Assembly: GCA_965276605.1 (NCBI GenBank)
Contig: OZ255619.1
Location: 2,258,119 to 2,322,118 of the forward strand
From: Acidobacteriaceae bacterium
Lineage (GTDB): Bacteria; Acidobacteriota; Terriglobia; Terriglobales; Acidobacteriaceae
DNA length: 64,000 nt
Reading direction: 5' to 3'
Shown here one piece after another: positions 1 to 64,000 of the stretch. How positions within the stretch are numbered: position 1 is the first letter of the stretch; the number at the start of each line of letters is the position of its first letter. The position numbers and the translations under genes were made by a program. Below the pieces are notes generated by a model. That model saw nothing but the letters and a program-made list of their open reading frames with translations, searched no databases and was not told the origin of the DNA.

Positions 1-114
1 GACCCGTTCGATCGCCTGATCGTGGCCCATGCGCGTGCGAACGGAATGGCGCCGCTGGTCTCGGCGGACCGACGCATCCGGGAGAACTACACCAGCACTG
101 TCTGGGCTGATTGA
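1..114 (+). CDS. PIN-domain (VapC-like) toxin, C-terminal fragment entering from the left edge
   Basis: Frame 1 is open from base 1 to TGA 112-114. The tail DPFDRLIVAHARANGMAPLVSADRRIRENY resembles the conserved D-x-FDR-L-I-x-A C-terminal motif of PIN/VapC toxins. The N-terminus lies outside the window. Confidence 0.55.
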   Translation, partial: DPFDRLIVAHARANGMAPLVSADRRIRENYTSTVWAD

Positions 115-122
115 GGAACGCA

Positions 123-977
123 ATGAGCGAAACGACACGCCGGGCTGTCTTGCAGGGAGCGCTCGCGGCTGCAGTGCTGCCTTCCTCCCTGCAATCGCCG
201 CAAGCGCAAAGCCGCCGCGGCCGCATCCACCAGTCCGTCTCCCGCTGGTGCTTCAAAGACTGGCCGCTCCCGCTCCTCTGCGAGCATGCCCGCGCTCTCG
301 GCCTTGTCGGCGTCGACCTGCTCAAGCCCGAGGAGTACGCCACCCCCGCCCAATACGGCCTGCGCTGCACCATGGGCTATGCCGGTGGCGGCGAGATCGA
401 CCACGGCCTGAACCAGACCGCCCACCACGACGCGATCGTCGCCGGGCTCGCCACAGGTATCCCACTCGCGGAAAAGGCCAACGTGCCGAACGTCATCACG
501 TTTTCCGGCCTGCGCGACGGCATCAGCGATGACGAAGGCGCGCGCAACACCATCGCCGGCCTCAAGCGCATCGCGCCCATCGCCGAGGCGCACGGGGTCA
601 CCGTCTGCATGGAACTGCTCAACTCCAAACGCGACCACCCCCACTACATGGCCGACCACACCGCCTGGGGCGCGGCGGTCGTGCGCGCCGTTGGCTCCCC
701 GCGCATCCGGCTGCTCTATGACGCCTACCACATGCAGATCATGGAGGGCGATCTGGTCGAAACCCTGCGCGCCAACCGCGACACCATTGCCCACATCCAC
801 ACTGGCGGCGTGCCCGGAAGGCACGAGCTCGACGCGCCCGATCAGGAGGTCGCCTGGCCGGGGCTCATGCGCGCTCTCGTCGAGATGAACTTCACCGGCT
901 ATGTCGCGCACGAGTTTGTGCCCGCCGGCGACCCGCTGTCCGGCCTCGCCAGTGCGGTCGCCCTTTGCGACGTTTAA
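123..977 (+). CDS. hydroxypyruvate isomerase-family / xylose-isomerase-like TIM-barrel protein with a Tat-type signal
   Basis: ORF 111..977; ATG at 123 gives MSETTRRAVLQGALAAAVL (twin-arginine signal). C-terminal IAHIHTGGVPGRHELD...GYVAHEFVP matches the Hyi-family pattern. Confidence 0.8.
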   Translation: MSETTRRAVLQGALAAAVLPSSLQSPQAQSRRGRIHQSVSRWCFKDWPLPLLCEHARALGLVGVDLLKPEEYATPAQYGLRCTMGYAGGGEIDHGLNQTAHHDAIVAGLATGIPLAEKANVPNVITFSGLRDGISDDEGARNTIAGLKRIAPIAEAHGVTVCMELLNSKRDHPHYMADHTAWGAAVVRAVGSPRIRLLYDAYHMQIMEGDLVETLRANRDTIAHIHTGGVPGRHELDAPDQEVAWPGLMRALVEMNFTGYVAHEFVPAGDPLSGLASAVALCDV

Positions 978-1089
978 TCTCTTCACCATCAATCCTTTGC
1001 AGGCCCTCCCGCATCGCATGCAACTGGCCGATCCGCACGCGCGATACTGCATATCGTGGAACGCGGAACGGCCAGTTCGGAGGAAACGC

Positions 1090-1488
1090 ATGAACTGTCG
1101 AAAGACAAAAGCATGGCTGGCGGCCGGGGCTCTGCTCTGTGCCACAGCAGCACCGCTTGTACCCGCAGCATACGCGCAGTATGACCGCCACAATAACAAT
1201 AATGGTCACAGCAACTATTACAGCGGTCAGCGCAACAGCGAGCGCGGCGGCAACTACGACCAGCGCTACCGGCAGGGCGACCGCAACCACCACGACGACC
1301 ACGGCGGCGGCATCGGCCCAGGCTACGGCGCGTTAATCGGCGGCGGCGGCGGCGCGGCTCTGGGCGCCATCTTCGGCGGCGGACTCAAGGGAACACTGAT
1401 CGGCGGCGCGGCCGGCGCGGGCCTCGGCGCGCTCGGCGGCAAGCTGGCCCAGGGCAACAACCACCATGACGATTACCATCGCCACTAG
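1090..1488 (+). CDS. secreted glycine-zipper protein with His/Asn-rich flanks
   Basis: ATG 1090 is preceded by GGAGGA. Signal peptide MNCRKTKAWLAAGALLCATAAPLVPAAYAQ, then an N/H/R-rich segment and a GxxxG-rich block GALIGGGGGAALGAIFGGGLKGTLIGGAAGAGLGALGG. Confidence 0.6.
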   Translation: MNCRKTKAWLAAGALLCATAAPLVPAAYAQYDRHNNNNGHSNYYSGQRNSERGGNYDQRYRQGDRNHHDDHGGGIGPGYGALIGGGGGAALGAIFGGGLKGTLIGGAAGAGLGALGGKLAQGNNHHDDYHRH

Positions 1489-1602
1489 AGCCGTTTGCCT
1501 GCTCCGACAGTGAGACCAACGACACTCCACGTGGTTTTTCCGCCAAGAAAAGCCACATGCAACAACAGTCGCGCCTGGCCATCTACAGGCAAACGGCTCT
1601 AG
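1485..1602. repeat. structured ~118-bp repeat, copy A (CTAG-terminated inverted arms + conserved core hairpin)
   Basis: Perfect 17-bp inverted arms CTAGAGCCGTTTGCCTG (1485-1501) / CAGGCAAACGGCTCTAG (1586-1602). Core hairpin GTGGTTTTTC-CGCCAA-GAAAAGCCAC at 1531-1556. The left CTAG contains the TAG stop (1486-1488) of the upstream gene. Confidence 0.75.
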
Positions 1603-1633
1603 AAAGCAAAGAACTCACGATCGAGGAGACACC

Positions 1634-2071
1634 ATGAAGCTGGGAATCGAATACCGTGCAGGCGTACTTGCTGCGACACTCGCCGCGGCAACCCTGGTTT
1701 GCGGCACACCCACCGCCCATGCGCAGAGCAGTGCGAGCACGCATAACAAGGCGGAAGGCAGCGATCCAAACGATGCCAAGATCAACGCCATCCCGCTCGA
1801 TCGGCTGGTTACCGCGACCTGCCGCCAGGCCTGGCACATGGGCGGTGAGAACCAGGATGCGTTCTTCGACATCGTGGAGCGGCTGACCGATCTGTCCGCG
1901 CACAACCGCGGCGTCACCCTGCCGGATGACAAAGACGCCGGTTCGCGTGCCGGCCAGTGGATCCGCACGCAGGCGCTCAAGGACCCGGACCAGCTGCTCT
2001 ACGCGGTCGTCGACCACGCCGTGCTGTACTCCCTGCATAAGGGCACATCCACGCCGGTTAGCGCCAAGTAG
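1634..2071 (+). CDS. secreted hypothetical protein
   Basis: ATG preceded by GAGGAG. Signal peptide ending TPTAHAQ. No family recognised. Confidence 0.6.
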   Translation: MKLGIEYRAGVLAATLAAATLVCGTPTAHAQSSASTHNKAEGSDPNDAKINAIPLDRLVTATCRQAWHMGGENQDAFFDIVERLTDLSAHNRGVTLPDDKDAGSRAGQWIRTQALKDPDQLLYAVVDHAVLYSLHKGTSTPVSAK

Positions 2072-2079
2072 CGAGGGGA

Positions 2080-2185
2080 CAGGAAGCAGGAATTCAGTTG
2101 GCGTCATCCTGAGCGCTTGCGCCAAAGGATTAGTTTTAGCTAGCGCTGATTTGTTTCACGTCTCGGCCCTGATACCTGCTTCCTG
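2080..2185. repeat. long hairpin: perfect 11-bp inverted repeat about 85 nt apart
   Basis: CAGGAAGCAGG (2080-2090) and CCTGCTTCCTG (2175-2185). The interior carries GCGTCATCCTGAGCGCTTGCGCCAAAGGAT. It lies between the 1634..2071 gene and the SRP RNA. Confidence 0.5.
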
Positions 2186-2194
2186 CTAAACTAA

Positions 2195-2300
2195 CCCTGT
2201 GCCGGGCCCTGCGCGGCGCAATCCCGCCAACCCCGCCAGGTCCGGAAGGAAGCAACGGCAACGGGCTCGTGCGTGCGCAGCAGGTACCCCGGTACAGGAT
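2195..2300 (+). ncRNA. ffs: signal recognition particle RNA (small, 4.5S type)
   Basis: Contains the conserved helix-8 motif CCAGGUCC-GGAA-GGAAGCA (2236-2254) with a GGAA tetraloop. The 5' CCTGTGCCGGG (2196-2206) pairs with the 3' CCCGGTACAGG (2288-2298). A short T run follows. The ends are approximate. Confidence 0.85.
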
Positions 2301-2419
2301 TCTCCCTTTTGCGGTCACTATAGTCATTCGACACCGCGCCTCCCCTCAGCGAGAATTAAGGTTGTTTGGCTGCCCATCCAATTTGGGAGCACCCTTCCCT
2401 GGCCGCCGGGAGAGATTGT

Positions 2420-3463
2420 TTGAGTCTGGATGAACCGCAACCTGCCTCGCAGAGCAGGCCGCAACGCCTGCTGAAACGCGCAAAGGTCAGCGCGCTCGGC
2501 ACCTACGTACCGCCCCGCATCCTTACCAACGCTGACCTTGAAAAGATGGTCGATACCTCCGATCAGTGGATCGTCGAGCGCACCGGCATCCGCGAGCGTC
2601 ACCTCGCCGAAAAAGGCACGGCGACCAGCGATCTGGCCTCCCAGGCCGCACGCCGCTGTCTTGCCGACCGCGGCATCTCCGCCGACGAGGTCGAAGTCAT
2701 CATTCTGGCAACGGTCTCGCCCGACATGCCCTTCCCGGCAACCGCCTGCCTGGTGCAGGAGAAGATCGGCGCGCACCATGCCTGGGGGTTCGACCTCGGC
2801 GCTGCCTGCTCCGGCTTTCTGTACGCGCTGCAGGTCGGCGCCAAGCTGATCGAGAGCGGGGCCCAGCGGAACGTAATGGTGATTGGCGCCGACACCATGA
2901 GCTCGATGATCGACTACACCGATCGCTCGACCTGCATCCTCTTCGGCGACGGCGCGGGCGCGGTGCTGCTGGAGGCTACCGAGGAGGGCGAAGAGGGCAT
3001 CCTCGACTATGCGCACGAGATCGACGGCTCCGGTGCAAATGCGCTGCGCCTGCCCGCCGGCGGCAGTCTGCAACCCGCCAGTGCCCAGACTGTCGCCGAC
3101 AAGCTGCACTACGTCCACCAGGACGGGCAGACGGTGTACAAGTTCGCCGTGCGCAAGATGGCCGAAATCTCGGAGAAGGTACTGACCCGGAATGGCCTCC
3201 AGGGCAGGGATCTGGCCTGCTTCATCCCCCACCAGGCCAACCGGCGCATCATTGAGTCGACCGCGCAGCGCCTGGACATGCCGATGGAGCGAGTGCTGAT
3301 CAACATCGACCGCTATGGCAATACCATCGCCGCAACCGTCCCGCTGGCCATGGGCACCGCGCGCGAAGAAGGCAAACTCAAGCGCGGCGACATGGTTCTG
3401 CTCACCAGCGTCGGCGCAGGCTTTACCGCCGGCGCCACCCTGCTGCGCTGGGAGCTGGACTGA
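2420..3463 (+). CDS. fabH: beta-ketoacyl-ACP synthase III
   Basis: ORF 2366..3463. [40 protein letters not shown] is near-identical in pattern to the FabH N-terminus; AACSGF and HQANRRI/GNT motifs are present. Start placed at TTG 2420 after GGGAGAG (2408-2414); TTG 2366 is the alternative. Confidence 0.9.
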
Positions 3464-3476
3464 AGCGAGGGCACCA

Positions 3477-3533
3477 GGCGAACAGGCAAAGGCGAACAGG
3501 CAAAGGCGAACAGGCAAGAGGCGAACAGGCAAC
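3477..3533. repeat. 14-bp tandem repeat, four units
   Basis: GGCGAACAGGCAAA x2, then GGCGAACAGGCAAG, one extra A, then GGCGAACAGGCAAC. It lies in the convergent spacer between fabH and the DedA-like gene. Confidence 0.9.
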
Positions 3534-3547
3534 ATGCGGGATGCGCG

Positions 3548-3635
3548 CCCCGAGCATCGCGAGGGCCACAAAAGCACGCAGCCCCGACGAAGAAAACAGG
3601 CACGGAGTGCCCGCCGGCCGCGCAGGCGGTCTTGT
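3548..3635. repeat. interspersed repeat family 2, partial copy
   Basis: CCCGAGCATCGCGAGGGCCACAA (3548-3570) and CACGGAGTGCCCGCCGGCCGCGCAGGCGGT (3601-3630) match 44791-44813 and 44845-44874. Confidence 0.65.
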
Positions 3636-3636
3636 A

Positions 3637-4359
3637 TTAAGCCGTAGCCGTAGCCGACTGCCCCGCGCGCTCCGCCTCCCAGTTGCGCTTCCGCTTCCGG
3701 TACTGCCAGTACCCGAAGAGGGTTGCGGCCACCATCAGGCCGATCGAGCTCCACAGGATCACGCCGGACCACTCCGCCAGATACCGGTTCCACAGCCGCA
3801 GAACATGCCGCCCATACCTGACCCCCACCCACACGATCAGTCCATAGCGAAGCGTGCGGGCAAGCGAAAACGCCAGCAGGAACTGGTTCCTCGAAGCGCC
3901 CAGCGCCCCGGCGCCCAGCAACATCGGCACCAGCGGCAGTGGTGGCGGCAGCATCGCGCTGGTTGCAATGGTCAGGAAGCCATGGTTGTGCATCCAGCGA
4001 GTCATCGGCTCGACCATGCGCTTCGGCGCGAAGTGGCGCAGCATGGATTCGCCGCCCGCCTGACCCGCTTTCCATGTCGTGTACCCGCCGATCACGCTGG
4101 CCACAATCGCGATCAGCGCCAGCACGATCGGCTGCGCGCCGCGCTGGGCCGCCAGGAACAGCAGCAGCAGGTCGGCGCTGCCTGGCAGCAGCAGCGAGAT
4201 GATGGCCGCGTTTAGAAACGAGATGAAAAACAATCCCGGCAGCCCCAGGTGGATCAGCCACGGGGGAATATGCCCGCCATGCGCGTGGTGCACATGATGC
4301 GCAGCCTGGCTTGTGGCGCGCGCGGAGCTCTGCAGGAAAGCAACGAGCGTGGGCGGCAT
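3637..4359 (-). CDS. DedA/YqaA-family membrane protein
   Basis: ORF 3637..4500; ATG at 4359 gives MPPTLVAF.... Multi-TM protein with LGLPGLFFISFLNAAIISLLLPGSADLLLL, typical of the SNARE-associated/YqaA type. Confidence 0.7.
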   Translation of the reverse strand: MPPTLVAFLQSSARATSQAAHHVHHAHGGHIPPWLIHLGLPGLFFISFLNAAIISLLLPGSADLLLLFLAAQRGAQPIVLALIAIVASVIGGYTTWKAGQAGGESMLRHFAPKRMVEPMTRWMHNHGFLTIATSAMLPPPLPLVPMLLGAGALGASRNQFLLAFSLARTLRYGLIVWVGVRYGRHVLRLWNRYLAEWSGVILWSSIGLMVAATLFGYWQYRKRKRNWEAERAGQSATATA

Positions 4360-4507
4360 GGGCGAGGTCGGCTCCTGAAGCAGTATAGGCGCGAGTACGG
4401 ATGTAGATGCGCGTCGGTCCTGCTTCACCTCACGGCATTGCCGCCGGCATTGGGTTGGATCAACGCACCGATCGCTCTCTTGGCCGCCGCTACCCGGCAC
4501 ATCGACT

Positions 4508-5434
4508 TCAGCCGCTCAGTCGTTCAGCCGTCATCCAGGCAATCCGGGGCAGGGAAGAGATCAGGCCCAGCCCGTGTGCCTCCGCGAAAAACCGCTCCAC
4601 CCCCGCAATCGCCGGTGCGTCAAGATAGTAATGAATATTGCGGCCTAGGTACGCGCGCACGGTCTCAGGGTCCAGATCGAGCCGTGGCGCCCACTCCGCG
4701 ACCAGTTCGGCGATGTGGGCGAGGCCCGCATCGCGCGATGCCTGCAGATCGTCCACGACCGCGGAGCACTCCGCAGCGCTGAGCCCGTCAAACCCAGCTT
4801 GCCGCACCGCCCAGAACGCCGAGACCCAGGCCGTGCCCGTCGCGCGCCGCCACAGCGAGCCCAGGTCCAGATAGCGCAGCCGCTCGCCGGTGCGTGCCCG
4901 TCGCGCCGCCCGGTCGCGCCAGGCATACAGCGCCGGGTCGCCGATCAGCACCGCGGCATCGGCTATACGCAGCATCGCATCCAGCTGCGGCGGATGCGTG
5001 AGGAACCGGGGTGTGTGACCCCAGAACCGCCGAAAAAGAATCTGCGTGTACAGCGCCGTTGTGCGCGAAGCCGTGTCGAGCGCGACCCTGCCGATCCGGG
5101 CCAGCTCCTCGGCCGAAGGCGCCTCGCCGCCCGGCTCCTCGTCTTCCCCTTCTTCCCCCCGGATCACCAGCAGCAGCGAGCGGATGGCGCCCAGCGAAGC
5201 GATGGCGCAGCCCGGCACCACCGCCAGCCCCGGCATGGCCGCGTAGGCGCCGATAGGAATCAGCCCGATGTCGGCCGAGCCGTCGGCCAGCGCGCCGGCG
5301 CACTCCGCGGGCGTCATCTTTTCGATCGCATAGCGTTCGGCAAGCCGCTCGGGGTGCGGCGCGTGCTCAAAGTTCCACATCAGCGGCGCGGGGTTCAGGA
5401 AGTCGATCGCCGCCAAACGGAACAGCGGGGTCAA
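4508..5434 (-). CDS. mqnA: chorismate dehydratase (futalosine-pathway menaquinone biosynthesis)
   Basis: ORF 4508..5545. LFRLAAIDFLNPAPLMW...GSADIGLIPIGAY...VLIGDPAL pattern of MqnA. Start placed at TTG 5434, which overlaps the upstream gene's TGA (TTGA). Confidence 0.75.
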   Translation of the reverse strand: MTPLFRLAAIDFLNPAPLMWNFEHAPHPERLAERYAIEKMTPAECAGALADGSADIGLIPIGAYAAMPGLAVVPGCAIASLGAIRSLLLVIRGEEGEDEEPGGEAPSAEELARIGRVALDTASRTTALYTQILFRRFWGHTPRFLTHPPQLDAMLRIADAAVLIGDPALYAWRDRAARRARTGERLRYLDLGSLWRRATGTAWVSAFWAVRQAGFDGLSAAECSAVVDDLQASRDAGLAHIAELVAEWAPRLDLDPETVRAYLGRNIHYYLDAPAIAGVERFFAEAHGLGLISSLPRIAWMTAERLSG

Positions 5435-5910
5435 GCGCCGCTCCGGCTTACCAGCCTCAGCCACACCGGCGCAAACGTCGCCACAAACGCGAGCAGCTGC
5501 ACGCCCAGCAGCGCCGCCGTGGCCGGCAGCAGCGCATCCGCGCACCAGGCCAGCGCAATCCAGAACGCCATGTTGGCCGAGGCCGCCAGGTACACCCAGT
5601 CAGGAAAGCGGTGCTGGTCGCCGCCGAACTGCATCTGCTCCACCGCAGGGTATGGAACCTGCATACGCCACCCCGTTGCGCGCAGGGCCGCGACCGGCAT
5701 CAGATTGAGACAGAGCACCAGCGCGACCCAGGCTGGCAGCGCCCATGGCAACGCCCCAAAGCGCGCGTACACGGCGAGTGTAAAGGCGATGGTCAACAGC
5801 ACGTTTAGCGTCGCCCCGGCATGCACCAGCGCGGGAAAACGCCCCATATCGCCAAGGCGGTTCATCTGGTCGAGCGGTTTGGTGGCTGGGAGTGAGAAGA
5901 TGGCCGGCAT
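5431..5910 (-). CDS. hypothetical polytopic membrane protein, translationally coupled to mqnA
   Basis: ATG 5910 (MPAIFSLPATKPL...). Four to five hydrophobic spans. The stop TGA 5431-5433 overlaps the mqnA TTG. Confidence 0.55.
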   Translation of the reverse strand: MPAIFSLPATKPLDQMNRLGDMGRFPALVHAGATLNVLLTIAFTLAVYARFGALPWALPAWVALVLCLNLMPVAALRATGWRMQVPYPAVEQMQFGGDQHRFPDWVYLAASANMAFWIALAWCADALLPATAALLGVQLLAFVATFAPVWLRLVSRSGA

Positions 5911-5974
5911 ACAGAGGGTCCCTGCAACACTGTAGCCGATGCAATGCAGCAAAGGGAGCCTGGGGGAAAAGCAG

Positions 5975-6361
5975 ATGGCAGCAAAGCTGGTGGTACGCAA
6001 CGTAGTGGGAGGACCGCTCGAGACCTGCGGCAAGGATCCGATGACCGGGTTCTACCGGACCGGCTGCTGTGAAACCGGGCCCGACGACACGGGCGTCCAT
6101 GTGGTGTGCGCTGTGGTGACGCAGGAGTTTCTCGTCTTTTCCAAGAGCCGCGGCAACGACCTGTCCACGCCGCGGCCGGGCTTTGCCGGCCTCAAGCCAG
6201 GCGACCCCTGGTGCCTCTGCGCCCTGCGCTGGGTCGAGGCCGAGCGCCACGGCGTCGCGCCCCCTATCATGCTCGCAGCCACACACGAGGCGGCGCTGCA
6301 GGTGGTTTCGCTCGAAACCTTGCTGCAGTATGCGCTTGACCGCGAGATGGTCGAAGGATAG
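5975..6361 (+). CDS. DUF2237-family protein
   Basis: ATG 5975 after GGGGGA. GGPLETCGKDPMTGFYRTGCCETGPDDTGVHVVCAVVTQEFLVFSKSRGNDLSTPRPGFAGLKPGDPWCLCALRW matches the DUF2237 pattern. Confidence 0.85.
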   Translation: MAAKLVVRNVVGGPLETCGKDPMTGFYRTGCCETGPDDTGVHVVCAVVTQEFLVFSKSRGNDLSTPRPGFAGLKPGDPWCLCALRWVEAERHGVAPPIMLAATHEAALQVVSLETLLQYALDREMVEG

Positions 6362-6484
6362 GCCGGTAGGAGTCAGGGAAGCAGGGATCTGCAAGGGTAG
6401 CGGGAAGACTCGCGTTCAAGGGAAACGCTGCGTACATCGTAGACTCCCCGTATAACCATCGCGCACGTCATCCTCCTTGCCATT

Positions 6485-7318
6485 GTGCAAGGTTTGGCAG
6501 AATTGCTGCCGGTTTCCTCTTCCGCCCATGTCGTGGTCGCCGAAAAGCTTATGGGACTCGATCCCTCGTCGCCCCCCATGACGCTGCTGCTGGTCATGCT
6601 GCACACCGGGACCATGTTCGCGGTCATCGTCTACTTCTGGCGGCAGTGGCGCAGGACGTATTTCTCCAGCATGGAGGCGTTCAAGCGTTCGGCACTACTG
6701 GTCGTCACGGCGACGGTGCTGACGGGGATCATCGGCGAGGTTCTCATGAAGATCATTGAGAAGATGGTGCTCAGGAACGTGCCGCACGCGCAGATCGAGG
6801 ACCTGTTCGGCCATTTGGAGTGGGTGGCGCCGGCGCTCTTTGTCGCCGGGGTTCTGATCCTGATCGCGGGCATGCGCGAGCGGCTTACAGAGCGCCGCGA
6901 TGTGACCGACGAGCCGGAGCTGTCCATGAGACAGGCAAGCTGGGTCGGCGCCGTGCAGGGGCTCTGCCTGCCGTTCCGAGGATTTTCGCGCTCCGGCGCG
7001 ACCATTTCGACTGGCATGCTGGCGGGGGCCGCGCGGGCCCGGGTGGAAAGCTTCTCGTTTGCGTTGGCGGTTGTGCTCACTCCACCCGCGATTGCGAAAG
7101 AGGCGCTGCGGCTGGCGCAGGACCGCAACCTGCCCGGCGCCGAGAGCCTGGGGGCCGCGACCGCACCTAGCCTGCTCGGCGCGGTGTTCGCGTTCCTGGC
7201 CGGGCTGGTCGCGCTGAAGTGGCTCAGTGGCTGGCTCGAGAACGGCCGCTGGTACCTGTTCGGAATCTACTGCCTGGTGGCCTCGGGCCTGGTGTTTTAC
7301 TTGCACCACATTGGCTAG
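6485..7318 (+). CDS. uppP: undecaprenyl-diphosphate phosphatase
   Basis: QGLAELLPVSSSAH signature plus FSRSGATISTG. The first canonical start is GTG 6485, immediately before the signature. The in-frame stop at 6440 leaves no ATG/GTG/TTG that would encode a full first helix. Confidence 0.85.
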   Translation: MQGLAELLPVSSSAHVVVAEKLMGLDPSSPPMTLLLVMLHTGTMFAVIVYFWRQWRRTYFSSMEAFKRSALLVVTATVLTGIIGEVLMKIIEKMVLRNVPHAQIEDLFGHLEWVAPALFVAGVLILIAGMRERLTERRDVTDEPELSMRQASWVGAVQGLCLPFRGFSRSGATISTGMLAGAARARVESFSFALAVVLTPPAIAKEALRLAQDRNLPGAESLGAATAPSLLGAVFAFLAGLVALKWLSGWLENGRWYLFGIYCLVASGLVFYLHHIG

Positions 7319-7356
7319 TAGGCTGTGCGCACAGGAAACAGGGGTGACCGCTCCGC

Positions 7357-7442
7357 CAGCCACACACGAGGCGGCGCTGCAGGTAGTTTCGCTCGAAACC
7401 CTGCTGCAGTACGCGCTCGACCGTGAGATGGTCGAGGGCTAA
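7357..7442 (+). pseudogene. orphan duplicate of the DUF2237 gene 3' end (last ~27 codons plus stop)
   Basis: 86 bp align to 6276-6361 with 8 substitutions and encode the identical peptide THEAALQVVSLETLLQYALDREMVEG. No upstream coding context in that frame. Confidence 0.85.
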
Positions 7443-7499
7443 GGCCGCGGTCTATCCCGCAGCCCTGGCTTGCTGCAGGCGCTCCGGTAAATTAGCGGC

Positions 7500-8387
7500 A
7501 TGAAGCCTGCTCTGGTCCTTCTTCCCCTAGCCTTGGCGTTCACCGTCCACGCCCAGCTCAGGAGCCATCTCGAAGCCATTGCCGCACAGGCCCACGGGCG
7601 CGTCGGCATCGCCTGTTCGTTGCCCGGCACACCACTCGATTGCAACGTGAACGCCACCGCAAAGCTGCCTATGCAGTCTGTGTACAAGCTGCCCATCGCC
7701 ATGGCGACGCTGCACGCCGTCGAAGCAGGCCGCCTCAACCTCGCAGACAAAATCGCTTTTCTCCCCGGCGACATGATCTCGCCAGGCCAGCACAGCCCTC
7801 TGCGTCAGCAGTACCCTGCGGCAGGCGTGCAGGTACCGCTTGAAAGGTTGCTGCAGCTGGCGGTCTCGGAAAGCGATGGAGTAGCTTCCGACATCCTCCT
7901 CCGCACCCTCGGCGGCCCGCCAGTTGTCGATGCCTACGTCAAAAGCCTGGGCATCCAGGGAATCCGGATCGCCGATTCTGAAAAGACGATAGGCGCCGAC
8001 ATCCATGCGCAGTACCGGAACTACGCGGAGGCTGAGGCGCTGGTATTGCTGCTGCGCAGCCTGGCGGACGACTCCCCGCTCAACGCGCAGCACACTTGGC
8101 TACTGCTCACCTGGATGACGCAGACCGGCACCGGCGAGCATCGCTTGAAGGGCCTGCTGCCGTCAGGGACCGTAGTCGCTCACAAGACCGGCACCTCCGG
8201 CGAGGATCGAGGGGTTACGCACGCCACCAACGATACCGGCCTCATCACCATGGCAGATGGCCAAAAGCTGGCCATCGCGGTGCTCATCGCGGATTCGCCC
8301 GCGCCGGAAAAAACCCGCGAAGCCGTTATCGCGCAGGTCTCCAGAGAGATCTGGCAGGCCGCCAACCGCACGAGCAAAACCCGGTAG
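7500..8387 (+). CDS. class A beta-lactamase-like serine hydrolase
   Basis: Signal peptide. S-x-x-K as SVYK; SDN position reads SDG (SESDGVASDILL); KTG as HKTGTSG. Confidence 0.75.
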   Translation: MKPALVLLPLALAFTVHAQLRSHLEAIAAQAHGRVGIACSLPGTPLDCNVNATAKLPMQSVYKLPIAMATLHAVEAGRLNLADKIAFLPGDMISPGQHSPLRQQYPAAGVQVPLERLLQLAVSESDGVASDILLRTLGGPPVVDAYVKSLGIQGIRIADSEKTIGADIHAQYRNYAEAEALVLLLRSLADDSPLNAQHTWLLLTWMTQTGTGEHRLKGLLPSGTVVAHKTGTSGEDRGVTHATNDTGLITMADGQKLAIAVLIADSPAPEKTREAVIAQVSREIWQAANRTSKTR

Positions 8388-8491
8388 CCGCTTCGGCCTT
8401 CGTACAGAGTACTTCGGGCACTTGGCGGAAGCAGGGTTGGGCGATAGCCTCTCAACAAATCCCGCTCACCGATGTCTCCTTCGAGGTCTTT

Positions 8492-9706
8492 GTGCCCGCA
8501 AACCGGCTCGCCGCCAGCCTGCCTGCTCCTGACGTTGTTCTCCCACCCACGCTGGAGCCGGCGGAGGATCCCGCCCGGCTGGCCTGGCTCGCTCTCTCGC
8601 TGACCCCCGGGCTCGGGCCGCGGCGCATCCTCCAAGCAGTCGAGCGGGTCGGCTCGGCGCTCAAACTGGCGAAGCTGCCCCTCACCGCGCTTGAAGCCCA
8701 GCGCTTCCCGGCGCCCTCGGTGCAGTTTCTTGCCGACGGGCAGGCCTGGCGCGCAGCCACCGAGGAGGCTGAGCGCCTGCGCGCGATGGGCGCGGGGTTC
8801 CTCTGCTTTGAAGATGCGCTGTACCCCGAGCGCCTGCGCGAAATCTACGACCCGCCGCCGGTCCTGTGGTTCCGCGGTAACTCTGAGCTGCTCTCCGCGC
8901 ACGGCATCGCGGTCGTCGGCACCCGCCAGCCCAGTCCCTACGGCTCCGGCATGGCGGAGCTGCTCTCCCGCGACCTGGCCAACCGCAACCTCATCATTAT
9001 GAGCGGCATGGCTCGCGGCATCGACACCTTCGCCCACAAGGGCGCCATCGCCAGCGGCAAAGCGACGGTCGCCATCTGGGGCACTGGCATCGACGTCATC
9101 TACCCAAAAGAAAACAAGGCTCTCGCCGAGCAGATCCTGGCCACCGGCGGCTGCCTCGCCACCGAGCAGCCGCTCGGCACCTACCCCGCGCCGCCTAACT
9201 TCCCCAAGCGCAACCGCATCCTCAGCGCGCTCAGCATCGGCGTGCTGGTCGTCGAGGCGGCCGAGTACTCCGGCTCCCGCGTCACCGCCCGCTGCGCCCT
9301 CGAGCAGAACCGCGACGTCTACGCCGTGCCCGGCAACGTCACCAACAAGAACTCCTGGGGCCCCAATGCGCTCATCAAGCAGGGCGCCAGGCTGGTCGCC
9401 ACCTGGGAGGATGTGTGGGAAGACCTGCCCACCCAAATCCGGGTGCAGCTTGAAGCCAGCCAGCCCGGCTTTGCGACGGAGCCGGTCGGCACCGCCGCCA
9501 CCCTGTTCGACGATGCCGGCCTGCCGCCTACCGAAACCCGGGTGCTTTCCGTCCTACGTCATGATGAGTCGCTGCAACTGGATGAAATCATGGAGGCCCT
9601 CGAAGGCGAGTACACCTCGGCCGAAATCTTTACGGCCCTGTTCGAGCTGGAGCTCGCGGGCAAGGTCAAAGCGCTCCCTGGTAAGCACTACGTCCGCAGC
9701 TTTTAG
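8492..9706 (+). CDS. dprA: DNA-processing protein DprA
   Basis: ORF 8096..9706 overlaps the previous gene, so the start is placed at GTG 8492 after GAGG. Core GIAVVGTRQPSPYGSGMA...IMSGMARGIDTFAHKGA...TVAIWGTGIDVIYPKENK. Confidence 0.85.
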   Translation: MPANRLAASLPAPDVVLPPTLEPAEDPARLAWLALSLTPGLGPRRILQAVERVGSALKLAKLPLTALEAQRFPAPSVQFLADGQAWRAATEEAERLRAMGAGFLCFEDALYPERLREIYDPPPVLWFRGNSELLSAHGIAVVGTRQPSPYGSGMAELLSRDLANRNLIIMSGMARGIDTFAHKGAIASGKATVAIWGTGIDVIYPKENKALAEQILATGGCLATEQPLGTYPAPPNFPKRNRILSALSIGVLVVEAAEYSGSRVTARCALEQNRDVYAVPGNVTNKNSWGPNALIKQGARLVATWEDVWEDLPTQIRVQLEASQPGFATEPVGTAATLFDDAGLPPTETRVLSVLRHDESLQLDEIMEALEGEYTSAEIFTALFELELAGKVKALPGKHYVRSF

Positions 9707-9738
9707 ACCTTAAGATACATCGTGATACATTGTAGTTC

Positions 9739-9996
9739 ATGGCTAGTCGAAGTACTACGGTCAGCTTCCGCATCCCTGCAGCGAAAGTCGAGGCGCTCGG
9801 CAGGCTGGCTTCCCTGCAGGATCGGGATCGCAGCTACCTGTTGAACGAAGCCGTGGAACAGTACCTGGCGCTGAACGATTTCCATACCGAACACATCCGG
9901 GAAGGCCTGCGTCAGGCAGAGCAAGGTCAACTGGTCAGTGATGAGGCAGCACAGGCACACATGCAGGCGCTTGTGGATCGGGCAAATCGCGGGTGA
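9739..9996 (+). CDS. ribbon-helix-helix (CopG/ParD-like) antitoxin
   Basis: 85 aa. N-terminal beta-strand TTVSFRIPAAKVEAL. Overlaps the toxin start by 4 nt (GTGA). Confidence 0.75.
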   Translation: MASRSTTVSFRIPAAKVEALGRLASLQDRDRSYLLNEAVEQYLALNDFHTEHIREGLRQAEQGQLVSDEAAQAHMQALVDRANRG

Positions 9997-10283
9997 GTTC
10001 GGCCGTACAGTGGAGCGAGCTGGCCCTCTCAGATCTCGCATCGATTGCGGATTTTCTATCCAGTCAGAGCCCCGCCGTCCTGGAAAGCCAGTTTCGGCTG
10101 ATCCAGGCCTCCGTTCACAGCCTCATGCTATTTCCTGAGAAAGGCCGAACAGGCCGAGTGGAAGGCACACGCGAACTGGTTGCTCATGGCACTCCCTATA
10201 TCGTCGCTTACGTCGCTCGCAAGCACCAGATCGAGGTGCTCGCTGTCATCCATGGCGCCCGGCGCTGGCCAAGCCGCCTTTGA
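9993..10283 (+). CDS. RelE/ParE-family toxin
   Basis: 96 aa. W-x-x-x-A-x-x-DL...FPEKGR...RELV...YIVAY...IEVLAVIHGARR pattern of ParE-type toxins. Confidence 0.8.
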   Translation: MSSAVQWSELALSDLASIADFLSSQSPAVLESQFRLIQASVHSLMLFPEKGRTGRVEGTRELVAHGTPYIVAYVARKHQIEVLAVIHGARRWPSRL

Positions 10284-10581
10284 CTGCGAGGCCGTATAGA
10301 CCGCCAATTCTCGCGGGGTTGGAACCAAACTGCCAGCTGGCGCATCGGACGATATGCCTGCGATGGACCGAAAGTGGTCCATGGCGCATCGGACAAGAGA
10401 GTCCAGCGCCCCGGTCCCAGTCAGAAGTTCCGGTTAGAGCCCCGGTCAGACGGTCTCGCAGAACAACAATTTCTGCCACTGCTGGCCCCCACGGGGAGGC
10501 CCGTGGTAGCTTCCAGTAGATTTACGCTGTAGCCGGCAAGCGCCCCGAACTGCGCGCGGCAAACAAGCAAGGACCCCCAAA

Positions 10582-13503
10582 ATGAGCAAATCTCTCGTGA
10601 TCGTCGAGTCGCCGGCCAAGGCCAAGACGATCAATAAATACCTGGGCGCGGACTTCATCGTCGAAGCCTCGCTCGGCCATATCAAGGACCTGCCCAAGTC
10701 GAAAATCGGCGTCGATCTGGACGGCGGATCGTTCCGCCCCGACCTGATCGTGATCCCCGGCAAGGAAAAAGTTGTCGACCACCTGAAGAAGCTCGCGAAA
10801 AAGGTTGACCATATCTACCTGGCGCCTGATCCCGACCGCGAAGGGGAAGCCATTGCCGCCCATCTTGAGGAGGAGCTGCGCGGGGTCGGCAACAACGACA
10901 TCCAGCGCGTGACCTTCAACGAGATCACGCCCAAGGCGGTCAAGGCCGCGTTTGAGAACGCCCGCAAGGTCAACGTGAACCTGGTGGACGCGCAGCAGAC
11001 GCGCCGGGTTCTGGACCGCATCGTCGGCTACCAGATCTCACCGCTGCTGTGGGATAAGGTCCGCCGCGGGCTTTCGGCCGGCCGGGTCCAGACAGTCGCC
11101 GTGCGTCTGATCGTCGAACGTGAGAGCGAGATCAAGGCGTTCAAGCCGGTCGAGTACTGGACAGTGGATGCAGTACTTGAAGTTCCCGGCCACGCCGGCA
11201 GCGCTGAACCGACGCTCTTCACAGCTCGCCTCGTCGCAATCGATGGCGAGCGCATTGCCGTTGAGACCGTCAGTCAGCCCGCGCTGCCCGACGGCCCAGC
11301 CGCTCGCGCCGCTGTCGAGGGCGCGTCCAGAGCCAGCTGGCAGGTCCGCTCGGTCGAGCGTAAAGAGCGCAAGCGCAATCCTCCCGCTCCCTTCACCACC
11401 AGCAAGCTGCAGCAGGACGCCGCCGGCAAGCTCGGCTACGGGGTCAAGCAGACCATGGGCCTGGCCCAGCGCCTGTATGAGGGCGTGGAGATCGGCAAGG
11501 ACGAGGCCGGGGAATCGAACACCGTCGGCCTCATCACCTACATGCGTACCGACTCGACCCGCGTCTCGCCGGACGCGATCACGGAGACCCGCGATTGGAT
11601 CGGCCAGCAGCTCGGTGAACAGTACCTGCCCGAGAAGCCCAATGTTTTCAAAAGCAAGAAGGACGCGCAGGATGCCCATGAGGCCATCCGCCCCACCCAC
11701 CCGGAGATGCATCCGGACTCCCTGCGCAGGTACCTCAGCGATGCCGAGCTGCGGCTCTACCGGCTGATCTGGCAGCGTTTTGTCGCTTCGCAGATGATGC
11801 CGGCGGTCTTCGACGTGACCACCGTCGAGATCGACGCCAAAAGCGACCGGACCTACAACTTCCGGCTGTCCGGTTCAGTGCTGAAGTTCGACGGGTTCCT
11901 CAAAGTGTACGAGGACGCGGAAGACGGCGATGAGGAGCAGAAGCTGCCGGCGTTGCAGGAGAAGCAGGCGCTCGAACTGGCCTCCCCGGCAGCGCTCGAA
12001 GCAGCCGCGGTCAGGCAGCGCGACGCCCGCCGGGCCGAGGCGCGCCGCCAGTACGAGATGAAGAAGGCCAGGATCGAGGCCCGCGCCGAAGACCAGGAGC
12101 TCGACGACGATGCCACCGGAGAGATGCTCAAGGCGATGCTGCCGGAGCTCGCCGAAGAGTCAGAGGCGGAGCTGAAGGTGCGTCAGGCAGTCGACACGGT
12201 GCAGAAGTTCACCGAGCCGCCGCCCCGCTACTCCGAGGCGTCGCTGGTCAAGGTGCTCGAAGAGCGCGGCATCGGCCGCCCGTCCACCTACGCCGCCATC
12301 ATCAACACCATCCAGGAGCGCGAGTACGTCCAGAAAGTAGGCGGCAAGCGCAACGGCGGCTTCATCCCGACCGAAATCGGCACCGTCGTCGCCGAGCTGC
12401 TGGTCAAGAACTTCCCATACATCTTCGATACGGCGTACACGGCCCGGCTCGAAACCGAGCTCGACGACATCGAGGATGGCAAGGAGCAGTGGACCGCGCT
12501 GCTGCAGGGCTTCTACGGTCACCTGAAAAAGGAGCTCACCCACGCAAGCGAGCACATGGAAGACCTGAAGCGCATGGAGGTCAAGACCGACCAGACCTGC
12601 GACCTGTGCGGCTCGCCGTTGGTGATGAAGTGGGGCAAGTTCGGCACCTTTTACGCCTGCAGCGCCTATGACAAGAAGGTGAAGGGCAGCTGCACCTTTA
12701 CCAAGGAGAACTACGACACCAAACCGAACCTGAACCTGCCTGAGGCCGACGCCGAAGACAAGGAAGAGTTCTGCGAGGCCTGCGGACGCCCGATGGTTCT
12801 ACGCAATGGCCGCTTCGGTCCGTTCATGGCCTGCACCGGCTACAACGCCGATCCACCCTGCAAGACCGTGCGCCGCCTGACCTCAAAGCAGCAGCAGAAA
12901 CCTGCAGTGCCGCTTGATGAAAACTGCCCCAAGTGTAACTCTCAACTGGTGTTACGCACCGGGCAATACGGCGAGTTCGTCTCCTGCTCGGCCTACCCCA
13001 AGTGCAAATACGTCAAGCAGGACACCATCGGCATGCACTGCCCCAAGTGCGCCGACGGCGAAGTCGTGCAGAAGAAATCCCGCTTCGGGACGATGTTTTA
13101 CTCCTGCACCAACTATCCCAAGTGCGCCTTTACGGCGAACCATAAGCCGGTCGACCAGCACTGCCCGGAGTGCGACAGCCCCTACCTGATGGAGAAGACG
13201 CTCAAGTCAGGCGTGTACCTCGTCTGCCCAAACAATAAGAAGGGTGCCCTCGCCGCGGAAAAAACGGAAAAGACAGACAAGAAAGGGAAAAAGGCTGCAG
13301 CACCGGCCGAACCCGGCGACGCAATCGTCTGCACCTTCACCGAACGAATCGGCGATGCGCCCGGCGCCGACAGTTCAGCGGAGCCGGCTGCGAAAGCGAT
13401 CATGCCGGCAAAGGTCGATGCGAAGAAGGCGCCAGCGAAGAAAAGCGCCCAGAGCAGGACGAAAACCGCAAGCGAACCCAAGCGCGAGAGCGTCGCCGTC
13501 TAG
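10582..13503 (+). CDS. topA: DNA topoisomerase I
   Basis: TOPRIM N-terminus SLVIVESPAKAKTINKYLG, YMRTDS active-site region, and five C-terminal Cys-rich zinc-ribbon repeats (CDLCGSP, CEACGRP, CPKCNSQ, CPKCADG, CPECDSP). Confidence 0.97.
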   Translation: MSKSLVIVESPAKAKTINKYLGADFIVEASLGHIKDLPKSKIGVDLDGGSFRPDLIVIPGKEKVVDHLKKLAKKVDHIYLAPDPDREGEAIAAHLEEELRGVGNNDIQRVTFNEITPKAVKAAFENARKVNVNLVDAQQTRRVLDRIVGYQISPLLWDKVRRGLSAGRVQTVAVRLIVERESEIKAFKPVEYWTVDAVLEVPGHAGSAEPTLFTARLVAIDGERIAVETVSQPALPDGPAARAAVEGASRASWQVRSVERKERKRNPPAPFTTSKLQQDAAGKLGYGVKQTMGLAQRLYEGVEIGKDEAGESNTVGLITYMRTDSTRVSPDAITETRDWIGQQLGEQYLPEKPNVFKSKKDAQDAHEAIRPTHPEMHPDSLRRYLSDAELRLYRLIWQRFVASQMMPAVFDVTTVEIDAKSDRTYNFRLSGSVLKFDGFLKVYEDAEDGDEEQKLPALQEKQALELASPAALEAAAVRQRDARRAEARRQYEMKKARIEARAEDQELDDDATGEMLKAMLPELAEESEAELKVRQAVDTVQKFTEPPPRYSEASLVKVLEERGIGRPSTYAAIINTIQEREYVQKVGGKRNGGFIPTEIGTVVAELLVKNFPYIFDTAYTARLETELDDIEDGKEQWTALLQGFYGHLKKELTHASEHMEDLKRMEVKTDQTCDLCGSPLVMKWGKFGTFYACSAYDKKVKGSCTFTKENYDTKPNLNLPEADAEDKEEFCEACGRPMVLRNGRFGPFMACTGYNADPPCKTVRRLTSKQQQKPAVPLDENCPKCNSQLVLRTGQYGEFVSCSAYPKCKYVKQDTIGMHCPKCADGEVVQKKSRFGTMFYSCTNYPKCAFTANHKPVDQHCPECDSPYLMEKTLKSGVYLVCPNNKKGALAAEKTEKTDKKGKKAAAPAEPGDAIVCTFTERIGDAPGADSSAEPAAKAIMPAKVDAKKAPAKKSAQSRTKTASEPKRESVAV

Positions 13504-13561
13504 CTCTGCTGAAAATCCCTGCAATATCTGCTAAGTTCAAGATGAAAGTGAGAGGCACACG

Positions 13562-13846
13562 ATGGCACGCGCAACCTGGAACGGCAAAACGATCGCCGAG
13601 GGCGAACAGTTTGAGATGGTAGAGGGCAACGTCTATTTTCACGAGAGCGCGCTCAAGCGTGAATACTTCCGCCCCAGCTCGACCACCTCGACCTGCCCTT
13701 GGAAGGGCCAGGCCCGGTACTACTCGCTCTTGATTGAAGGCCAGGAGAACCAGGACGCCGCCTGGTACTACCCCGACCCCAAGCCGGCCGCGCACAATAT
13801 CAAGAACCATGTCGCCTTCTGGCGCGGCGTAGAGGTCGAGAAGTAG
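13562..13846 (+). CDS. DUF427-domain protein
   Basis: WNGKTIAE...EGNVYFH...STCPWKGQARYYSL...AAWYYPDPKPAA...VAFW matches the DUF427 pattern. Confidence 0.85.
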   Translation: MARATWNGKTIAEGEQFEMVEGNVYFHESALKREYFRPSSTTSTCPWKGQARYYSLLIEGQENQDAAWYYPDPKPAAHNIKNHVAFWRGVEVEK

Positions 13847-13859
13847 CGCATGCGGGGCG

Positions 13860-14138
13860 CTACCGGTCTTCGCGGGCATTCCACACCCGCAGGATAGCTA
13901 TCTCATGGCGCGTAATCTCATACCTCGATTCATAGCTGCCTACGATCAGGCGCCGGACCTCTCGCAACTGATCCAGATCCTCAATTTTCTGCCCAAGTCG
14001 GGGATGCTCTGCGAGGCGCCTGGTTGCTGCACTTAGTTGGCGGGCCACCTTCTTTGATGTCCCCTCAGCCTCAGGCAGGAGAAACGCGCATAGCCGGCTG
14101 AGATCATGCAGAGCCTCTGGTGTCCAACGAACCAGCAT
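13860..14138 (-). CDS. RelE/ParE-family toxin
   Basis: 92 aa. WTPEALHDL...HPRLGQ...REVRRLIVGSYESRYEI...IAILRVWNARE. The ATG directly abuts the antitoxin stop (TAAATG). Confidence 0.8.
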   Translation of the reverse strand: MLVRWTPEALHDLSRLCAFLLPEAEGTSKKVARQLSAATRRLAEHPRLGQKIEDLDQLREVRRLIVGSYESRYEITRHEIAILRVWNAREDR

Positions 14139-14420
14139 TTAGCGAGGCAACGGCAGCTGTACAGTCGGCAACGGGAGTTCGTTCTGCGTTCCCAGGCTCT
14201 CGACCCAGGCCTCGACTTGCTCCTGTGGAATCAGACGCCCAGCTTCCACGCTCGCCATCGCTTCCAGGGTCAAAAGCCTGCGGTGTTCCTCAAGCGCCAG
14301 ATAATCGCCGAGCGCGTCCGAAAGCACGGCATCCCGGTCACGGCCCTCACTCGCAGCTCGCGCTTCAAGCCGCGCCACGATCTCAGCCTCAGCGAAAAAC
14401 TTGACTTCCTGCATACTCAT
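14139..14420 (-). CDS. ribbon-helix-helix (CopG/ParD-like) antitoxin
   Basis: 93 aa. Shares DRD...L...A...YLAL(E/N)..H...G......E.G.L with the antitoxin at 9739..9996. Confidence 0.7.
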   Translation of the reverse strand: MSMQEVKFFAEAEIVARLEARAASEGRDRDAVLSDALGDYLALEEHRRLLTLEAMASVEAGRLIPQEQVEAWVESLGTQNELPLPTVQLPLPR

Positions 14421-14543
14421 ATCTTTGCAGTTTACAGAATCATGAGAAGTTCTGACATGACTTCAAGGTTGGGGAGTCTAACCGTGTGTTTAAAGCCTGC
14501 TAACAAAAGCCACGGCTTCTTTCTAGCGTGTAGCCGGCACCCA

Positions 14544-16004
14544 TCAGTAAGCCTGCAGCTGCTCCACCGGCAAACGCACTTGAAAGCACGTCGCCTCGGG
14601 CGTGCTCTGCACCCGCACGTAGCCGCGATGCTTGCGCACGATTCGCTGCACCATATCCAGTCCCAAACCCAGCCCCTTACCCGGCGCACGCGTGGTGAAG
14701 AACGGCTCAAAGATGCGGTCCCGCAACTCCGGCGGAATCCCGTTGCCGTTGTCCCAGATCTCGGTCAGCAGCAGCGGACCCGACACCGTGGCACTGATCG
14801 TCACCTTGCCGCCTTCACCGCGGCTGTCCTCGATCGAGTCAAGCGCGTTCTCAAGCAGCGCCATCCACACCTGATTTAGCTCCGAGCCATACGCTGAGAT
14901 CGTTGGCAGGTTTTCGTCGTAGCGGCGCTCAATCTCCACACCGCTGAACCGCGACTGCAGCATCGCCAGCGTGTTCTCAATACCCTGCGGAATGCTGATC
15001 TCCTGGATGGGCGCCTGGTCCATGTAGGAGTAGTCCTTGATCGCGCCGATCAGGTCGAAGATGCGCGCCGTCGCATCCACCATCGCCTCGGTCATGTGCT
15101 CGGCGCGCAGCGAGGAGGCGAACTGGCGCAGAACCACGTCAACTCCGCGTCCATCGAGCGCGGTATACAAGCGGTCTAGGTCTGCTGCCTCCACCCCGCG
15201 TTCGGTCAGCTCCGGCGTGCTCTGCCAGCTCTTCTCGTCTACGTTGCGGCTCCTGAACCAGGCGGTCAGCGCGTCTTCGCGCGCCGCCATGTCGAGCGTC
15301 TCCGCAAGGCCGGAGCGATGCCGCATCTCGTCCTGCCAGGCCCGCACCGCGGCAATCTCTGCATCCTTCAGGCAAATCGCGCCTAGCTCGTACTTCTGCT
15401 GGCCGTAGATACGCAGCTCGTCCAACAGCCCTGAAGCTGCCCTCTGCGCGGCCGAAGCCGGATTGTTCAGCTCGTGCGCCAGGTTGCCGGCCAGCTTGCC
15501 CAGCGCGTTCAGCTTTTCCGCCTGCTGCTCAATGCGCGTCACCTCTCGCACCCGGTCCAGCAGCATGCTCACCGATCGCTGCGCCATCGACGGAATCGCT
15601 GCCAGCATCGCGTCGAACAGCGAGTGGTCAATGATGAGCGCCCACACGTCGCCTACCGCGAACCCGATACCGCCGTACGTCTTCATCCGCGAGAACGGCA
15701 GCAGGCCCGTGAGCGCGCCCGACCTGCCGATAAACAGGGGCAGCGAGCCGTACTCGCGCCGCACATGGATCTCTCCGCGCAACAAGATGCTCATCGATGT
15801 CGCGGTCTGGCCCTCGTGGAACAGGATATCCCCCGTAACAGCAACCCGCTCCAGCGCGTGCTCGGCCAGCCATGCGTACTCTTCGCTCGTAAGGCCCTGC
15901 AGCGCCGCTATCTTTTCCAGCGCAGCCACAATTTCCTCGCGCGGGGTAGGCGTCGCCGGGGCCGCGCCGGGGTGCAGTTCAGGAGTAGTCGTCGTGGCGC
16001 TCAT
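14544..16004 (-). CDS. sensor histidine kinase with N-terminal cyclic-nucleotide-binding-like domain
   Basis: H-box [15 protein letters not shown]; ATPase boxes [22 protein letters not shown]-terminal [24 protein letters not shown] resembles a cNMP-binding beta-barrel. No adjacent response regulator. Confidence 0.8.
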
Positions 16005-16056
16005 ACGTGTGTGCCCATCCTACTCCTCGCCCGGCGGCGCGCTGCGTCAGGAAATG

Positions 16057-16551
16057 TCAGTTGCTGTGCGGCTGCTGCATCTCGCGCTTGCGCGTCGGCA
16101 TGGCGTCAATCGTGTGGTTAAACCTCTCCGGCCCAATGGGTGCGCCGCTGGTCAGCTTCGCTCCTCCATCCTCCCCCAGCAGCACCACCCGGAAGCTGCC
16201 CGGGGCTACCCCGAAGCGCTTGCGCAGTGCTGCCTTCTCACGCTCCGGCAACTCCGCGGCCGCGGCGTCCAGCGGCGCCTTGTAGCCCTGCGCGTGGTCC
16301 AGCACCGGCACAAACAGCATATTGCGATCCATCATGTCGTCGGCCGCGCTGTCGAGCAAGGCCTCCTGCTTCCTGAGCCGCGGGTCGGTTCCCGCGGGGC
16401 TGAAGACCAGCAGCGGCCGGTAGCAGCCGCGCATCGCCGCCACATTTTGCGGATGCATCGGGCAGCCGGCACGGGCCTGTCCATGCGCCGGAAACGCGTA
16501 TGAGGCAAGTGCCGCAAGCGCCAGCGAAACAGGGAAGCGTGCCGCTCGCAT
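16057..16551 (-). CDS. DUF4174-domain secreted protein
   Basis: ATG 16551 (MRAARFPVSLALAALASYAFPAHG signal). YRPLLVFSP...FRVVLLGEDGGAKL...IDAMPTRKREM pattern. Confidence 0.75.
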   Translation of the reverse strand: MRAARFPVSLALAALASYAFPAHGQARAGCPMHPQNVAAMRGCYRPLLVFSPAGTDPRLRKQEALLDSAADDMMDRNMLFVPVLDHAQGYKAPLDAAAAELPEREKAALRKRFGVAPGSFRVVLLGEDGGAKLTSGAPIGPERFNHTIDAMPTRKREMQQPHSN

Positions 16552-16728
16552 GGTCTTTGCTGGTCTCCTCTCTGCAGCGCTCGAACTACTCCCCAGACCA
16601 CTGGAACACACTGACAAGGATGTCTCCGGAGCAAAGCGGCAGCACTCGCGCCCAAGGGTCTGCTCCACACTCGCGCGCACCGTCGCAGGGATGCCATCCC
16701 TCTGCATCACGTTTTCTGAATCGCAGCT

Positions 16729-17823
<1,095 letters not shown>

Positions 17824-17911
17824 TCACTGTTGTTATGCAACTCTGGCTGTTACAAAAGCCCCGCTGGCAACCGGTCTCAGGCTCCTGTCTGTTCCACCCT
17901 CGACCATCTTC

Positions 17912-18502
17912 TCACTCCTCAAACCGGTGCTCGCCCGTGACATCCGGCTCCAGCACCTCGGCCTCATGTTCATCGCCTGCGATCCCCGGCACCCGCATCG
18001 CGCCCAGCACCCGCGAGCCATGCTTGCCGCGCCGCATCACCATCCGCCCCGTACGCGCCACTTCGAGCACCGCATCGCCGCTCTCCTCCAGCACCTGGAT
18101 CAGTCCCTCGATCTTGCTTTCCACCCCCGTGAGCTCGATCATCAGCGACTCTTTTGCCAGATCGACGATGCGCGCCCGGAAGACCTCGACCAGCTCGAAG
18201 ATGTGCGAGCGTGTCTGCGGCGTCGCCGCGACCTTGATCAGCGCAAGCTCGCGCGTAACCGTCGCCTGCGCTCCCACATCCTCTACGCTGATCACGTTTT
18301 CGAGCTTATAAAGGCTCGCCGCGATCCGGTGCCCCGCTGTCGTCGAAGCCTCCGTCACAATTGTCATCCGCGAGGTGCCAGGCCGCTCCGACCGGCCCAC
18401 CACCAGCGAGTAGATGTTGATGTTCAGCCGGCGGAAGAGCAGCGAAACGCGGCTCAGTACGCCCGGCTTGTCTTCTACTAGTGCGACAAAGGTATGCAGC
18501 AT
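17912..18502 (-). CDS. ilvN: acetolactate synthase small (regulatory) subunit
   Basis: ACT domain HTFVALVEDKPGVLSRVSLLFRRLNINIYSLVVG. Directly downstream of ilvB. Confidence 0.92.
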   Translation of the reverse strand: MLHTFVALVEDKPGVLSRVSLLFRRLNINIYSLVVGRSERPGTSRMTIVTEASTTAGHRIAASLYKLENVISVEDVGAQATVTRELALIKVAATPQTRSHIFELVEVFRARIVDLAKESLMIELTGVESKIEGLIQVLEESGDAVLEVARTGRMVMRRGKHGSRVLGAMRVPGIAGDEHEAEVLEPDVTGEHRFEE

Positions 18503-18531
18503 GGTCCTTCTTCTTTCTGCTACAGCAATGG

Positions 18532-20403
18532 TTACAGATCGTCCGGCGACTCCAGCAGCGGGTCATTGATGCCAGGCGCGCCGCCCGCCGGCCGCAGGAT
18601 CATCTCATGCAGCGCCGCTCCGGCCGGGATCATCGGGTACACCGACTCTTCCTTCTCGACGAGGAAGTTGATCAGGAAAGGTCCCTTCATCGAACGCGCC
18701 TGCGCGAGCGCCGCGTCGACTTCACCACGTGCCCGCACCGTCGCCCCCGGAATCCCGTGCGCATCCGCGAGCTTCACGAAATCGGGCGAGAGAATTGGCG
18801 ACGATGCATAGTTCTTGTCGTAGAAAAACTCCTGCCACTGCCGCACCATGCCGAGATAGCCGTTGTTCACGATCGCAATGTTAATGTCGAGGTTCTCCTG
18901 CGCGATCGTCGAGAGCTCGCACGCCGTCATCTGGAAGCCCCCGTCGCCGGCGATCACCCACACTTCGCGGTCGGGGCAGGCGACCTTCGCACCGATGCCC
19001 GCGGGCAGCGCAAAACCCATTGTGCCCAGTCCGCCGGACGTGATCAACGTGCGTGGCCGTTCGTGCCGGTAATACTGCGCCTCCCACATCTGGTGCTGGC
19101 CCACATCTGTCGCAACAATCGCGTTGCCCTCGGTCGCGCGCCACAGGTCGTGCATCACATGCGCCGCGTACAGGTGGCCCAGGTCGGGCAGGTTGCGAAT
19201 ATCGCGCACCGCGCTCTCACCCTTGCTCGCGTAAATTTCGCGCAGCCACTCGCTCTCTCTTGCTGTAGTCGCACCAGAGAGATGCGGCAACAGCAGCTCC
19301 AGCACTTCGCGCAGGTCCCCGATCAGCGCCACATCCGCTTTCACGTTCTTGCCGATCTCCGATGGATCGATTTCGATGTGAATCTTCTTCGCATGCGGCG
19401 CATAGGTCGCGAGCGTGCCGGTCACGCGATCGTCGAAGCGCATCCCGCAGGCGATCAGCAGATCCGCCTTCTGGATCGCATCGTTCACCCACGATTCGCC
19501 GTGCATGCCCATCATGCCCAGCGCCAGCGGGTGCGAGGCAGGGAAGCCGCCAAGCCCCAGCAGAGTGGTCGCAACCGGAATCTGCATGCGCTCGGCAAGC
19601 GTCAACATCTGTTCTGTCGCAGTGGCTTTTATCACGCCATGTCCCGAGAGGAGGACTGGCCGCTTTGCCGCGCGGATCAATTCAGCCGCGTCCGAGATCG
19701 AGTCATACTCAGCGCTCAGCATGGGATGCGGCCGGCGTGGCCTGGGCGCGGCCGCCGAAAAGTTGAACTTCGCCGTCGCCTGCTGCGCGTCCTTGGTGAT
19801 GTCGACCAGCACCGGCCCCGGACGCCCCGCCTGCGCCACAGCAAATGCCTCGCGCAACACCGGCGCAATCTCCTCCGCGCGAGTCACCAGGTAGTTGTGC
19901 TTGGTCAGCGGCAGCGTCGCGCCGGTAATGTCGACCTCCTGGAACGCATCCGAGCCCAGCACCTTGCTTGACACCTGGCCTGTAATGCACACGATCGGAA
20001 TCGAGTCGAGCATCGCCGTCGCAAGCCCCGTCACCATGTTCGTCGCACCCGGCCCCGACGTCGCAATCGCCACGCCCACACGGCCCGAAGCCCGCGCGTA
20101 GCCATCGGCCATGTGCGTCGCGCCCTGCTCATGCCGAACCAGAATGTGCCGGATGGGAAACTTGCGCAGCGCGTCGTACACCGGCAGAATCGCGCCGCCC
20201 GGATAGCCGAACACCTCAGCCACACCTTCGCCTTCGAGCGTCGCCCACACAATCTCCGCGCCGGTTAACTCGATCGCGCTGTCCGCCTGCACCGCCTGCT
20301 CTACGTCTTCGTGGGTGTGCCGCGGCGCAGGCGCTGCAGCCTTCACGCCCCGGCCCATCTGCCCGTCCTGCCCCGGATTCGGTAGCTCGTGTGTGTCGCT
20401 CAT
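18532..20403 (-). CDS. ilvB: acetolactate synthase large subunit
   Basis: ORF 18532..20508. ATG 20403 avoids overlap with ilvD. ThDP-enzyme motifs GYPGGAILPVYDAL and GGLGTMGFALPAGIGAK. Confidence 0.95.
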   Translation of the reverse strand: MSDTHELPNPGQDGQMGRGVKAAAPAPRHTHEDVEQAVQADSAIELTGAEIVWATLEGEGVAEVFGYPGGAILPVYDALRKFPIRHILVRHEQGATHMADGYARASGRVGVAIATSGPGATNMVTGLATAMLDSIPIVCITGQVSSKVLGSDAFQEVDITGATLPLTKHNYLVTRAEEIAPVLREAFAVAQAGRPGPVLVDITKDAQQATAKFNFSAAAPRPRRPHPMLSAEYDSISDAAELIRAAKRPVLLSGHGVIKATATEQMLTLAERMQIPVATTLLGLGGFPASHPLALGMMGMHGESWVNDAIQKADLLIACGMRFDDRVTGTLATYAPHAKKIHIEIDPSEIGKNVKADVALIGDLREVLELLLPHLSGATTARESEWLREIYASKGESAVRDIRNLPDLGHLYAAHVMHDLWRATEGNAIVATDVGQHQMWEAQYYRHERPRTLITSGGLGTMGFALPAGIGAKVACPDREVWVIAGDGGFQMTACELSTIAQENLDINIAIVNNGYLGMVRQWQEFFYDKNYASSPILSPDFVKLADAHGIPGATVRARGEVDAALAQARSMKGPFLINFLVEKEESVYPMIPAGAALHEMILRPAGGAPGINDPLLESPDDL

Positions 20404-20414
20404 CTGCCCGCTCC

Positions 20415-22115
20415 TTAATTGGTGACCGCTCCGCGCGATGCGGATGAAACCGAATCGGCGTACTTGCGAAACACGCCGCGTGTATACCGTGGCGCGGGTG
20501 CCTGCCAACTCTTCAGCCGTGCCTCAATCTCGCTCTGCGACACGTCGACCGACAGCGTGCGATTGGGAATGTCGAAGGTGATGCTCTCACCCTCGCGGAT
20601 CGCCGCGATCGGGCCGCCGACAGCAGCTTCCGGCGCCACATGCCCCGCCATCAGCCCGCGCGTCGCGCCGGAGAAACGTCCATCGGTCAACAGCGCCACT
20701 GTTTCGCTCAGCTCCGGAATACCTGCAATCGCCGCGGTTACAGATAGCATCTCCTGCATGCCCGGACCGCCGCGCGGACCTTCATAGCGGATCACCATGA
20801 CGTCGCCGGGCTGGATCGCACCATGCTCGACCGCCGCAAACGCCTCCGGCTCTGACTCAAACACCCGCGCCGGCCCGGAGTGCGTGAGCCGCTTGTGCCC
20901 CGCAACCTTGACCACGCAGCCCTCAGGCGCGATATTGCCTTTCAGGATCACGAGTCCGCCCGTTGGCTTGATCGCATCTGCCACTGCAAAGATTACAGAT
21001 TGCCCAGGCTGCTCTTGAGCCAGCGCAGCCTCCTCGGCCAGCGACTTGCCCGTGATATTCGGCGCATCGCCGGCGATCAGCCTACCCTCAAGCAGGCGCT
21101 TCGCCAGCAGGCGCGATCCGCCGGCCGCCTGGTAGTCCTTCGCCACATACTTGCCGCCCGGCTTCAGATCGCAGAGTAGGGGAGTGCGGCTCGAGATGCG
21201 GTCGAAATCATCGATCGAAAGTTCCAGTCCCATCTCATGCGCGATCGCGAGGAAATGCAGCACCGCGTTTGTTGAGCCACCCGAAGCGGCCACACTCGCA
21301 ATCGCATTTTCAAGTGACACCCGCGTAATCAACCGCGACGGTTTCAGACCGTTCTGCGCGGCTTGCATCACCAGCCGCCCCGCTTCGCGTGAGGCCTCCA
21401 GCTTGGCCGGCAGAAACGCCGGCACGCCCGACAAACCAATCGGCGAGATCCCGAGAAACTCGCACGCCATGGCCATCGTGTTCGCCGTAAACTGCCCGCC
21501 GCACGCACCCGCGCCCGGGCACGCATGCGCCTCCACCGCCTCCAGGCCCGCATCGTCCAGCCGGCCCGCGGCATGCGAGCCAATCGCTTCGAACACGTCC
21601 TGCACCGTGAGATCGCGCCCATCCAGACGCCCCGGCGCAATCGATCCGCCGTACAGCATCAGCGAAGGAATATCGAGCCGCGCCAGTGCCATCACCGTGC
21701 CCGGCATGTTCTTGTCACAGCCTGCGATCGCAACCAGCCCATCAAACAGGTTGCCGCGCGCGACTAGTTCAACTGAGTCCGCAATCACCTCGCGCGAAAT
21801 CAGCGACGCCTTCATCCCCTCGGTGCCCATCGTGATGCCGTCCGAGATGGTGACCGTGTTGAACTCCATCGGCGTCCCGCCTGCTTCGCGCACGCCCTGC
21901 TTTACCGCTTCGGCAATCTCGCGCAGGTGATAGTTACACGGGCCGATTTCGGTCCAGGTGTTCGCGATCCCGATAATCGGTTTGCGCAGGTCATCACGCG
22001 TGTAGCCAACCGCGCGCAGCATCGCGCGCGCCGCTGCGCGGTTCGGGCCTTCGGTCAACGCAATACTGTTTGTTTTCGCCTTGCCGATCTGGTGAAGCGT
22101 TCCGTTGCTACTCAC
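20415..22115 (-). CDS. ilvD: dihydroxy-acid dehydratase
   Basis: [33 protein letters not shown] motifs. Confidence 0.97.
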
Positions 22116-22144
22116 TGTGCCCTTCCGATCCTGAGATCACATGC

Positions 22145-22179
22145 CACGAAGTGGCCGCAAGCCGCGTAGGCGGTCTTGT
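22145..22179. repeat. interspersed repeat family 2, single-arm copy in the ilvD/leuD spacer
   Basis: CACGAAGTGGCCGCAAGCCGCGTAGGCGGTCTTGT aligns with 3601-3635 and 44845-44876. Confidence 0.6.
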
Positions 22180-22182
22180 CTT

Positions 22183-22779
22183 TCAAGCGCGCGCACGCAG
22201 CCATGTCTCCGCATCATGCCGCTGTTCGTAGCGTGCGAGCGCCTCGGTGTGCCGCAGCGTCAGCCCGATATCATCCAGCCCCTGGAGCAGGCAATCGCGC
22301 CGGAACGGATCGATCGCGAAGCCCGTACGGAAACCAAGTTCGTCCGCGACCGTGTTCTCTTCAAGCGAGACCGTCAGCCGATAGCCATCGGCAGCCCTGG
22401 CATGCAGCATGATCTGTTCAGTTTCTGTTTCAGATAGCACCACCGGCAGAATCCCGTTTTTGCCCGCGTTCGAGTAGAAAATGTCCGCAAAGCTCGGCGC
22501 GATCACGCAGCGAAAGCCGCATTGCAGCAGCGCCCATGCCGCATGCTCTCGCGACGAGCCGCAGCCGAAGTTCCTGCCCGCAACAAGTATCTGCGAGCCG
22601 CGGTACTCCGGGTTGTTCAGCACGAAGCTCGGGTTCTGCCGCCAGTCATAGAACAGAAAATCCTCATAGCCCGTCCGCTCAATCCGCTTGAGAAACTGTT
22701 TGGGAATTATCTGGTCCGTATCAACGTTCGATAAATCGAGCGGTGTCACCACTGATGTGAGTCGAGTGAATGCCTGCAT
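22183..22779 (-). CDS. leuD: 3-isopropylmalate dehydratase small subunit
   Basis: ATG 22779 ([31 protein letters not shown]). Overlaps the leuC stop by 1 nt (TAATG). Confidence 0.95.
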   Translation of the reverse strand: MQAFTRLTSVVTPLDLSNVDTDQIIPKQFLKRIERTGYEDFLFYDWRQNPSFVLNNPEYRGSQILVAGRNFGCGSSREHAAWALLQCGFRCVIAPSFADIFYSNAGKNGILPVVLSETETEQIMLHARAADGYRLTVSLEENTVADELGFRTGFAIDPFRRDCLLQGLDDIGLTLRHTEALARYEQRHDAETWLRARA

Positions 22780-24215
22780 TATGCCAGCACCTCCGCCTGC
22801 CGGTATTGCCATGTGCGAATATCCGTAAATCGTCCCATCACCGCCGCCGCCGCGGCCATCGCGGGGCTCACCAGGTGCGTGCGTCCGCCCTTGCCCTGGC
22901 GCCCTTCAAAGTTGCGGTTTGAGGTCGATGCGCAGCGCTCGCCGGGCTGCAGAATATCCGGGTTCATGCCGAGGCACATCGAGCAGCCCGGCTCGCGCCA
23001 GTCAAAGCCGGCTTCCTTGAAGATATGGTCCAGTCCCTCGCGCTCCGCCTGCGCCTTCACCTGCTGCGAGCCCGGCACCACCATCGCGCTTACATCCGCG
23101 TGAACCCGGTAGCCGGCGACCACCTTCGCCGCCGCGCGCAGATCTTCAATCCGTGCATTCGTGCAGGAGCCAAGAAACACACGATCAATCGCAATCTCCT
23201 CGATCGGCGTGCCGGCACGCAGGTCCATGTATTCAAGTGCCCGCGCCAGCCCATTGCGATCCGCCTCAGTCGCTCCCACGGACGGATCTGGTACCGTATC
23301 GGTTACAGATACCACCATCCCCGGGCTCGTGCCCCAGGTCACATACGGCGTCAGCTCATGCGCCTCAATCACCAGCTCTCGATCGAACTGCGCCCCTTCA
23401 TCGGTCGGCAGCTTACGCCACTCCTGTTTCGCACGTTCCCACTCCGCGCCTTTCGGCGAGAAGCGCCGTCCCTCCAGATACGCAAACGTTGTCTCGTCGG
23501 GCGCGATCATGCCCGCCCGCGCCCCGGCCTCGATGCTCATGTTGCACACCGTCATACGCCCTTCCATCGAGAGCGCGCGAATCGCCGAGCCTGCATACTC
23601 AATCGCGCAACCGGTCGCGCCATCTGTGCCGATGCGGCCGATGATGCCCAGCACGACATCCTTCGCTGTCACTCCTTGCGGCAGCTCGCCTTCGACCGCG
23701 ATGCGGAATGTCTTCGGCCGCGTCTGCGGCAAAGTCTGCGTCGCCAGCACGTGCTCTACCTCGCTGGTGCCGATGCCGAACGCAAGCGCGCCGAACGCGC
23801 CATGCGTCGACGTGTGCGAGTCGCCGCACACAATCGTCATGCCCGGCTTCGTCGCGCCCAGCTCCGGTCCGATCATGTGCACAATGCCCTGGTCCACCGA
23901 GTTCACGTCGAACAGTTCGACCCCGAACTCTGCGCAGTTCTTCCGCAATGCGTTGATCTGCGCCGCCGCGATCGGGTCTTTGATGTTTACGCGCTCGCTG
24001 TCCGTCGGCACGTTGTGGTCGACTGTTGCGAGGGTGCGATCAGTGCGTGCCACCATGCGCCCGGCCATGCGCAGCCCATCAAATGCCTGCGGCGAGGTCA
24101 CCTCGTGCACCAGCTGCAGATCGATGTAGAGGATCGTTGGCTCGCCCGCGGGCTCAGCGACGATGTGCTGCTCCCAGAGTTTCTCAAACAGTGTCTTCGG
24201 TGTGCTCATACCCAC
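22779..24215 (-). CDS. leuC: 3-isopropylmalate dehydratase large subunit
   Basis: [45 protein letters not shown] aconitase-family motifs. Confidence 0.97.
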
Positions 24216-24220
24216 TTCCT

Positions 24221-24290
24221 TCTAAAACCGGACTGTTGGGGCGAAGCCCTGATGCGACTGGCGGCCACTTCGGGGCTGGTTTCGTTGCGT
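24221..24290. repeat. interspersed repeat family 2, diverged copy in the leuB/leuC spacer
   Basis: TCTAAAACCG...GCGGCCACTTCG...GTTTCG parallels the left arm at 44709-44760. It is in the opposite orientation to the 22145 copy. Confidence 0.45.
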
Positions 24291-25405
24291 TAGCGTTTGC
24301 CCGCAGCCAGGCGCGACTCTTCTAGCTGGTGCCGAAGCGCTTCAATCAACGCATCGTTGATGCGCACGCCCATCTCCTGGGTACTCATCGCCTCTTCGCC
24401 CTGGCGCGCCAGATCTTTCGTGCGCGCACCCGCTTCCAGCACAGAGCGCACCGCCTGCTCGACCGCCAACGCTTCCGTCTCCAGTCCCGCCGAGTGTCGC
24501 AGCAGCATCGCCGCGGTAAGGATCGCCCCGATCGGGTTCGCAATACCTTTCCCCGCAATGTCGGGCGCCGACCCGTGCACCGGCTCATACAAATCAACTG
24601 TGCCGCCCACGGTGGCAGAAGGCAGCACCCCCAGCGAGCCTGAGATCACGCCCGCCTCATCCGACAGAATGTCGCCGAACAGGTTCTCCGTCAGCACCAC
24701 ATCAAAGCGCCGAGGACTGTTCATCAGGTGCATCGCCATCGCATCGACATACTCATGCTCCACCGTTACATCGGGGTAATCGCTAGCAATTTCGTTCACC
24801 GTGGCGCGCCACAGCTGCGACACCTCCAGCACATTCGCCTTATCAACCGAAGTCAGCTTCTTCCGCCGTCCCCGCGCCAACTCAAATGCCACGCGCGCCA
24901 CCCGCTCAACCTCCGCGCGTGTGTAGCGCATGGTGTTCCACGCTTCTCCACCGGCACGATCCCACTCACGCGGCTGCCCAAAGTACAAGCCACCCAGCAG
25001 CTCGCGCACAAAGAGAATATCCGCGCCTTCAATCACCTCTGGCCGCAGCGGCGAGTTCTGCGCAAGCGCCGCGTGCGCAAACGCGGGACGAAGATTCGCA
25101 AACCCACCCAGCGCCGCGCGGATCGCCAGCAGGCCGGCCTCGGGCCGCTCCTTCGGCGGCAGCGCGTTGAACTTGTTATGGCCCACCGCGCCGAGGAACA
25201 CCGCATCGCTCTCAAGCGCCGCCTCGCGCGTCGCCTGCGGAAGCGGCGTGCCATGCGCGTCAATCGCAGCCCCGCCAATCAGCGCCTCCTTGAACACAAA
25301 GCCGTGGTCGCCATGCGCGGCAACCGTGCGCAGCACGCGCAATGCTTCGTCTGTCACCTCCGGCCCGATCCCATCGCCGGCCAGAACCAGAATTTTCAAC
25401 TGCAT
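24290..25405 (-). CDS. leuB: 3-isopropylmalate dehydrogenase
   Basis: [13 protein letters not shown] and [11 protein letters not shown] motifs. Confidence 0.97.
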
Positions 25406-25430
25406 GCCATCTCCTCAGTCTCCGTTCCGC

Positions 25431-26654
25431 TTAGCCTTGCGTCGCAGACGCCGTCGCTGCGCGCGCCGTCTCGGGCTCCGCGGCACGCGTCGCCAGGTTC
25501 TTCAGGTCCTGGTCGTAGATCGATTTCTTGCGGTCGGCCAGCGCGATAAACGCAGCATAGGCGCGCTCCAGCTCTGCCGGCTCCAGCACAAAACCCAGCT
25601 CCCCCAGCCGCGCCCGCAGCGCCGCCCGCCCGGAGTGCTTGCCGAGCACCAGCTTGTTTGCTGGCTGGCCTACCGAGGCCGGCGTCATAATCTCGTACGT
25701 CAGCGGATTCGCCAGCATGCCGTGCTGGTGGATGCCCGCCTCATGCGCAAACGCGTTCTCGCCGACGATCGCCTTGTTCGGCGCCGGCCGGAACGAGATC
25801 GTCTCCCCCAGCAGCCGGCTCGTCGCGTACAGCCTGTCCAGCACAAGATTGCTGCCCACCTGGTAGCGGTCCGCCCGCACCTTCAGGGCTGCTGCAATCT
25901 CTTCGAGCGCTGCATTGCCCGCGCGCTCGCCGATGCCGTTGATCGTGCACTCCACCTGCCGCGCACCGCCCTGCACGCCGGCCAGGGTATTCGCAACCGC
26001 CAGCCCCAGGTCGTCGTGGCAGTGCGTCGACAGCACCACGCGCTCGGCATGCGGCGTCCCCGCCAGCACGCACGCATGCACCGCGCGGTACATCGCCGCG
26101 TAGTCCTCGGGCGTCGAGTAGCCTGTCGTATCCGGCAGGTTGATCGTCGTTGCGCCCGCCTCGATCGCTACCCGCGCCATCGCGCACAGGTAGCCGATCT
26201 CGGTGCGCGTCGCATCCTCAGCCGAGAATTCAACGTCCTCCACATACGTGCGCGCCAGCGCCACCATCTCGCCCACCTGCGCCAGCGCTTTTTCGCGGCT
26301 CATCTTCAGCTTGAACTCCAGGTGGATATCCGAGCTGGCCAGAAACGTATGAATGCGCGCCCGCTCTGCCCCTTCGATCGACGCCGCGGCGCGCTCGATA
26401 TCCTCACGCCGCGCCCGCGCCAGCGATGCGATCACCGGCCGCCGAACCTCGCGCGCCACATGCCGGATCGCCTGGAAATCGCCTTCCGACGAGATCGCAA
26501 AGCCCGCCTCCAGAATGTCCACACCGAGCTCTTCCAGAGCGTGCGCCATCCTCAGCTTCTCTGGCTCCGTCATGCTGCAACCGGGCGACTGCTCGCCATC
26601 GCGCAGCGTGGTATCGAAGAAAAGAACCGTCCCGTTTGCCATCGCTATCATCAC
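25431..26654 (-). CDS. leuA: 2-isopropylmalate synthase, short form (catalytic barrel without the C-terminal regulatory domain)
   Basis: [14 protein letters not shown] and [16 protein letters not shown]. The protein ends about 30 aa after [12 protein letters not shown] in an Ala/Thr-rich tail (407 aa ORF). The start may be ATG 26642. Confidence 0.85.
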
Positions 26655-26735
26655 TGCCCCGCTGTGTTTTTCGATCGCACGAACAGTCTGGCAGAGTACC
26701 GTTTATAAATCCAATCTTAAAATATTGTACATACG

Positions 26736-26750
26736 ATAAGACACGCTTAT
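26736..26750. promoter_or_regulatory. candidate LysR-type (T-N11-A) dyad in the leuA/LysR divergent region
   Basis: ATAAG-ACACG-CTTAT perfect dyad inside the AT-rich 135-bp spacer, 40 bp upstream of the LysR ATG. Confidence 0.35.
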
Positions 26751-26789
26751 AGTTACTAAGTGAACAGAACATCGAAAGGCTTATAGCTT

Positions 26790-27713
26790 ATGGAGATGGC
26801 GCAGCTGGAAACCTTTCTCGCCATCGTCGAGGAGCGCGGCTTTTCACGGGCAGCGGTGCGCCTGCACCGGACCCAGCCGGCGGTCAGCCAGGGCATTCGC
26901 AAGCTGGAAGAGGAGCTCGGCGAGCGGCTCTTTGAGCGAGGCAGCCGCGACGGGACCCTCACCGCTGCCGGCGAGGTGCTGCGCAGCTACGCCGAACGCC
27001 TGCTGCGTCTGCGCGGCGAGGCCGCCAGCGCCGTCGAGGAGTTGCGCTCGCTCGAGCGCGGGCGCCTGCTCGTGGCGGCGAACGAGTACACCTCGCACTT
27101 CCTGCTGCCGGTGCTCGCGGCCTACCGGCAGAGCAGCCCGCAGATCGGCATCGTGGTGCAGCGCTCGCTCGCGAGCCGCATCCCGGAGCAGGTGCTGGAG
27201 CGTTCGGTCGAGCTCGGCGTGCTCTCGTTTCTGCCCGAGCAGGAAGGGCTCTCGGCCATCGCCGTTTACGAGGACGATGTCGCGCTGGTGGTCGACCCGG
27301 GCCACCCCCTGGCCAGATCCTCGTCGGTTTCGGTCTGCGACCTGGGCGCGCAGAACTTTATCGGGCACGCGGTCGCCTCGCCGGTCCGAAGCGAGATTAC
27401 GGAGCTGTTCGCACGCCTCAAAACGCCGCTGCACATGGGCGTGCAGCTGCCCAGCCTCGAGGCCATCAAGCGTTTTGTCGCCCTGGGCGCCGGCGTCGCG
27501 ATCCTGCCCGGCCTCGCCGTCCTGCAGGAGGTCGCCCGCGGCGAGCTGGTGCGCGTGCCCGTGCCGGAGCTCGACTGGAAGCGCCGTCTGTGGCTCGTGC
27601 GCCGCCGCCAGGGCATGCTCTCGCACGCAGCCAGCGCTTTTCTGCGCACCTTGCGCACCCTGGCGGAGGAACAGGGGCTGCCCCACCGCTTTGCGCCGGA
27701 ACCCGACAGCTAG
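26790..27713 (+). CDS. LysR-family transcriptional regulator
   Basis: N-terminal wHTH LETFLAIVEERGFSRAAVRLHRTQPAVSQGIRKLEEELG plus a substrate-binding domain. Divergent from the leu-ilv operon. Confidence 0.92.
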   Translation: MEMAQLETFLAIVEERGFSRAAVRLHRTQPAVSQGIRKLEEELGERLFERGSRDGTLTAAGEVLRSYAERLLRLRGEAASAVEELRSLERGRLLVAANEYTSHFLLPVLAAYRQSSPQIGIVVQRSLASRIPEQVLERSVELGVLSFLPEQEGLSAIAVYEDDVALVVDPGHPLARSSSVSVCDLGAQNFIGHAVASPVRSEITELFARLKTPLHMGVQLPSLEAIKRFVALGAGVAILPGLAVLQEVARGELVRVPVPELDWKRRLWLVRRRQGMLSHAASAFLRTLRTLAEEQGLPHRFAPEPDS

Positions 27714-27826
27714 AGCACTTCTCCCACAGATGTAGCGGAAGCCATCCCACTCCACGTGCCTTTCCGTCAAGAAAAGCCACACACCACGAGTCATGGAAGT
27801 GCATACCTATGGGAGAAATGCTCTAA
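27710..27826. repeat. structured ~117-bp repeat, copy B
   Basis: Arms TAGAGCACTTCTCCCA (27711-27726) / TGGGAGAAATGCTCTA (27810-27825), one mismatch. Core CACTCCACGTGCCTTTCCGTCAAGAAAAGCCACA matches copy A. The left CTAG holds the LysR TAG stop. Confidence 0.75.
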
Positions 27827-28011
27827 ACTCGCGCAATCGGCTGCACCGTGGGTCTCGGCGGCAGCTCTACCCGGGACTGCATGTGGGGCGTGACGCTCTT
27901 GCGTGCACGGGCGTGCATCAGTAGATAGAACAGTCCGTACACGGCCGCCAGCCCCAGCAGGCACAGCAGCAGGAAGCGGCATACGCGCAGTGGAGTAAAG
28001 GGTTCTGCCAC
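27823..28011 (-). CDS. possible small membrane protein
   Basis: 62 aa with one clear hydrophobic span (FLLLCLLGLAAVYGLFYLL). No recognised family. Its stop lies in the right terminus of repeat copy B. Confidence 0.3.
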   Translation of the reverse strand: MAEPFTPLRVCRFLLLCLLGLAAVYGLFYLLMHARARKSVTPHMQSRVELPPRPTVQPIARV

Positions 28012-28197
28012 GAAGGACCTCCAGATAAACCGATGGGATGCACCCGGCGGACCCTCGGCAAAGGTACAATTGCGATTGACCGGGAAGCGCGTTCAGATGG
28101 CTTGACCGCCCGGAACTTGGCAGTGCCCACAGGGCAACGCTCCGCGCGTATGGACTGGAAGACTGGTTGCGCGCCGGGCGAGAGGTCGACACAACGA

Positions 28198-28809
28198 ATG
28201 AAGAGATGGATTCTGTTTCTGGCGAGCCTGCCTCTGGTAGCCGCCGTGGCGCACGCGCAGGAGAGCCGGCAGGACGCGAGCGTTAGCTACTCCGGATTGT
28301 TCTCACCCCAGGTTGTCGGCAACGCCATCACCCAGACGGGCACCGTCGGCGATGCCGGCGTGCTCGGCAGCTACCGCTACCTGCTCACCCCCCGCGGCGC
28401 GGTCGAGGCCAACTATGGCTACAACCGCTACATCAACAAGTACGCCGGGCCGGCCGGCATCAACACCCGCGCGCACACGCAATTCCAGGAGTTCTCCGCC
28501 GAGTACGTCTACAGCGCTTTCTCCTGGCATAACTTCTTCCCGTTTGTGGAAGGCGGTGTCGGCGGCTACTTCTTCGGCATCGTCAACGACAACAAGACCA
28601 ACTACACCAACTTGAAGAGCAACACCGCGATCGGCGTGCCCTACGGCGGCGGCGTCGCCTACGAACTCAGCCCCAGCTTCGATATTCGTGTGGAGTATCG
28701 CGGCATCGTCGTGAAGGCGCCCAGCCTCAGCGCACCGGGCAACTCCACCGCCACCGGTCGATACGAGAACATCAGCAATCCGGTTGTCGGCGTCGCCTAC
28801 CACTTTTAA
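28198..28809 (+). CDS. outer-membrane beta-barrel protein (OmpW/porin-like small barrel)
   Basis: ATG 28198 (MKRWILFLASLPLVAAVAHAQ signal). Alternating beta-strand pattern and C-terminal ...VVGVAYHF. Confidence 0.7.
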   Translation: MKRWILFLASLPLVAAVAHAQESRQDASVSYSGLFSPQVVGNAITQTGTVGDAGVLGSYRYLLTPRGAVEANYGYNRYINKYAGPAGINTRAHTQFQEFSAEYVYSAFSWHNFFPFVEGGVGGYFFGIVNDNKTNYTNLKSNTAIGVPYGGGVAYELSPSFDIRVEYRGIVVKAPSLSAPGNSTATGRYENISNPVVGVAYHF

Positions 28810-28841
28810 AGCAGGAACACAGAAGCTGTGAGCCGCAGAAA

Positions 28842-28870
28842 ATGCCCCGCCACGGCGGGGCATTTTTATT
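28842..28870. terminator. bidirectional intrinsic terminator
   Basis: ATGCCCCGCC-AC-GGCGGGGCAT stem followed by TTTTATT, with an A run on the other side. It lies between convergent OMP genes. Confidence 0.7.
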
Positions 28871-28934
28871 GTGTCTGCGCACGAACATAACTTGTGTCGC
28901 GAAAGACTTCCGCGTCAGTAGATGCCAGTAGATA

Positions 28935-29528
28935 TCAGTAAATGCGGTACGCGACCCCGACGCTGAAGCCGGTGGGTGTCAGCCCGCTGCTCGGGCGGGG
29001 TTGGGTGAATACAAACCCTGGCGCGCTCGGCATGAACTGGGACTCATACTCGCCGCGTAGCTTGAACCGCGAATTGAGCCGGTATTCAACGCCGCCACCC
29101 GGTACCAGGGCGAAATAGGTGCCATTCCCGATCGAAGTTTTCGTGCCGCTTGCATACGGGTAATTCACAGTGTTGACCCCGAGCAGGACCTTCGCATACG
29201 CAGTGAATCCGTGGTAGCGGTACACATCGAACAGCGGCCCGATCAGAAAGTTTTTCTGCGTCTGGCCGGCTGGCTTGTTGAAGTCGAGCAGCCGTAATTC
29301 GGCCTCTGCGCTAAACAGACGACTGACCTCGTAGTCGCCCCAGAACCCGACTCCCATCAGTCGTCCGCCGATCGGGTTGTAATCGGGGTTGAAGTCGGAA
29401 AACTCGGCTCCCCCCCACAGATGCCGATCGGCGCCCACGGCGGCCTCTGCCACCTGCGCATACACCGGTTTTGTCAAGGAAAGCAGAACGAGGACAGGCA
29501 GGATCGGTAACAACCGGATTGCGCGCAT
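28935..29528 (-). CDS. outer-membrane beta-barrel protein
   Basis: Signal MRAIRLLPILPVLVLLSLTKPVYAQ. Beta-strand periodicity and C-terminal FSVGVAYRIY. Confidence 0.7.
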   Translation of the reverse strand: MRAIRLLPILPVLVLLSLTKPVYAQVAEAAVGADRHLWGGAEFSDFNPDYNPIGGRLMGVGFWGDYEVSRLFSAEAELRLLDFNKPAGQTQKNFLIGPLFDVYRYHGFTAYAKVLLGVNTVNYPYASGTKTSIGNGTYFALVPGGGVEYRLNSRFKLRGEYESQFMPSAPGFVFTQPRPSSGLTPTGFSVGVAYRIY

Positions 29529-29617
29529 GGATGGTCTCCCAAAGCTCCGAACAAACCTATCAGAGTGCAGGTACCCGGCGGCAGATATAGCTGTCCTCTG
29601 CCGCCGCGGGCTGTTTC

Positions 29618-31444
29618 TTACCGTGGTACGTTCTGGACCGAAGGCGCGACTCTCACATTGTCTGTCGCGGGCGCTGGCGCTGTTCCGTTCTGCGCCGGCG
29701 CCGCCGCGGCATCACCGCCTGTAGATCCCGTAGCTCCCGGCGTTGCTGGCGCCCCCTGGCCCGGTGCTGCCGCCGGTACCGGCGTGGTCGCCGCGGCCTG
29801 GTAGTACTGCAGCCGCAGGTACACTGGCGTCACCTCCATTGGCAGCTTATCGCTCGGGTTGGTGATGATCGGGGTCGGCGAGTTCAATGCCAGCACCTTG
29901 TCATCCCAGGCATCGGTGCGCAGGTGGCTGCCCAGCGGCAACGCAGCTAGCTGGTGGATATCGGCCACGTTCAGCTTGGTCTGCCCCTTGCCGATGTTTT
30001 CAAGCCACGGCACACCGCTCGGCTGGATCAGCGCATCGCCCAGCCGCGGGGACAGCAGCGCCGTCAGCTGCTTCTCGCGGCTCTGCACCTCGCTGAAGAA
30101 CAGCCCCACGCTCGCGCTCTTATCCTTGTAGACAGAGTTGTTGAACAGCTCAACCGCCTTCTTCGCAGCCGCCGCATTGTCCACATCGTTGTGGTTCATG
30201 TTGATACGCTCGAAGGCCGACTCATCCGGGAACAGCAGCCGGTCGTTGAAGGCATAGCGCGTATCGATATGGTGGCCCAGCACGATATGCGCCAGCTGGA
30301 ACGAGATCACTGCCGCCAGGTCTTCCTCGTTCGGCAGCGTATCCACCAGCCCCTTGCTCAGCAGGATGGTGTTGCCGACCGCGAGCGACTCGAGCGGCTG
30401 GGTCAGCATGATGCGGCAGTGGATATCGCTCGGCATCTGCAGGTTGTTGCCGATGATGATGTTCTGTGCGACCTGCTCCAGCACCTTGTCGAACGGGCTC
30501 GCCGGCGCCAGCAGGCCGGCCTGCACCAGCCTGTCCAACACGTTGTTCTCAGCTTGAGTCACAAACAGCCGCTGCGCCTGCAGCGGGCTCACATCCTGCG
30601 AGTTCTGGCTCTGGTCCTGCGCATTTTCGATCTGCATCGACGAGTTGTCGGTAATGCTTTGCGGCAGCTTCAGCGAGTAGCCCCAGAAATACGTCTGCGC
30701 TTTGAAGCCCTTGGCGTGCGCGGCCGCGGCCTTGTCTGACTCCTCCGTGTAGATCACCGAAGGCAGCCAGATGCCCTCCTGCAGATTCGAGCGCCAGCTG
30801 TCGAAGTGGTAGTAGTGCGTGTCTTCGTCATTCGGATTGCTGGTGTAGGTGCCGTTGAACCGCACGATGTTGCCGTCGCGGTCCTCCACCCAGATCCGCC
30901 CGAAGAAGCGTCCGCCGCCGGCCTTCTTGCCCGGCTTCACGTCAAAAACCGCCGTGCGCACGTTGCCGACAAACTCATTGCGGACGAATGAGAAGTCGTA
31001 ATGCTGGAAGTCGAAGCCGGCCGGGTCGACAAACATCATGTCCATAAAGCCGGTCGGCGAGTAGCTCAGCTCAAAAGCCTTGCTCAGCCCGGTTATGTAG
31101 CTCAGCGAGCCATGCAGCAGCCCGCGCTTGGTAGCCTTGGCGTCGTACTGCTCATTGGTAAAGGTCTTGCCAAAGTCCACCCGGCCAATGATGTATTGGT
31201 CCGAAACCGGCACCTGGTACTCGATCGGGTCGGGCCGCATGTTCTGGATATAGGTCTGCACCACCGGCGTGTGCTTGGCGATCTGCTTGACCGTGTTCTT
31301 TTCCTGCGCCATCGCCTTGGTGACGAGCTCCTTCTGGTCCGCGGTGAGCGGGGGCAGCTGGAGCTGTTTCTGTTTCTTGGCAAAGGCCGGCACAACGGCA
31401 AGCGTGATGCCCAATGCCAAGAGCCAGAGTTTACGAGCAACCAT
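29618..31444 (-). CDS. secreted hypothetical protein; C-terminal half is M48-peptidase-like with a degenerate metal site
   Basis: Signal peptide ...VVPAFAKK. GNTILLSKGLVDTLPNEEDLAAVISFQLAHIVLGHH resembles the M48 context but lacks HExxH. Pro/Ala/Gly-rich tail. Confidence 0.6.
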   Translation of the reverse strand: MVARKLWLLALGITLAVVPAFAKKQKQLQLPPLTADQKELVTKAMAQEKNTVKQIAKHTPVVQTYIQNMRPDPIEYQVPVSDQYIIGRVDFGKTFTNEQYDAKATKRGLLHGSLSYITGLSKAFELSYSPTGFMDMMFVDPAGFDFQHYDFSFVRNEFVGNVRTAVFDVKPGKKAGGGRFFGRIWVEDRDGNIVRFNGTYTSNPNDEDTHYYHFDSWRSNLQEGIWLPSVIYTEESDKAAAAHAKGFKAQTYFWGYSLKLPQSITDNSSMQIENAQDQSQNSQDVSPLQAQRLFVTQAENNVLDRLVQAGLLAPASPFDKVLEQVAQNIIIGNNLQMPSDIHCRIMLTQPLESLAVGNTILLSKGLVDTLPNEEDLAAVISFQLAHIVLGHHIDTRYAFNDRLLFPDESAFERINMNHNDVDNAAAAKKAVELFNNSVYKDKSASVGLFFSEVQSREKQLTALLSPRLGDALIQPSGVPWLENIGKGQTKLNVADIHQLAALPLGSHLRTDAWDDKVLALNSPTPIITNPSDKLPMEVTPVYLRLQYYQAAATTPVPAAAPGQGAPATPGATGSTGGDAAAAPAQNGTAPAPATDNVRVAPSVQNVPR

Positions 31445-31546
31445 AGAAAATCCTCTTATCGCCGGACGCTGCCGGATGTACTAAACCAACGTTGAAAACC
31501 ACACACCGCCAGCCACGCTGGGGCGAAAATGCGTCCCCAAACTGCC

Positions 31547-32929
31547 TCAAGCCAGCTGGAAGGCGACGTGGATCACGGAAACCTGGTCGACTGCTTTCCC
31601 GTCGCGGGTCGCCGGCTTGAAGCGGATCCGCCCCGCCGCCAGCCGCGCCTGCTCATCCAGGCCATGTCCCAGACCGCTGATCACCCGCAAAACCTCCACC
31701 TGCCCGTCTGCCGTAAACCGGACCTCCAGTGTCACATCCCCCTGCACCCGGGCGTCCCGGGCTTCCGCAGTGTACTGAGGCAGCGGCTTTGAGAGCACCA
31801 CAATCGACGTGGTTGCCGGCTCCTGGGCCCGTGCCGGTGGTCCCCCTGCGGCTTCATGGCTCTGGCCGAACCCCGTAGAGGCAACTGCTCCGTGTCCGCC
31901 AGGCGTGCCCCCGGGTGAAGACCCAGCTCCGAAGCCTGTGGATGCCACAGTACCATGGCCGCCCGGCGCTCCGGCAGGCTGCGTGCCCGAGCCAAAGCCG
32001 GTCGAAGCGACCGCGCCCCGGGCGCTGCCGTTCGGCGAGCCGGAGGGTGCGCCCGAGCCGAAGCCGGTCTGCGAAACAGTTCCCTGGCGCGCCGCGGCAC
32101 CCTGGTTGGCATTCGATGCGGACCCGAATGCACCCAGTGTCGCCAGCTGCGACGGTTTGTTTGCATCGGGATTCGCGTGCACCCCGGTCGGCGCGCCAAA
32201 CCCGGCAGTCTGCGCCTGCGCGACTTTCTGCGCCTGCTGGGCCGGCGCGGTCTGCGACTTGAAAGCGCCCAGGACCGGCTTGGGCGGCGTCACCACCGGG
32301 CGCGGCGCCGGCGCCGGCATCGCCGGGGCTTTGGCCGCCACCTTCATCGGCTCCACCTTGGGCGGCTCGATCACTGGCTTCGGCACCGGCGGCTTCGGCT
32401 CTTCCTTCAGCACCGGAATCGGCGGCAGCTGCACCTTGGGCACCGGCGGAATGTAGGGCTTGGGCGGCGGCGGCGCCAGATAGGTCAGCGTTTCCTGCCG
32501 GTGCACCTTTGCCTCATGCACCTGGTCGATCGTCAGCAGAAGAATCGCCGCCAGGATGGCGAGGTTGACCCCCGCGGCCACGCCAAACGAACCCAGCCTG
32601 CCTTTTTCCTTCGGCAGCAGACCAAAATTCGCGTGGTTCAGCACGTCGCGCTGCGGCACGCTGCTGGCTGCGACCGTCGCTGCCTCAGGCTGTTCGCGTT
32701 GCAAGTCTTCGCCCTGCACTTCTGATCGTTGCGGCATATATCCTGTCCCGGCAGTCGCACCTCTACCGCGTGCTACGCCTTCGTTCCTTGGCTGAGTTGA
32801 CGGCTGAGTTGCCGGCGGCATCGGCTGCGTGGAGCTCAGGCGCCGGGTCGGGCCATCGGCTGCCTCCCCGTTCCGGGAAGCCTTCTTATCCTGGAGCCAG
32901 TCCTGTGTGTCGGTCCCACCCTCACGCAT
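31547..32929 (-). CDS. TonB-family energy transducer
   Basis: TM anchor, Pro-rich spacer PPPPKPYIPPVPKVQLPPIPVLKEEPKPPVPKPVIEPPKVEP, Gly-rich repeats, and a C-terminal TonB domain (VQGDVTLEVRFTADGQVEVLRVISGLGHGLDEQA...). Start uncertain. Confidence 0.8.
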   Translation of the reverse strand: MREGGTDTQDWLQDKKASRNGEAADGPTRRLSSTQPMPPATQPSTQPRNEGVARGRGATAGTGYMPQRSEVQGEDLQREQPEAATVAASSVPQRDVLNHANFGLLPKEKGRLGSFGVAAGVNLAILAAILLLTIDQVHEAKVHRQETLTYLAPPPPKPYIPPVPKVQLPPIPVLKEEPKPPVPKPVIEPPKVEPMKVAAKAPAMPAPAPRPVVTPPKPVLGAFKSQTAPAQQAQKVAQAQTAGFGAPTGVHANPDANKPSQLATLGAFGSASNANQGAAARQGTVSQTGFGSGAPSGSPNGSARGAVASTGFGSGTQPAGAPGGHGTVASTGFGAGSSPGGTPGGHGAVASTGFGQSHEAAGGPPARAQEPATTSIVVLSKPLPQYTAEARDARVQGDVTLEVRFTADGQVEVLRVISGLGHGLDEQARLAAGRIRFKPATRDGKAVDQVSVIHVAFQLA

Positions 32930-33182
32930 CGAGCCTCCTTAGCAGTCCACACCTCAACCTTTCTCTAGCCAGCCTCGGGCCGAAAGGTGTGAACAGGGGT
33001 TTGGCTCCATTCTAACGGGCAAAACCGGGATACCCTGCATAGCAAAAGCATCTTTCGGTTACCATAGGTGGCTTGACGGGGGTTCACAAAGAGGTTCCTG
33101 CCGCTTGAGTTACGCTTCTTAGACGAGGAAAGAAGCGGCTTCGGTTGCTCACAGCCCTGCCCCTGGCCCCGGAGGAGTGGAC

Positions 33183-34172
33183 GTGAAGGTACTGGTAACA
33201 GGAGGAGCCGGCTACGTCGGCGGCACCGTTGCAGAGCAGTTGCTGGCCGGCAGTCAGCAGGTGGTGATCTATGACAATCTCTGCCACGGGCACCGATCCA
33301 TGCTGCCCCAGGGCGCCGCGTTTGTAGAGGGCGAGCTGGCCGACCGGCCGCTCCTCGAGGCGACCCTGCGCCAGGGCGGCTTTGACGGCGTTATGCACTT
33401 TGCCGCGCTCATTGAGGCTGGCGAGAGCATGAAGAAGCCCGAACTCTACTTCCGCAACAACAGCGCCACCACCCTCACCCTGCTTGAAGCCATGCTCGCC
33501 ACCGGGGTCCACCGCCTGGTCTTCTCCTCGACGGCCGCCCTCTACGGCGAGCCCGAGACCACGCCCATCCTCGAAGACGCCCCCCTCAACCCCACCAACG
33601 CCTACGGCGAGTCCAAGCTCCTGGTCGAGCAGATGCTCCGCTGGTTCTACCAGAGCCACGGCTTCTCCTACGCCAGCCTGCGCTACTTCAACGTGGCCGG
33701 CGCGGTCCCGGGCCGCGGCGAGGCCCACGAGCCCGAGTCGCACCTCATCCCTTTGGTGCTCGACGTGGCCCTCGGCCGTCGCGACTCCATCAAGATTTTT
33801 GGCCAGGACTACAGCACGCCCGACGGCACCGCGGTCCGCGACTACGTCCACGTGCAGGACCTGGCGCGCGCCCACCAGATGGCTTTCGCCGCGCTGCTTG
33901 CAGAAACCGAGCCCCGGCGGCTGATCTACAACCTCGGCAACGGCGTCGGTTTCAGCGTCCGCCAGATCATCGAAGCCGTCCGCCGCGTCACCGGCCACCC
34001 CGTCCCGGTCGTCGAAGAACCCCGCCGCCCCGGCGACCCCGCCGTGCTCATCGCCAGCTCCGAAAAGATCGCCCGCGAACTCGGCTGGCGTCCCGAGCAC
34101 ACCAGCATCGACGCCATCGTCGAGAGCGCCTGGCAGTGGCACCAGCAGCGCTACCAGCGCACCGGCTTCTAG
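33183..34172 (+). CDS. galE: UDP-glucose 4-epimerase
   Basis: VLVTGGAGYVGG Rossmann motif and YGESK (YxxxK). GTG 33183 lies 6 nt after GGAGGA; the ORF opens at GTG 33177. Confidence 0.92.
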   Translation: MKVLVTGGAGYVGGTVAEQLLAGSQQVVIYDNLCHGHRSMLPQGAAFVEGELADRPLLEATLRQGGFDGVMHFAALIEAGESMKKPELYFRNNSATTLTLLEAMLATGVHRLVFSSTAALYGEPETTPILEDAPLNPTNAYGESKLLVEQMLRWFYQSHGFSYASLRYFNVAGAVPGRGEAHEPESHLIPLVLDVALGRRDSIKIFGQDYSTPDGTAVRDYVHVQDLARAHQMAFAALLAETEPRRLIYNLGNGVGFSVRQIIEAVRRVTGHPVPVVEEPRRPGDPAVLIASSEKIARELGWRPEHTSIDAIVESAWQWHQQRYQRTGF

Positions 34173-34203
34173 GCCGCCCAGGTCAACCTATCGCCCCGCC
34201 ACT

Positions 34204-34332
34204 CTATTTAGTAAACAAGTTGGCAGCCCGTATCGCCGTGTTGTAAATCCCCCAGGCCGCCGGCAGCGCGACCATGAACCAGGCAAGCGCAATGCTTGCC
34301 GCCGATGTGGTGACCTTTTCCTCGTGACTCAT
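34204..34332 (-). CDS. small single-TM protein downstream of the OFA transporter (possible MFS small subunit)
   Basis: 42 aa MSHEEKVTTSAASIALAWFMVALPAAWGIYNTAIRAANLFTK, starting 36 nt after the MFS stop. Confidence 0.45.
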   Translation of the reverse strand: MSHEEKVTTSAASIALAWFMVALPAAWGIYNTAIRAANLFTK

Positions 34333-34367
34333 CAAGTTCCCCTCAATCCCAGCAACCAGCAGACGCA

Positions 34368-35738
34368 TCAGTGCGCCCCATACCCTGTATCGGCCGCATC
34401 GCCCTCGCGCATCCAGTACCGCTCGGCCACCGGGCGCACCAGCAGGTTGGCCACAAAACCCAGCACCAGCAGCCCCGCCATCACGTGCAGCACCAGCGGA
34501 TACGCTGAGCGCAGCGGCTGGTGGGTCTCTGCGGCATGGTCCAGCAGCCCGTTCACGATCAGCGGCCCCGCAATCCCCGCAAACGACCACGCAGTCAACA
34601 GCCGCCCATGGATCGCGCTCACGTTCACCCCGCCGTACAGGTCCTTCAGATACGCCGGGATGGTCGCAAACCCGCCCCCGTACATGCTGATCAGCACCCC
34701 GGCAGCCAGCACGAATAGCGGCAGGGAAGCGATCGACGGCAGAGCAAAGAACAGCACCGCCCCCAGCACGAAGAAGACAAAATAAGTGCCCTTGCGCCCG
34801 ATAAAGTCCGACAGCGACGCCCACACGAATCGCCCGCCCATGTTGAACAGCGACAGCACCCCGACGAACCCGGCCGCGGCCGCCGCCGACACCCTCCCGC
34901 TGAACAGCGTCTGCAGCATCGGCGAGGCCTGCTCCAGAATGCCGATGCCCGCCGTCACGTTCAGCGCCAGCACCAGCCACAGCAGCACGAACTGCGGGGT
35001 CCGGGTTGCGTTCGCCACCGTCACATTATGGGTCGAGATCAGCGTGGTCGCGGAGGTCGCCTCGCGCGGCGTCCACCCGGCCGGCCGCCATCCCTCGCGC
35101 GGCACCCGGATCATGAACACGCCCAGCAGCATGAACAGGAAATACAGCACGCCCATCGTCAGCCAGGCGCACACAATGGCGTGCGTGCCCGAGCCGCCGT
35201 ACAGCTTCATCAGGTCGGTGCCCAGCGGCGCGCCGATCATCGCACCCCCGCCAAAGCCCATAATCGCCAGCCCCGTCGCCAGCCCCGGCCGGTCCGGGAA
35301 CCACTTGATCAGCGTCGAGACCGGCGAAATGTAACCCAGCCCCAGCCCCACCCCGCCGATCACCCCGTAGCCCAGGTAGATGAGCGGCAGCAGGTGCAGC
35401 GCCACCCCGCCGGCCGCCACCAGAAAGCCCACCCCGAAGCACAACGCGGCAATCGCCATGGCCTTGCGCGGGCCCGCCGTCTCAAGCCAGCGGCCAAACA
35501 ACGCCGCCGAGATACCCAGCACCAGGATCGCCAGCGAGAAGATGTAGCCCACTTCCTTCTGGCTCCAGCCCGGAGTCCCGGCCGCATGCAGCCCCAGCAG
35601 CGGCTTCACGAAGACAGAAAAGGAGTAAACCTGGCCGATCGCCAGGTGAATCGCCAGTGCCGCCGGCGGAACCAGCCAGCGGCTGTAGCCCGGGCCGGCA
35701 ATGGTGCGTTCCCGGTCGAAAAAAGAGGAGCTGCTCAT
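34368..35738 (-). CDS. MFS transporter, oxalate/formate antiporter (OFA) family
   Basis: 456 aa, 12 TM. N-terminal SRWLVPPAALAIHLAIGQVYSFSVF is typical of OFA members. Confidence 0.85.
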   Translation of the reverse strand: MSSSSFFDRERTIAGPGYSRWLVPPAALAIHLAIGQVYSFSVFVKPLLGLHAAGTPGWSQKEVGYIFSLAILVLGISAALFGRWLETAGPRKAMAIAALCFGVGFLVAAGGVALHLLPLIYLGYGVIGGVGLGLGYISPVSTLIKWFPDRPGLATGLAIMGFGGGAMIGAPLGTDLMKLYGGSGTHAIVCAWLTMGVLYFLFMLLGVFMIRVPREGWRPAGWTPREATSATTLISTHNVTVANATRTPQFVLLWLVLALNVTAGIGILEQASPMLQTLFSGRVSAAAAAGFVGVLSLFNMGGRFVWASLSDFIGRKGTYFVFFVLGAVLFFALPSIASLPLFVLAAGVLISMYGGGFATIPAYLKDLYGGVNVSAIHGRLLTAWSFAGIAGPLIVNGLLDHAAETHQPLRSAYPLVLHVMAGLLVLGFVANLLVRPVAERYWMREGDAADTGYGAH

Positions 35739-35909
35739 CAGGTGTCTGCCTTCTTCTCTGGTCTGCGGTGCTGCGATGTGTCAGATGCGTTCTCACCCGC
35801 TGCGATGGAAAAAATCGAGCAGACCACTACACCCTTGTACGGGAATTCACGAACGAGACACAATGTGCCGAGGGTAACCTCTGCCCGAATACGCCACACC
35901 CGTGCTCGG

Positions 35910-36870
35910 TAGGTGTTTATTCCCGGCATTTGATGAATTGGGCCGAGAGTAAGTCTGTCTGGTGTTTGCGTCCAGAGTTTGCATTCGTAGGGCGTGAGGC
36001 GCTTGAGCGTCTTGAGTCTTCGGGCAAACTTGTAAGCTCGGAAGAAGTCAGTCAAGTGCGCTTTGAGTTGTTCATGATGTTGTAGAAGTAGCGCTTGACT
36101 GTAGCGTCTTTGATGGTTCCGTTCATACGCTCGACCTACCCCTTGGTCCAGGGGTGGGTTGGGCTTGGTCAGCCGGTCTTCGATCCCGTGAAGGAAATAC
36201 AGCCTGTCGAAGGGATGGCCACGGAAGCGCGCGGTTGGTCCCTGGCGGTTCTTCAACAGGTCGGCGAACTGGATGCCGTTGTCGATGAGCACGCTGTGGA
36301 TGCGATACGGAATCGCTTCGAGGAGTGTTTCAAGGAAGCCGGCCGTGGCCCGCATATCTGCTTTTTCCACGAATTCGACCACAGCGAACTTCGACGTTCG
36401 GTCGATGGCTACGAACAAGTAGAGCTTGCCCTCGGCGGTCGTCACCTCAGCCAGATCGATGTGAAATAACCCGATCGGATAGCTGTCGAATCTCTTCCGC
36501 CGCGGCGTGTCGCTCTCGACCTCGGGCAGGCGGCTAATCCCGTGCGCTCCCAGACAGCGATGCAGCGAAGAGCGGTTGGGCTGCGTGATGGTCGGCTGCA
36601 AGGCGTAAAGGCAGTCGTCGAGCGGCAACAGCGTGTGCTTGCGAACGCGACGAGGATGGCTTCCTGTTCAACCGAAAGAACCGTTGACTTCGGCACAGTT
36701 GGGCCAGTCCGGCGATCCGCCGTGGACTCACGCTTCTTCCACTTGGCAACCGTCCTGGGGGGTTGATCCCGTGACGCCGAGCTAGCGCCCTCATGCTCTC
36801 TTGACCATGCTGTATCGCTCGACGGATCACCTCTATCGTTGTGGGCGCTCCGGTGTAAAACCTGCTCCAT
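35910..36870 (-). pseudogene. IS481-family DDE transposase, multiple frameshifts and an internal stop
   Basis: The reading frame hops between at least four frames: RALARRHGINP / TVAKWKKRE...EQEAILVAF / LLPLDDCLYALQ...FHIDLAEV...KLYLFVAIDRTSKF...IDNGIQF / HPWTKG*VERMNGTIKDATVKRY / LKAHLTDFFRAYKFARRLKTLKRLTPYE. Confidence 0.85.
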
Positions 36871-36928
36871 AGCCTCCTTCTCACGCTCAGAAAAGTATGC
36901 ACCATCAAATGCCGGGACTAAATACCTA
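35910..36928. mobile_element. IS481-family insertion sequence, decayed
   Basis: 24-bp terminal inverted repeats TAGGTGTTTATTCCCGGCATTTGA (35910-35933) and TCAAATGCCGGGACTAAATACCTA (36905-36928), 22/24 match. They enclose a broken DDE transposase gene. No clear target duplication. Confidence 0.8.
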
Positions 36929-37059
36929 GGCCGTGGACGAGAAAATCCTGAAGATTTTTTGCGGCAACGTGAGCAGAGCGACAGTGTGAAAGGCGATGCT
37001 GACGTAAACTGCCCAAGAGCAATGCGCTCTTACTCCGCTTTTCAGGAGCTTATCTGCAA

Positions 37060-38244
37060 ATGCGTTTCTTTGTACCTGCAACGACCGCCCTGCTACTGGC
37101 CGCCGGCACACTCCCGGTGCTGGCCCAGGCGACTCCGGACACGATTACCTTTACCAACGGTGATCACCTTACCGGCAAGCTGGTGCGCGAAGCTACCGGC
37201 TCGGTCACCTTCCACAGCGACATCGCGGGCGATGTCACGGTGACGTGGGACAAGGTGAAGGAGCTGCACTCGGCGCAGAGCTTTGCCGTACTCGAGAAGG
37301 GAGTCACGCCCAACCGCAAGGCAGGCGAAGCGCAGATTCCTATCGGCACGCTGGCTGTAACGGATGGCACGATCCAGCTGCAGTCCGCGACGACGCGCGC
37401 GGAGATCGCGCCGATCCCGGTGGCGAACGCGGTGTATATCATCGACAAGCCGACGCTCGATAAAGAGCTGCTGGGGCACCCGGGGTTCTTCCAGGCGTGG
37501 AACGGCTCGGCTACCGGCGGCGTGACGATTGTGAGCGCGACGCAGAACCAATACACGGTAAACGCGGCGGTGGCGCTGGAGCGTATTGTGCCGACCGTCA
37601 GCTGGCTGGACCCGCGCAACCGCACCGCGGTTAACTTTAACGAGAGCTACGGCAAGATTACAGAGCCCTCGTACACGCTGCCTGCAACTGCCACAGCACC
37701 GGCTACATTTGTGCCGTCGACCTTTACAAAGAGCAATATCTTCCAAGCCGATGCCGAGCGGGACCAGTATGTTTCGAAACGGCTGTACTACCTGGGGTCG
37801 GTCGCCTTTGACCATAACTACGCGCAGTCGCTGCAGCTGCAGCAGGCGTACGGCGCTGGCTTCGGCTACACGCTGCTGAAGCACCCGAAGGAGCAGCTGG
37901 ACGTGAAGGCGACGGCGGAGTACGAGAAGCAGGAGTTCTTCAACTCGGCCAGTTCCAACCAGAACCTGATCGCGGCGACGTTTGCCGCGAACTATAATCT
38001 CACGCTGGCCAAGGGGATCCAGTTCAACCAGCAGCTGGCGTACATCCCGGCGTTCAACAACACGCGCGCCTACTCGGCTACGGAGAACGACGCACTGACG
38101 TTTCCCGCGTTCAAGAACTTCGGGCTGACGGTGGGCACGCTGGACAGCTACCTGAACGATGCGCCCATTACCCTGCCGCCGACCAAGCGGAACTCGTTCC
38201 AGTTCACGATGGGTGTGACGTACTCGATCAAGTCGAAGTACTGA
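37060..38244 (+). CDS. DUF481-like outer-membrane beta-barrel protein, paralog 1
   Basis: Signal peptide. N-terminal TFTNGDHLTGKLVREATGSVTFHSD module; WNGSATGGVTIVSATQNQ barrel start; C-terminal NSFQFTMGVTYSIKSKY. Confidence 0.6.
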   Translation: MRFFVPATTALLLAAGTLPVLAQATPDTITFTNGDHLTGKLVREATGSVTFHSDIAGDVTVTWDKVKELHSAQSFAVLEKGVTPNRKAGEAQIPIGTLAVTDGTIQLQSATTRAEIAPIPVANAVYIIDKPTLDKELLGHPGFFQAWNGSATGGVTIVSATQNQYTVNAAVALERIVPTVSWLDPRNRTAVNFNESYGKITEPSYTLPATATAPATFVPSTFTKSNIFQADAERDQYVSKRLYYLGSVAFDHNYAQSLQLQQAYGAGFGYTLLKHPKEQLDVKATAEYEKQEFFNSASSNQNLIAATFAANYNLTLAKGIQFNQQLAYIPAFNNTRAYSATENDALTFPAFKNFGLTVGTLDSYLNDAPITLPPTKRNSFQFTMGVTYSIKSKY

Positions 38245-38255
38245 GGCACGTCGAA

Positions 38256-38281
38256 GGGCGCGGTCTGCAAAGGCCGCGCTC
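38256..38281. terminator. hairpin between convergent DUF481 and sortase genes
   Basis: GGGCGCGGTCT-GCAA-AGGCCGCGCTC: 11-bp stem including two wobble pairs and a GCAA loop. No strong T run. Confidence 0.4.
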
Positions 38282-38293
38282 GCTTCTGCTCAA

Positions 38294-38881
38294 CTACTGT
38301 GGCAGACTCTCGGGCGCGAGCGAAACCAGATGCGCATGCACGATGAAGCGCAGGGGCGCGGCGCCGATGTAGTGGAACGGATAGCAGGTGACCAGCACCA
38401 GCTCCGGCGTGTTCGCGGTATCGAGAACGCGAACCGCGTCTGGGTGGACGATCTCAGTGGAATCGACGACGTACCGGTAAAGGGAGGTTCCGCGGGTGAG
38501 CTCGATCGCCATGGAAGGCGCGACCTTCTGCAACGGACGGAGGAAGGTATCACGATGGCCGGCGAGACCCACGGTGCCCAGGCCGCCCGGCAGTGCGGTG
38601 CCGCGTATGTGGCCAAGCCCGCGCAGAAGACTTTCGGTTCCGTCGTCCTCCAGCACGGGGACGGAAAGCCCGAGCGAGCGAATGCGCAAAGTGCCGATTA
38701 CAGCGCCCGAGAGCACCGGGCCGACTGCTTTACGCTCGGACGGGGCAGACCTGGCAAGGCCGCCGGCAGCTTGAGCCTGCTGGTAGGCAAAGCCGCTGTA
38801 CAGCGCGCAAGCCAAGGCGACCAGCCAGCAGACGCGCTCCAGCCAGTGGCTCGGTCTCAGCAATACTGGAACGCGCGGCAT
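38294..38881 (-). CDS. sortase-family transpeptidase
   Basis: ATG 38881. N-terminal TM anchor (WLERVCWLVALACALYSGF). Catalytic-type motifs LAGHRDT (His), LVLVTCYPF (TLxTC-like Cys) and APLRFIVHA (Arg). Confidence 0.75.
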   Translation of the reverse strand: MPRVPVLLRPSHWLERVCWLVALACALYSGFAYQQAQAAGGLARSAPSERKAVGPVLSGAVIGTLRIRSLGLSVPVLEDDGTESLLRGLGHIRGTALPGGLGTVGLAGHRDTFLRPLQKVAPSMAIELTRGTSLYRYVVDSTEIVHPDAVRVLDTANTPELVLVTCYPFHYIGAAPLRFIVHAHLVSLAPESLPQ

Positions 38882-38892
38882 CGCCGGGCCGC

Positions 38893-39624
38893 CTAATGCT
38901 TTACGCCCAGCCGTGCGAGACGCAGGCCAAAGGCGCCGGCGAGCGAGAGCGTGCCGACCAGCCAGAACCAGGGCAGCAGGCTCGCTGTGTGCGGCAGCCT
39001 CGCAACGACTGGCTTGTGTGTCACGCTGGCCACTTCCTGGTACCGCGCCGCCTGGATGCCTGCCGGGGCGTTGGGTCCCACGGTTGTCGGCGAGAGCAGC
39101 CAGAGGGTGATGATATGCATTTCGTCCTTCGAAAGGCTCGCTTTGGAAATGATGCCCTCCGATTCCGGATCGATGGCCGGCACCTGCGCGTTGTTCGCTT
39201 TGGCTACGGCAACCGCATCGTTTTTCGGGTAGGCGAATTCGAGCGGCGTGGGGAGCGTGGGGAAGTTCCAGCCGCGCAGATAGGTCGCGCCGTCGGCGGG
39301 GGTGTTCCACAGGATGCGACCCTGCGAACCATGCGGGAGGCGTTTGTTCGGGATGCCGATGAAGAGCGCGCTTGTGTTGGCCGCAGCGCCGTCAGCCGAG
39401 GCACCTTCAACCCGGACGATGTAGCGGTCTTTCAGGTGATCGACGATATGGATGGAGTAGGTGCCGGGGGGCAATGTTTTGCCGGGCACCGCAGTCATGT
39501 CGGAGACCTTGAAGCTGGCTTCGGGATGCTGCGAGTCGGCGGCGAGCAGGGGCGTGGAGGCGCCCAGGACCAGGAGGGTGAGGGCGGTGCAGCAGGAAGG
39601 GAGTTTGCCGAATATGCCTTGCAT
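38893..39624 (-). CDS. secreted protein with C-terminal LPXTG-like sorting signal (putative dedicated sortase substrate)
   Basis: ATG 39624 after AGAGGAGAA. Signal peptide ...TPLLAADS. C-terminus ARLPHTAS + LLPWFWLVGTLSLAGAFGL + RLARLGVKH. The stop is 11 nt before the sortase ATG. Confidence 0.7.
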   Translation of the reverse strand: MQGIFGKLPSCCTALTLLVLGASTPLLAADSQHPEASFKVSDMTAVPGKTLPPGTYSIHIVDHLKDRYIVRVEGASADGAAANTSALFIGIPNKRLPHGSQGRILWNTPADGATYLRGWNFPTLPTPLEFAYPKNDAVAVAKANNAQVPAIDPESEGIISKASLSKDEMHIITLWLLSPTTVGPNAPAGIQAARYQEVASVTHKPVVARLPHTASLLPWFWLVGTLSLAGAFGLRLARLGVKH

Positions 39625-40000
39625 GGGATTTTCTCCTCTGGTTGTGTGCGGCTGGATCACATGTCGTAGCAAGTTACTGTGCGGAATCCTCACACATGAG
39701 TCGTACAAAATGCTCACGTGGGATGCCAAGGGAAGGAAGAAGAATGTGAATTTTCTTTTTGCGGTGTCCAATCTGCATCTTTCGTACCTTGTTTCCTGAA
39801 CGCCGGTGCCCGGATAAGGCTCTTCTCAGGTAACCTACGAGGCCACGGTAACCAAGGCGCTGCGTCGGGAGACTGCTGCTTGGGTCTACCCGAAGGGTAA
39901 AAAATGCGTCTGCAGGCGCTACCATCGAGAGAAAGCTGCTCGTACCTGCGGGCCTCAACCGCCTCTTGCACCATTGAAACCGTTGGAATTACTGGAATAG

Positions 40001-41260
40001 ATGCCAAAACAAAATCTGCTGCAACTGTCCTTCCTTCGCTGCTGCGGAGCGCTTCTTTTTCTTTTCAGCTGCCCTGTCTGGGCGCTCCCCGCGGATGCTC
40101 CGGCGCACAAGCCTGCCGGACCCCGCGACACCCTGACCTTTGAGAATGGCGACACGCTCAGCGGCAAGCTGAACCGGGAAGTTTCGGGCAGTGTCTCGTT
40201 CCAGTCTGATGAGCTGGGCGAGGTGAACGTGCCGTGGAGCAAGATCAAGAGCCTGCATACGCAGAACGGCTACGTGGTGCTGGAGAACAAGCCGGGCGTC
40301 CACATCCGGCACTTTGTGGCCGATGTGGCGCGGGGAACGCTTGCAGTGACCGGCGGCGCGATCCAGGTGAACCCGGGAACCACACCGCCGGCGGCGCTTG
40401 AGGCGCGACCGGTGGGCGGCGAGGCAGCGGTGGCCGCCCGGCCCATCCCGGTGAAGGATGCGCAGTACATCCTGGACGAGCCGACCTTCGACCGCCAGGT
40501 GCGGCATGAGCCTAACTTCTTTGAGGGCTGGAACGGCAGCGCCACGGCCGGCGTGACGGTGGTGCAGGGGACGGAGAACCAGTACGCGTACACCAGCGCC
40601 GTGGCTCTGACGCGCATCGTGCCTACCGTGAGCTGGCTGGCCACGCGCAACCGCATGCAGGCCGACTTCTCCAGCTCCTACGGCAAGATTACGCAGCCGG
40701 CTTACTACAGCGATGGCACGCTCATTGCCGCGACCTATACCAAAAGCTCCATCTTCCATGCGGATGCCGAGCGGGATGAGTATGTGTCGAACCGGCTGTA
40801 CGTGCTGGCGCAAACCGCCTTCGACCACAACTACTCGCAGGGACTGGATCTGCAGCAGATCTACGGCGCAGGCGCGGGTGTAACGGCGGTCAAGCGTGCC
40901 ACCCAGCAACTGGACCTGAAGGCCACGCTGCAGTATGAGAGCCAGGGCTTTATTACCTCGGACTCCGGCACGGACCAGAACCTGGTGGGCTCGACGGTCT
41001 CCGGCACCTACGCTTTGAAGCTGCCTCGGGGCATCGACTTCAATCAGCAGATCGCGTATGTGCCGGCGTTCAACGTCACGCGCGCTTACTCCGCCAACGA
41101 GACGAACACGCTTACTTTCCCGTTTTACAAGAGCGTGGCGTTTACGGTGGGCAGCATCGACAGCTACCTGAACGATCCGGTGCCGGCGGCGCCGCCGACT
41201 ACGCGCAACTCGTTCCAGTTCACGACGGGGATTACGTACACGGTGAAGTCGAAATACTGA
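40001..41260 (+). CDS. DUF481-like outer-membrane beta-barrel protein, paralog 2
   Basis: Colinear with 37060..38244: TFENGDTLSGKLNREVSGSVSFQSD, WNGSATAGVTVVQGTENQ, RIVPTVSWL, NSFQFTTGITYTVKSKY. Confidence 0.6.
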   Translation: MPKQNLLQLSFLRCCGALLFLFSCPVWALPADAPAHKPAGPRDTLTFENGDTLSGKLNREVSGSVSFQSDELGEVNVPWSKIKSLHTQNGYVVLENKPGVHIRHFVADVARGTLAVTGGAIQVNPGTTPPAALEARPVGGEAAVAARPIPVKDAQYILDEPTFDRQVRHEPNFFEGWNGSATAGVTVVQGTENQYAYTSAVALTRIVPTVSWLATRNRMQADFSSSYGKITQPAYYSDGTLIAATYTKSSIFHADAERDEYVSNRLYVLAQTAFDHNYSQGLDLQQIYGAGAGVTAVKRATQQLDLKATLQYESQGFITSDSGTDQNLVGSTVSGTYALKLPRGIDFNQQIAYVPAFNVTRAYSANETNTLTFPFYKSVAFTVGSIDSYLNDPVPAAPPTTRNSFQFTTGITYTVKSKY

Positions 41261-41285
41261 GGGTTTTCTGCCGGGGCGTGCCCGG

Positions 41286-41912
41286 TTAATTCGGCGGCAG
41301 CGGCTGCACCGGGATGACCACGGGCGCGCTGGGGCCCGCGGGCTGCGGCACAGACACCTCTCCAAGGACAGGGCTCTTGAGCACAGCCAGAACGTCATCC
41401 GGAAGGGGCTTGTCGGCGTTGGCCAGCAGCACGGAGACCTGCCACATCTGCGCCTCGTTCAGGATTGTTTGATAGCTGGGCATGCCGGAGAGGCGGATGC
41501 CGTTCTTGACCTTCCAAAAGGTTTCGCCCGGCGGGTCGTCGCTGACGCCGACTATGCCGTGGCCATGCGGGGCCCACAGCTGCGGAGCGCGGGGGAACAT
41601 GTGCGGACCGAAGGCCGAGGGGCGCCCGTACTGGCCGTGGCAGCCGGCGCACTGCTCGCGGTAGAGCTCGGCGCCGAGCAGCAGGTTGGCCGGGCTCGGG
41701 TCCATCGCGGTTTGGGCGACGGCCTGGGTGGAGGCATGGGCGGGCATGTCGCGGTCAATGCGCGCATGCAGCGGCACGCTCACAATCTGCTTTTCAAACG
41801 GCAAGCGGGGATCGGTGACCGCGACCGGCGGATGGCCGTAGCGCAGCCACCACCACGCACCTACGGGCAATACCAGCAGTCCTAGCAGCAGGCCAAGCAG
41901 AAATCCGCGCAT
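41286..41912 (-). CDS. membrane-anchored monohaem c-type cytochrome
   Basis: ATG 41912 (MRGFLLGLLLGLLVLPVGAWWW anchor). A single CAGCH haem-binding motif. A downstream Met (SGMPSY) is a possible sixth ligand. Confidence 0.7.
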   Translation of the reverse strand: MRGFLLGLLLGLLVLPVGAWWWLRYGHPPVAVTDPRLPFEKQIVSVPLHARIDRDMPAHASTQAVAQTAMDPSPANLLLGAELYREQCAGCHGQYGRPSAFGPHMFPRAPQLWAPHGHGIVGVSDDPPGETFWKVKNGIRLSGMPSYQTILNEAQMWQVSVLLANADKPLPDDVLAVLKSPVLGEVSVPQPAGPSAPVVIPVQPLPPN

Positions 41913-42192
41913 TGTGGCTTTGTTCTCCGGGTGTGTCAGATTCTGTTTGTGGGTCCTGTCGGCGACCCTCTGCCTGTGTACTGTAGCAGCCGGGCCGGGT
42001 GCAAGCGTTATTGCGTCGAGAGGGATGGGCACGGGCCGGCAAGCGAGTTTGCTCGAGCAACATTCGGGCCGGTCTGGGGAGCCGGGTCCGGGCCGGAATG
42101 GTTTCAGTGATTTAATAGGGAGTGGCGCGCCTGGGGGGAACCTGCGCGCACTCTTCGCTGTTCCTGTCCGTCGCTCCCTGGAGGCATCAAGC

Positions 42193-42972
42193 TTGTTTCA
42201 GTACCGCCGCCGTTTTCTCGCACCAGCCCTCGCCCTTGCCGGGGCAGTCTTTCTTCCGCTCGCAGTGCTTGCGCAGGCAGGCACGGGTACTCTGTCGCCG
42301 CAGCAGGACACCACGCCCGCACCCGACCAGGGGACCGAGCCGCCCGCGCCGCAAAGCCAGCAGCAGCGCGCCCAGGTGCTGCGCGATGCCCAGGCCCGGG
42401 TGCTGGCGCGCCGGCGGGTGCGCGAGCAGGCGATTGTGCAGGATACCTACTCCCACAAGTACGAGCTGTATGCCGGGGGCGCCTACCTGCGCTTTCGCCC
42501 CGGCCATGATCTGCAGCACATGACCGAGGGGGCTTGGAATGTGGGCGCGACCGAGTGGGTGCGGCCCAAGCTGGGCGTGACTGCCGACTTCCGGGGCTAC
42601 TACGGCACCGCCATCGCCAACAACTTTGAGTTCCAGGTCTTCAGGCCATCCATCAGCCAGTACACCTTCATGGCCGGTCCGCAGTACCGCTTCTTCCAGA
42701 GCGAGCACTGGGCCTGGAATGCGCAGGTACTGGCGGGGCTGGACCACGGCAACTTTTCGACCGGCCTGGGCTCGCTGAGAGGCGCTCCGGTGGGGCTTTA
42801 CTCCGACGGCAACAAGCTGGCCTTCAGCGTGGGCGCGGCGGTGGACTACAACCTGAGCCCCGCGCTGGCGGTGCGGCTGATGCCCAATTACCTGCTGACC
42901 AACTTTGGCGGAGACATCCAGCACAATCTGGGCTTTACCGCGGGCGTGGTGTACCGCTGGGGGCGCCAGTAG
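42193..42972 (+). CDS. outer-membrane beta-barrel protein
   Basis: ORF 41914..42972. Start placed at TTG 42193 after GGAGG (MFQYRRRFLAPALALAGAVFLPLAVLAQ signal). Beta-barrel periodicity and C-terminal GFTAGVVYRWGRQ. Confidence 0.65.
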   Translation: MFQYRRRFLAPALALAGAVFLPLAVLAQAGTGTLSPQQDTTPAPDQGTEPPAPQSQQQRAQVLRDAQARVLARRRVREQAIVQDTYSHKYELYAGGAYLRFRPGHDLQHMTEGAWNVGATEWVRPKLGVTADFRGYYGTAIANNFEFQVFRPSISQYTFMAGPQYRFFQSEHWAWNAQVLAGLDHGNFSTGLGSLRGAPVGLYSDGNKLAFSVGAAVDYNLSPALAVRLMPNYLLTNFGGDIQHNLGFTAGVVYRWGRQ

Positions 42973-42993
42973 CTTCCGGACGCTGATGCGTGG

Positions 42994-43224
42994 CTAGATC
43001 AGGATCCGCGAGATGCCGTACGCGACCGCCGCCAGTCCGATTGCGACCAGGACGGCGCGCCGGCCGTAGGCAACCAGCCGCCGGCGGTCGCTTTTGCCGC
43101 TGGCCGGCAGCGCCAGCGCGGGCGGCCGCTCGGCGACGATATCGCGGAGCAGGAGGCCTGTCAGCGCCAGGTATAACCCGGCCAATAGGCAGATCCAGTG
43201 CGCGGGGTTGAATGACAGATGCAT
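42994..43224 (-). CDS. small two-TM hypothetical membrane protein
   Basis: ATG 43224; 76 aa with two hydrophobic spans. No family recognised. Confidence 0.4.
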   Translation of the reverse strand: MHLSFNPAHWICLLAGLYLALTGLLLRDIVAERPPALALPASGKSDRRRLVAYGRRAVLVAIGLAAVAYGISRILI

Positions 43225-43267
43225 GGTGCGGCGATGCCGGCAATCCTGTGCTCCGCGCAACGGCCGC

Positions 43268-44701
43268 TTACTTGCGCGCGCGGCTGTCGCGCTCCCGGGC
43301 CGAGTCGAGCGGATACTGCGGCTGGGTCATGCGCTCCGGGTCCAGGATTTCGGCGATCTCTCCTTCGCTGAGCAGCTTTCGCTTGCGGGCCAGCGCGATG
43401 ATGGACTCACCGGTTGCGACTGACTCCTTCACGATCTCCGCTGCTTTCGCGTAGCCAATATACGGGTTCAGGGCGGTGGCAAGCGAGACTGTTTTCTGGC
43501 TGTATTCGACACAGCGGGAAACATTGGCGGTGATACCCGCGACGCAGCGCCGGTCAAACTGGTCGAGAGTGTTGGCGAGGATGCTGATGCTCTGGAGCGT
43601 ATTGAGCGCCATGGTGGGCATCATGACGTTCAGCTCGAGCTGGCCGGCCTGCACGGCCATGGCCGTCGCTGCATCGTTGCCGACGACCTGGAAGCCGACC
43701 ATGGCGACCAGCTCCGGCAGCACGGGGTTGATCTTGCCGGGCATGATGGAGGAGCCGGGCTGGAGGCTGGGCAAAGCGATCTCGCCGAAGCCGGTGTTGG
43801 GCCCGGAGGAGAGCAGGCGGATGTCGTTGGAGATGCGTATGAGCTCGAGCGCGATGCCGCGCAGCGCGGCGCTCACATCGGCCATGCACGCGTTCGACTG
43901 CATGGCCCAGCGCATGTCCGGGGCCGGCTCAAGGCGCTGGCCGGAGAGGCGGGCGAGCGCGGCGACGGCTAGCGCGCGATAGTCAGGGTGCGTGTTGATG
44001 CCGGTGCCGACCGCCGAGCCGCCCAGGCCGAGCTCCCGCAGGGATTCAGCTGCCAGCGCCAGGAATTTGCGGCCTTTCTCGATCGCCAGGCCGTACGCGG
44101 CAAACTCCTGCCCGAGGCGGATCGGCACCGCATCCTGCATGTGGGTGCGGCCTGACTTCATGACGCTGTGGAACTCCTGCGCCTTACGCGCGAAGGTGGC
44201 GGCGAGCGCGTCGAGCACCGGGTACAGCGTTTCAAGCGCGAGCAGCGTGGCGATGCGCATGCCGGTAGGGAAGACATCGTTGGTGGACTGGCCGTAGTTC
44301 ACGTGGTCGTTGGGGTGCACGTGGGCGTACTCGCCCAAGGCGCCGCCCAGCAGCTGGTTGGCGCGGTTGGCAACGACCTCGTTGGTGTTCATGTGGAAGC
44401 TGACCCCGGCGCCGGCCTGGAAGACGTCCACCACGAACTCCGAGTTCCAGCGGCCCTCGGCGACCTCAGTGGCCGCAGCGATGATGGCATCGGCCTGCTG
44501 GGGCGCGACCAGGCCGAGCGACTTGTTTGCCTCGGCAGCCGCGGCCTTGACCAGCCCGAACGCGCGGATCAGCACCGGGTGCGCGCGCAGCCCGCTGATG
44601 GGGTAGTTCTCGACCGCACGCGCGGTTTGCGCGCCGTAGAAACTCTGCGCCGGGACCTGGACCAGGCCTAGGGAATCTTTTTCTGTTCTTGTTAGTGCCA
44701 T
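43268..44701 (-). CDS. aspA: aspartate ammonia-lyase (class II fumarase/aspartase family)
   Basis: TRTEKDSLGLVQVPAQSFYGAQTARAVENYPISG N-terminus and signature GSSIMPGKINPVLPE (Val after NP favours aspartase over fumarase). Confidence 0.85.
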   Translation of the reverse strand: MALTRTEKDSLGLVQVPAQSFYGAQTARAVENYPISGLRAHPVLIRAFGLVKAAAAEANKSLGLVAPQQADAIIAAATEVAEGRWNSEFVVDVFQAGAGVSFHMNTNEVVANRANQLLGGALGEYAHVHPNDHVNYGQSTNDVFPTGMRIATLLALETLYPVLDALAATFARKAQEFHSVMKSGRTHMQDAVPIRLGQEFAAYGLAIEKGRKFLALAAESLRELGLGGSAVGTGINTHPDYRALAVAALARLSGQRLEPAPDMRWAMQSNACMADVSAALRGIALELIRISNDIRLLSSGPNTGFGEIALPSLQPGSSIMPGKINPVLPELVAMVGFQVVGNDAATAMAVQAGQLELNVMMPTMALNTLQSISILANTLDQFDRRCVAGITANVSRCVEYSQKTVSLATALNPYIGYAKAAEIVKESVATGESIIALARKRKLLSEGEIAEILDPERMTQPQYPLDSARERDSRARK

Positions 44702-44712
44702 GGCTCATTCTA

Positions 44713-44876
44713 AAACCGCCTGCGCGGCTCGCGGCCACTTCGTGGCGTGTTCTCGTTTCCGTGGCCCTCCCGTTGGTCGGGGATATGGATCCCGAGCATC
44801 GCGAGGGCCACAATGGCTTGCACCTGGCACATAACGCCACACGGCACGAAGTGCCCGCCAGCCGCGCAGGCGGTTT
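44713..44876. repeat. interspersed repeat family 2, full copy: 32-nt inverted arms with a nested 9-bp inverted repeat
   Basis: AAACCGCCTGCGCGGCTCGCGGCCACTTCGTG (44713-44744) versus CACGAAGTGCCCGCCAGCCGCGCAGGCGGTTT (44845-44876), 30/32 complementary. Inner GTGGCCCTC (44761-44769) / GAGGGCCAC (44803-44811). Confidence 0.8.
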
Positions 44877-44887
44877 ATCCTGTATTT

Positions 44888-45907
44888 ATGAGTCTCGAAG
44901 AGCGCTTCGACGTACTGGTGATCGGCGCGGGTCCTACGGGCCTTGCGTGTGCGCTTGAGGCCAAGCGGCTGGGGCTGCGTGTGGTGCTGGTCGATAAGGG
45001 CTGCCTGTGCAACTCGATCTATCACTATCCCGCGCACATGACCTTCTTTACCACGCCGGAGCTGCTCGAGATCGGCGAGGTGCCGTTCCCGAGCCAGAAC
45101 CCCAAGCCGAACCGCAACGAGGCGCTGGAGTACTACCGCAAGGTCGCGGAGCGGTTCGAGCTGGATGCGCGTTTGTATCTCAACGTTGACTCGGTGGAGG
45201 GCGGCGACGGGAATTTCCGCGTTCACACCACCGACCGTTTTGAGCGGCGCGCTATCTTCGGCGCGCGCAAGCTGATCGTTGCGACCGGCTACTATGATCT
45301 GCCGAACTACCTCGATATTCCGGGCGAAGAGCTTAGCAAGGTGATGCACTACTATGACGACCCGCACCCGTACTACGGCATGGATGTGATGGTTGTGGGC
45401 GGCAAGAACTCGGCGGCGATTGCAGCTCTCGATCTATGGCGGCATGGCGCGCGCGTGACCGTGGTGCATCGCGGGCCGGAGATGCATGAGCGTCACGTGA
45501 AGTACTGGATCCTGCCGGACTTCAACAACCGGGTGAAGAATGGTGAGATCACCGCTTACTTTAATGCTGAAGTTATAAGTGTGGCGCTCGACCAAGTAAC
45601 GCTGCGCACGCAGGATGGCGAGAAGACTGTGGAGAATGAGTTCGTTTTCGCGCTTACCGGCTACCATCCGGATTTTTCGTTCCTGCGCTCGCTTGGCATT
45701 CGCATGGAAGGCGAGGACCAGATGCCGGTGTGCGATCCGGAGACCCGCGAGAGCAATGTGCCGGGGCTTTACCTTGCCGGTGTGATTGTGGCGGGGATGC
45801 GGACGAATGAAGTTTTTATCGAGAACGGGCGGTTCCACGGCAAGGAGATTGCGCTCGACCTGGCGCGCAAGCTGCCGGTGACGGAGCCAGAGCCGGCTGC
45901 GGTGTAG
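44888..45907 (+). CDS. ypdA: YpdA-family FAD-dependent (putative bacillithiol disulfide) reductase
   Basis: ATG 44888. FDVLVIGAGPTGL, NSIYHYPAHMTFFTTPELLEIG, ATGYYDLPNYLDIPGE, FALTGYHPDFSFL and EVFIENGRFHG are colinear with Bacillus YpdA as I recall it. Confidence 0.8.
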   Translation: MSLEERFDVLVIGAGPTGLACALEAKRLGLRVVLVDKGCLCNSIYHYPAHMTFFTTPELLEIGEVPFPSQNPKPNRNEALEYYRKVAERFELDARLYLNVDSVEGGDGNFRVHTTDRFERRAIFGARKLIVATGYYDLPNYLDIPGEELSKVMHYYDDPHPYYGMDVMVVGGKNSAAIAALDLWRHGARVTVVHRGPEMHERHVKYWILPDFNNRVKNGEITAYFNAEVISVALDQVTLRTQDGEKTVENEFVFALTGYHPDFSFLRSLGIRMEGEDQMPVCDPETRESNVPGLYLAGVIVAGMRTNEVFIENGRFHGKEIALDLARKLPVTEPEPAAV

Positions 45908-45951
45908 CGGGCCGCAGACCGGAGCGGCTGAACGCTGCTGGCGATCACGTT

Positions 45952-46770
45952 TCATGCGATGACGCGGCCGAGAAAACTGCGCACACCGATTCCGCCCAGC
46001 ACTGCCAGAGACACGAGCAAACCAGCCAGGATGGCCAGCGCCGGCATATGCGGCACGCCTGGGGTGAGCGCTGTCCGCAGCCCTTCGCTCATATACACAA
46101 TGGGGTTGACCAGCACGACGATCTGCAGCCAGCGTACGTGCCCCAGCAGCGCCCACGGGTAGTACACGCAGCCGAGGAACGTGATGGGGATCACGACGAT
46201 CGAGAACACCAGGCCGATTTGTCGCGGCTGCACGCTGGCGCCGATGGCCAGGCCGAGCGCGCCCGAGACCAGGCTGGCCAGCACCATGACGGCGACGAAC
46301 AGCGGCCAGCTGCTGATGTGCAGCAGCACCGGCGTGCTGGGCACATAGTAGGCCAGCGGCAACACCAGCAGCGCCGCCAGCACGCTTTGCAGCGCGGAGA
46401 AGCAGACCTTCTCAACCGCGACCGCGTACACCGGCAGCGGACACATGACGCGGTCGTCGATCTCGCGGGTCACGCCGAACTCAGTGGACAAGGGCAGGGC
46501 GACGGCGGCGATGCCGGTAAACATGATGGCCACCGCCATGAGCCCCGGCAGCAGCACGGTGGCGAAGCTGCCGCTGCCGATGGTCATGCCGCTGCCCGAG
46601 CCGAGGCGCGGGAACAAATACGTGAACACGAAGAGGAATAACAGTGGCTGCATGATGACGCGGACCGCGAATGGCAGCAGTTCGCGGCTGAGCACGCGTG
46701 TGTCCCGCAGCATCAGCGCGCCGAAGGCTGCCATTGACCGGTTGGCTTGCGAGAAGTTTTGTTCAGTCAC
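45952..46770 (-). CDS. ABC-2 type exporter permease
   Basis: Six TM. GTG 46770 overlaps the ATPase stop (GTGACTGA); ATG 46734 is the alternative. Confidence 0.8.
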   Translation of the reverse strand: MTEQNFSQANRSMAAFGALMLRDTRVLSRELLPFAVRVIMQPLLFLFVFTYLFPRLGSGSGMTIGSGSFATVLLPGLMAVAIMFTGIAAVALPLSTEFGVTREIDDRVMCPLPVYAVAVEKVCFSALQSVLAALLVLPLAYYVPSTPVLLHISSWPLFVAVMVLASLVSGALGLAIGASVQPRQIGLVFSIVVIPITFLGCVYYPWALLGHVRWLQIVVLVNPIVYMSEGLRTALTPGVPHMPALAILAGLLVSLAVLGGIGVRSFLGRVIA

Positions 46771-47707
46771 GCAGCTCCCTCCCGGTAAGGCGTAGAAATA
46801 CGGTTTCGAGGCTGGGCTCGTGGATCGCGAGGTCGCGCAGCCCCGCGCTCTGCGACGCGGAGACGACCAGGGGCACCAGGCCATCGAGCTGTCGCGCAAA
46901 GATGCGGATGCCTTCGCCAGTGGCTTCGGCGGAGACGATACTGGGGAGCGCCTGCAACTCGGCAAGCATGGCGGACAAAGCGCTTTTGTCGCGCAGCGTC
47001 AGCTCCAGCACGGTGTGCGTGCCATGCTCCAGCTTCAGCGCCTCCGGCGTGTCGAGCGCGAGGATGCGGCCCTTGTCGACGACCGCGACGCGGTCGCATA
47101 AGGTGTCGGCTTCTTCCATGTAATGCGTGGTGAGCACGACGGTGATGCCTTCGCTGCGCAGAGAGCCGACAGCCTCCCACATGGCGATGCGGCTCTGCGG
47201 GTCCAGCCCCGCGCTCGGCTCATCGAGGAACAACACTGACGGGTGGTGCGCGATGGCGCGGGCAATCTGCAGCCGCTGCTGCAGGCCGCCGGAGAGTTCG
47301 CGGGGAAAGGCCTTGCCGCGCTCCGCCAGGTGGAATTGCGCGAGGAGTGCGTTGGAGCGAGTACGCGCGTCCTGCGCAGGCATGCCGAAGTAGCGGCAGT
47401 GAAAGTAGAGGTTCTCAAAAGCGGTCAGCGAGCGGTCGAGCGTGTTGTACTGCGGCACCACACCCATCTGCACGCGGGCGCGCGACGGCTGTTTGACTAC
47501 ATCGACGCCGCCGATGACGACGTGGCCTGCGGACGGGCGCGCGCGGGTGGTGCAGATGCTGATGGTCGTGGTTTTGCCGGCGCCGTTTGGACCCAGCAAG
47601 CCGAAGATTTCTCCTCGCTCGACGGCGAGTGAGATGCCCGAGACGGCGACCACATCTTCGGGCCTGGCTGCGTACACTTTGCGGAGCTCGTGAATCTCTA
47701 CGATCAA
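46763..47707 (-). CDS. ABC transporter ATP-binding protein (DrrA/ABC-2 type)
   Basis: Walker A GLLGPNGAGKTT, signature LSGGLQQRL, Walker B VLFLDEP. Confidence 0.93.
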   Translation of the reverse strand: MIVEIHELRKVYAARPEDVVAVSGISLAVERGEIFGLLGPNGAGKTTTISICTTRARPSAGHVVIGGVDVVKQPSRARVQMGVVPQYNTLDRSLTAFENLYFHCRYFGMPAQDARTRSNALLAQFHLAERGKAFPRELSGGLQQRLQIARAIAHHPSVLFLDEPSAGLDPQSRIAMWEAVGSLRSEGITVVLTTHYMEEADTLCDRVAVVDKGRILALDTPEALKLEHGTHTVLELTLRDKSALSAMLAELQALPSIVSAEATGEGIRIFARQLDGLVPLVVSASQSAGLRDLAIHEPSLETVFLRLTGRELRD

Positions 47708-47744
47708 GCAGGCTCCTCATGCGTTTGGGCGCGGCGGCCGCGTT

Positions 47745-48005
47745 TCAGGCGGCGAGGGTAGGATCTTTCGCCGCAGCCTGCGCACCGGGCTTCGCGGCGG
47801 CGACGCAGAAGCCTTCGGCGGGAGCAGCCTGCAGATGACGTACTTCCCGGCGCGAGAGCCGCCTCATCTCGTCCATCGAATAGAACACCTTGCGCCCGCA
47901 CTCGAGGCAGACCATGTAACTCTGCTGCTGGATGGTGAAGGGACGCGACAGCCGCTCGTGCTGGCAGCCGAATACAGCGTGAACGACGTTATGGAGCAGT
48001 CGCAT
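47745..48005 (-). CDS. small Cys/His zinc-ribbon-like hypothetical protein
   Basis: ATG 48005 after GGAGAA. 86 aa with GCQH...VCLECG. Lies 37 nt upstream of the ABC ATPase. Confidence 0.45.
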   Translation of the reverse strand: MRLLHNVVHAVFGCQHERLSRPFTIQQQSYMVCLECGRKVFYSMDEMRRLSRREVRHLQAAPAEGFCVAAAKPGAQAAAKDPTLAA

Positions 48006-48172
48006 GCGGGTTCTCCTTGCTCCGTGCTGAAGAGGAGGCCAAGTGGTTGTGAGATGCGGGAAAGGGGGGCAGGTTGCCATGCTTTGCTTGTGGCGTACTG
48101 CAACGCGCGAGTGTTTCCAGCGTTGCTGCCACACCGCCTGCACCATCGCCGGGGCAGCGCTACTGCGGCGAT

Positions 48173-50799
48173 TTACGAAAGATCGCTGGATGGAACCCGC
48201 CAGGCTGCGGAGAGGCAGATACACACTGCCAGCGCCACCACCACCAGCACCCCGGCAGCGAAGAACGGCAACGCCAATCCGCTGGTAAGCAGCTTCGCTT
48301 CCACCTCCGCGTGGAACATTGCGATACAGAAGGCGCTGGTAAGGATTCCACACGCGGTGCCCGGAACGGTGGCTGCCAGTGCTGCTCGCAGGCGGGTTTT
48401 GCGCGGTGCCCGCAGGCTCATCGTCGGTGTTGGTCTCGCGTGAGACAGGACAAACCTCACCCTGAAGAACAAGCTGACCGCTGCCAACAGCAGCGCTGCA
48501 AGAGCGCTCCCGACGGAGGCTCTCTCTACCAGCCGCGCGCGGATGCTGCCTGGGTCATCTTCGGCGGCGCTGGCTAGGTCGCGCGGCGGCGACTCAAGCT
48601 GCTGGTCGGGATTGATGCTGCGGATGCGAGCGGAGATTGCGGCAAAGGTTTCTGCGGCGCTCCCGCTGCCGCGCACCAGCACCTGCGTGCCGCGGCCGAG
48701 CAGGGCGGAGAAAGGCAGGTAAGCGCCGGCGCAATGGGCTTGTCGAGGCCGCCGTCGCGGAAGTCGGAGGTAATGCCGATGATCCTGATCCACTGACCCT
48801 CAGACGGCGCGGGCAGGCTGTACTGCAGGTACGAAAGCCGGGGAAGCCGGATACGCTGGCCCAGCGCGCTCGCAGGGCCGAAGAGTTTGCGCTCCATGGT
48901 TTGGTTGATAACTGCCACGGGAGCACCTTGCGTCTCATCCGCGCCCGACCATACCGCCCCGGCGAGGATAGGCACGCGGAGAATTGAGAAGTAACCGGCA
49001 CTTACAAAATGCGCAGATACCTGAGTTATCCCAGGCTCCCCGGGCCTAGAGAGAGCGATCGAAGTTGCCAGGCCGTCATTTGGCGGAGTGGCATAGGAGG
49101 AGATAGCGGCGTTCATTCTTACTGGCGCCGCGTTGAGTACCGCAAGCAGCCGCTCCAGATAGGTCGATCTCGCTTTCCAGGTGGGATAAGTCGTCTCATT
49201 GATGGGCAGTCCGGCTGCTATAACATGGGCCGGGCTGTACCCGAGCGGATTGTGGCTAAGTCGCAGATAGGTTTGCACCGCCAGACCGCTGGTAAACAGC
49301 AGGAAGATGGTGAGCGCCACCTCGCCGATAATCAGCACCATGTGCAGGCGCACCGGAGTTCGACGCGTAGAGGGTTTTTCGCTTGCACCGGCAGCCTCAT
49401 CAATGCTCGCTCTGGCGCAGGTGACGGCACTTGCTGCTCCTAAGATAGCGATGCACAACAGCCCGAGGAGCTCACAGGCAAGACATGCGGCGAGGCCGAT
49501 GCCGGTCGCTGCCTCAGACGGGGCGGAGTAAGCCGGAAGCGCCGCCTGGGCGGCAGGCGTGAGAAACATTGCCAGCAGCAGGCCGAGGCCGGAGCCTGCC
49601 AGCGAGAGCAGAGAGAGCTCTGCCATGAGGTAGCTGAAAAGCCGCAGCCGGCTCGCTCCCAGTGCGGCCATGCGCGCCAGGTGCTGCCGGCTTGCCGCAA
49701 TGCGCGCTGTGGCCAGCAGGCAGGCATTGCCGCACACGATGAGGAACAGCAGAACCGTAGCGCCGCACAGCAGCTGCAGGATGGAACGGCTCTGCTGCAG
49801 AAATGGTTCGTTGAGAGACGTGAGGTGTGTGCGCAGCGGGTGAGGGAAGGGGTTGCGCTCGGCGGCAAACTGTTGCAGCAGGCCATTGAGCGCCTGCTGT
49901 GCTGCAGCCTGGGTTACACCTGGCCGCAGCCGCAGGTTGATCTCAAGTTTCTGTTGCGCCGCACCTGCCACGTCGGTGGGAAGAAACAGGTCCCCATCGC
50001 CCCAGGTGAAGCGCGGCGCAGCCACACCCACTATCGTGAAATGCTGGTGGCTCAGCTGAATTGTTTTGCCCAGTACATGGGCGTCTCCATCGAGCTGCTT
50101 TCGCCAGAACGCGTAGCCCAGTACGACCACTGGACGCGCCGGTTGCGCGGAGGAAAAGTCAGAAGCCAGCAGTGCGCGGCCGGTCATAACGGGCACGCCG
50201 AGATAACTGAATGCATTGGCGGTCAGGTCGGTCGAGACGACGGTCTCCGGCCCGTGCTTGCCGGCAAAGACGAGCTCCCGGTTCCTGTACCCGATGGCGC
50301 TTTCCACCACGGCAGAGTGGCGCACTCGCTCTAATTCCGCCGCCGTATAGAGAGGCCATACAAGCCTGCCTTCGACATTCTGCACCAGCAGGTGAAACAT
50401 GCCGCGCGCGTGTGCGTAGGGATAAGCGGAAAGCAGAATGTTGTTGAGCACGCCGAAGACAGAAGTGGCCGCGCCCATGCCCAGCGCCAGTGAGAGGACC
50501 AGCACTGTGCTGTAGACAGCGCTTCTGCGCAGCTCGTAAAGCGCGTGTAGAAAGTCCTGCACGCGGTGCAGCAGCAGCGGAATCGTAGCCTCTTCGCGAT
50601 ACTGCTGCTGCGCCTTGTCTACACTTCCCAGGCGGAGCATCGCCTGGCGCCGCGCCTCGTCAGCGCTCATGCCCAGGCGCAGGTTGTCGTCCACATGCAG
50701 TTGCAGGTGGCTGGCCAGTTCCTCGGCAAACTCGCTCTCGATGGCCATGGAGCGGAACACGCCTCGCAAGCGAAGGAGGCTCCGGCGCAGCGCGCTCAC
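48173..50799 (-). pseudogene. ADOP-type duplicated FtsX/MacB-like permease, interrupted by a frameshift
   Basis: N-terminal LRLRGVFRSMAIESEFAEELASHLQLHVDDNLRLGMSADEARRQAMLRLGS is typical of the family. The frame 48574..50799 must switch to 48173..48793 near 48715-48730 (...DKPIAPA | YLPFSALLGRGT...) to keep the second FtsX domain. Confidence 0.75.
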
Positions 50800-51140
50800 A
50801 CGGGCTCATCGCCGGGCGCGAGAAACCGCGCCAGGATGCTGGTTGTTTCTTCCCAGCTTGCGGCTTCCTGCCGCAGGTGTTTTCTGCCGGCGCGCGTCAG
50901 CTCGTAGAACTTTGCCTTGCGCTTGTTTTCAGACAGGCCCCACATGGCGCGGATGGAGCCCTCCTGCTCCAGCTTGAGCAGCGCCGGGTAGACGGTGCCG
51001 TAGTTGACCACCAGGCGGTTCTCGCTGGTCTGCTCAATGCGCCGGGCGATGCCGTACCCATGCAGGGGGCCGAGCGTTTCGAGAGTTTTCAGAACCATCA
51101 GCGCCAGAGTGCCTTGCCACACATCGGATTTTGCGTTCAT
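50796..51140 (-). CDS. PadR-family transcriptional regulator
   Basis: LALMVLKTLETLGPLHGYGIARRIEQTS...YPALLKLEQEGSI wHTH. 4-nt overlap with the permease start. Confidence 0.92.
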   Translation of the reverse strand: MNAKSDVWQGTLALMVLKTLETLGPLHGYGIARRIEQTSENRLVVNYGTVYPALLKLEQEGSIRAMWGLSENKRKAKFYELTRAGRKHLRQEAASWEETTSILARFLAPGDEPV

Positions 51141-51262
51141 CTCTTCTCGTATGGTATAGCCATAGGAAGTAAAAAGTCATCGTGCATGTCGTGTCCAGCC
51201 TTATGCCAGAACCGCTCCATTGTCTCTCTCGAACCAGCCGGCTGCCAAGCCTCGGTCCCAGG

Positions 51263-51808
51263 ATGTGCGCGGTTGTCCTGGTGGCCGCAAGCAGTGGTGC
51301 AGCCTGGGCCCAGGGGCGGACGAGCACGGGCGTTGTCCTCGATCCCTCCGGCGCCCGGGTCCCCGGCTGCTCGCTGATCAGCAAGGACCTCGGCACGGGC
51401 GTGGAGACTCGCGCAACACCTTCAGGCGAGGGCAGGTATCTCGTCTACGTCGCAAAGTATGTCGCGAAGTCTGCCGCGAAGCAGGGAACTGAGGTGACTG
51501 TGGAGTGTAAGGGTTTTGCGCCGATGCGCCGGACGCTCCGGGCAGAAGAAGCTGGGCGGGACGTGGTGTTCCGGGTGCGCCTCGCCGATGTGATCGAATC
51601 CGTCACCGTGCCGTCGGCACCTAGCGAGCCGGGCCTCGCGCAGTCCAGCAATCAGGAGTCACAGCTACTTACTGCATCGACCATCGCGGTGCTTCCGGTG
51701 CTGGATCAGGACTATGTCGGTTTTATGTCCCGCTTTCTCGATCCGGCGGTCACGGGAACACAGGGCGCGACGCTCGTCGTCAATGGCGTTGAGAGCGGCA
51801 GCTTTTAG
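51263..51808 (+). CDS. CarboxypepD_reg-like domain protein, probably an N-terminal remnant of a TonB-dependent-receptor-like gene
   Basis: Signal ...AAWAQ, then GVVLDPSGARVPGCSLISKDLGTGVETRATPSGEGRYLV and VECKGFAPMRRTLRAEE. The ORF stops after ~180 aa where such proteins normally continue into a plug and barrel. Confidence 0.5.
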   Translation: MCAVVLVAASSGAAWAQGRTSTGVVLDPSGARVPGCSLISKDLGTGVETRATPSGEGRYLVYVAKYVAKSAAKQGTEVTVECKGFAPMRRTLRAEEAGRDVVFRVRLADVIESVTVPSAPSEPGLAQSSNQESQLLTASTIAVLPVLDQDYVGFMSRFLDPAVTGTQGATLVVNGVESGSF

Positions 51809-51851
51809 TCGCTATATCTTGCCCGTGATGTTATGGCAAAGAGGGGAATGA

Positions 51852-53855
51852 ATGCAGACGCATTTCGCCAGGTTCACTCGGTTCTACCGGTCCCTGCTGG
51901 TGACGGCATTGCTGGCTATCTTTGCCGCGCAGCTTATCCATGTGGCGCGCAGTTACTCGATGAGCTGGGACGAAGGGCACCACTTATACGACGGCTATAC
52001 CATCTGGAAGCAGGGGGATTACCGCCTGAACGCCGAGGTGCCGCCGCTGGTGAAGCTCACGGCTGCGTTGCCGCTTCTCGGGATGCACCTTTATGTCCCC
52101 GCCAGGCAAGGCCGGTCGCAAGGGGAGGAGGCATTCCTCGGCGGCAGGGCCTTCGTGTTTCAAAATGGCGCCGACCGGGTACTCTTCCCGGCCCGGATGG
52201 CCTGCATGGGCTTTACGCTGGTTCTGGCTCTGCTTCTTTATTTCACAACACGCGAGATGTTCGGCGCAGCCGCAGCGCTAGTTGCGCTTGCGCTGTTTGT
52301 CTTCGACCCTAACTTCTTGGCGCATGGAACGCTCGTGACCACCGACGCAGGCAGTGCGTTGTTCTTTCTGGCCGCGGTGTTTGCGTTCTACCGCTACTGC
52401 AAGTCTCCCACCTGGCTCCGGCTCTTTCTGGTTGGGCTTGCCACCGGGCTTGCGTTTGTGGCTAAGTTCTCAGGGGTGTTTCTGGTACTTATCCTGCTGC
52501 TTCTTGCTGCATCGGAAGCACTCCTGGGCCGCAGCCTGCAGCTGCTATGGAAAAGGCTCGCGGCCTGCGCGGCTGTCTTCTTTTTTGGTTGGTTCCTGGT
52601 CTGGTCGTTCTATGGTTTTCGCTATGCGGCCGCCCCGGCCGGTCGCCAGCTCGACCCGCCGCTCGGTAAGTACCTGCAAACGATGCCGAATGGAGAGAAT
52701 GGCCGCGAGCTGGAGCTAGTGGCGCGCTACAAGCTGCTGCCTGAGGGTTATATCTGGGGCCTGGCAAATACAAAGAAGACAGAGTGGGAGGATCCTAGTT
52801 ACTTCCTGGGCCGCATCTATCGCCATGGTAGCTGGAGATACTTTCCCTACGCGCTCCTCATTAAATCTACGCTGCCGCTGCTCTTTCTACTCTGCCTGTT
52901 ACCGGTGGCATGCAGGTGGAGTCCGAGTTTCCGCCGGAGGGAAGCGTTCTTTTGTTTTATCCCCGTGGTTGTCTACTTCGCCATCGTCATGCACTACAGC
53001 ATGGATATAGGGCTGCGCCACCTTCTGCCTGTCTATCCTTTTCTGTATGTGCTGGCAGCAGGGGGCGCGGCGGCTGCGCTGCAGCGCAACGCATACTGGA
53101 AGACGCTGATAAGTCTTCTGCTTGTGTGGCAGGCTGTAACATCTCTGCGGTCCTCGCCCGGATACATGGCTTATGGAAACGAGGCCTGGGGTGGACCGTC
53201 GCAGGTGCACCGGTATCTCAGCGATGCCAATGTCGACTGGGGTCAGCAGCTCAAGGATGTTAGAGCCTATCTCGACCAGCGGCATATTACTCACTGCTGG
53301 TTCGCCTACTTTCCCGATGGCGCTGTCGAGCCGTCTGATTACGGGATCCCCTGCAAGCGTCTTCCCACGACCAATACTCTGTGGTGGCTGAATCTGCCGA
53401 TGCAGGTCCCGCCGGTTATCGATGGAACCGTGCTGATCAGCGACAGCGACCTCGAAGGCATCGAGTTCGGCGATGGGCCGCTCAACCCCTACGACGCATT
53501 CCGGGGTATTGAGCCTGTGGCTGTTATTCAGGACGGGGTCGATGTGTACCAGGGCCGGTTTGCGATCCCGCTCGCATCTGCGCTCGTGGACGCGCGCTCC
53601 GCAGCGGCTTTGCAGAAGAGCGGCAACCTTGCCGCCGCGCTCGATCTGGCGCGATCCGCCGCCGCGCGTGCTCCGGGCTCTGTGCAGGTGCAGCTGGCGC
53701 TTGGTGACGCGCTCGTGGCCAACCGGCAGAAGGATGAGGCGCTTGCCCATTACAGGGCGGCTTTGCACTTGGCGCAAACCATCCGTCCCAGCCTGCAGGC
53801 GGATCTTATCCCGCAGATCGACGCGGCGATCGCCAGCCTGGGCAAACGAGAGTGA
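51852..53855 (+). CDS. GT39/ArnT-like lipid-carrier-dependent glycosyltransferase with C-terminal TPR
   Basis: SWDEGHHLYDGYTIWKQGDYRLNAEVPPLVKL N-terminal loop, about 11 TM, and a C-terminal soluble domain ending in TPR-like repeats. Confidence 0.8.
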   Translation: MQTHFARFTRFYRSLLVTALLAIFAAQLIHVARSYSMSWDEGHHLYDGYTIWKQGDYRLNAEVPPLVKLTAALPLLGMHLYVPARQGRSQGEEAFLGGRAFVFQNGADRVLFPARMACMGFTLVLALLLYFTTREMFGAAAALVALALFVFDPNFLAHGTLVTTDAGSALFFLAAVFAFYRYCKSPTWLRLFLVGLATGLAFVAKFSGVFLVLILLLLAASEALLGRSLQLLWKRLAACAAVFFFGWFLVWSFYGFRYAAAPAGRQLDPPLGKYLQTMPNGENGRELELVARYKLLPEGYIWGLANTKKTEWEDPSYFLGRIYRHGSWRYFPYALLIKSTLPLLFLLCLLPVACRWSPSFRRREAFFCFIPVVVYFAIVMHYSMDIGLRHLLPVYPFLYVLAAGGAAAALQRNAYWKTLISLLLVWQAVTSLRSSPGYMAYGNEAWGGPSQVHRYLSDANVDWGQQLKDVRAYLDQRHITHCWFAYFPDGAVEPSDYGIPCKRLPTTNTLWWLNLPMQVPPVIDGTVLISDSDLEGIEFGDGPLNPYDAFRGIEPVAVIQDGVDVYQGRFAIPLASALVDARSAAALQKSGNLAAALDLARSAAARAPGSVQVQLALGDALVANRQKDEALAHYRAALHLAQTIRPSLQADLIPQIDAAIASLGKRE

Positions 53856-54024
53856 CGCCGAAAAAGAGGATCGCATCGGCAGCACTGGACTCCGGCGTGG
53901 CGTAGCGGGCTGGCTTGGTCGAGCTTTGACTGGCGGCGGATCCAATCGTTTGTATCTTTCGTAACGTCCCCCGGCAGTTTCTCGACCAGGACGAGCCGGC
54001 GCTTGCGGTACTCTCGGCCTCTGT

Positions 54025-54771
54025 ATGCAGCCTGCATGGTCGATTCGGGGTGGGGCTCGCCGCTCGCTCACACGTCGTTTTACGAAAGCTCTCGGCCGCC
54101 TGACACTGTCGGCTGCTTGCCTTGCTATGTCTGGCTGCCAAAGTGTTTCCACTGCCTCACAGAGCTCGCTGCTGCGGGTTATCGATGCGTCGAGTAACGC
54201 ACCGGGCATGGATGTGCTGCTCGGCTCACAGCTTTTTTTCTCGAATCTCGGTTCGCCTGCTTTCAGCAACTACGCTCCCACAGGTGCTGGAATGGTGGCG
54301 GTGACGGCGCGGCCCAGCGGCCAAACAGGCAGCGCCGGCCAGCGCAGCGAGCTTACCGCTGTCGCCGGACTGTACTACTCCCTGCTGCTGACCGATGCCG
54401 GCGCCGGTTATCAGTCCGCCATCCTGGCGGACCAGTCCATCGCCGCTCCCGCCGGGCAGGTTTCGCTCCGCCTGATTGAGAGCGCTCCTGTAGCCGGCCC
54501 GGTGGATGTCTATCTGTTGCCGAACGCGGTTCCACTGGCAAATGCCAGCCCGGTTTTCAGCCTGGTTGCGCCTGGTACGGTCTCTGCCTACACGAACCTG
54601 ACGGCCGGCGACTATACCGTGATCGTGACCGGCGCCGGCTCGCTTATACCCAAGCTCGATGGCAGCACCATGACGTTGAGTGGTGGGCAGGTGCGCACGC
54701 TGCTGCTGGTCGACCAGAAACATACGAGTGATGCGGAGGTGTTGATGGTGGTGGGCGACGACGTGAACTAG
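54025..54771 (+). CDS. DUF4397-like lipoprotein
   Basis: Lipobox LAMSGC. Repeated beta-sandwich-like modules LLRVIDASSNAPGMDVLL / VSLRLIESAPVAGPVDVYL. Confidence 0.6.
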   Translation: MQPAWSIRGGARRSLTRRFTKALGRLTLSAACLAMSGCQSVSTASQSSLLRVIDASSNAPGMDVLLGSQLFFSNLGSPAFSNYAPTGAGMVAVTARPSGQTGSAGQRSELTAVAGLYYSLLLTDAGAGYQSAILADQSIAAPAGQVSLRLIESAPVAGPVDVYLLPNAVPLANASPVFSLVAPGTVSAYTNLTAGDYTVIVTGAGSLIPKLDGSTMTLSGGQVRTLLLVDQKHTSDAEVLMVVGDDVN

Positions 54772-54880
54772 AGCATTTTCACTCCTGGTGTAATGGCCCA
54801 GGTTCTCGCTCCAGTGGCTTTTCCCGACGGAAAAACCACGCGCACATCTGCCGGCCCCTCTATGTGTGGAGTGAAAATGC
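54768..54880. repeat. structured ~113-bp repeat, copy C (core inverted relative to A and B)
   Basis: CTAGAGC terminus holding the TAG stop (54769-54771). Arms GCATTTTCACTCC (54773-54785) / GGAGTGAAAATGC (54868-54880). Core GTGGCTTTTC-CCGACG-GAAAAACCAC (54814-54839). Confidence 0.7.
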
Positions 54881-55105
54881 GCCGGGCTGCGGCCGAGCGG
54901 GCTGAACGGTTCGCGCTCGTGTCCGCGCTGAACGCGCAAGCGCAGGCTCAAGTATTTCCAAACGTTAGTAATCTACCGGCCAGAGAAGGGTATTGCTACT
55001 ATCCGCGGTATCAGTCCTTATCACGTCATTCCAAGTGCGCTTTGACGGCAGGTACCCAGTGTCTGCAGACCTGATCGAAGCGGCTGCTTACCAGGAAGTC
55101 CTTCC

Positions 55106-56296
55106 ATGCAGAACCAGGATCCGAAGTTGAACGCGAATGTGGAGGTAAGCCTGGAGGCTCCCGTCGATCTGGCCCGGCTCTGGTCCTGGGCCAGGATGGA
55201 CGACGTGGCCTATCAGGATTTCTCGCAGCAAAGAGCGGACCGGCGGCTCGGCCGTCGGGTTGAGGAGCTGCCTCCTGTCTCGCTAACTCCCCGACCTGTG
55301 GACGCGGCGGAGGCTGCTGGCAACACTGTTTATCTCCCGCTGGAGCAGCCGGTGGTCCAGGCTCCGCCCATCGGCCTGAATGAGGACGGGAAGGCGGGTG
55401 GCATGCGGCAGGACGCCGCTGCTTTCAGGGCGCTCGCCGGCTCTACCCTCGCATCGATTGCGTCTAGTATCACGCCCACTGTTGTCGCGAGCTCGCCCAG
55501 TGCAGTCGCGGGGCCGTCGTGGTCCGCTGCGCCCGCCGAGCTCGCGAGCGCCCCTTTGCCGCTCGACCGGCCGGCTGCCCTCGCGATCTACTCTGTTGCC
55601 GGCGGGGTGGGCAAAACGACGCTGTGCGCCAACCTGGCCCGTTCGCTGTCTGCGCTTGGGGAGCGTGTGCTTCTCGTGGAAGCGGGCGGCCTGGGGCTGC
55701 TCCCGCTGCATTTCGGCGCTGACCACATGCGCCCCGGACTGCGCAGCTTCTGCGCCCCCGGCGAGAGGCGCGCCTCGGTCCTGGTGCTGGGTGAGGAGCA
55801 GCCTGGGGAAGCCTGGATGCGCGAGGCTGTCGAGCCTGCCATGCACGGCGTGGCGCGCACCCTCTTCGATCTGGGCCCGGCGAGCGAAGGCTTTCTCGAC
55901 CAGGCGCTCGCCGTGTGCCAGCTGATGCTGGTCCCGGTCCTGCCTGACCTCAACTCTACCCTCACCTTCTCCCGCATCACGGCGCGGCTCGACCGCCTGC
56001 GGGCGCAGGGCATCGCCTGCCCGCAGGTTTACTTCGTCCTCAACCGCTTCAATGAGCGCAGCGAGCTGCATCGCCGGGTGCGGGAGCAGCTGGCGTTGGA
56101 GTACGGCGAGCAGCTGCTGCCCTGCGTCCTCAATGCCAGTGACGATGTTACTGAGGCCCTCGCAGCCCGCATGCCGCTGGCCGACCTGCGCCCCGCCTCC
56201 GAGCTCGCCCATGACTTCGCTGAGCTGGCCAGGTGGCTGCAGCGCTTGCAGCAGCCGGAGTTGCCGGGCCAGCCGGGCCGCTGGAGCGAAGAGTGA
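55106..56296 (+). CDS. bcsQ: cellulose-synthase operon ParA/MinD-type ATPase BcsQ with a long N-terminal extension
   Basis: Deviant Walker A SVAGGVGKTTLCANLA lies ~165 aa into the protein. The C-terminal ~230 aa are colinear with BcsQ/YhjQ. Confidence 0.75.
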   Translation: MQNQDPKLNANVEVSLEAPVDLARLWSWARMDDVAYQDFSQQRADRRLGRRVEELPPVSLTPRPVDAAEAAGNTVYLPLEQPVVQAPPIGLNEDGKAGGMRQDAAAFRALAGSTLASIASSITPTVVASSPSAVAGPSWSAAPAELASAPLPLDRPAALAIYSVAGGVGKTTLCANLARSLSALGERVLLVEAGGLGLLPLHFGADHMRPGLRSFCAPGERRASVLVLGEEQPGEAWMREAVEPAMHGVARTLFDLGPASEGFLDQALAVCQLMLVPVLPDLNSTLTFSRITARLDRLRAQGIACPQVYFVLNRFNERSELHRRVREQLALEYGEQLLPCVLNASDDVTEALAARMPLADLRPASELAHDFAELARWLQRLQQPELPGQPGRWSEE

Positions 56297-59200
56297 GCCG
56301 CATCTTTACCCGTTGGCAGTCGCTGGGCGCGGGCGCAAGCTGGCCGGCAAGGCTGGGCCGCGCCCTCGTGTATGCCGTGCTGCTGTTTCTCGCCTTTGAG
56401 TGCATCACCATCGATTTCCGCTGGCCGGAGCAGGCCATGCTGGGCATCATCATCATTGCGGTCGCCTACGCGATCCACAAGACTTCCGGCTCTGAGCTGG
56501 TCACGCTCTCGCTCATGTTCGCCTCGGTCAGCGCCACGGCGCGCTACTGCTACTGGCGCTGCGCGACTGTCTCCTCCGCGGTCACCGACCCCGCGCAGCA
56601 CACCGGCCTTATCAACTTCGGCTTCATGCTCCTGCTTCTTTTCGCCGAGCTGTACGCCTTTCTGATCCTTTTTCTCGGTTACATCCAAACCGCCCGGCCG
56701 CTCGGCCGCCGCCCTGCGCCGCTGCCGCGCGTGATCGACGAGTGGCCCGATGTCGACATCGTTATCCCTACCTACAACGAGCCGCTCTCGATCGTGCGCT
56801 CTACCGTCTTTGCCGCCATCAACGTCGACTACCCGCCCGAGAAGCTGCACGTCTACGTCTGCGATGACGGCCGGCGCGCCGAGTTCCGTACCTTCTGCAG
56901 CGAGATCGACATCGGCTACATCGTGCGCAAGGACAACCTGCATGCCAAGGCCGGCAACATCAATCACGCGCTCAAGTCGATGAGCTCGCCCTATGTGGCT
57001 ATCTTCGACTGCGACCACGTGCCCACGCGCAGCTTTCTGCAGATGACGATGGGCTGGTTCTTCCGCGACGGCAGGCTGGGCCTGGTGCAGACGCCGCACT
57101 TCTTCTACTCGCCCGATCCGTTCGAGCGAAACCTCTCTCAGTTCAAGGTGATCCCCAACGAGGGCGAACTCTTCTACGGCGTGCTGCAGGACGGCAATGA
57201 CCTGTGGAACGCGACGTTCTTCTGCGGGTCATGCGCAGTGCTGCGCCGCACCGCGCTCGACGAGGTTGGCGGGATCGCGGTGGAAACTGTAACTGAAGAT
57301 GCGCATACCTCGCTGCGCATGCAGATGCGCGGCTGGAGCACGGCCTACATCAATATTCCGCAGGCCGCGGGCCTGGCTACCGAGAGCCTTTCAAGCCACG
57401 TGGGCCAGCGGGTGCGCTGGGCCCGCGGCATGGTGCAGGTTCTGCGCACTGACAATCCGCTGACCGCGAAGGGGCTCGAGTGGCCGCAGCGGCTGTGCTA
57501 TTTCAACGCGATGATCCATTTCCTCTATGCGGTCCCGCGACTCATTTTTCTGACCGCGCCGCTGGTCTACATGCTGCTGGGGCGCATCAACATTCCCGGC
57601 CAGTGGCTCGCGATCCTCGCCTACGCCATGCCGCATCTCTTCCTGTCGAATGTCGTTAACTTCAGGGTGCAGGGCAAGCACCGCTACTCCTTCTGGAACG
57701 AGGTGTACGAGACGGTCCTGGCGCCGTACATCCTCTTTCCCACGCTGCTCGCGCTCATCAATCCAAAGTTCGGCAAGTTCAATGTGACGGCCAAGGGCGG
57801 CATCGTCAGCAAGAGCTACTTTGACAGGCACATCGCGCGGCCCTATGTCGCACTCATTCTGCTCAACGTGTTCGCGCTGTGCATGGCCCCGGTTCGCTAC
57901 TTCATCTGGGACGCCGGCCACCGCGGCACGGTGCTGATGAACGTTGTCTGGATCCTGTTCAACATGATCATCGTCGGCACGGCGAACGCCACAGCCATCG
58001 AGTCCAAACAGCTGCGCAACAGCGTTCGCATCGATCTGCGCATTCCCATGGAGATCCGCCTGGCCGAGAGCCGCAGCGTCTTCGGCGAGTCGGCGAACCT
58101 GTCGCTCACCGGCGGCGCCATCGCTCTCGAGGAGCCGCTGCCGCTCACGGCCGGCGCGGCCATCACGGTTGTGTTTCCGCTGCGCGGCGGCGAGGTCGCG
58201 CTGCCCGCGGTAGTCGTGCGCTCGCACGCGCTTACGCTCCGGCTCAAGTACGAGGAGCTCAGCATCAAGCAGGAAGAGCTGCTCACGCTGGTGCTCTACT
58301 CCCGCGCCGATACCTGGCTGGCCCGCAGCGAGCAGCGCGTGAAGGACCGGCCGCTGCACAGCTTTTTGCGTCTGCTGCAGCTTTCCGTTCGCGGGGTCGG
58401 TTATGCGTTGACCAGCATGATCCCCAGGAAGCGGTCGGAAGCCCAGCCAAATATTGCGAGCGCCACTGCCTCTGTGCTGTTTGCCGCTTTGCTGCTTGGG
58501 TCGGTGTTTGTAGCCTTTGCAGCACCTGCACGCGCCGCGCAGCCGCTTGCGCCCACACCGGCCGCGCAGTCTGCAGGCGCCTTCCGCTCCAGCTTCACTC
58601 TCAAAGACATCGGGTCGGCGGACGCGGTCCAGTTCCGCGGCATCGAGTCGACGCAGAGTATCCCGTTCGCGCTGCCGCAGACAGAGGTCGTGCAGGGCGC
58701 GAAGCTCAATCTGCATTACGCCTTTTCTTCCGGCCTGCTCGCGCAGCTCAGCCACCTCAACGTGCTGCTCAACGGCGTGCTGGTGGCCACGCTGCCGGTT
58801 CCGCCGCACACCGGCACCGGGCCCCAGCAGGCCCTGCTCACCAGCCTCACGCTGCCCGCGGAACTGCTGGTACGCAACAACGTCCTCAGCTTCCAGTTCA
58901 TCGGCCACTACACGCAGTCCTGTGAGGACCCGAGCAACACTGTCCTGTGGGCGCGCGTCGACAACGATACCGAGCTCGAAGTCACCGGCTCCTATATCGC
59001 GCTCTCCGGCGACCTGAAGCAGCTGCCCCTGCCCTTTTTTGACGGCGCGGTTAGCACCAGCAGCGCCTCCATTCCGTTTGCCTTCGCCGCGCAGCCCGGT
59101 CCTAAAGCCATGCAGGCAGCCGGGGTTCTCTCGTCCTGGTTCGGCGTACGCGCCAAGGCACGGGCGCTCAGCTTCCCGGTTACCGTCGGCGCCGACCTGC

Positions 59201-60741
59201 CCAAGGGCAACATCGTGCTGTTCGCGGAAAACGGGTCGGAGCTGCCCCCTGACCTGGCCGTCGAAGGCAGCGGGCCCAGGCTCGCCGTGCGCACCAACCC
59301 GTCGGACCCCTACGGCAAGTTGCTGATCCTGGCCGGCGATGACGGCGACCAACTGCTGGCCGCCGCACGGAGCCTCGTGCTCGGCAATAACTTGTTGCAG
59401 GGTTCGACCGCCCACATCGCCAACTTTGAGCTGCCGCCTGCGCGCCACGCTGACGACGCGCCGCTCTGGATGAGCACCGAACAGACGACCCCACTGTGGA
59501 ACTACTCCGAGCAGAACGCGCTGCAGAGCGATGGCTCTGGCGCGCTGCGCGCCTACCTGCGGCTGCCGCCGGATCTCTACTTCGGCGACCGGACCACGCT
59601 GCCTCTGCACCTGGACTACCGCTACAACGCGGTCCCGATCGCCAACGGTTCCACTCTCCGCGTCAGCGCCAACGACGGCCTGGTCAACGAGATGCCGCTG
59701 CCCCACCAGAGCGAGCCGGAGCAGCAGCTTGCTAGCACCCTCGCCGTCCCGATGATCGACGTGCGCCCCTTCGCGAACACTCTTTTGTTCAACTTCTACT
59801 TCCAGATCGCGAAGAAGGGCTACTGCCAGGACACGCCGCCGATCAATCTTCTGGGCGCCATCCTGCGCAGCTCCTATGTGGATATCAGCGGGCTCCACCA
59901 CTGGGCCGCGATGCCCAACCTGGAGCTGTTCTCGAATGCCGGCTTCCCGTTCACCCGCTTCGCCGATCTCTCGCAGACCATGGTCGTGCTGCCGCCGACG
60001 CCTTCCGCTCAGGAGATTTCGCTGTACCTCAACCTGCTGGCCTACTTCGGCGAGCAGACCGGCTACCCGGCGCTGCGCGTCTCGGTCGGCGACGCGGGCC
60101 AGCTTGGCGGGGACCTCGATACCCTCGTTCTGGGCACGCCGGCGGACCAGCCCGCTTTCGAGAAGCTCAACGCAGCGCTCCCGGTCGCGATCAGTCAGGA
60201 CGGCTTCACGATCCGCGAAACCGGCAACTTCTATGCCACGCTCCGCCATGCCTGGTGGCAGATCGCCCAGCTGCACACGCGCTGGATGTGGAAGGCGGCC
60301 CACGGGCCCGACCGCAATGGCCTGGTCGCCGAGCTGGGCGAGATTCCGGAGGCGTTGATCGAGGGCGTCCAGTCTCCCTGGGCCAGCAGCCGCTCCATCG
60401 TCACCATCACGCTCAGGAACAACGATGCGGCCAACGCTTTCACCGCCCCGTTCCTGGCCGCCTCCACATCCAGCGCCATCGCCGAGTCGGTGAGCGTGCT
60501 GCACGGCAGCGACTTCAGCTCCTACCGGCTCGACGACAGCTTTTACCGCGTCGGTAGCCTCCCCTGGTACGCGTGGGTCCGATACAGCCTGAATGAGTTT
60601 CCCTGGCTGATCGTGCTGTTCACGTTCGTGCTGGGGTTGTTTGTGGTGCCGTGGATTCGCGCGCGGCTCGACCAGCGCTCGAAGGTGCGCCTGGGAACAA
60701 ATCCGGTAACAACCCGGGAAACCAATCTGGAGGCGCGCTGA
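56293..60741 (+). CDS. bcsA: cellulose synthase catalytic subunit fused to the BcsB periplasmic subunit
   Basis: GTG 56293 overlaps the bcsQ stop (GTGA). GT2 motifs VIPTYNEP, YVCDDG, FDCDH, TEDAHT, FFCGS, QRVRWARG. PilZ motifs RNSVR and NLSLTGG. It continues without a stop into a ~750-aa BcsB-like region and a C-terminal TM. Confidence 0.92.
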   Translation: MSRIFTRWQSLGAGASWPARLGRALVYAVLLFLAFECITIDFRWPEQAMLGIIIIAVAYAIHKTSGSELVTLSLMFASVSATARYCYWRCATVSSAVTDPAQHTGLINFGFMLLLLFAELYAFLILFLGYIQTARPLGRRPAPLPRVIDEWPDVDIVIPTYNEPLSIVRSTVFAAINVDYPPEKLHVYVCDDGRRAEFRTFCSEIDIGYIVRKDNLHAKAGNINHALKSMSSPYVAIFDCDHVPTRSFLQMTMGWFFRDGRLGLVQTPHFFYSPDPFERNLSQFKVIPNEGELFYGVLQDGNDLWNATFFCGSCAVLRRTALDEVGGIAVETVTEDAHTSLRMQMRGWSTAYINIPQAAGLATESLSSHVGQRVRWARGMVQVLRTDNPLTAKGLEWPQRLCYFNAMIHFLYAVPRLIFLTAPLVYMLLGRINIPGQWLAILAYAMPHLFLSNVVNFRVQGKHRYSFWNEVYETVLAPYILFPTLLALINPKFGKFNVTAKGGIVSKSYFDRHIARPYVALILLNVFALCMAPVRYFIWDAGHRGTVLMNVVWILFNMIIVGTANATAIESKQLRNSVRIDLRIPMEIRLAESRSVFGESANLSLTGGAIALEEPLPLTAGAAITVVFPLRGGEVALPAVVVRSHALTLRLKYEELSIKQEELLTLVLYSRADTWLARSEQRVKDRPLHSFLRLLQLSVRGVGYALTSMIPRKRSEAQPNIASATASVLFAALLLGSVFVAFAAPARAAQPLAPTPAAQSAGAFRSSFTLKDIGSADAVQFRGIESTQSIPFALPQTEVVQGAKLNLHYAFSSGLLAQLSHLNVLLNGVLVATLPVPPHTGTGPQQALLTSLTLPAELLVRNNVLSFQFIGHYTQSCEDPSNTVLWARVDNDTELEVTGSYIALSGDLKQLPLPFFDGAVSTSSASIPFAFAAQPGPKAMQAAGVLSSWFGVRAKARALSFPVTVGADLPKGNIVLFAENGSELPPDLAVEGSGPRLAVRTNPSDPYGKLLILAGDDGDQLLAAARSLVLGNNLLQGSTAHIANFELPPARHADDAPLWMSTEQTTPLWNYSEQNALQSDGSGALRAYLRLPPDLYFGDRTTLPLHLDYRYNAVPIANGSTLRVSANDGLVNEMPLPHQSEPEQQLASTLAVPMIDVRPFANTLLFNFYFQIAKKGYCQDTPPINLLGAILRSSYVDISGLHHWAAMPNLELFSNAGFPFTRFADLSQTMVVLPPTPSAQEISLYLNLLAYFGEQTGYPALRVSVGDAGQLGGDLDTLVLGTPADQPAFEKLNAALPVAISQDGFTIRETGNFYATLRHAWWQIAQLHTRWMWKAAHGPDRNGLVAELGEIPEALIEGVQSPWASSRSIVTITLRNNDAANAFTAPFLAASTSSAIAESVSVLHGSDFSSYRLDDSFYRVGSLPWYAWVRYSLNEFPWLIVLFTFVLGLFVVPWIRARLDQRSKVRLGTNPVTTRETNLEAR

Positions 60742-61901
60742 TGAAGCTCTTTCTGCGCGGCCTCGCCTCGCTGCTGCTTCTGCAGGTGCTCGCTGCTGGG
60801 GCGCTGCTCGCTGCGCCGGCGGGGACTGCGGCGCCCTGGGCGTTCTGGGAGCGTTATGCTTCCCGCTTTATCTCCGCCGACGGCCGCGTCGCCGACCCTG
60901 ACCGCGGCGCAATGACGACCTCGGAGGGCCAGAGCTATGCCATGTTCTTCGCGCTCGTCGCGAATGATCCGGCCATGTTTGAGCGGCTGCGCAGCTGGAC
61001 CGAGACGAATCTCGCCAAAGGCGACCTCGGCGCCAACCTCCCGGCGTGGAGCTGGGGCCAGACGGGCACAGGCGAGTGGAACGTGCTCGACCCCAACTCG
61101 GCCTCGGACGCAGACCTGTGGCTGGCCTACGACCTCATCGAGGCTGGCTCCCTCTGGAGCCACTCGGGATACAGCCGCCAGGGCAGTACGCTGCTGCGCC
61201 AGATCGCGCTGAATGAAGTGGCGATTGTGCCGGAGCTTGGCCCGGTTCTGCTGCCCGCGCGAGCAGGCTTTCACAGCTCCCCCGGCATCTGGCTGCTCAA
61301 CCCCAGCTACATGCCGCCGCCGCTCTTCAACGCCGCCGCGCACACCGACCCTTCCGGCCCCTGGAAGCGGATGGCGCAGACGCTGCCCGGCCTGCTGAAG
61401 CAGTCCCGCTCGGGCGGCTACGCGATGGACTGGGTGAGCTACTCGGCGGAATCCGGCTTTGTGGCGGCCTCCGGCCCCGGGGACGCGCCCCGGCCGCCCC
61501 AGGGCAGCTACGACGCCATCCGCGTCTATCTCTGGATCGGCATCGGCTCCCCGCAGAACGCCGCACGCGCCGCCCTGATGCAGGCGTTTGCCCCCATGAG
61601 CGTCTACCTGCGCGCCCACCCCCTTCCGCCCGAGTCCATCGCGCCCGACGGCACGGCCAGCGGCATTGGGCCGCTCGGCTTTTCAGCGGCGCTCACCCCT
61701 TTCCTGTGGAGTTCGCACCAGAGTCTGCTCGCCGCCGAACAGCAGCGCCGCACCCAGGGCGGCTTCGATCCCGCGACCGGCCTGCTCGGCTCGCCGGCAC
61801 GCTACTACGACCAGAACCTGGCGCTGTTCAGCACGGCATGGCTGGAAAAACGCTTCAGCTTCGGTGCGGACGGAATGTTGAGGGTCCCGTGGAAAAACTG
61901 A
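60741..61901 (+). CDS. bcsZ: endo-1,4-beta-glucanase (GH8), BcsZ
   Basis: ATG overlaps the upstream TGA (TGATG). Signal peptide. TTSEGQSYAMFFALVANDPAMFERLRSWTETNLA is typical of GH8. Confidence 0.9.
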   Translation: MKLFLRGLASLLLLQVLAAGALLAAPAGTAAPWAFWERYASRFISADGRVADPDRGAMTTSEGQSYAMFFALVANDPAMFERLRSWTETNLAKGDLGANLPAWSWGQTGTGEWNVLDPNSASDADLWLAYDLIEAGSLWSHSGYSRQGSTLLRQIALNEVAIVPELGPVLLPARAGFHSSPGIWLLNPSYMPPPLFNAAAHTDPSGPWKRMAQTLPGLLKQSRSGGYAMDWVSYSAESGFVAASGPGDAPRPPQGSYDAIRVYLWIGIGSPQNAARAALMQAFAPMSVYLRAHPLPPESIAPDGTASGIGPLGFSAALTPFLWSSHQSLLAAEQQRRTQGGFDPATGLLGSPARYYDQNLALFSTAWLEKRFSFGADGMLRVPWKN

Positions 61902-64000
61902 ACCGCGACAAAATCAATCGCCTGCTGCTCCAGACCGTGCTGCTGACCGCCTGCCTGCCCGGGGTCGCGCCGCTTGCCCGGGCCGACTCCGGCTCGCCCG
62001 CCGTGCAGGCCCTGCTGGCTAAAGCCAAGACCCTCGCGGCCCACGGGCATGCCGATCTTGCCGTCCAGATCTGGCAGCAGGTCCTGCTTTCTGACCCGGC
62101 CAATCGAGAGGCGCTCAACGGGATCGCCAAGGCCGATATGCAGCTGGGCAAGGGCGAAGAAGCGAGGAGCTACCTGGACCGGCTCAAGAACCTGCCCGGC
62201 GCGGAAGAGGATGTGAAATCGATTGAGGCGATGCCGCGGGTCCAGGACAGCTCTGTGCGCCTGGCCGAAGCCGGCCGACTGGCGCGCGCGGGCAATTACG
62301 AGGGAGCCATCCGGATCTACCGCGACCTGTATGGCAATGAGCCGCCGGCGGGAAACATCGCGCTTGCCTACTACGACACCGAGGCCGCTCTGCCCGCCTA
62401 TCGCAAGGATGCCGTGGACGGGCTGCGCCGGCTCTCCCAGCAGTTCCCGGCCAACTCGCGCTACTCCGTCACGCTGGGCCGCATTCTCACCTACGACGCA
62501 AAGACCCGGCCCGAGGGTATGGCGCTGCTCTCCCAGTACAGCCAGTCGACCGAGGCCCGCGATGCCCTGCGGCAGGCCCAGCAGTGGAACACCGCCGGCA
62601 TTCCCGCGCCGCAGCCGTCTTCGGTCGCGAACGCGGGGCCAACGCCCGCTCCGGTGCCGCATGCCGATACCTCGCACGACGGAGCCGGCTATCGCGCCCT
62701 CAACGCCAACCGCCTTGATGAGGCCGAGCACCAGTTCCGCGCCGCTCTCGCCGCGTCTCCGCACGATGCGCAGGCGCTGAGCGGGCTGGGCTACGTCCGC
62801 ATGCGGCAGCGCAGCTTTCCTGAGGCGGTCGACCTGCTGGAGCAGGCGCACCAGGCCGGCGCCACCGGCAAGGGCCTGGACGACGCGCTTTCTCTCTCAC
62901 GCTTCTGGCAGACCATGGGCCGCGCCGCAGACGAGCAGAAGGCAGTGAACCTGAACGAGGCGCTCGCCGACTATCGCCGCGCCCAGCAACTGCGCCCGGC
63001 CAGCCCGGAAGCAGCCGAAGGCGTGGCCGGCGTGCTGATGCAGACCGGCAGCACTGCAGAGGCCGCTTCCATTTATCAACAGGAGACAAAAACATCGCCC
63101 AGCCGCACCGCTCCCTGGCGCGGACTAATCCTGGCCCAGGTGCAGAGCGGCGACATGCAGGCTGCCGTCGCGACCGCGTCCCGGGTGCCACGTGAGCCGC
63201 GCGCTGCGCTGCAGAACGACCCGGCTTATCTCAGCGCACTGGCCCAGGCAACGCTCGCCACCGGCCGCAGGGCGGAGGCTGATAGCATCCTCGCCCATGC
63301 GCTTGCGCTGCCGTTTCCCAACCACGGTCGCGACCTGCCGCTCGACCAGCAGATGCAGTACGCGGAGTTGCTCATCTCGGCCGAGCGCTACGAGGCAGCC
63401 CTCTCGCTCTATCGGCAGATCCTGGCCCAGGAGCCGGAGAATGCCGGCGCGTGGCTCGCGCTCATCTCCGCCGAGCACCGGCTGCACCGCGACGATGAAG
63501 CGTTGCTCATGGTCGGACGGATGCCTGCGTCTGTCCTCGAGGAGTCGGAAAAGCGCAGCGACTTTCTCTCCCTGCTCGGCTCGGTTTATCAAAGCCAGGG
63601 CGATACGGCGCGCGCACAGCAGTATCTGGAGCGCGCCGTCACTCTGTCGGGAGGCTACCGGCCCGATTTGCTTATGCAGCTGGCCTCCATCTATGACCAG
63701 CTCGGCGACCAGCCCGGCGAGCAGCAGAAGGCTTACACCATCTACCAGCACGAGCTGGACCGCAACCCCGGCAGCATGGCTGCCTGGTCCGGACTGCTCA
63801 ACACACTCCACCTTCAGCACCGCGACCGCGAAGCAGCCTCAAGGCTTGCGGCCATTCCGGAAGACACCCGCCTGCGTCTCGACGAGGATCCCGCCTTCCT
63901 GCAGGTTTCCGCGTCCATTGAGGCTCAGTCCGGCAACACCCAGCAGGCTGTGCGCACCTTCGACCACCTGGCCCGGCTGTACGCGGACCAGCAGCAAGCG
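61889..64000 (+). CDS. bcsC: cellulose synthase operon protein C (TPR + OM barrel), N-terminal part, runs off the right edge
   Basis: The frame is open from GTG 61889 (13-nt overlap with bcsZ) to base 64000, so it is absent from the ORF track. Signal ...APLARADS, then TPR-like repeats (ALLAKAKTLAAHGHADLAVQIWQQVLLSDPANREALNGIAKADMQLGK...). Confidence 0.85.
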   Translation, partial: MEKLNRDKINRLLLQTVLLTACLPGVAPLARADSGSPAVQALLAKAKTLAAHGHADLAVQIWQQVLLSDPANREALNGIAKADMQLGKGEEARSYLDRLKNLPGAEEDVKSIEAMPRVQDSSVRLAEAGRLARAGNYEGAIRIYRDLYGNEPPAGNIALAYYDTEAALPAYRKDAVDGLRRLSQQFPANSRYSVTLGRILTYDAKTRPEGMALLSQYSQSTEARDALRQAQQWNTAGIPAPQPSSVANAGPTPAPVPHADTSHDGAGYRALNANRLDEAEHQFRAALAASPHDAQALSGLGYVRMRQRSFPEAVDLLEQAHQAGATGKGLDDALSLSRFWQTMGRAADEQKAVNLNEALADYRRAQQLRPASPEAAEGVAGVLMQTGSTAEAASIYQQETKTSPSRTAPWRGLILAQVQSGDMQAAVATASRVPREPRAALQNDPAYLSALAQATLATGRRAEADSILAHALALPFPNHGRDLPLDQQMQYAELLISAERYEAALSLYRQILAQEPENAGAWLALISAEHRLHRDDEALLMVGRMPASVLEESEKRSDFLSLLGSVYQSQGDTARAQQYLERAVTLSGGYRPDLLMQLASIYDQLGDQPGEQQKAYTIYQHELDRNPGSMAAWSGLLNTLHLQHRDREAASRLAAIPEDTRLRLDEDPAFLQVSASIEAQSGNTQQAVRTFDHLARLYADQQQA

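Follow-up and report, generated by a model that had tools for sequence, protein, structure and literature searches.

Introduction

Bacterial MITEs of 100–200 bp with terminal inverted repeats (TIRs), TA ends and long stem-loops form a described class (PMC2229807). The repeat of Acidobacteriaceae reported here resembles several of its members. RUP of pneumococcus, for which IS630-Spn1 is the proposed mobiliser, is likewise a non-coding element (~107 bp) with TIRs and with TA as target and at its ends, present in ~100 dispersed intergenic copies with a long stem-loop (PMC2229807). Sequence and phylum are different, however. The ends of RUP match a resident IS630, whereas no partner was found for the Acidobacteriaceae element, and RUP is not reported on stop codons or with deep covariation of its arms.

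Similar features are described for Correia/NEMIS of Neisseria, MITEs of 100–155 bp with TA duplication and a hairpin comprising the whole element, the subtypes of which differ in their ends; co-transcription with neighbouring genes is frequent in Correia (PMC2229807). Correia differs by its long conserved TIRs (~24–26 bp), its IHF site and its documented RNase III and promoter effects. In comparison, the Acidobacteriaceae element exhibits ~4–12 conserved terminal bases and a conserved apical hairpin, with nothing pointing to an RNA function. The bcr1 repeat of the Bacillus cereus group (~155 bp) is also MITE-like, with a target duplication, a non-conserved distribution and compensatory changes that preserve the fold (PMC3184786), but it has a 5-bp duplication and another sequence, belongs to the Firmicutes and was shown to be transcribed. 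ERIC/IRU of enterobacteria are imperfect palindromes of ~127 bp with TA termini, which are intergenic and often located in 3' UTRs (PMC2229807). In contrast to the Acidobacteriaceae element, which was recently mobile and has empty sites in the closest relative, they carry 7-bp TIRs, are mostly immobile and are inherited vertically.

The attC sites of integrons are imperfect palindromes of 57–141 nt with variable sequence and conserved structure, located just after stop codons. The element shares with them a structure-conserved palindrome just 3' of a stop codon, and it is this likeness that gives the finding its special appearance. An attC site can nevertheless be ruled out, as the termini read TAGAGC...GCTCTA and the core sites RYYYAAC...GTTRRRY are missing. 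The same holds for an attC array, since the copies lie 26 kb apart among housekeeping genes and a single 112-bp unit inserts with TA duplication. REP/RAYT systems (palindromes of 20–40 nt with a GTAG/CGTC tag, and BIMEs) were ruled out by the 112-bp unit, the GAGC tags at both ends and the TA duplication.

Results and Discussion

An earlier note on this DNA had described three copies of a structured repeat (A, B and C) in the window, that is, the whole 64-kb stretch of DNA analysed here. A covariance model obtained from 84 relatives returned the same three copies only, with 83–97 bits, and no other match above 12 bits. The copies have a length of 111–112 bp, are homologous along their entire length, and consist of terminal inverted arms and a central hairpin, flanked by TA.

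The element proper of copy A (112 bp) extends over positions 1488–1599 of the + strand (95.1 bits on + vs 64.2 on -). The left TA duplication (1486–1487) coincides with the TA of the TAG stop (1486–1488) of the upstream Gly-zipper gene; the right one (1600–1601) is seen in the sequence and corresponds to a single TA at the empty site of a relative. The arms are complementary at 17/17 positions, CTAG included, and belong to the GCCGTTTGCCTG subfamily, which is common to the loci L016, L022, L032 and L075 from OZ255626.1. With one G:T pair, the central hairpin at 1531–1556 (+) reads GTGGTTTTTC-CGCCAA-GAAAAGCCAC. Copy B (111 bp) occupies 27713–27823 on the + strand with 82.9 bits. Its left TA duplication (27711–27712) lies within the TAG stop (27711–27713) of a LysR gene at 26790–27713, and its right one (27824–27825) is given by the sequence and by the empty site of a relative. 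Here the arms (GCACTTCTCCCA) represent a singleton subfamily within the sample and are complementary at 15/17 positions, and the central hairpin at 27756–27780 (+) is degenerate (GTG-CCTTTCC GTCAA GAAAAGCCAC).

Copy C (112 bp) is found at 54771–54882 on the - strand, with 97.2 bits vs 66.2 on +. Its intact TA duplication (54769–54770) lies within the TAG stop (54769–54771) of a DUF4397 gene at 54025–54771. The far end is mutated at 54880–54884, where GCGCCG replaces GCTCTA; the 13-bp arms are perfect and belong to the GCATTTTCACTCC subfamily (cluster 2), in inverse orientation to A and B. The central hairpin was located at 54814–54839 (-) by its core-motif match and by DNA folding. The earlier note had missed this inverse orientation, and the "compensated 2-nt indel" that it proposed between B and C disappears, since the arms align without a gap once C is reverse-complemented.

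Other features of the earlier description proved accurate. The core motif GTGGYTTTTC-N-GAAAARCCAC has two exact matches in the window vs 0.00 expected by chance, and copy B contains a variant shorter by one base, GTGCCTTTCC...GAAAAGCCAC. Ahead of the core, CACTCCAC is present in A and B, and the start of every copy indeed coincides with the TAG stop of a + strand gene, encoding the Gly-zipper protein (A), the LysR regulator (B) and the DUF4397 protein (C). Folding of the three copies gave z-scores of -3.3 to -5.0 (DNA) and -4.1 to -7.2 (RNA), and with both types of folding 0/200 shuffles were equally stable.

Further features of the window were observed in the vicinity of these copies. A bacterial small SRP RNA (Rfam RF00169, 64.5 bits) is located at 2200–2297, ~600 bp downstream of copy A, and four head-to-tail copies of a 14-nt unit, AGGCGAACAGGCAA, lie at 3476–3532, directly 3' of a fabH-like gene ending at 3463. 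Copy C is situated between the DUF4397 gene and a cellulose-synthesis cluster (54025–60741, with a BcsQ-like ATPase and a 1502-aa ORF). Because relatives of the BcsQ-like gene in the genome collection show ≤38% identity and the DUF4397 query has no relatives there, this region may be accessory.

At 44713–44876 the window also contains a second palindromic, intergenic repeat of 164 bp, the 38-nt arms of which are 92% complementary. Its arm motif GCCAGCCGCGCAGGCGGTTT occurs twice in inverted orientation in locus L121 (~3498 and ~4966), flanking SRP RNA and fabH. It probably represents another MITE-like family of these genomes.

The 112-bp repeat is not confined to the window. A scan with the core motif over one genome per prokaryotic species revealed at least 110 loci; among the matches listed, nearly all belong to Acidobacteriaceae (including Terracidiphilus, strain KBS 83 and many MAGs). 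The few matches in Firmicutes and other groups are hairpins without relation to the family and are not recognised by the covariance model. The model detected additional copies in related loci. In the genome collection, which leaves out the window's own genome, the closest relative is the MAG OZ255626.1 (neighbouring proteins 87–93% identical), followed by Acidipila-like genomes.

For the alignment, 84 copies of 111–112 bp retrieved with the core motif were used. From the outside inwards, the consensus consists of TA, GAGCATTTTC with 5–7 variable arm bases and ~28 weakly conserved bases, followed by the hairpin GTGGCTTTTCC-loop-GGAAAAGCCAC, ~30 bases, the second arm, GCTC and TA. Near-universal sequence is limited to TA-GAGC. 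Clustering gave ~20 arm variants among the 84 copies, nine of them with at least four members. Several arm subfamilies coexist within one genome, and three are present in the window. As the earlier note had expected, the arms cannot be reduced to a few fixed TIR classes, and they gave no match to known IS ends. Rfam 15 contains no match at gathering score, and none at E≤10 over 1400–1700, the region of copy A; a full-text literature search did not reveal any report of an element of this kind in Acidobacteria. The MITE family of Acidobacteriaceae therefore appears to be undescribed so far.

Evidence for transposition was obtained from flanks and empty sites. TA is present on both flanks in 48/84 copies, with C or T preferred before and G or A after it. 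Targets reconstructed from intact copies are CTAG (29%), CTAA (21%) and TTAG (19%); YTAR accounts for 71% of them vs 10% for the TA sites of this DNA as a whole, and CTAG is enriched 11.6-fold. For copy A the empty site was found in OZ255626.1 (L111) as CACCAC-TAG-ACATCACG with a single TA. The absence is precise, and compared to OZ255626.1 the window contains 112 bp and a second TA inside the stop-containing CTAG. Copy B, too, is precisely absent from the closest relative and is missing from 52/52 orthologous LysR loci, the closest empty site (L130) reading GACAGC-TAG-ACC, which again is a CTAG; the copy-B LysR gene itself has no exact protein match on record. For copy C the genome collection offers no empty site, the DUF4397 query and the BcsQ-like neighbour having no or only the distant relatives mentioned above.

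In L116 (2693–2816), from another species, the stop codon that copy A uses in the window carries an element of a different subfamily. The elements are 56% and the flanks 79–83% identical, which indicates that this rare site was used repeatedly and suggests either a separate insertion there or a replacement. Each insertion recreates CTAG at both junctions. Two copies arranged head-to-tail with one TA in common were found in L080 (2660–2880) and L016 (1–40), an arrangement expected when an older copy provides, at its junction, the recreated CTAG into which a new one inserts.

The repeat thus has a length below ~300 bp without a transposase gene, terminal inverted repeats, a target-site duplication and dispersed copies with presence/absence differences, as is characteristic of a MITE, and its strict TA duplication and preference for TA within CTAG are those of IS630/Tc1-mariner elements. 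The element is mobile and its movement is recent. The earlier note had set the fold against an end recognised by a transposase; the TA-GAGC termini, the TA duplication, the CTAG/YTAR preference and the precise empty sites contradict this opposition and identify a MITE.

The location on stop codons, which had been given a functional reading, can be explained by the choice of target. In 43/84 copies (51%) an end of the element supplies the in-frame stop for an open frame that is ≥80 codons long, and in 8 copies this applies to both ends. In the same DNA, however, such stops also account for 42% of the CTAG sites without an insertion and for 41% of the YTAR sites, compared to 13% of all TA sites. 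Stop-codon adjacency is a by-product of target choice and independent of orientation: the rare CTAG-like sites of a genome with 64% G+C are mostly stops, and the position thus follows from the target preference. Since the first base of the element, a G, regenerates TAG, the upstream protein is not changed by the insertion.

The same data bear on the proposal that the element is a selected RNA module at the 3' end of the upstream mRNA, the stem-loop of which stabilises the message or blocks read-through. Selection on the RNA fold would yield both covariation and the stop-codon position, and in favour of this proposal the RNA folds far beyond shuffles (z-scores as given above), a stop codon marks the exact start of half of the copies, and transcripts of Correia/NEMIS and ERIC affect neighbouring mRNAs (PMC2229807). 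Against it, the copies show no bias in orientation towards the gene that they abut: among the stop-abutting copies the gene points towards the "left" end in 29 cases and towards the "right" end in 22, and copy C is inverted compared to A and B. Single mismatches are equally frequent as G:T (17 cells) and A:C (15), and wobble pairs are thus favoured on neither strand. The strand co-transcribed with the upstream gene is the weaker folder in A and B, with -47.7 and -38.1 kcal/mol compared to -58.9 and -57.6 kcal/mol for the opposite strand. In copy A the promoter scan gave no promoter-like site, and the terminator scan gave no match within the element and a single minus-strand match upstream of it, at the level of chance (shuffles); a U-tract terminator is missing from the element. 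Further counter-evidence comes from the empty orthologous sites in the closest relatives, the decay of the ends in orthologous copies and the background of CTAG sites at stops. Selection at the RNA level, as put forward previously, is hence highly improbable. We think that the covariation does not stem from a transcript function and that the repeat does not represent a new type of structured RNA.

The pairing itself is real. The 15-pair outer helix is paired in 90% of cells across the 84 copies, and for the specified outer helix plus core hairpin this value amounts to 93.8%, compared to 81.7% in shuffles and 40–51% with slid partners. Double-sided changes occur at 15/15 outer pairs, with 252 compensated cells vs 74 in shuffles, and the observed covariation measures were reached by 0/500 shuffles. 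At one position, for instance, 30 copies have CG, 27 have AU and 25 have GC. The statement that the arms differ and yet stay complementary therefore describes true covariation. Within subfamilies 25 compensated double changes face ~1.4 expected from the rate of single changes, a count that is inflated by shared descent. The probably orthologous pair L048/L054, matched at the left flank alone, shows a compensated CACCGT/ACGGTG vs CACTGT/ACAGTG, whereas the orthologous pair L049/L095 shows plain decay at the element ends.

The invariance of the core hairpin in the alignment of 84 copies is an ascertainment artefact of the core-motif search and was not used as evidence. In copies found by the model alone the core does covary (GCAGC...GCTGC, GGCCTTTCC...GGAAAGGCC and GCCGTTC...GAACGGC), and arm sets in which TTTTC changes to AAAGC on both sides are also found among them. 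An interpretation of the core hairpin as inner transposase sites akin to the outer ends (GAGCATTTTC vs GTGGCTTTTC), in an IR/DR-type arrangement, was ruled out, as ends and core change independently in divergent subfamilies; L048 and L013, for example, have ends GAGCAAAAGCAC and core GCAGCCGTTC.

As the pairing signal is strand-symmetric, it points to DNA. We infer that pairing as such is under constraint or bias at the DNA level, as hairpin or cruciform and equally on both strands. Of the original suggestion that selection or repair acts on the fold, as RNA or as cruciform DNA, the pairing is hence retained and the RNA part is dropped. Two causes of the covariation may be considered. Symmetric or foldable ends could be needed in transposition-competent master copies, or quasi-palindromes could be "corrected" by template switching in replication, without selection; such switching homogenises the arms of quasi-palindromes (PMC7202029, PMC8604942).

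Taken together, we consider it very likely that the repeat is an undescribed TA-duplicating MITE, a 112-bp non-coding element mobilised in trans, probably by an IS630-type transposase. TA duplication is IS630-family behaviour and defining for IS630/Tc1-mariner (PMC2170065). In the proposed mechanism, a transposase supplied in trans would cut at the TA-GAGC...GCTC-TA ends, and insertion would take place into the TA of CTAG-like (YTAR) sites with duplication of TA, as with IS630/Tc1-mariner transposases. Judging from the title of the 1991 work of Tenzen and Ohtsubo, IS630 reportedly prefers TA in CTAG. At 64% G+C the YTAR targets would be rare and would lie mostly within TAG/TAA stop codons, where the initial G of the element would rebuild TAG, rendering the insertion nearly harmless and leaving copies on stop codons in either orientation. 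The entire element forms an imperfect palindrome, in which the outer arms and the apical hairpin vary by subfamily and remain complementary.

The assignment to the IS630 type is based on the target site. In the sampled Acidobacteriaceae DNA (~1 Mb), in plasmids (BLAST) and in viral contigs (0 matches), no autonomous IS with matching ends was detected. The sole pair of GAGC-type ends 250–4000 bp apart, L050 4950–6511, was set aside because its ends match at 16/20 positions; it encloses a 418-aa ORF that by reading alone is phage-portal-like. TA-flanked inverted ends 700–3000 bp apart gave a sole match, in L121, which consists of two copies of the different palindromic repeat around SRP RNA and fabH. 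Among the ORFs of at least 150 aa between close copies at eight loci, inspection by eye gave ordinary genes and no obvious recombinase. As a protein seed, ISY100 was sought in the first 100 kb of the Synechocystis plasmid pSYSM, where no IS630-family gene is annotated.

The ends of the element begin with GAGC, and mobilisation by an IS5-family transposase (IS427/ISL2-like groups) instead of an IS630-family one has to be considered as well. According to the ISfinder family table, GAG-type ends and duplications of 2–4 bp are found among IS5 subgroups; the IS427/ISL2-like groups can generate 2-bp duplications and often have GAG/GGC termini. A strict TA duplication with CTAG preferred over CTAA/TTAG is, however, the documented IS630 signature (PMC2170065; title of Tenzen and Ohtsubo, 1991), and RUP, the best-supported bacterial precedent, is linked to IS630 (PMC2229807). 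We therefore regard an IS5-type enzyme as unlikely.

Two properties of the repeat are not readily accommodated by the preferred reading as an IS630-type MITE. Transposases of this type protect and need ~24 bp of specific end sequence, with 24 bp determined for the ISY100 transposase (PMC2170065); ~4–12 conserved terminal bases and several subfamilies per genome are not obviously predicted by purely sequence-specific binding of the ends. In addition, the IS630-MITE model has no explanation for the strong conservation of the apical hairpin.

These properties leave room for a mechanism in which mobilisation would proceed via the fold, a structure-specific enzyme reading an extruded cruciform or single-stranded hairpin together with the 4-nt GAGC tag and the TA instead of a long specific end, similar to REP/RAYT, IS200/IS605 and attC. 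It would fit with TA-GAGC being the only near-universal sequence, with arms and apical hairpin that covary even between copies of one genome, with a strand symmetry such as DNA would give, and with the failure to detect a matching IS across ~1 Mb of sampled DNA. At its centre, moreover, the palindrome is A+T-rich in a genome of 64% G+C, a composition that favours cruciform extrusion. To our knowledge, hairpin-reading HUH/Y1 transposases do not duplicate their target, and their ends are asymmetric. The element, in contrast, has a clean TA duplication, symmetric ends and an IS630-like CTAG preference; the ORFs between close copies, judged by eye, offer no obvious recombinase, and its termini contain neither the attC core site GTTRRRY nor a REP tag (GTAG/CGTC). 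Since little end sequence is conserved and the apical hairpin is unaccounted for, we assign this mechanism a small residual probability and otherwise consider it quite improbable. If true, it would mean a mobile hairpin that duplicates TA and targets stop codons, a mechanistic type not yet described; the conserved apical hairpin would be a nucleation or recognition site, and the need to be read as a fold would be what holds all stems complementary.

Conclusion

For annotation, a covariance model and exact element boundaries are gained. Two general points follow from the analysis: in a GC-rich genome, a preference for CTAG/TA as target can be enough to place a repeat precisely on stop codons, and strong covariation in a hairpin-forming repeat is alone no proof of a functional RNA. 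What remains novel is that stems can co-vary so freely in a TA-duplicating element, which either tolerates or needs this; should the transposase need the fold, the finding would be of wider interest for the mechanism of transposons. With this repeat, a defined and apparently unnamed MITE family is added to the Acidobacteriaceae, which are abundant in soil and whose mobile DNA has received little study.
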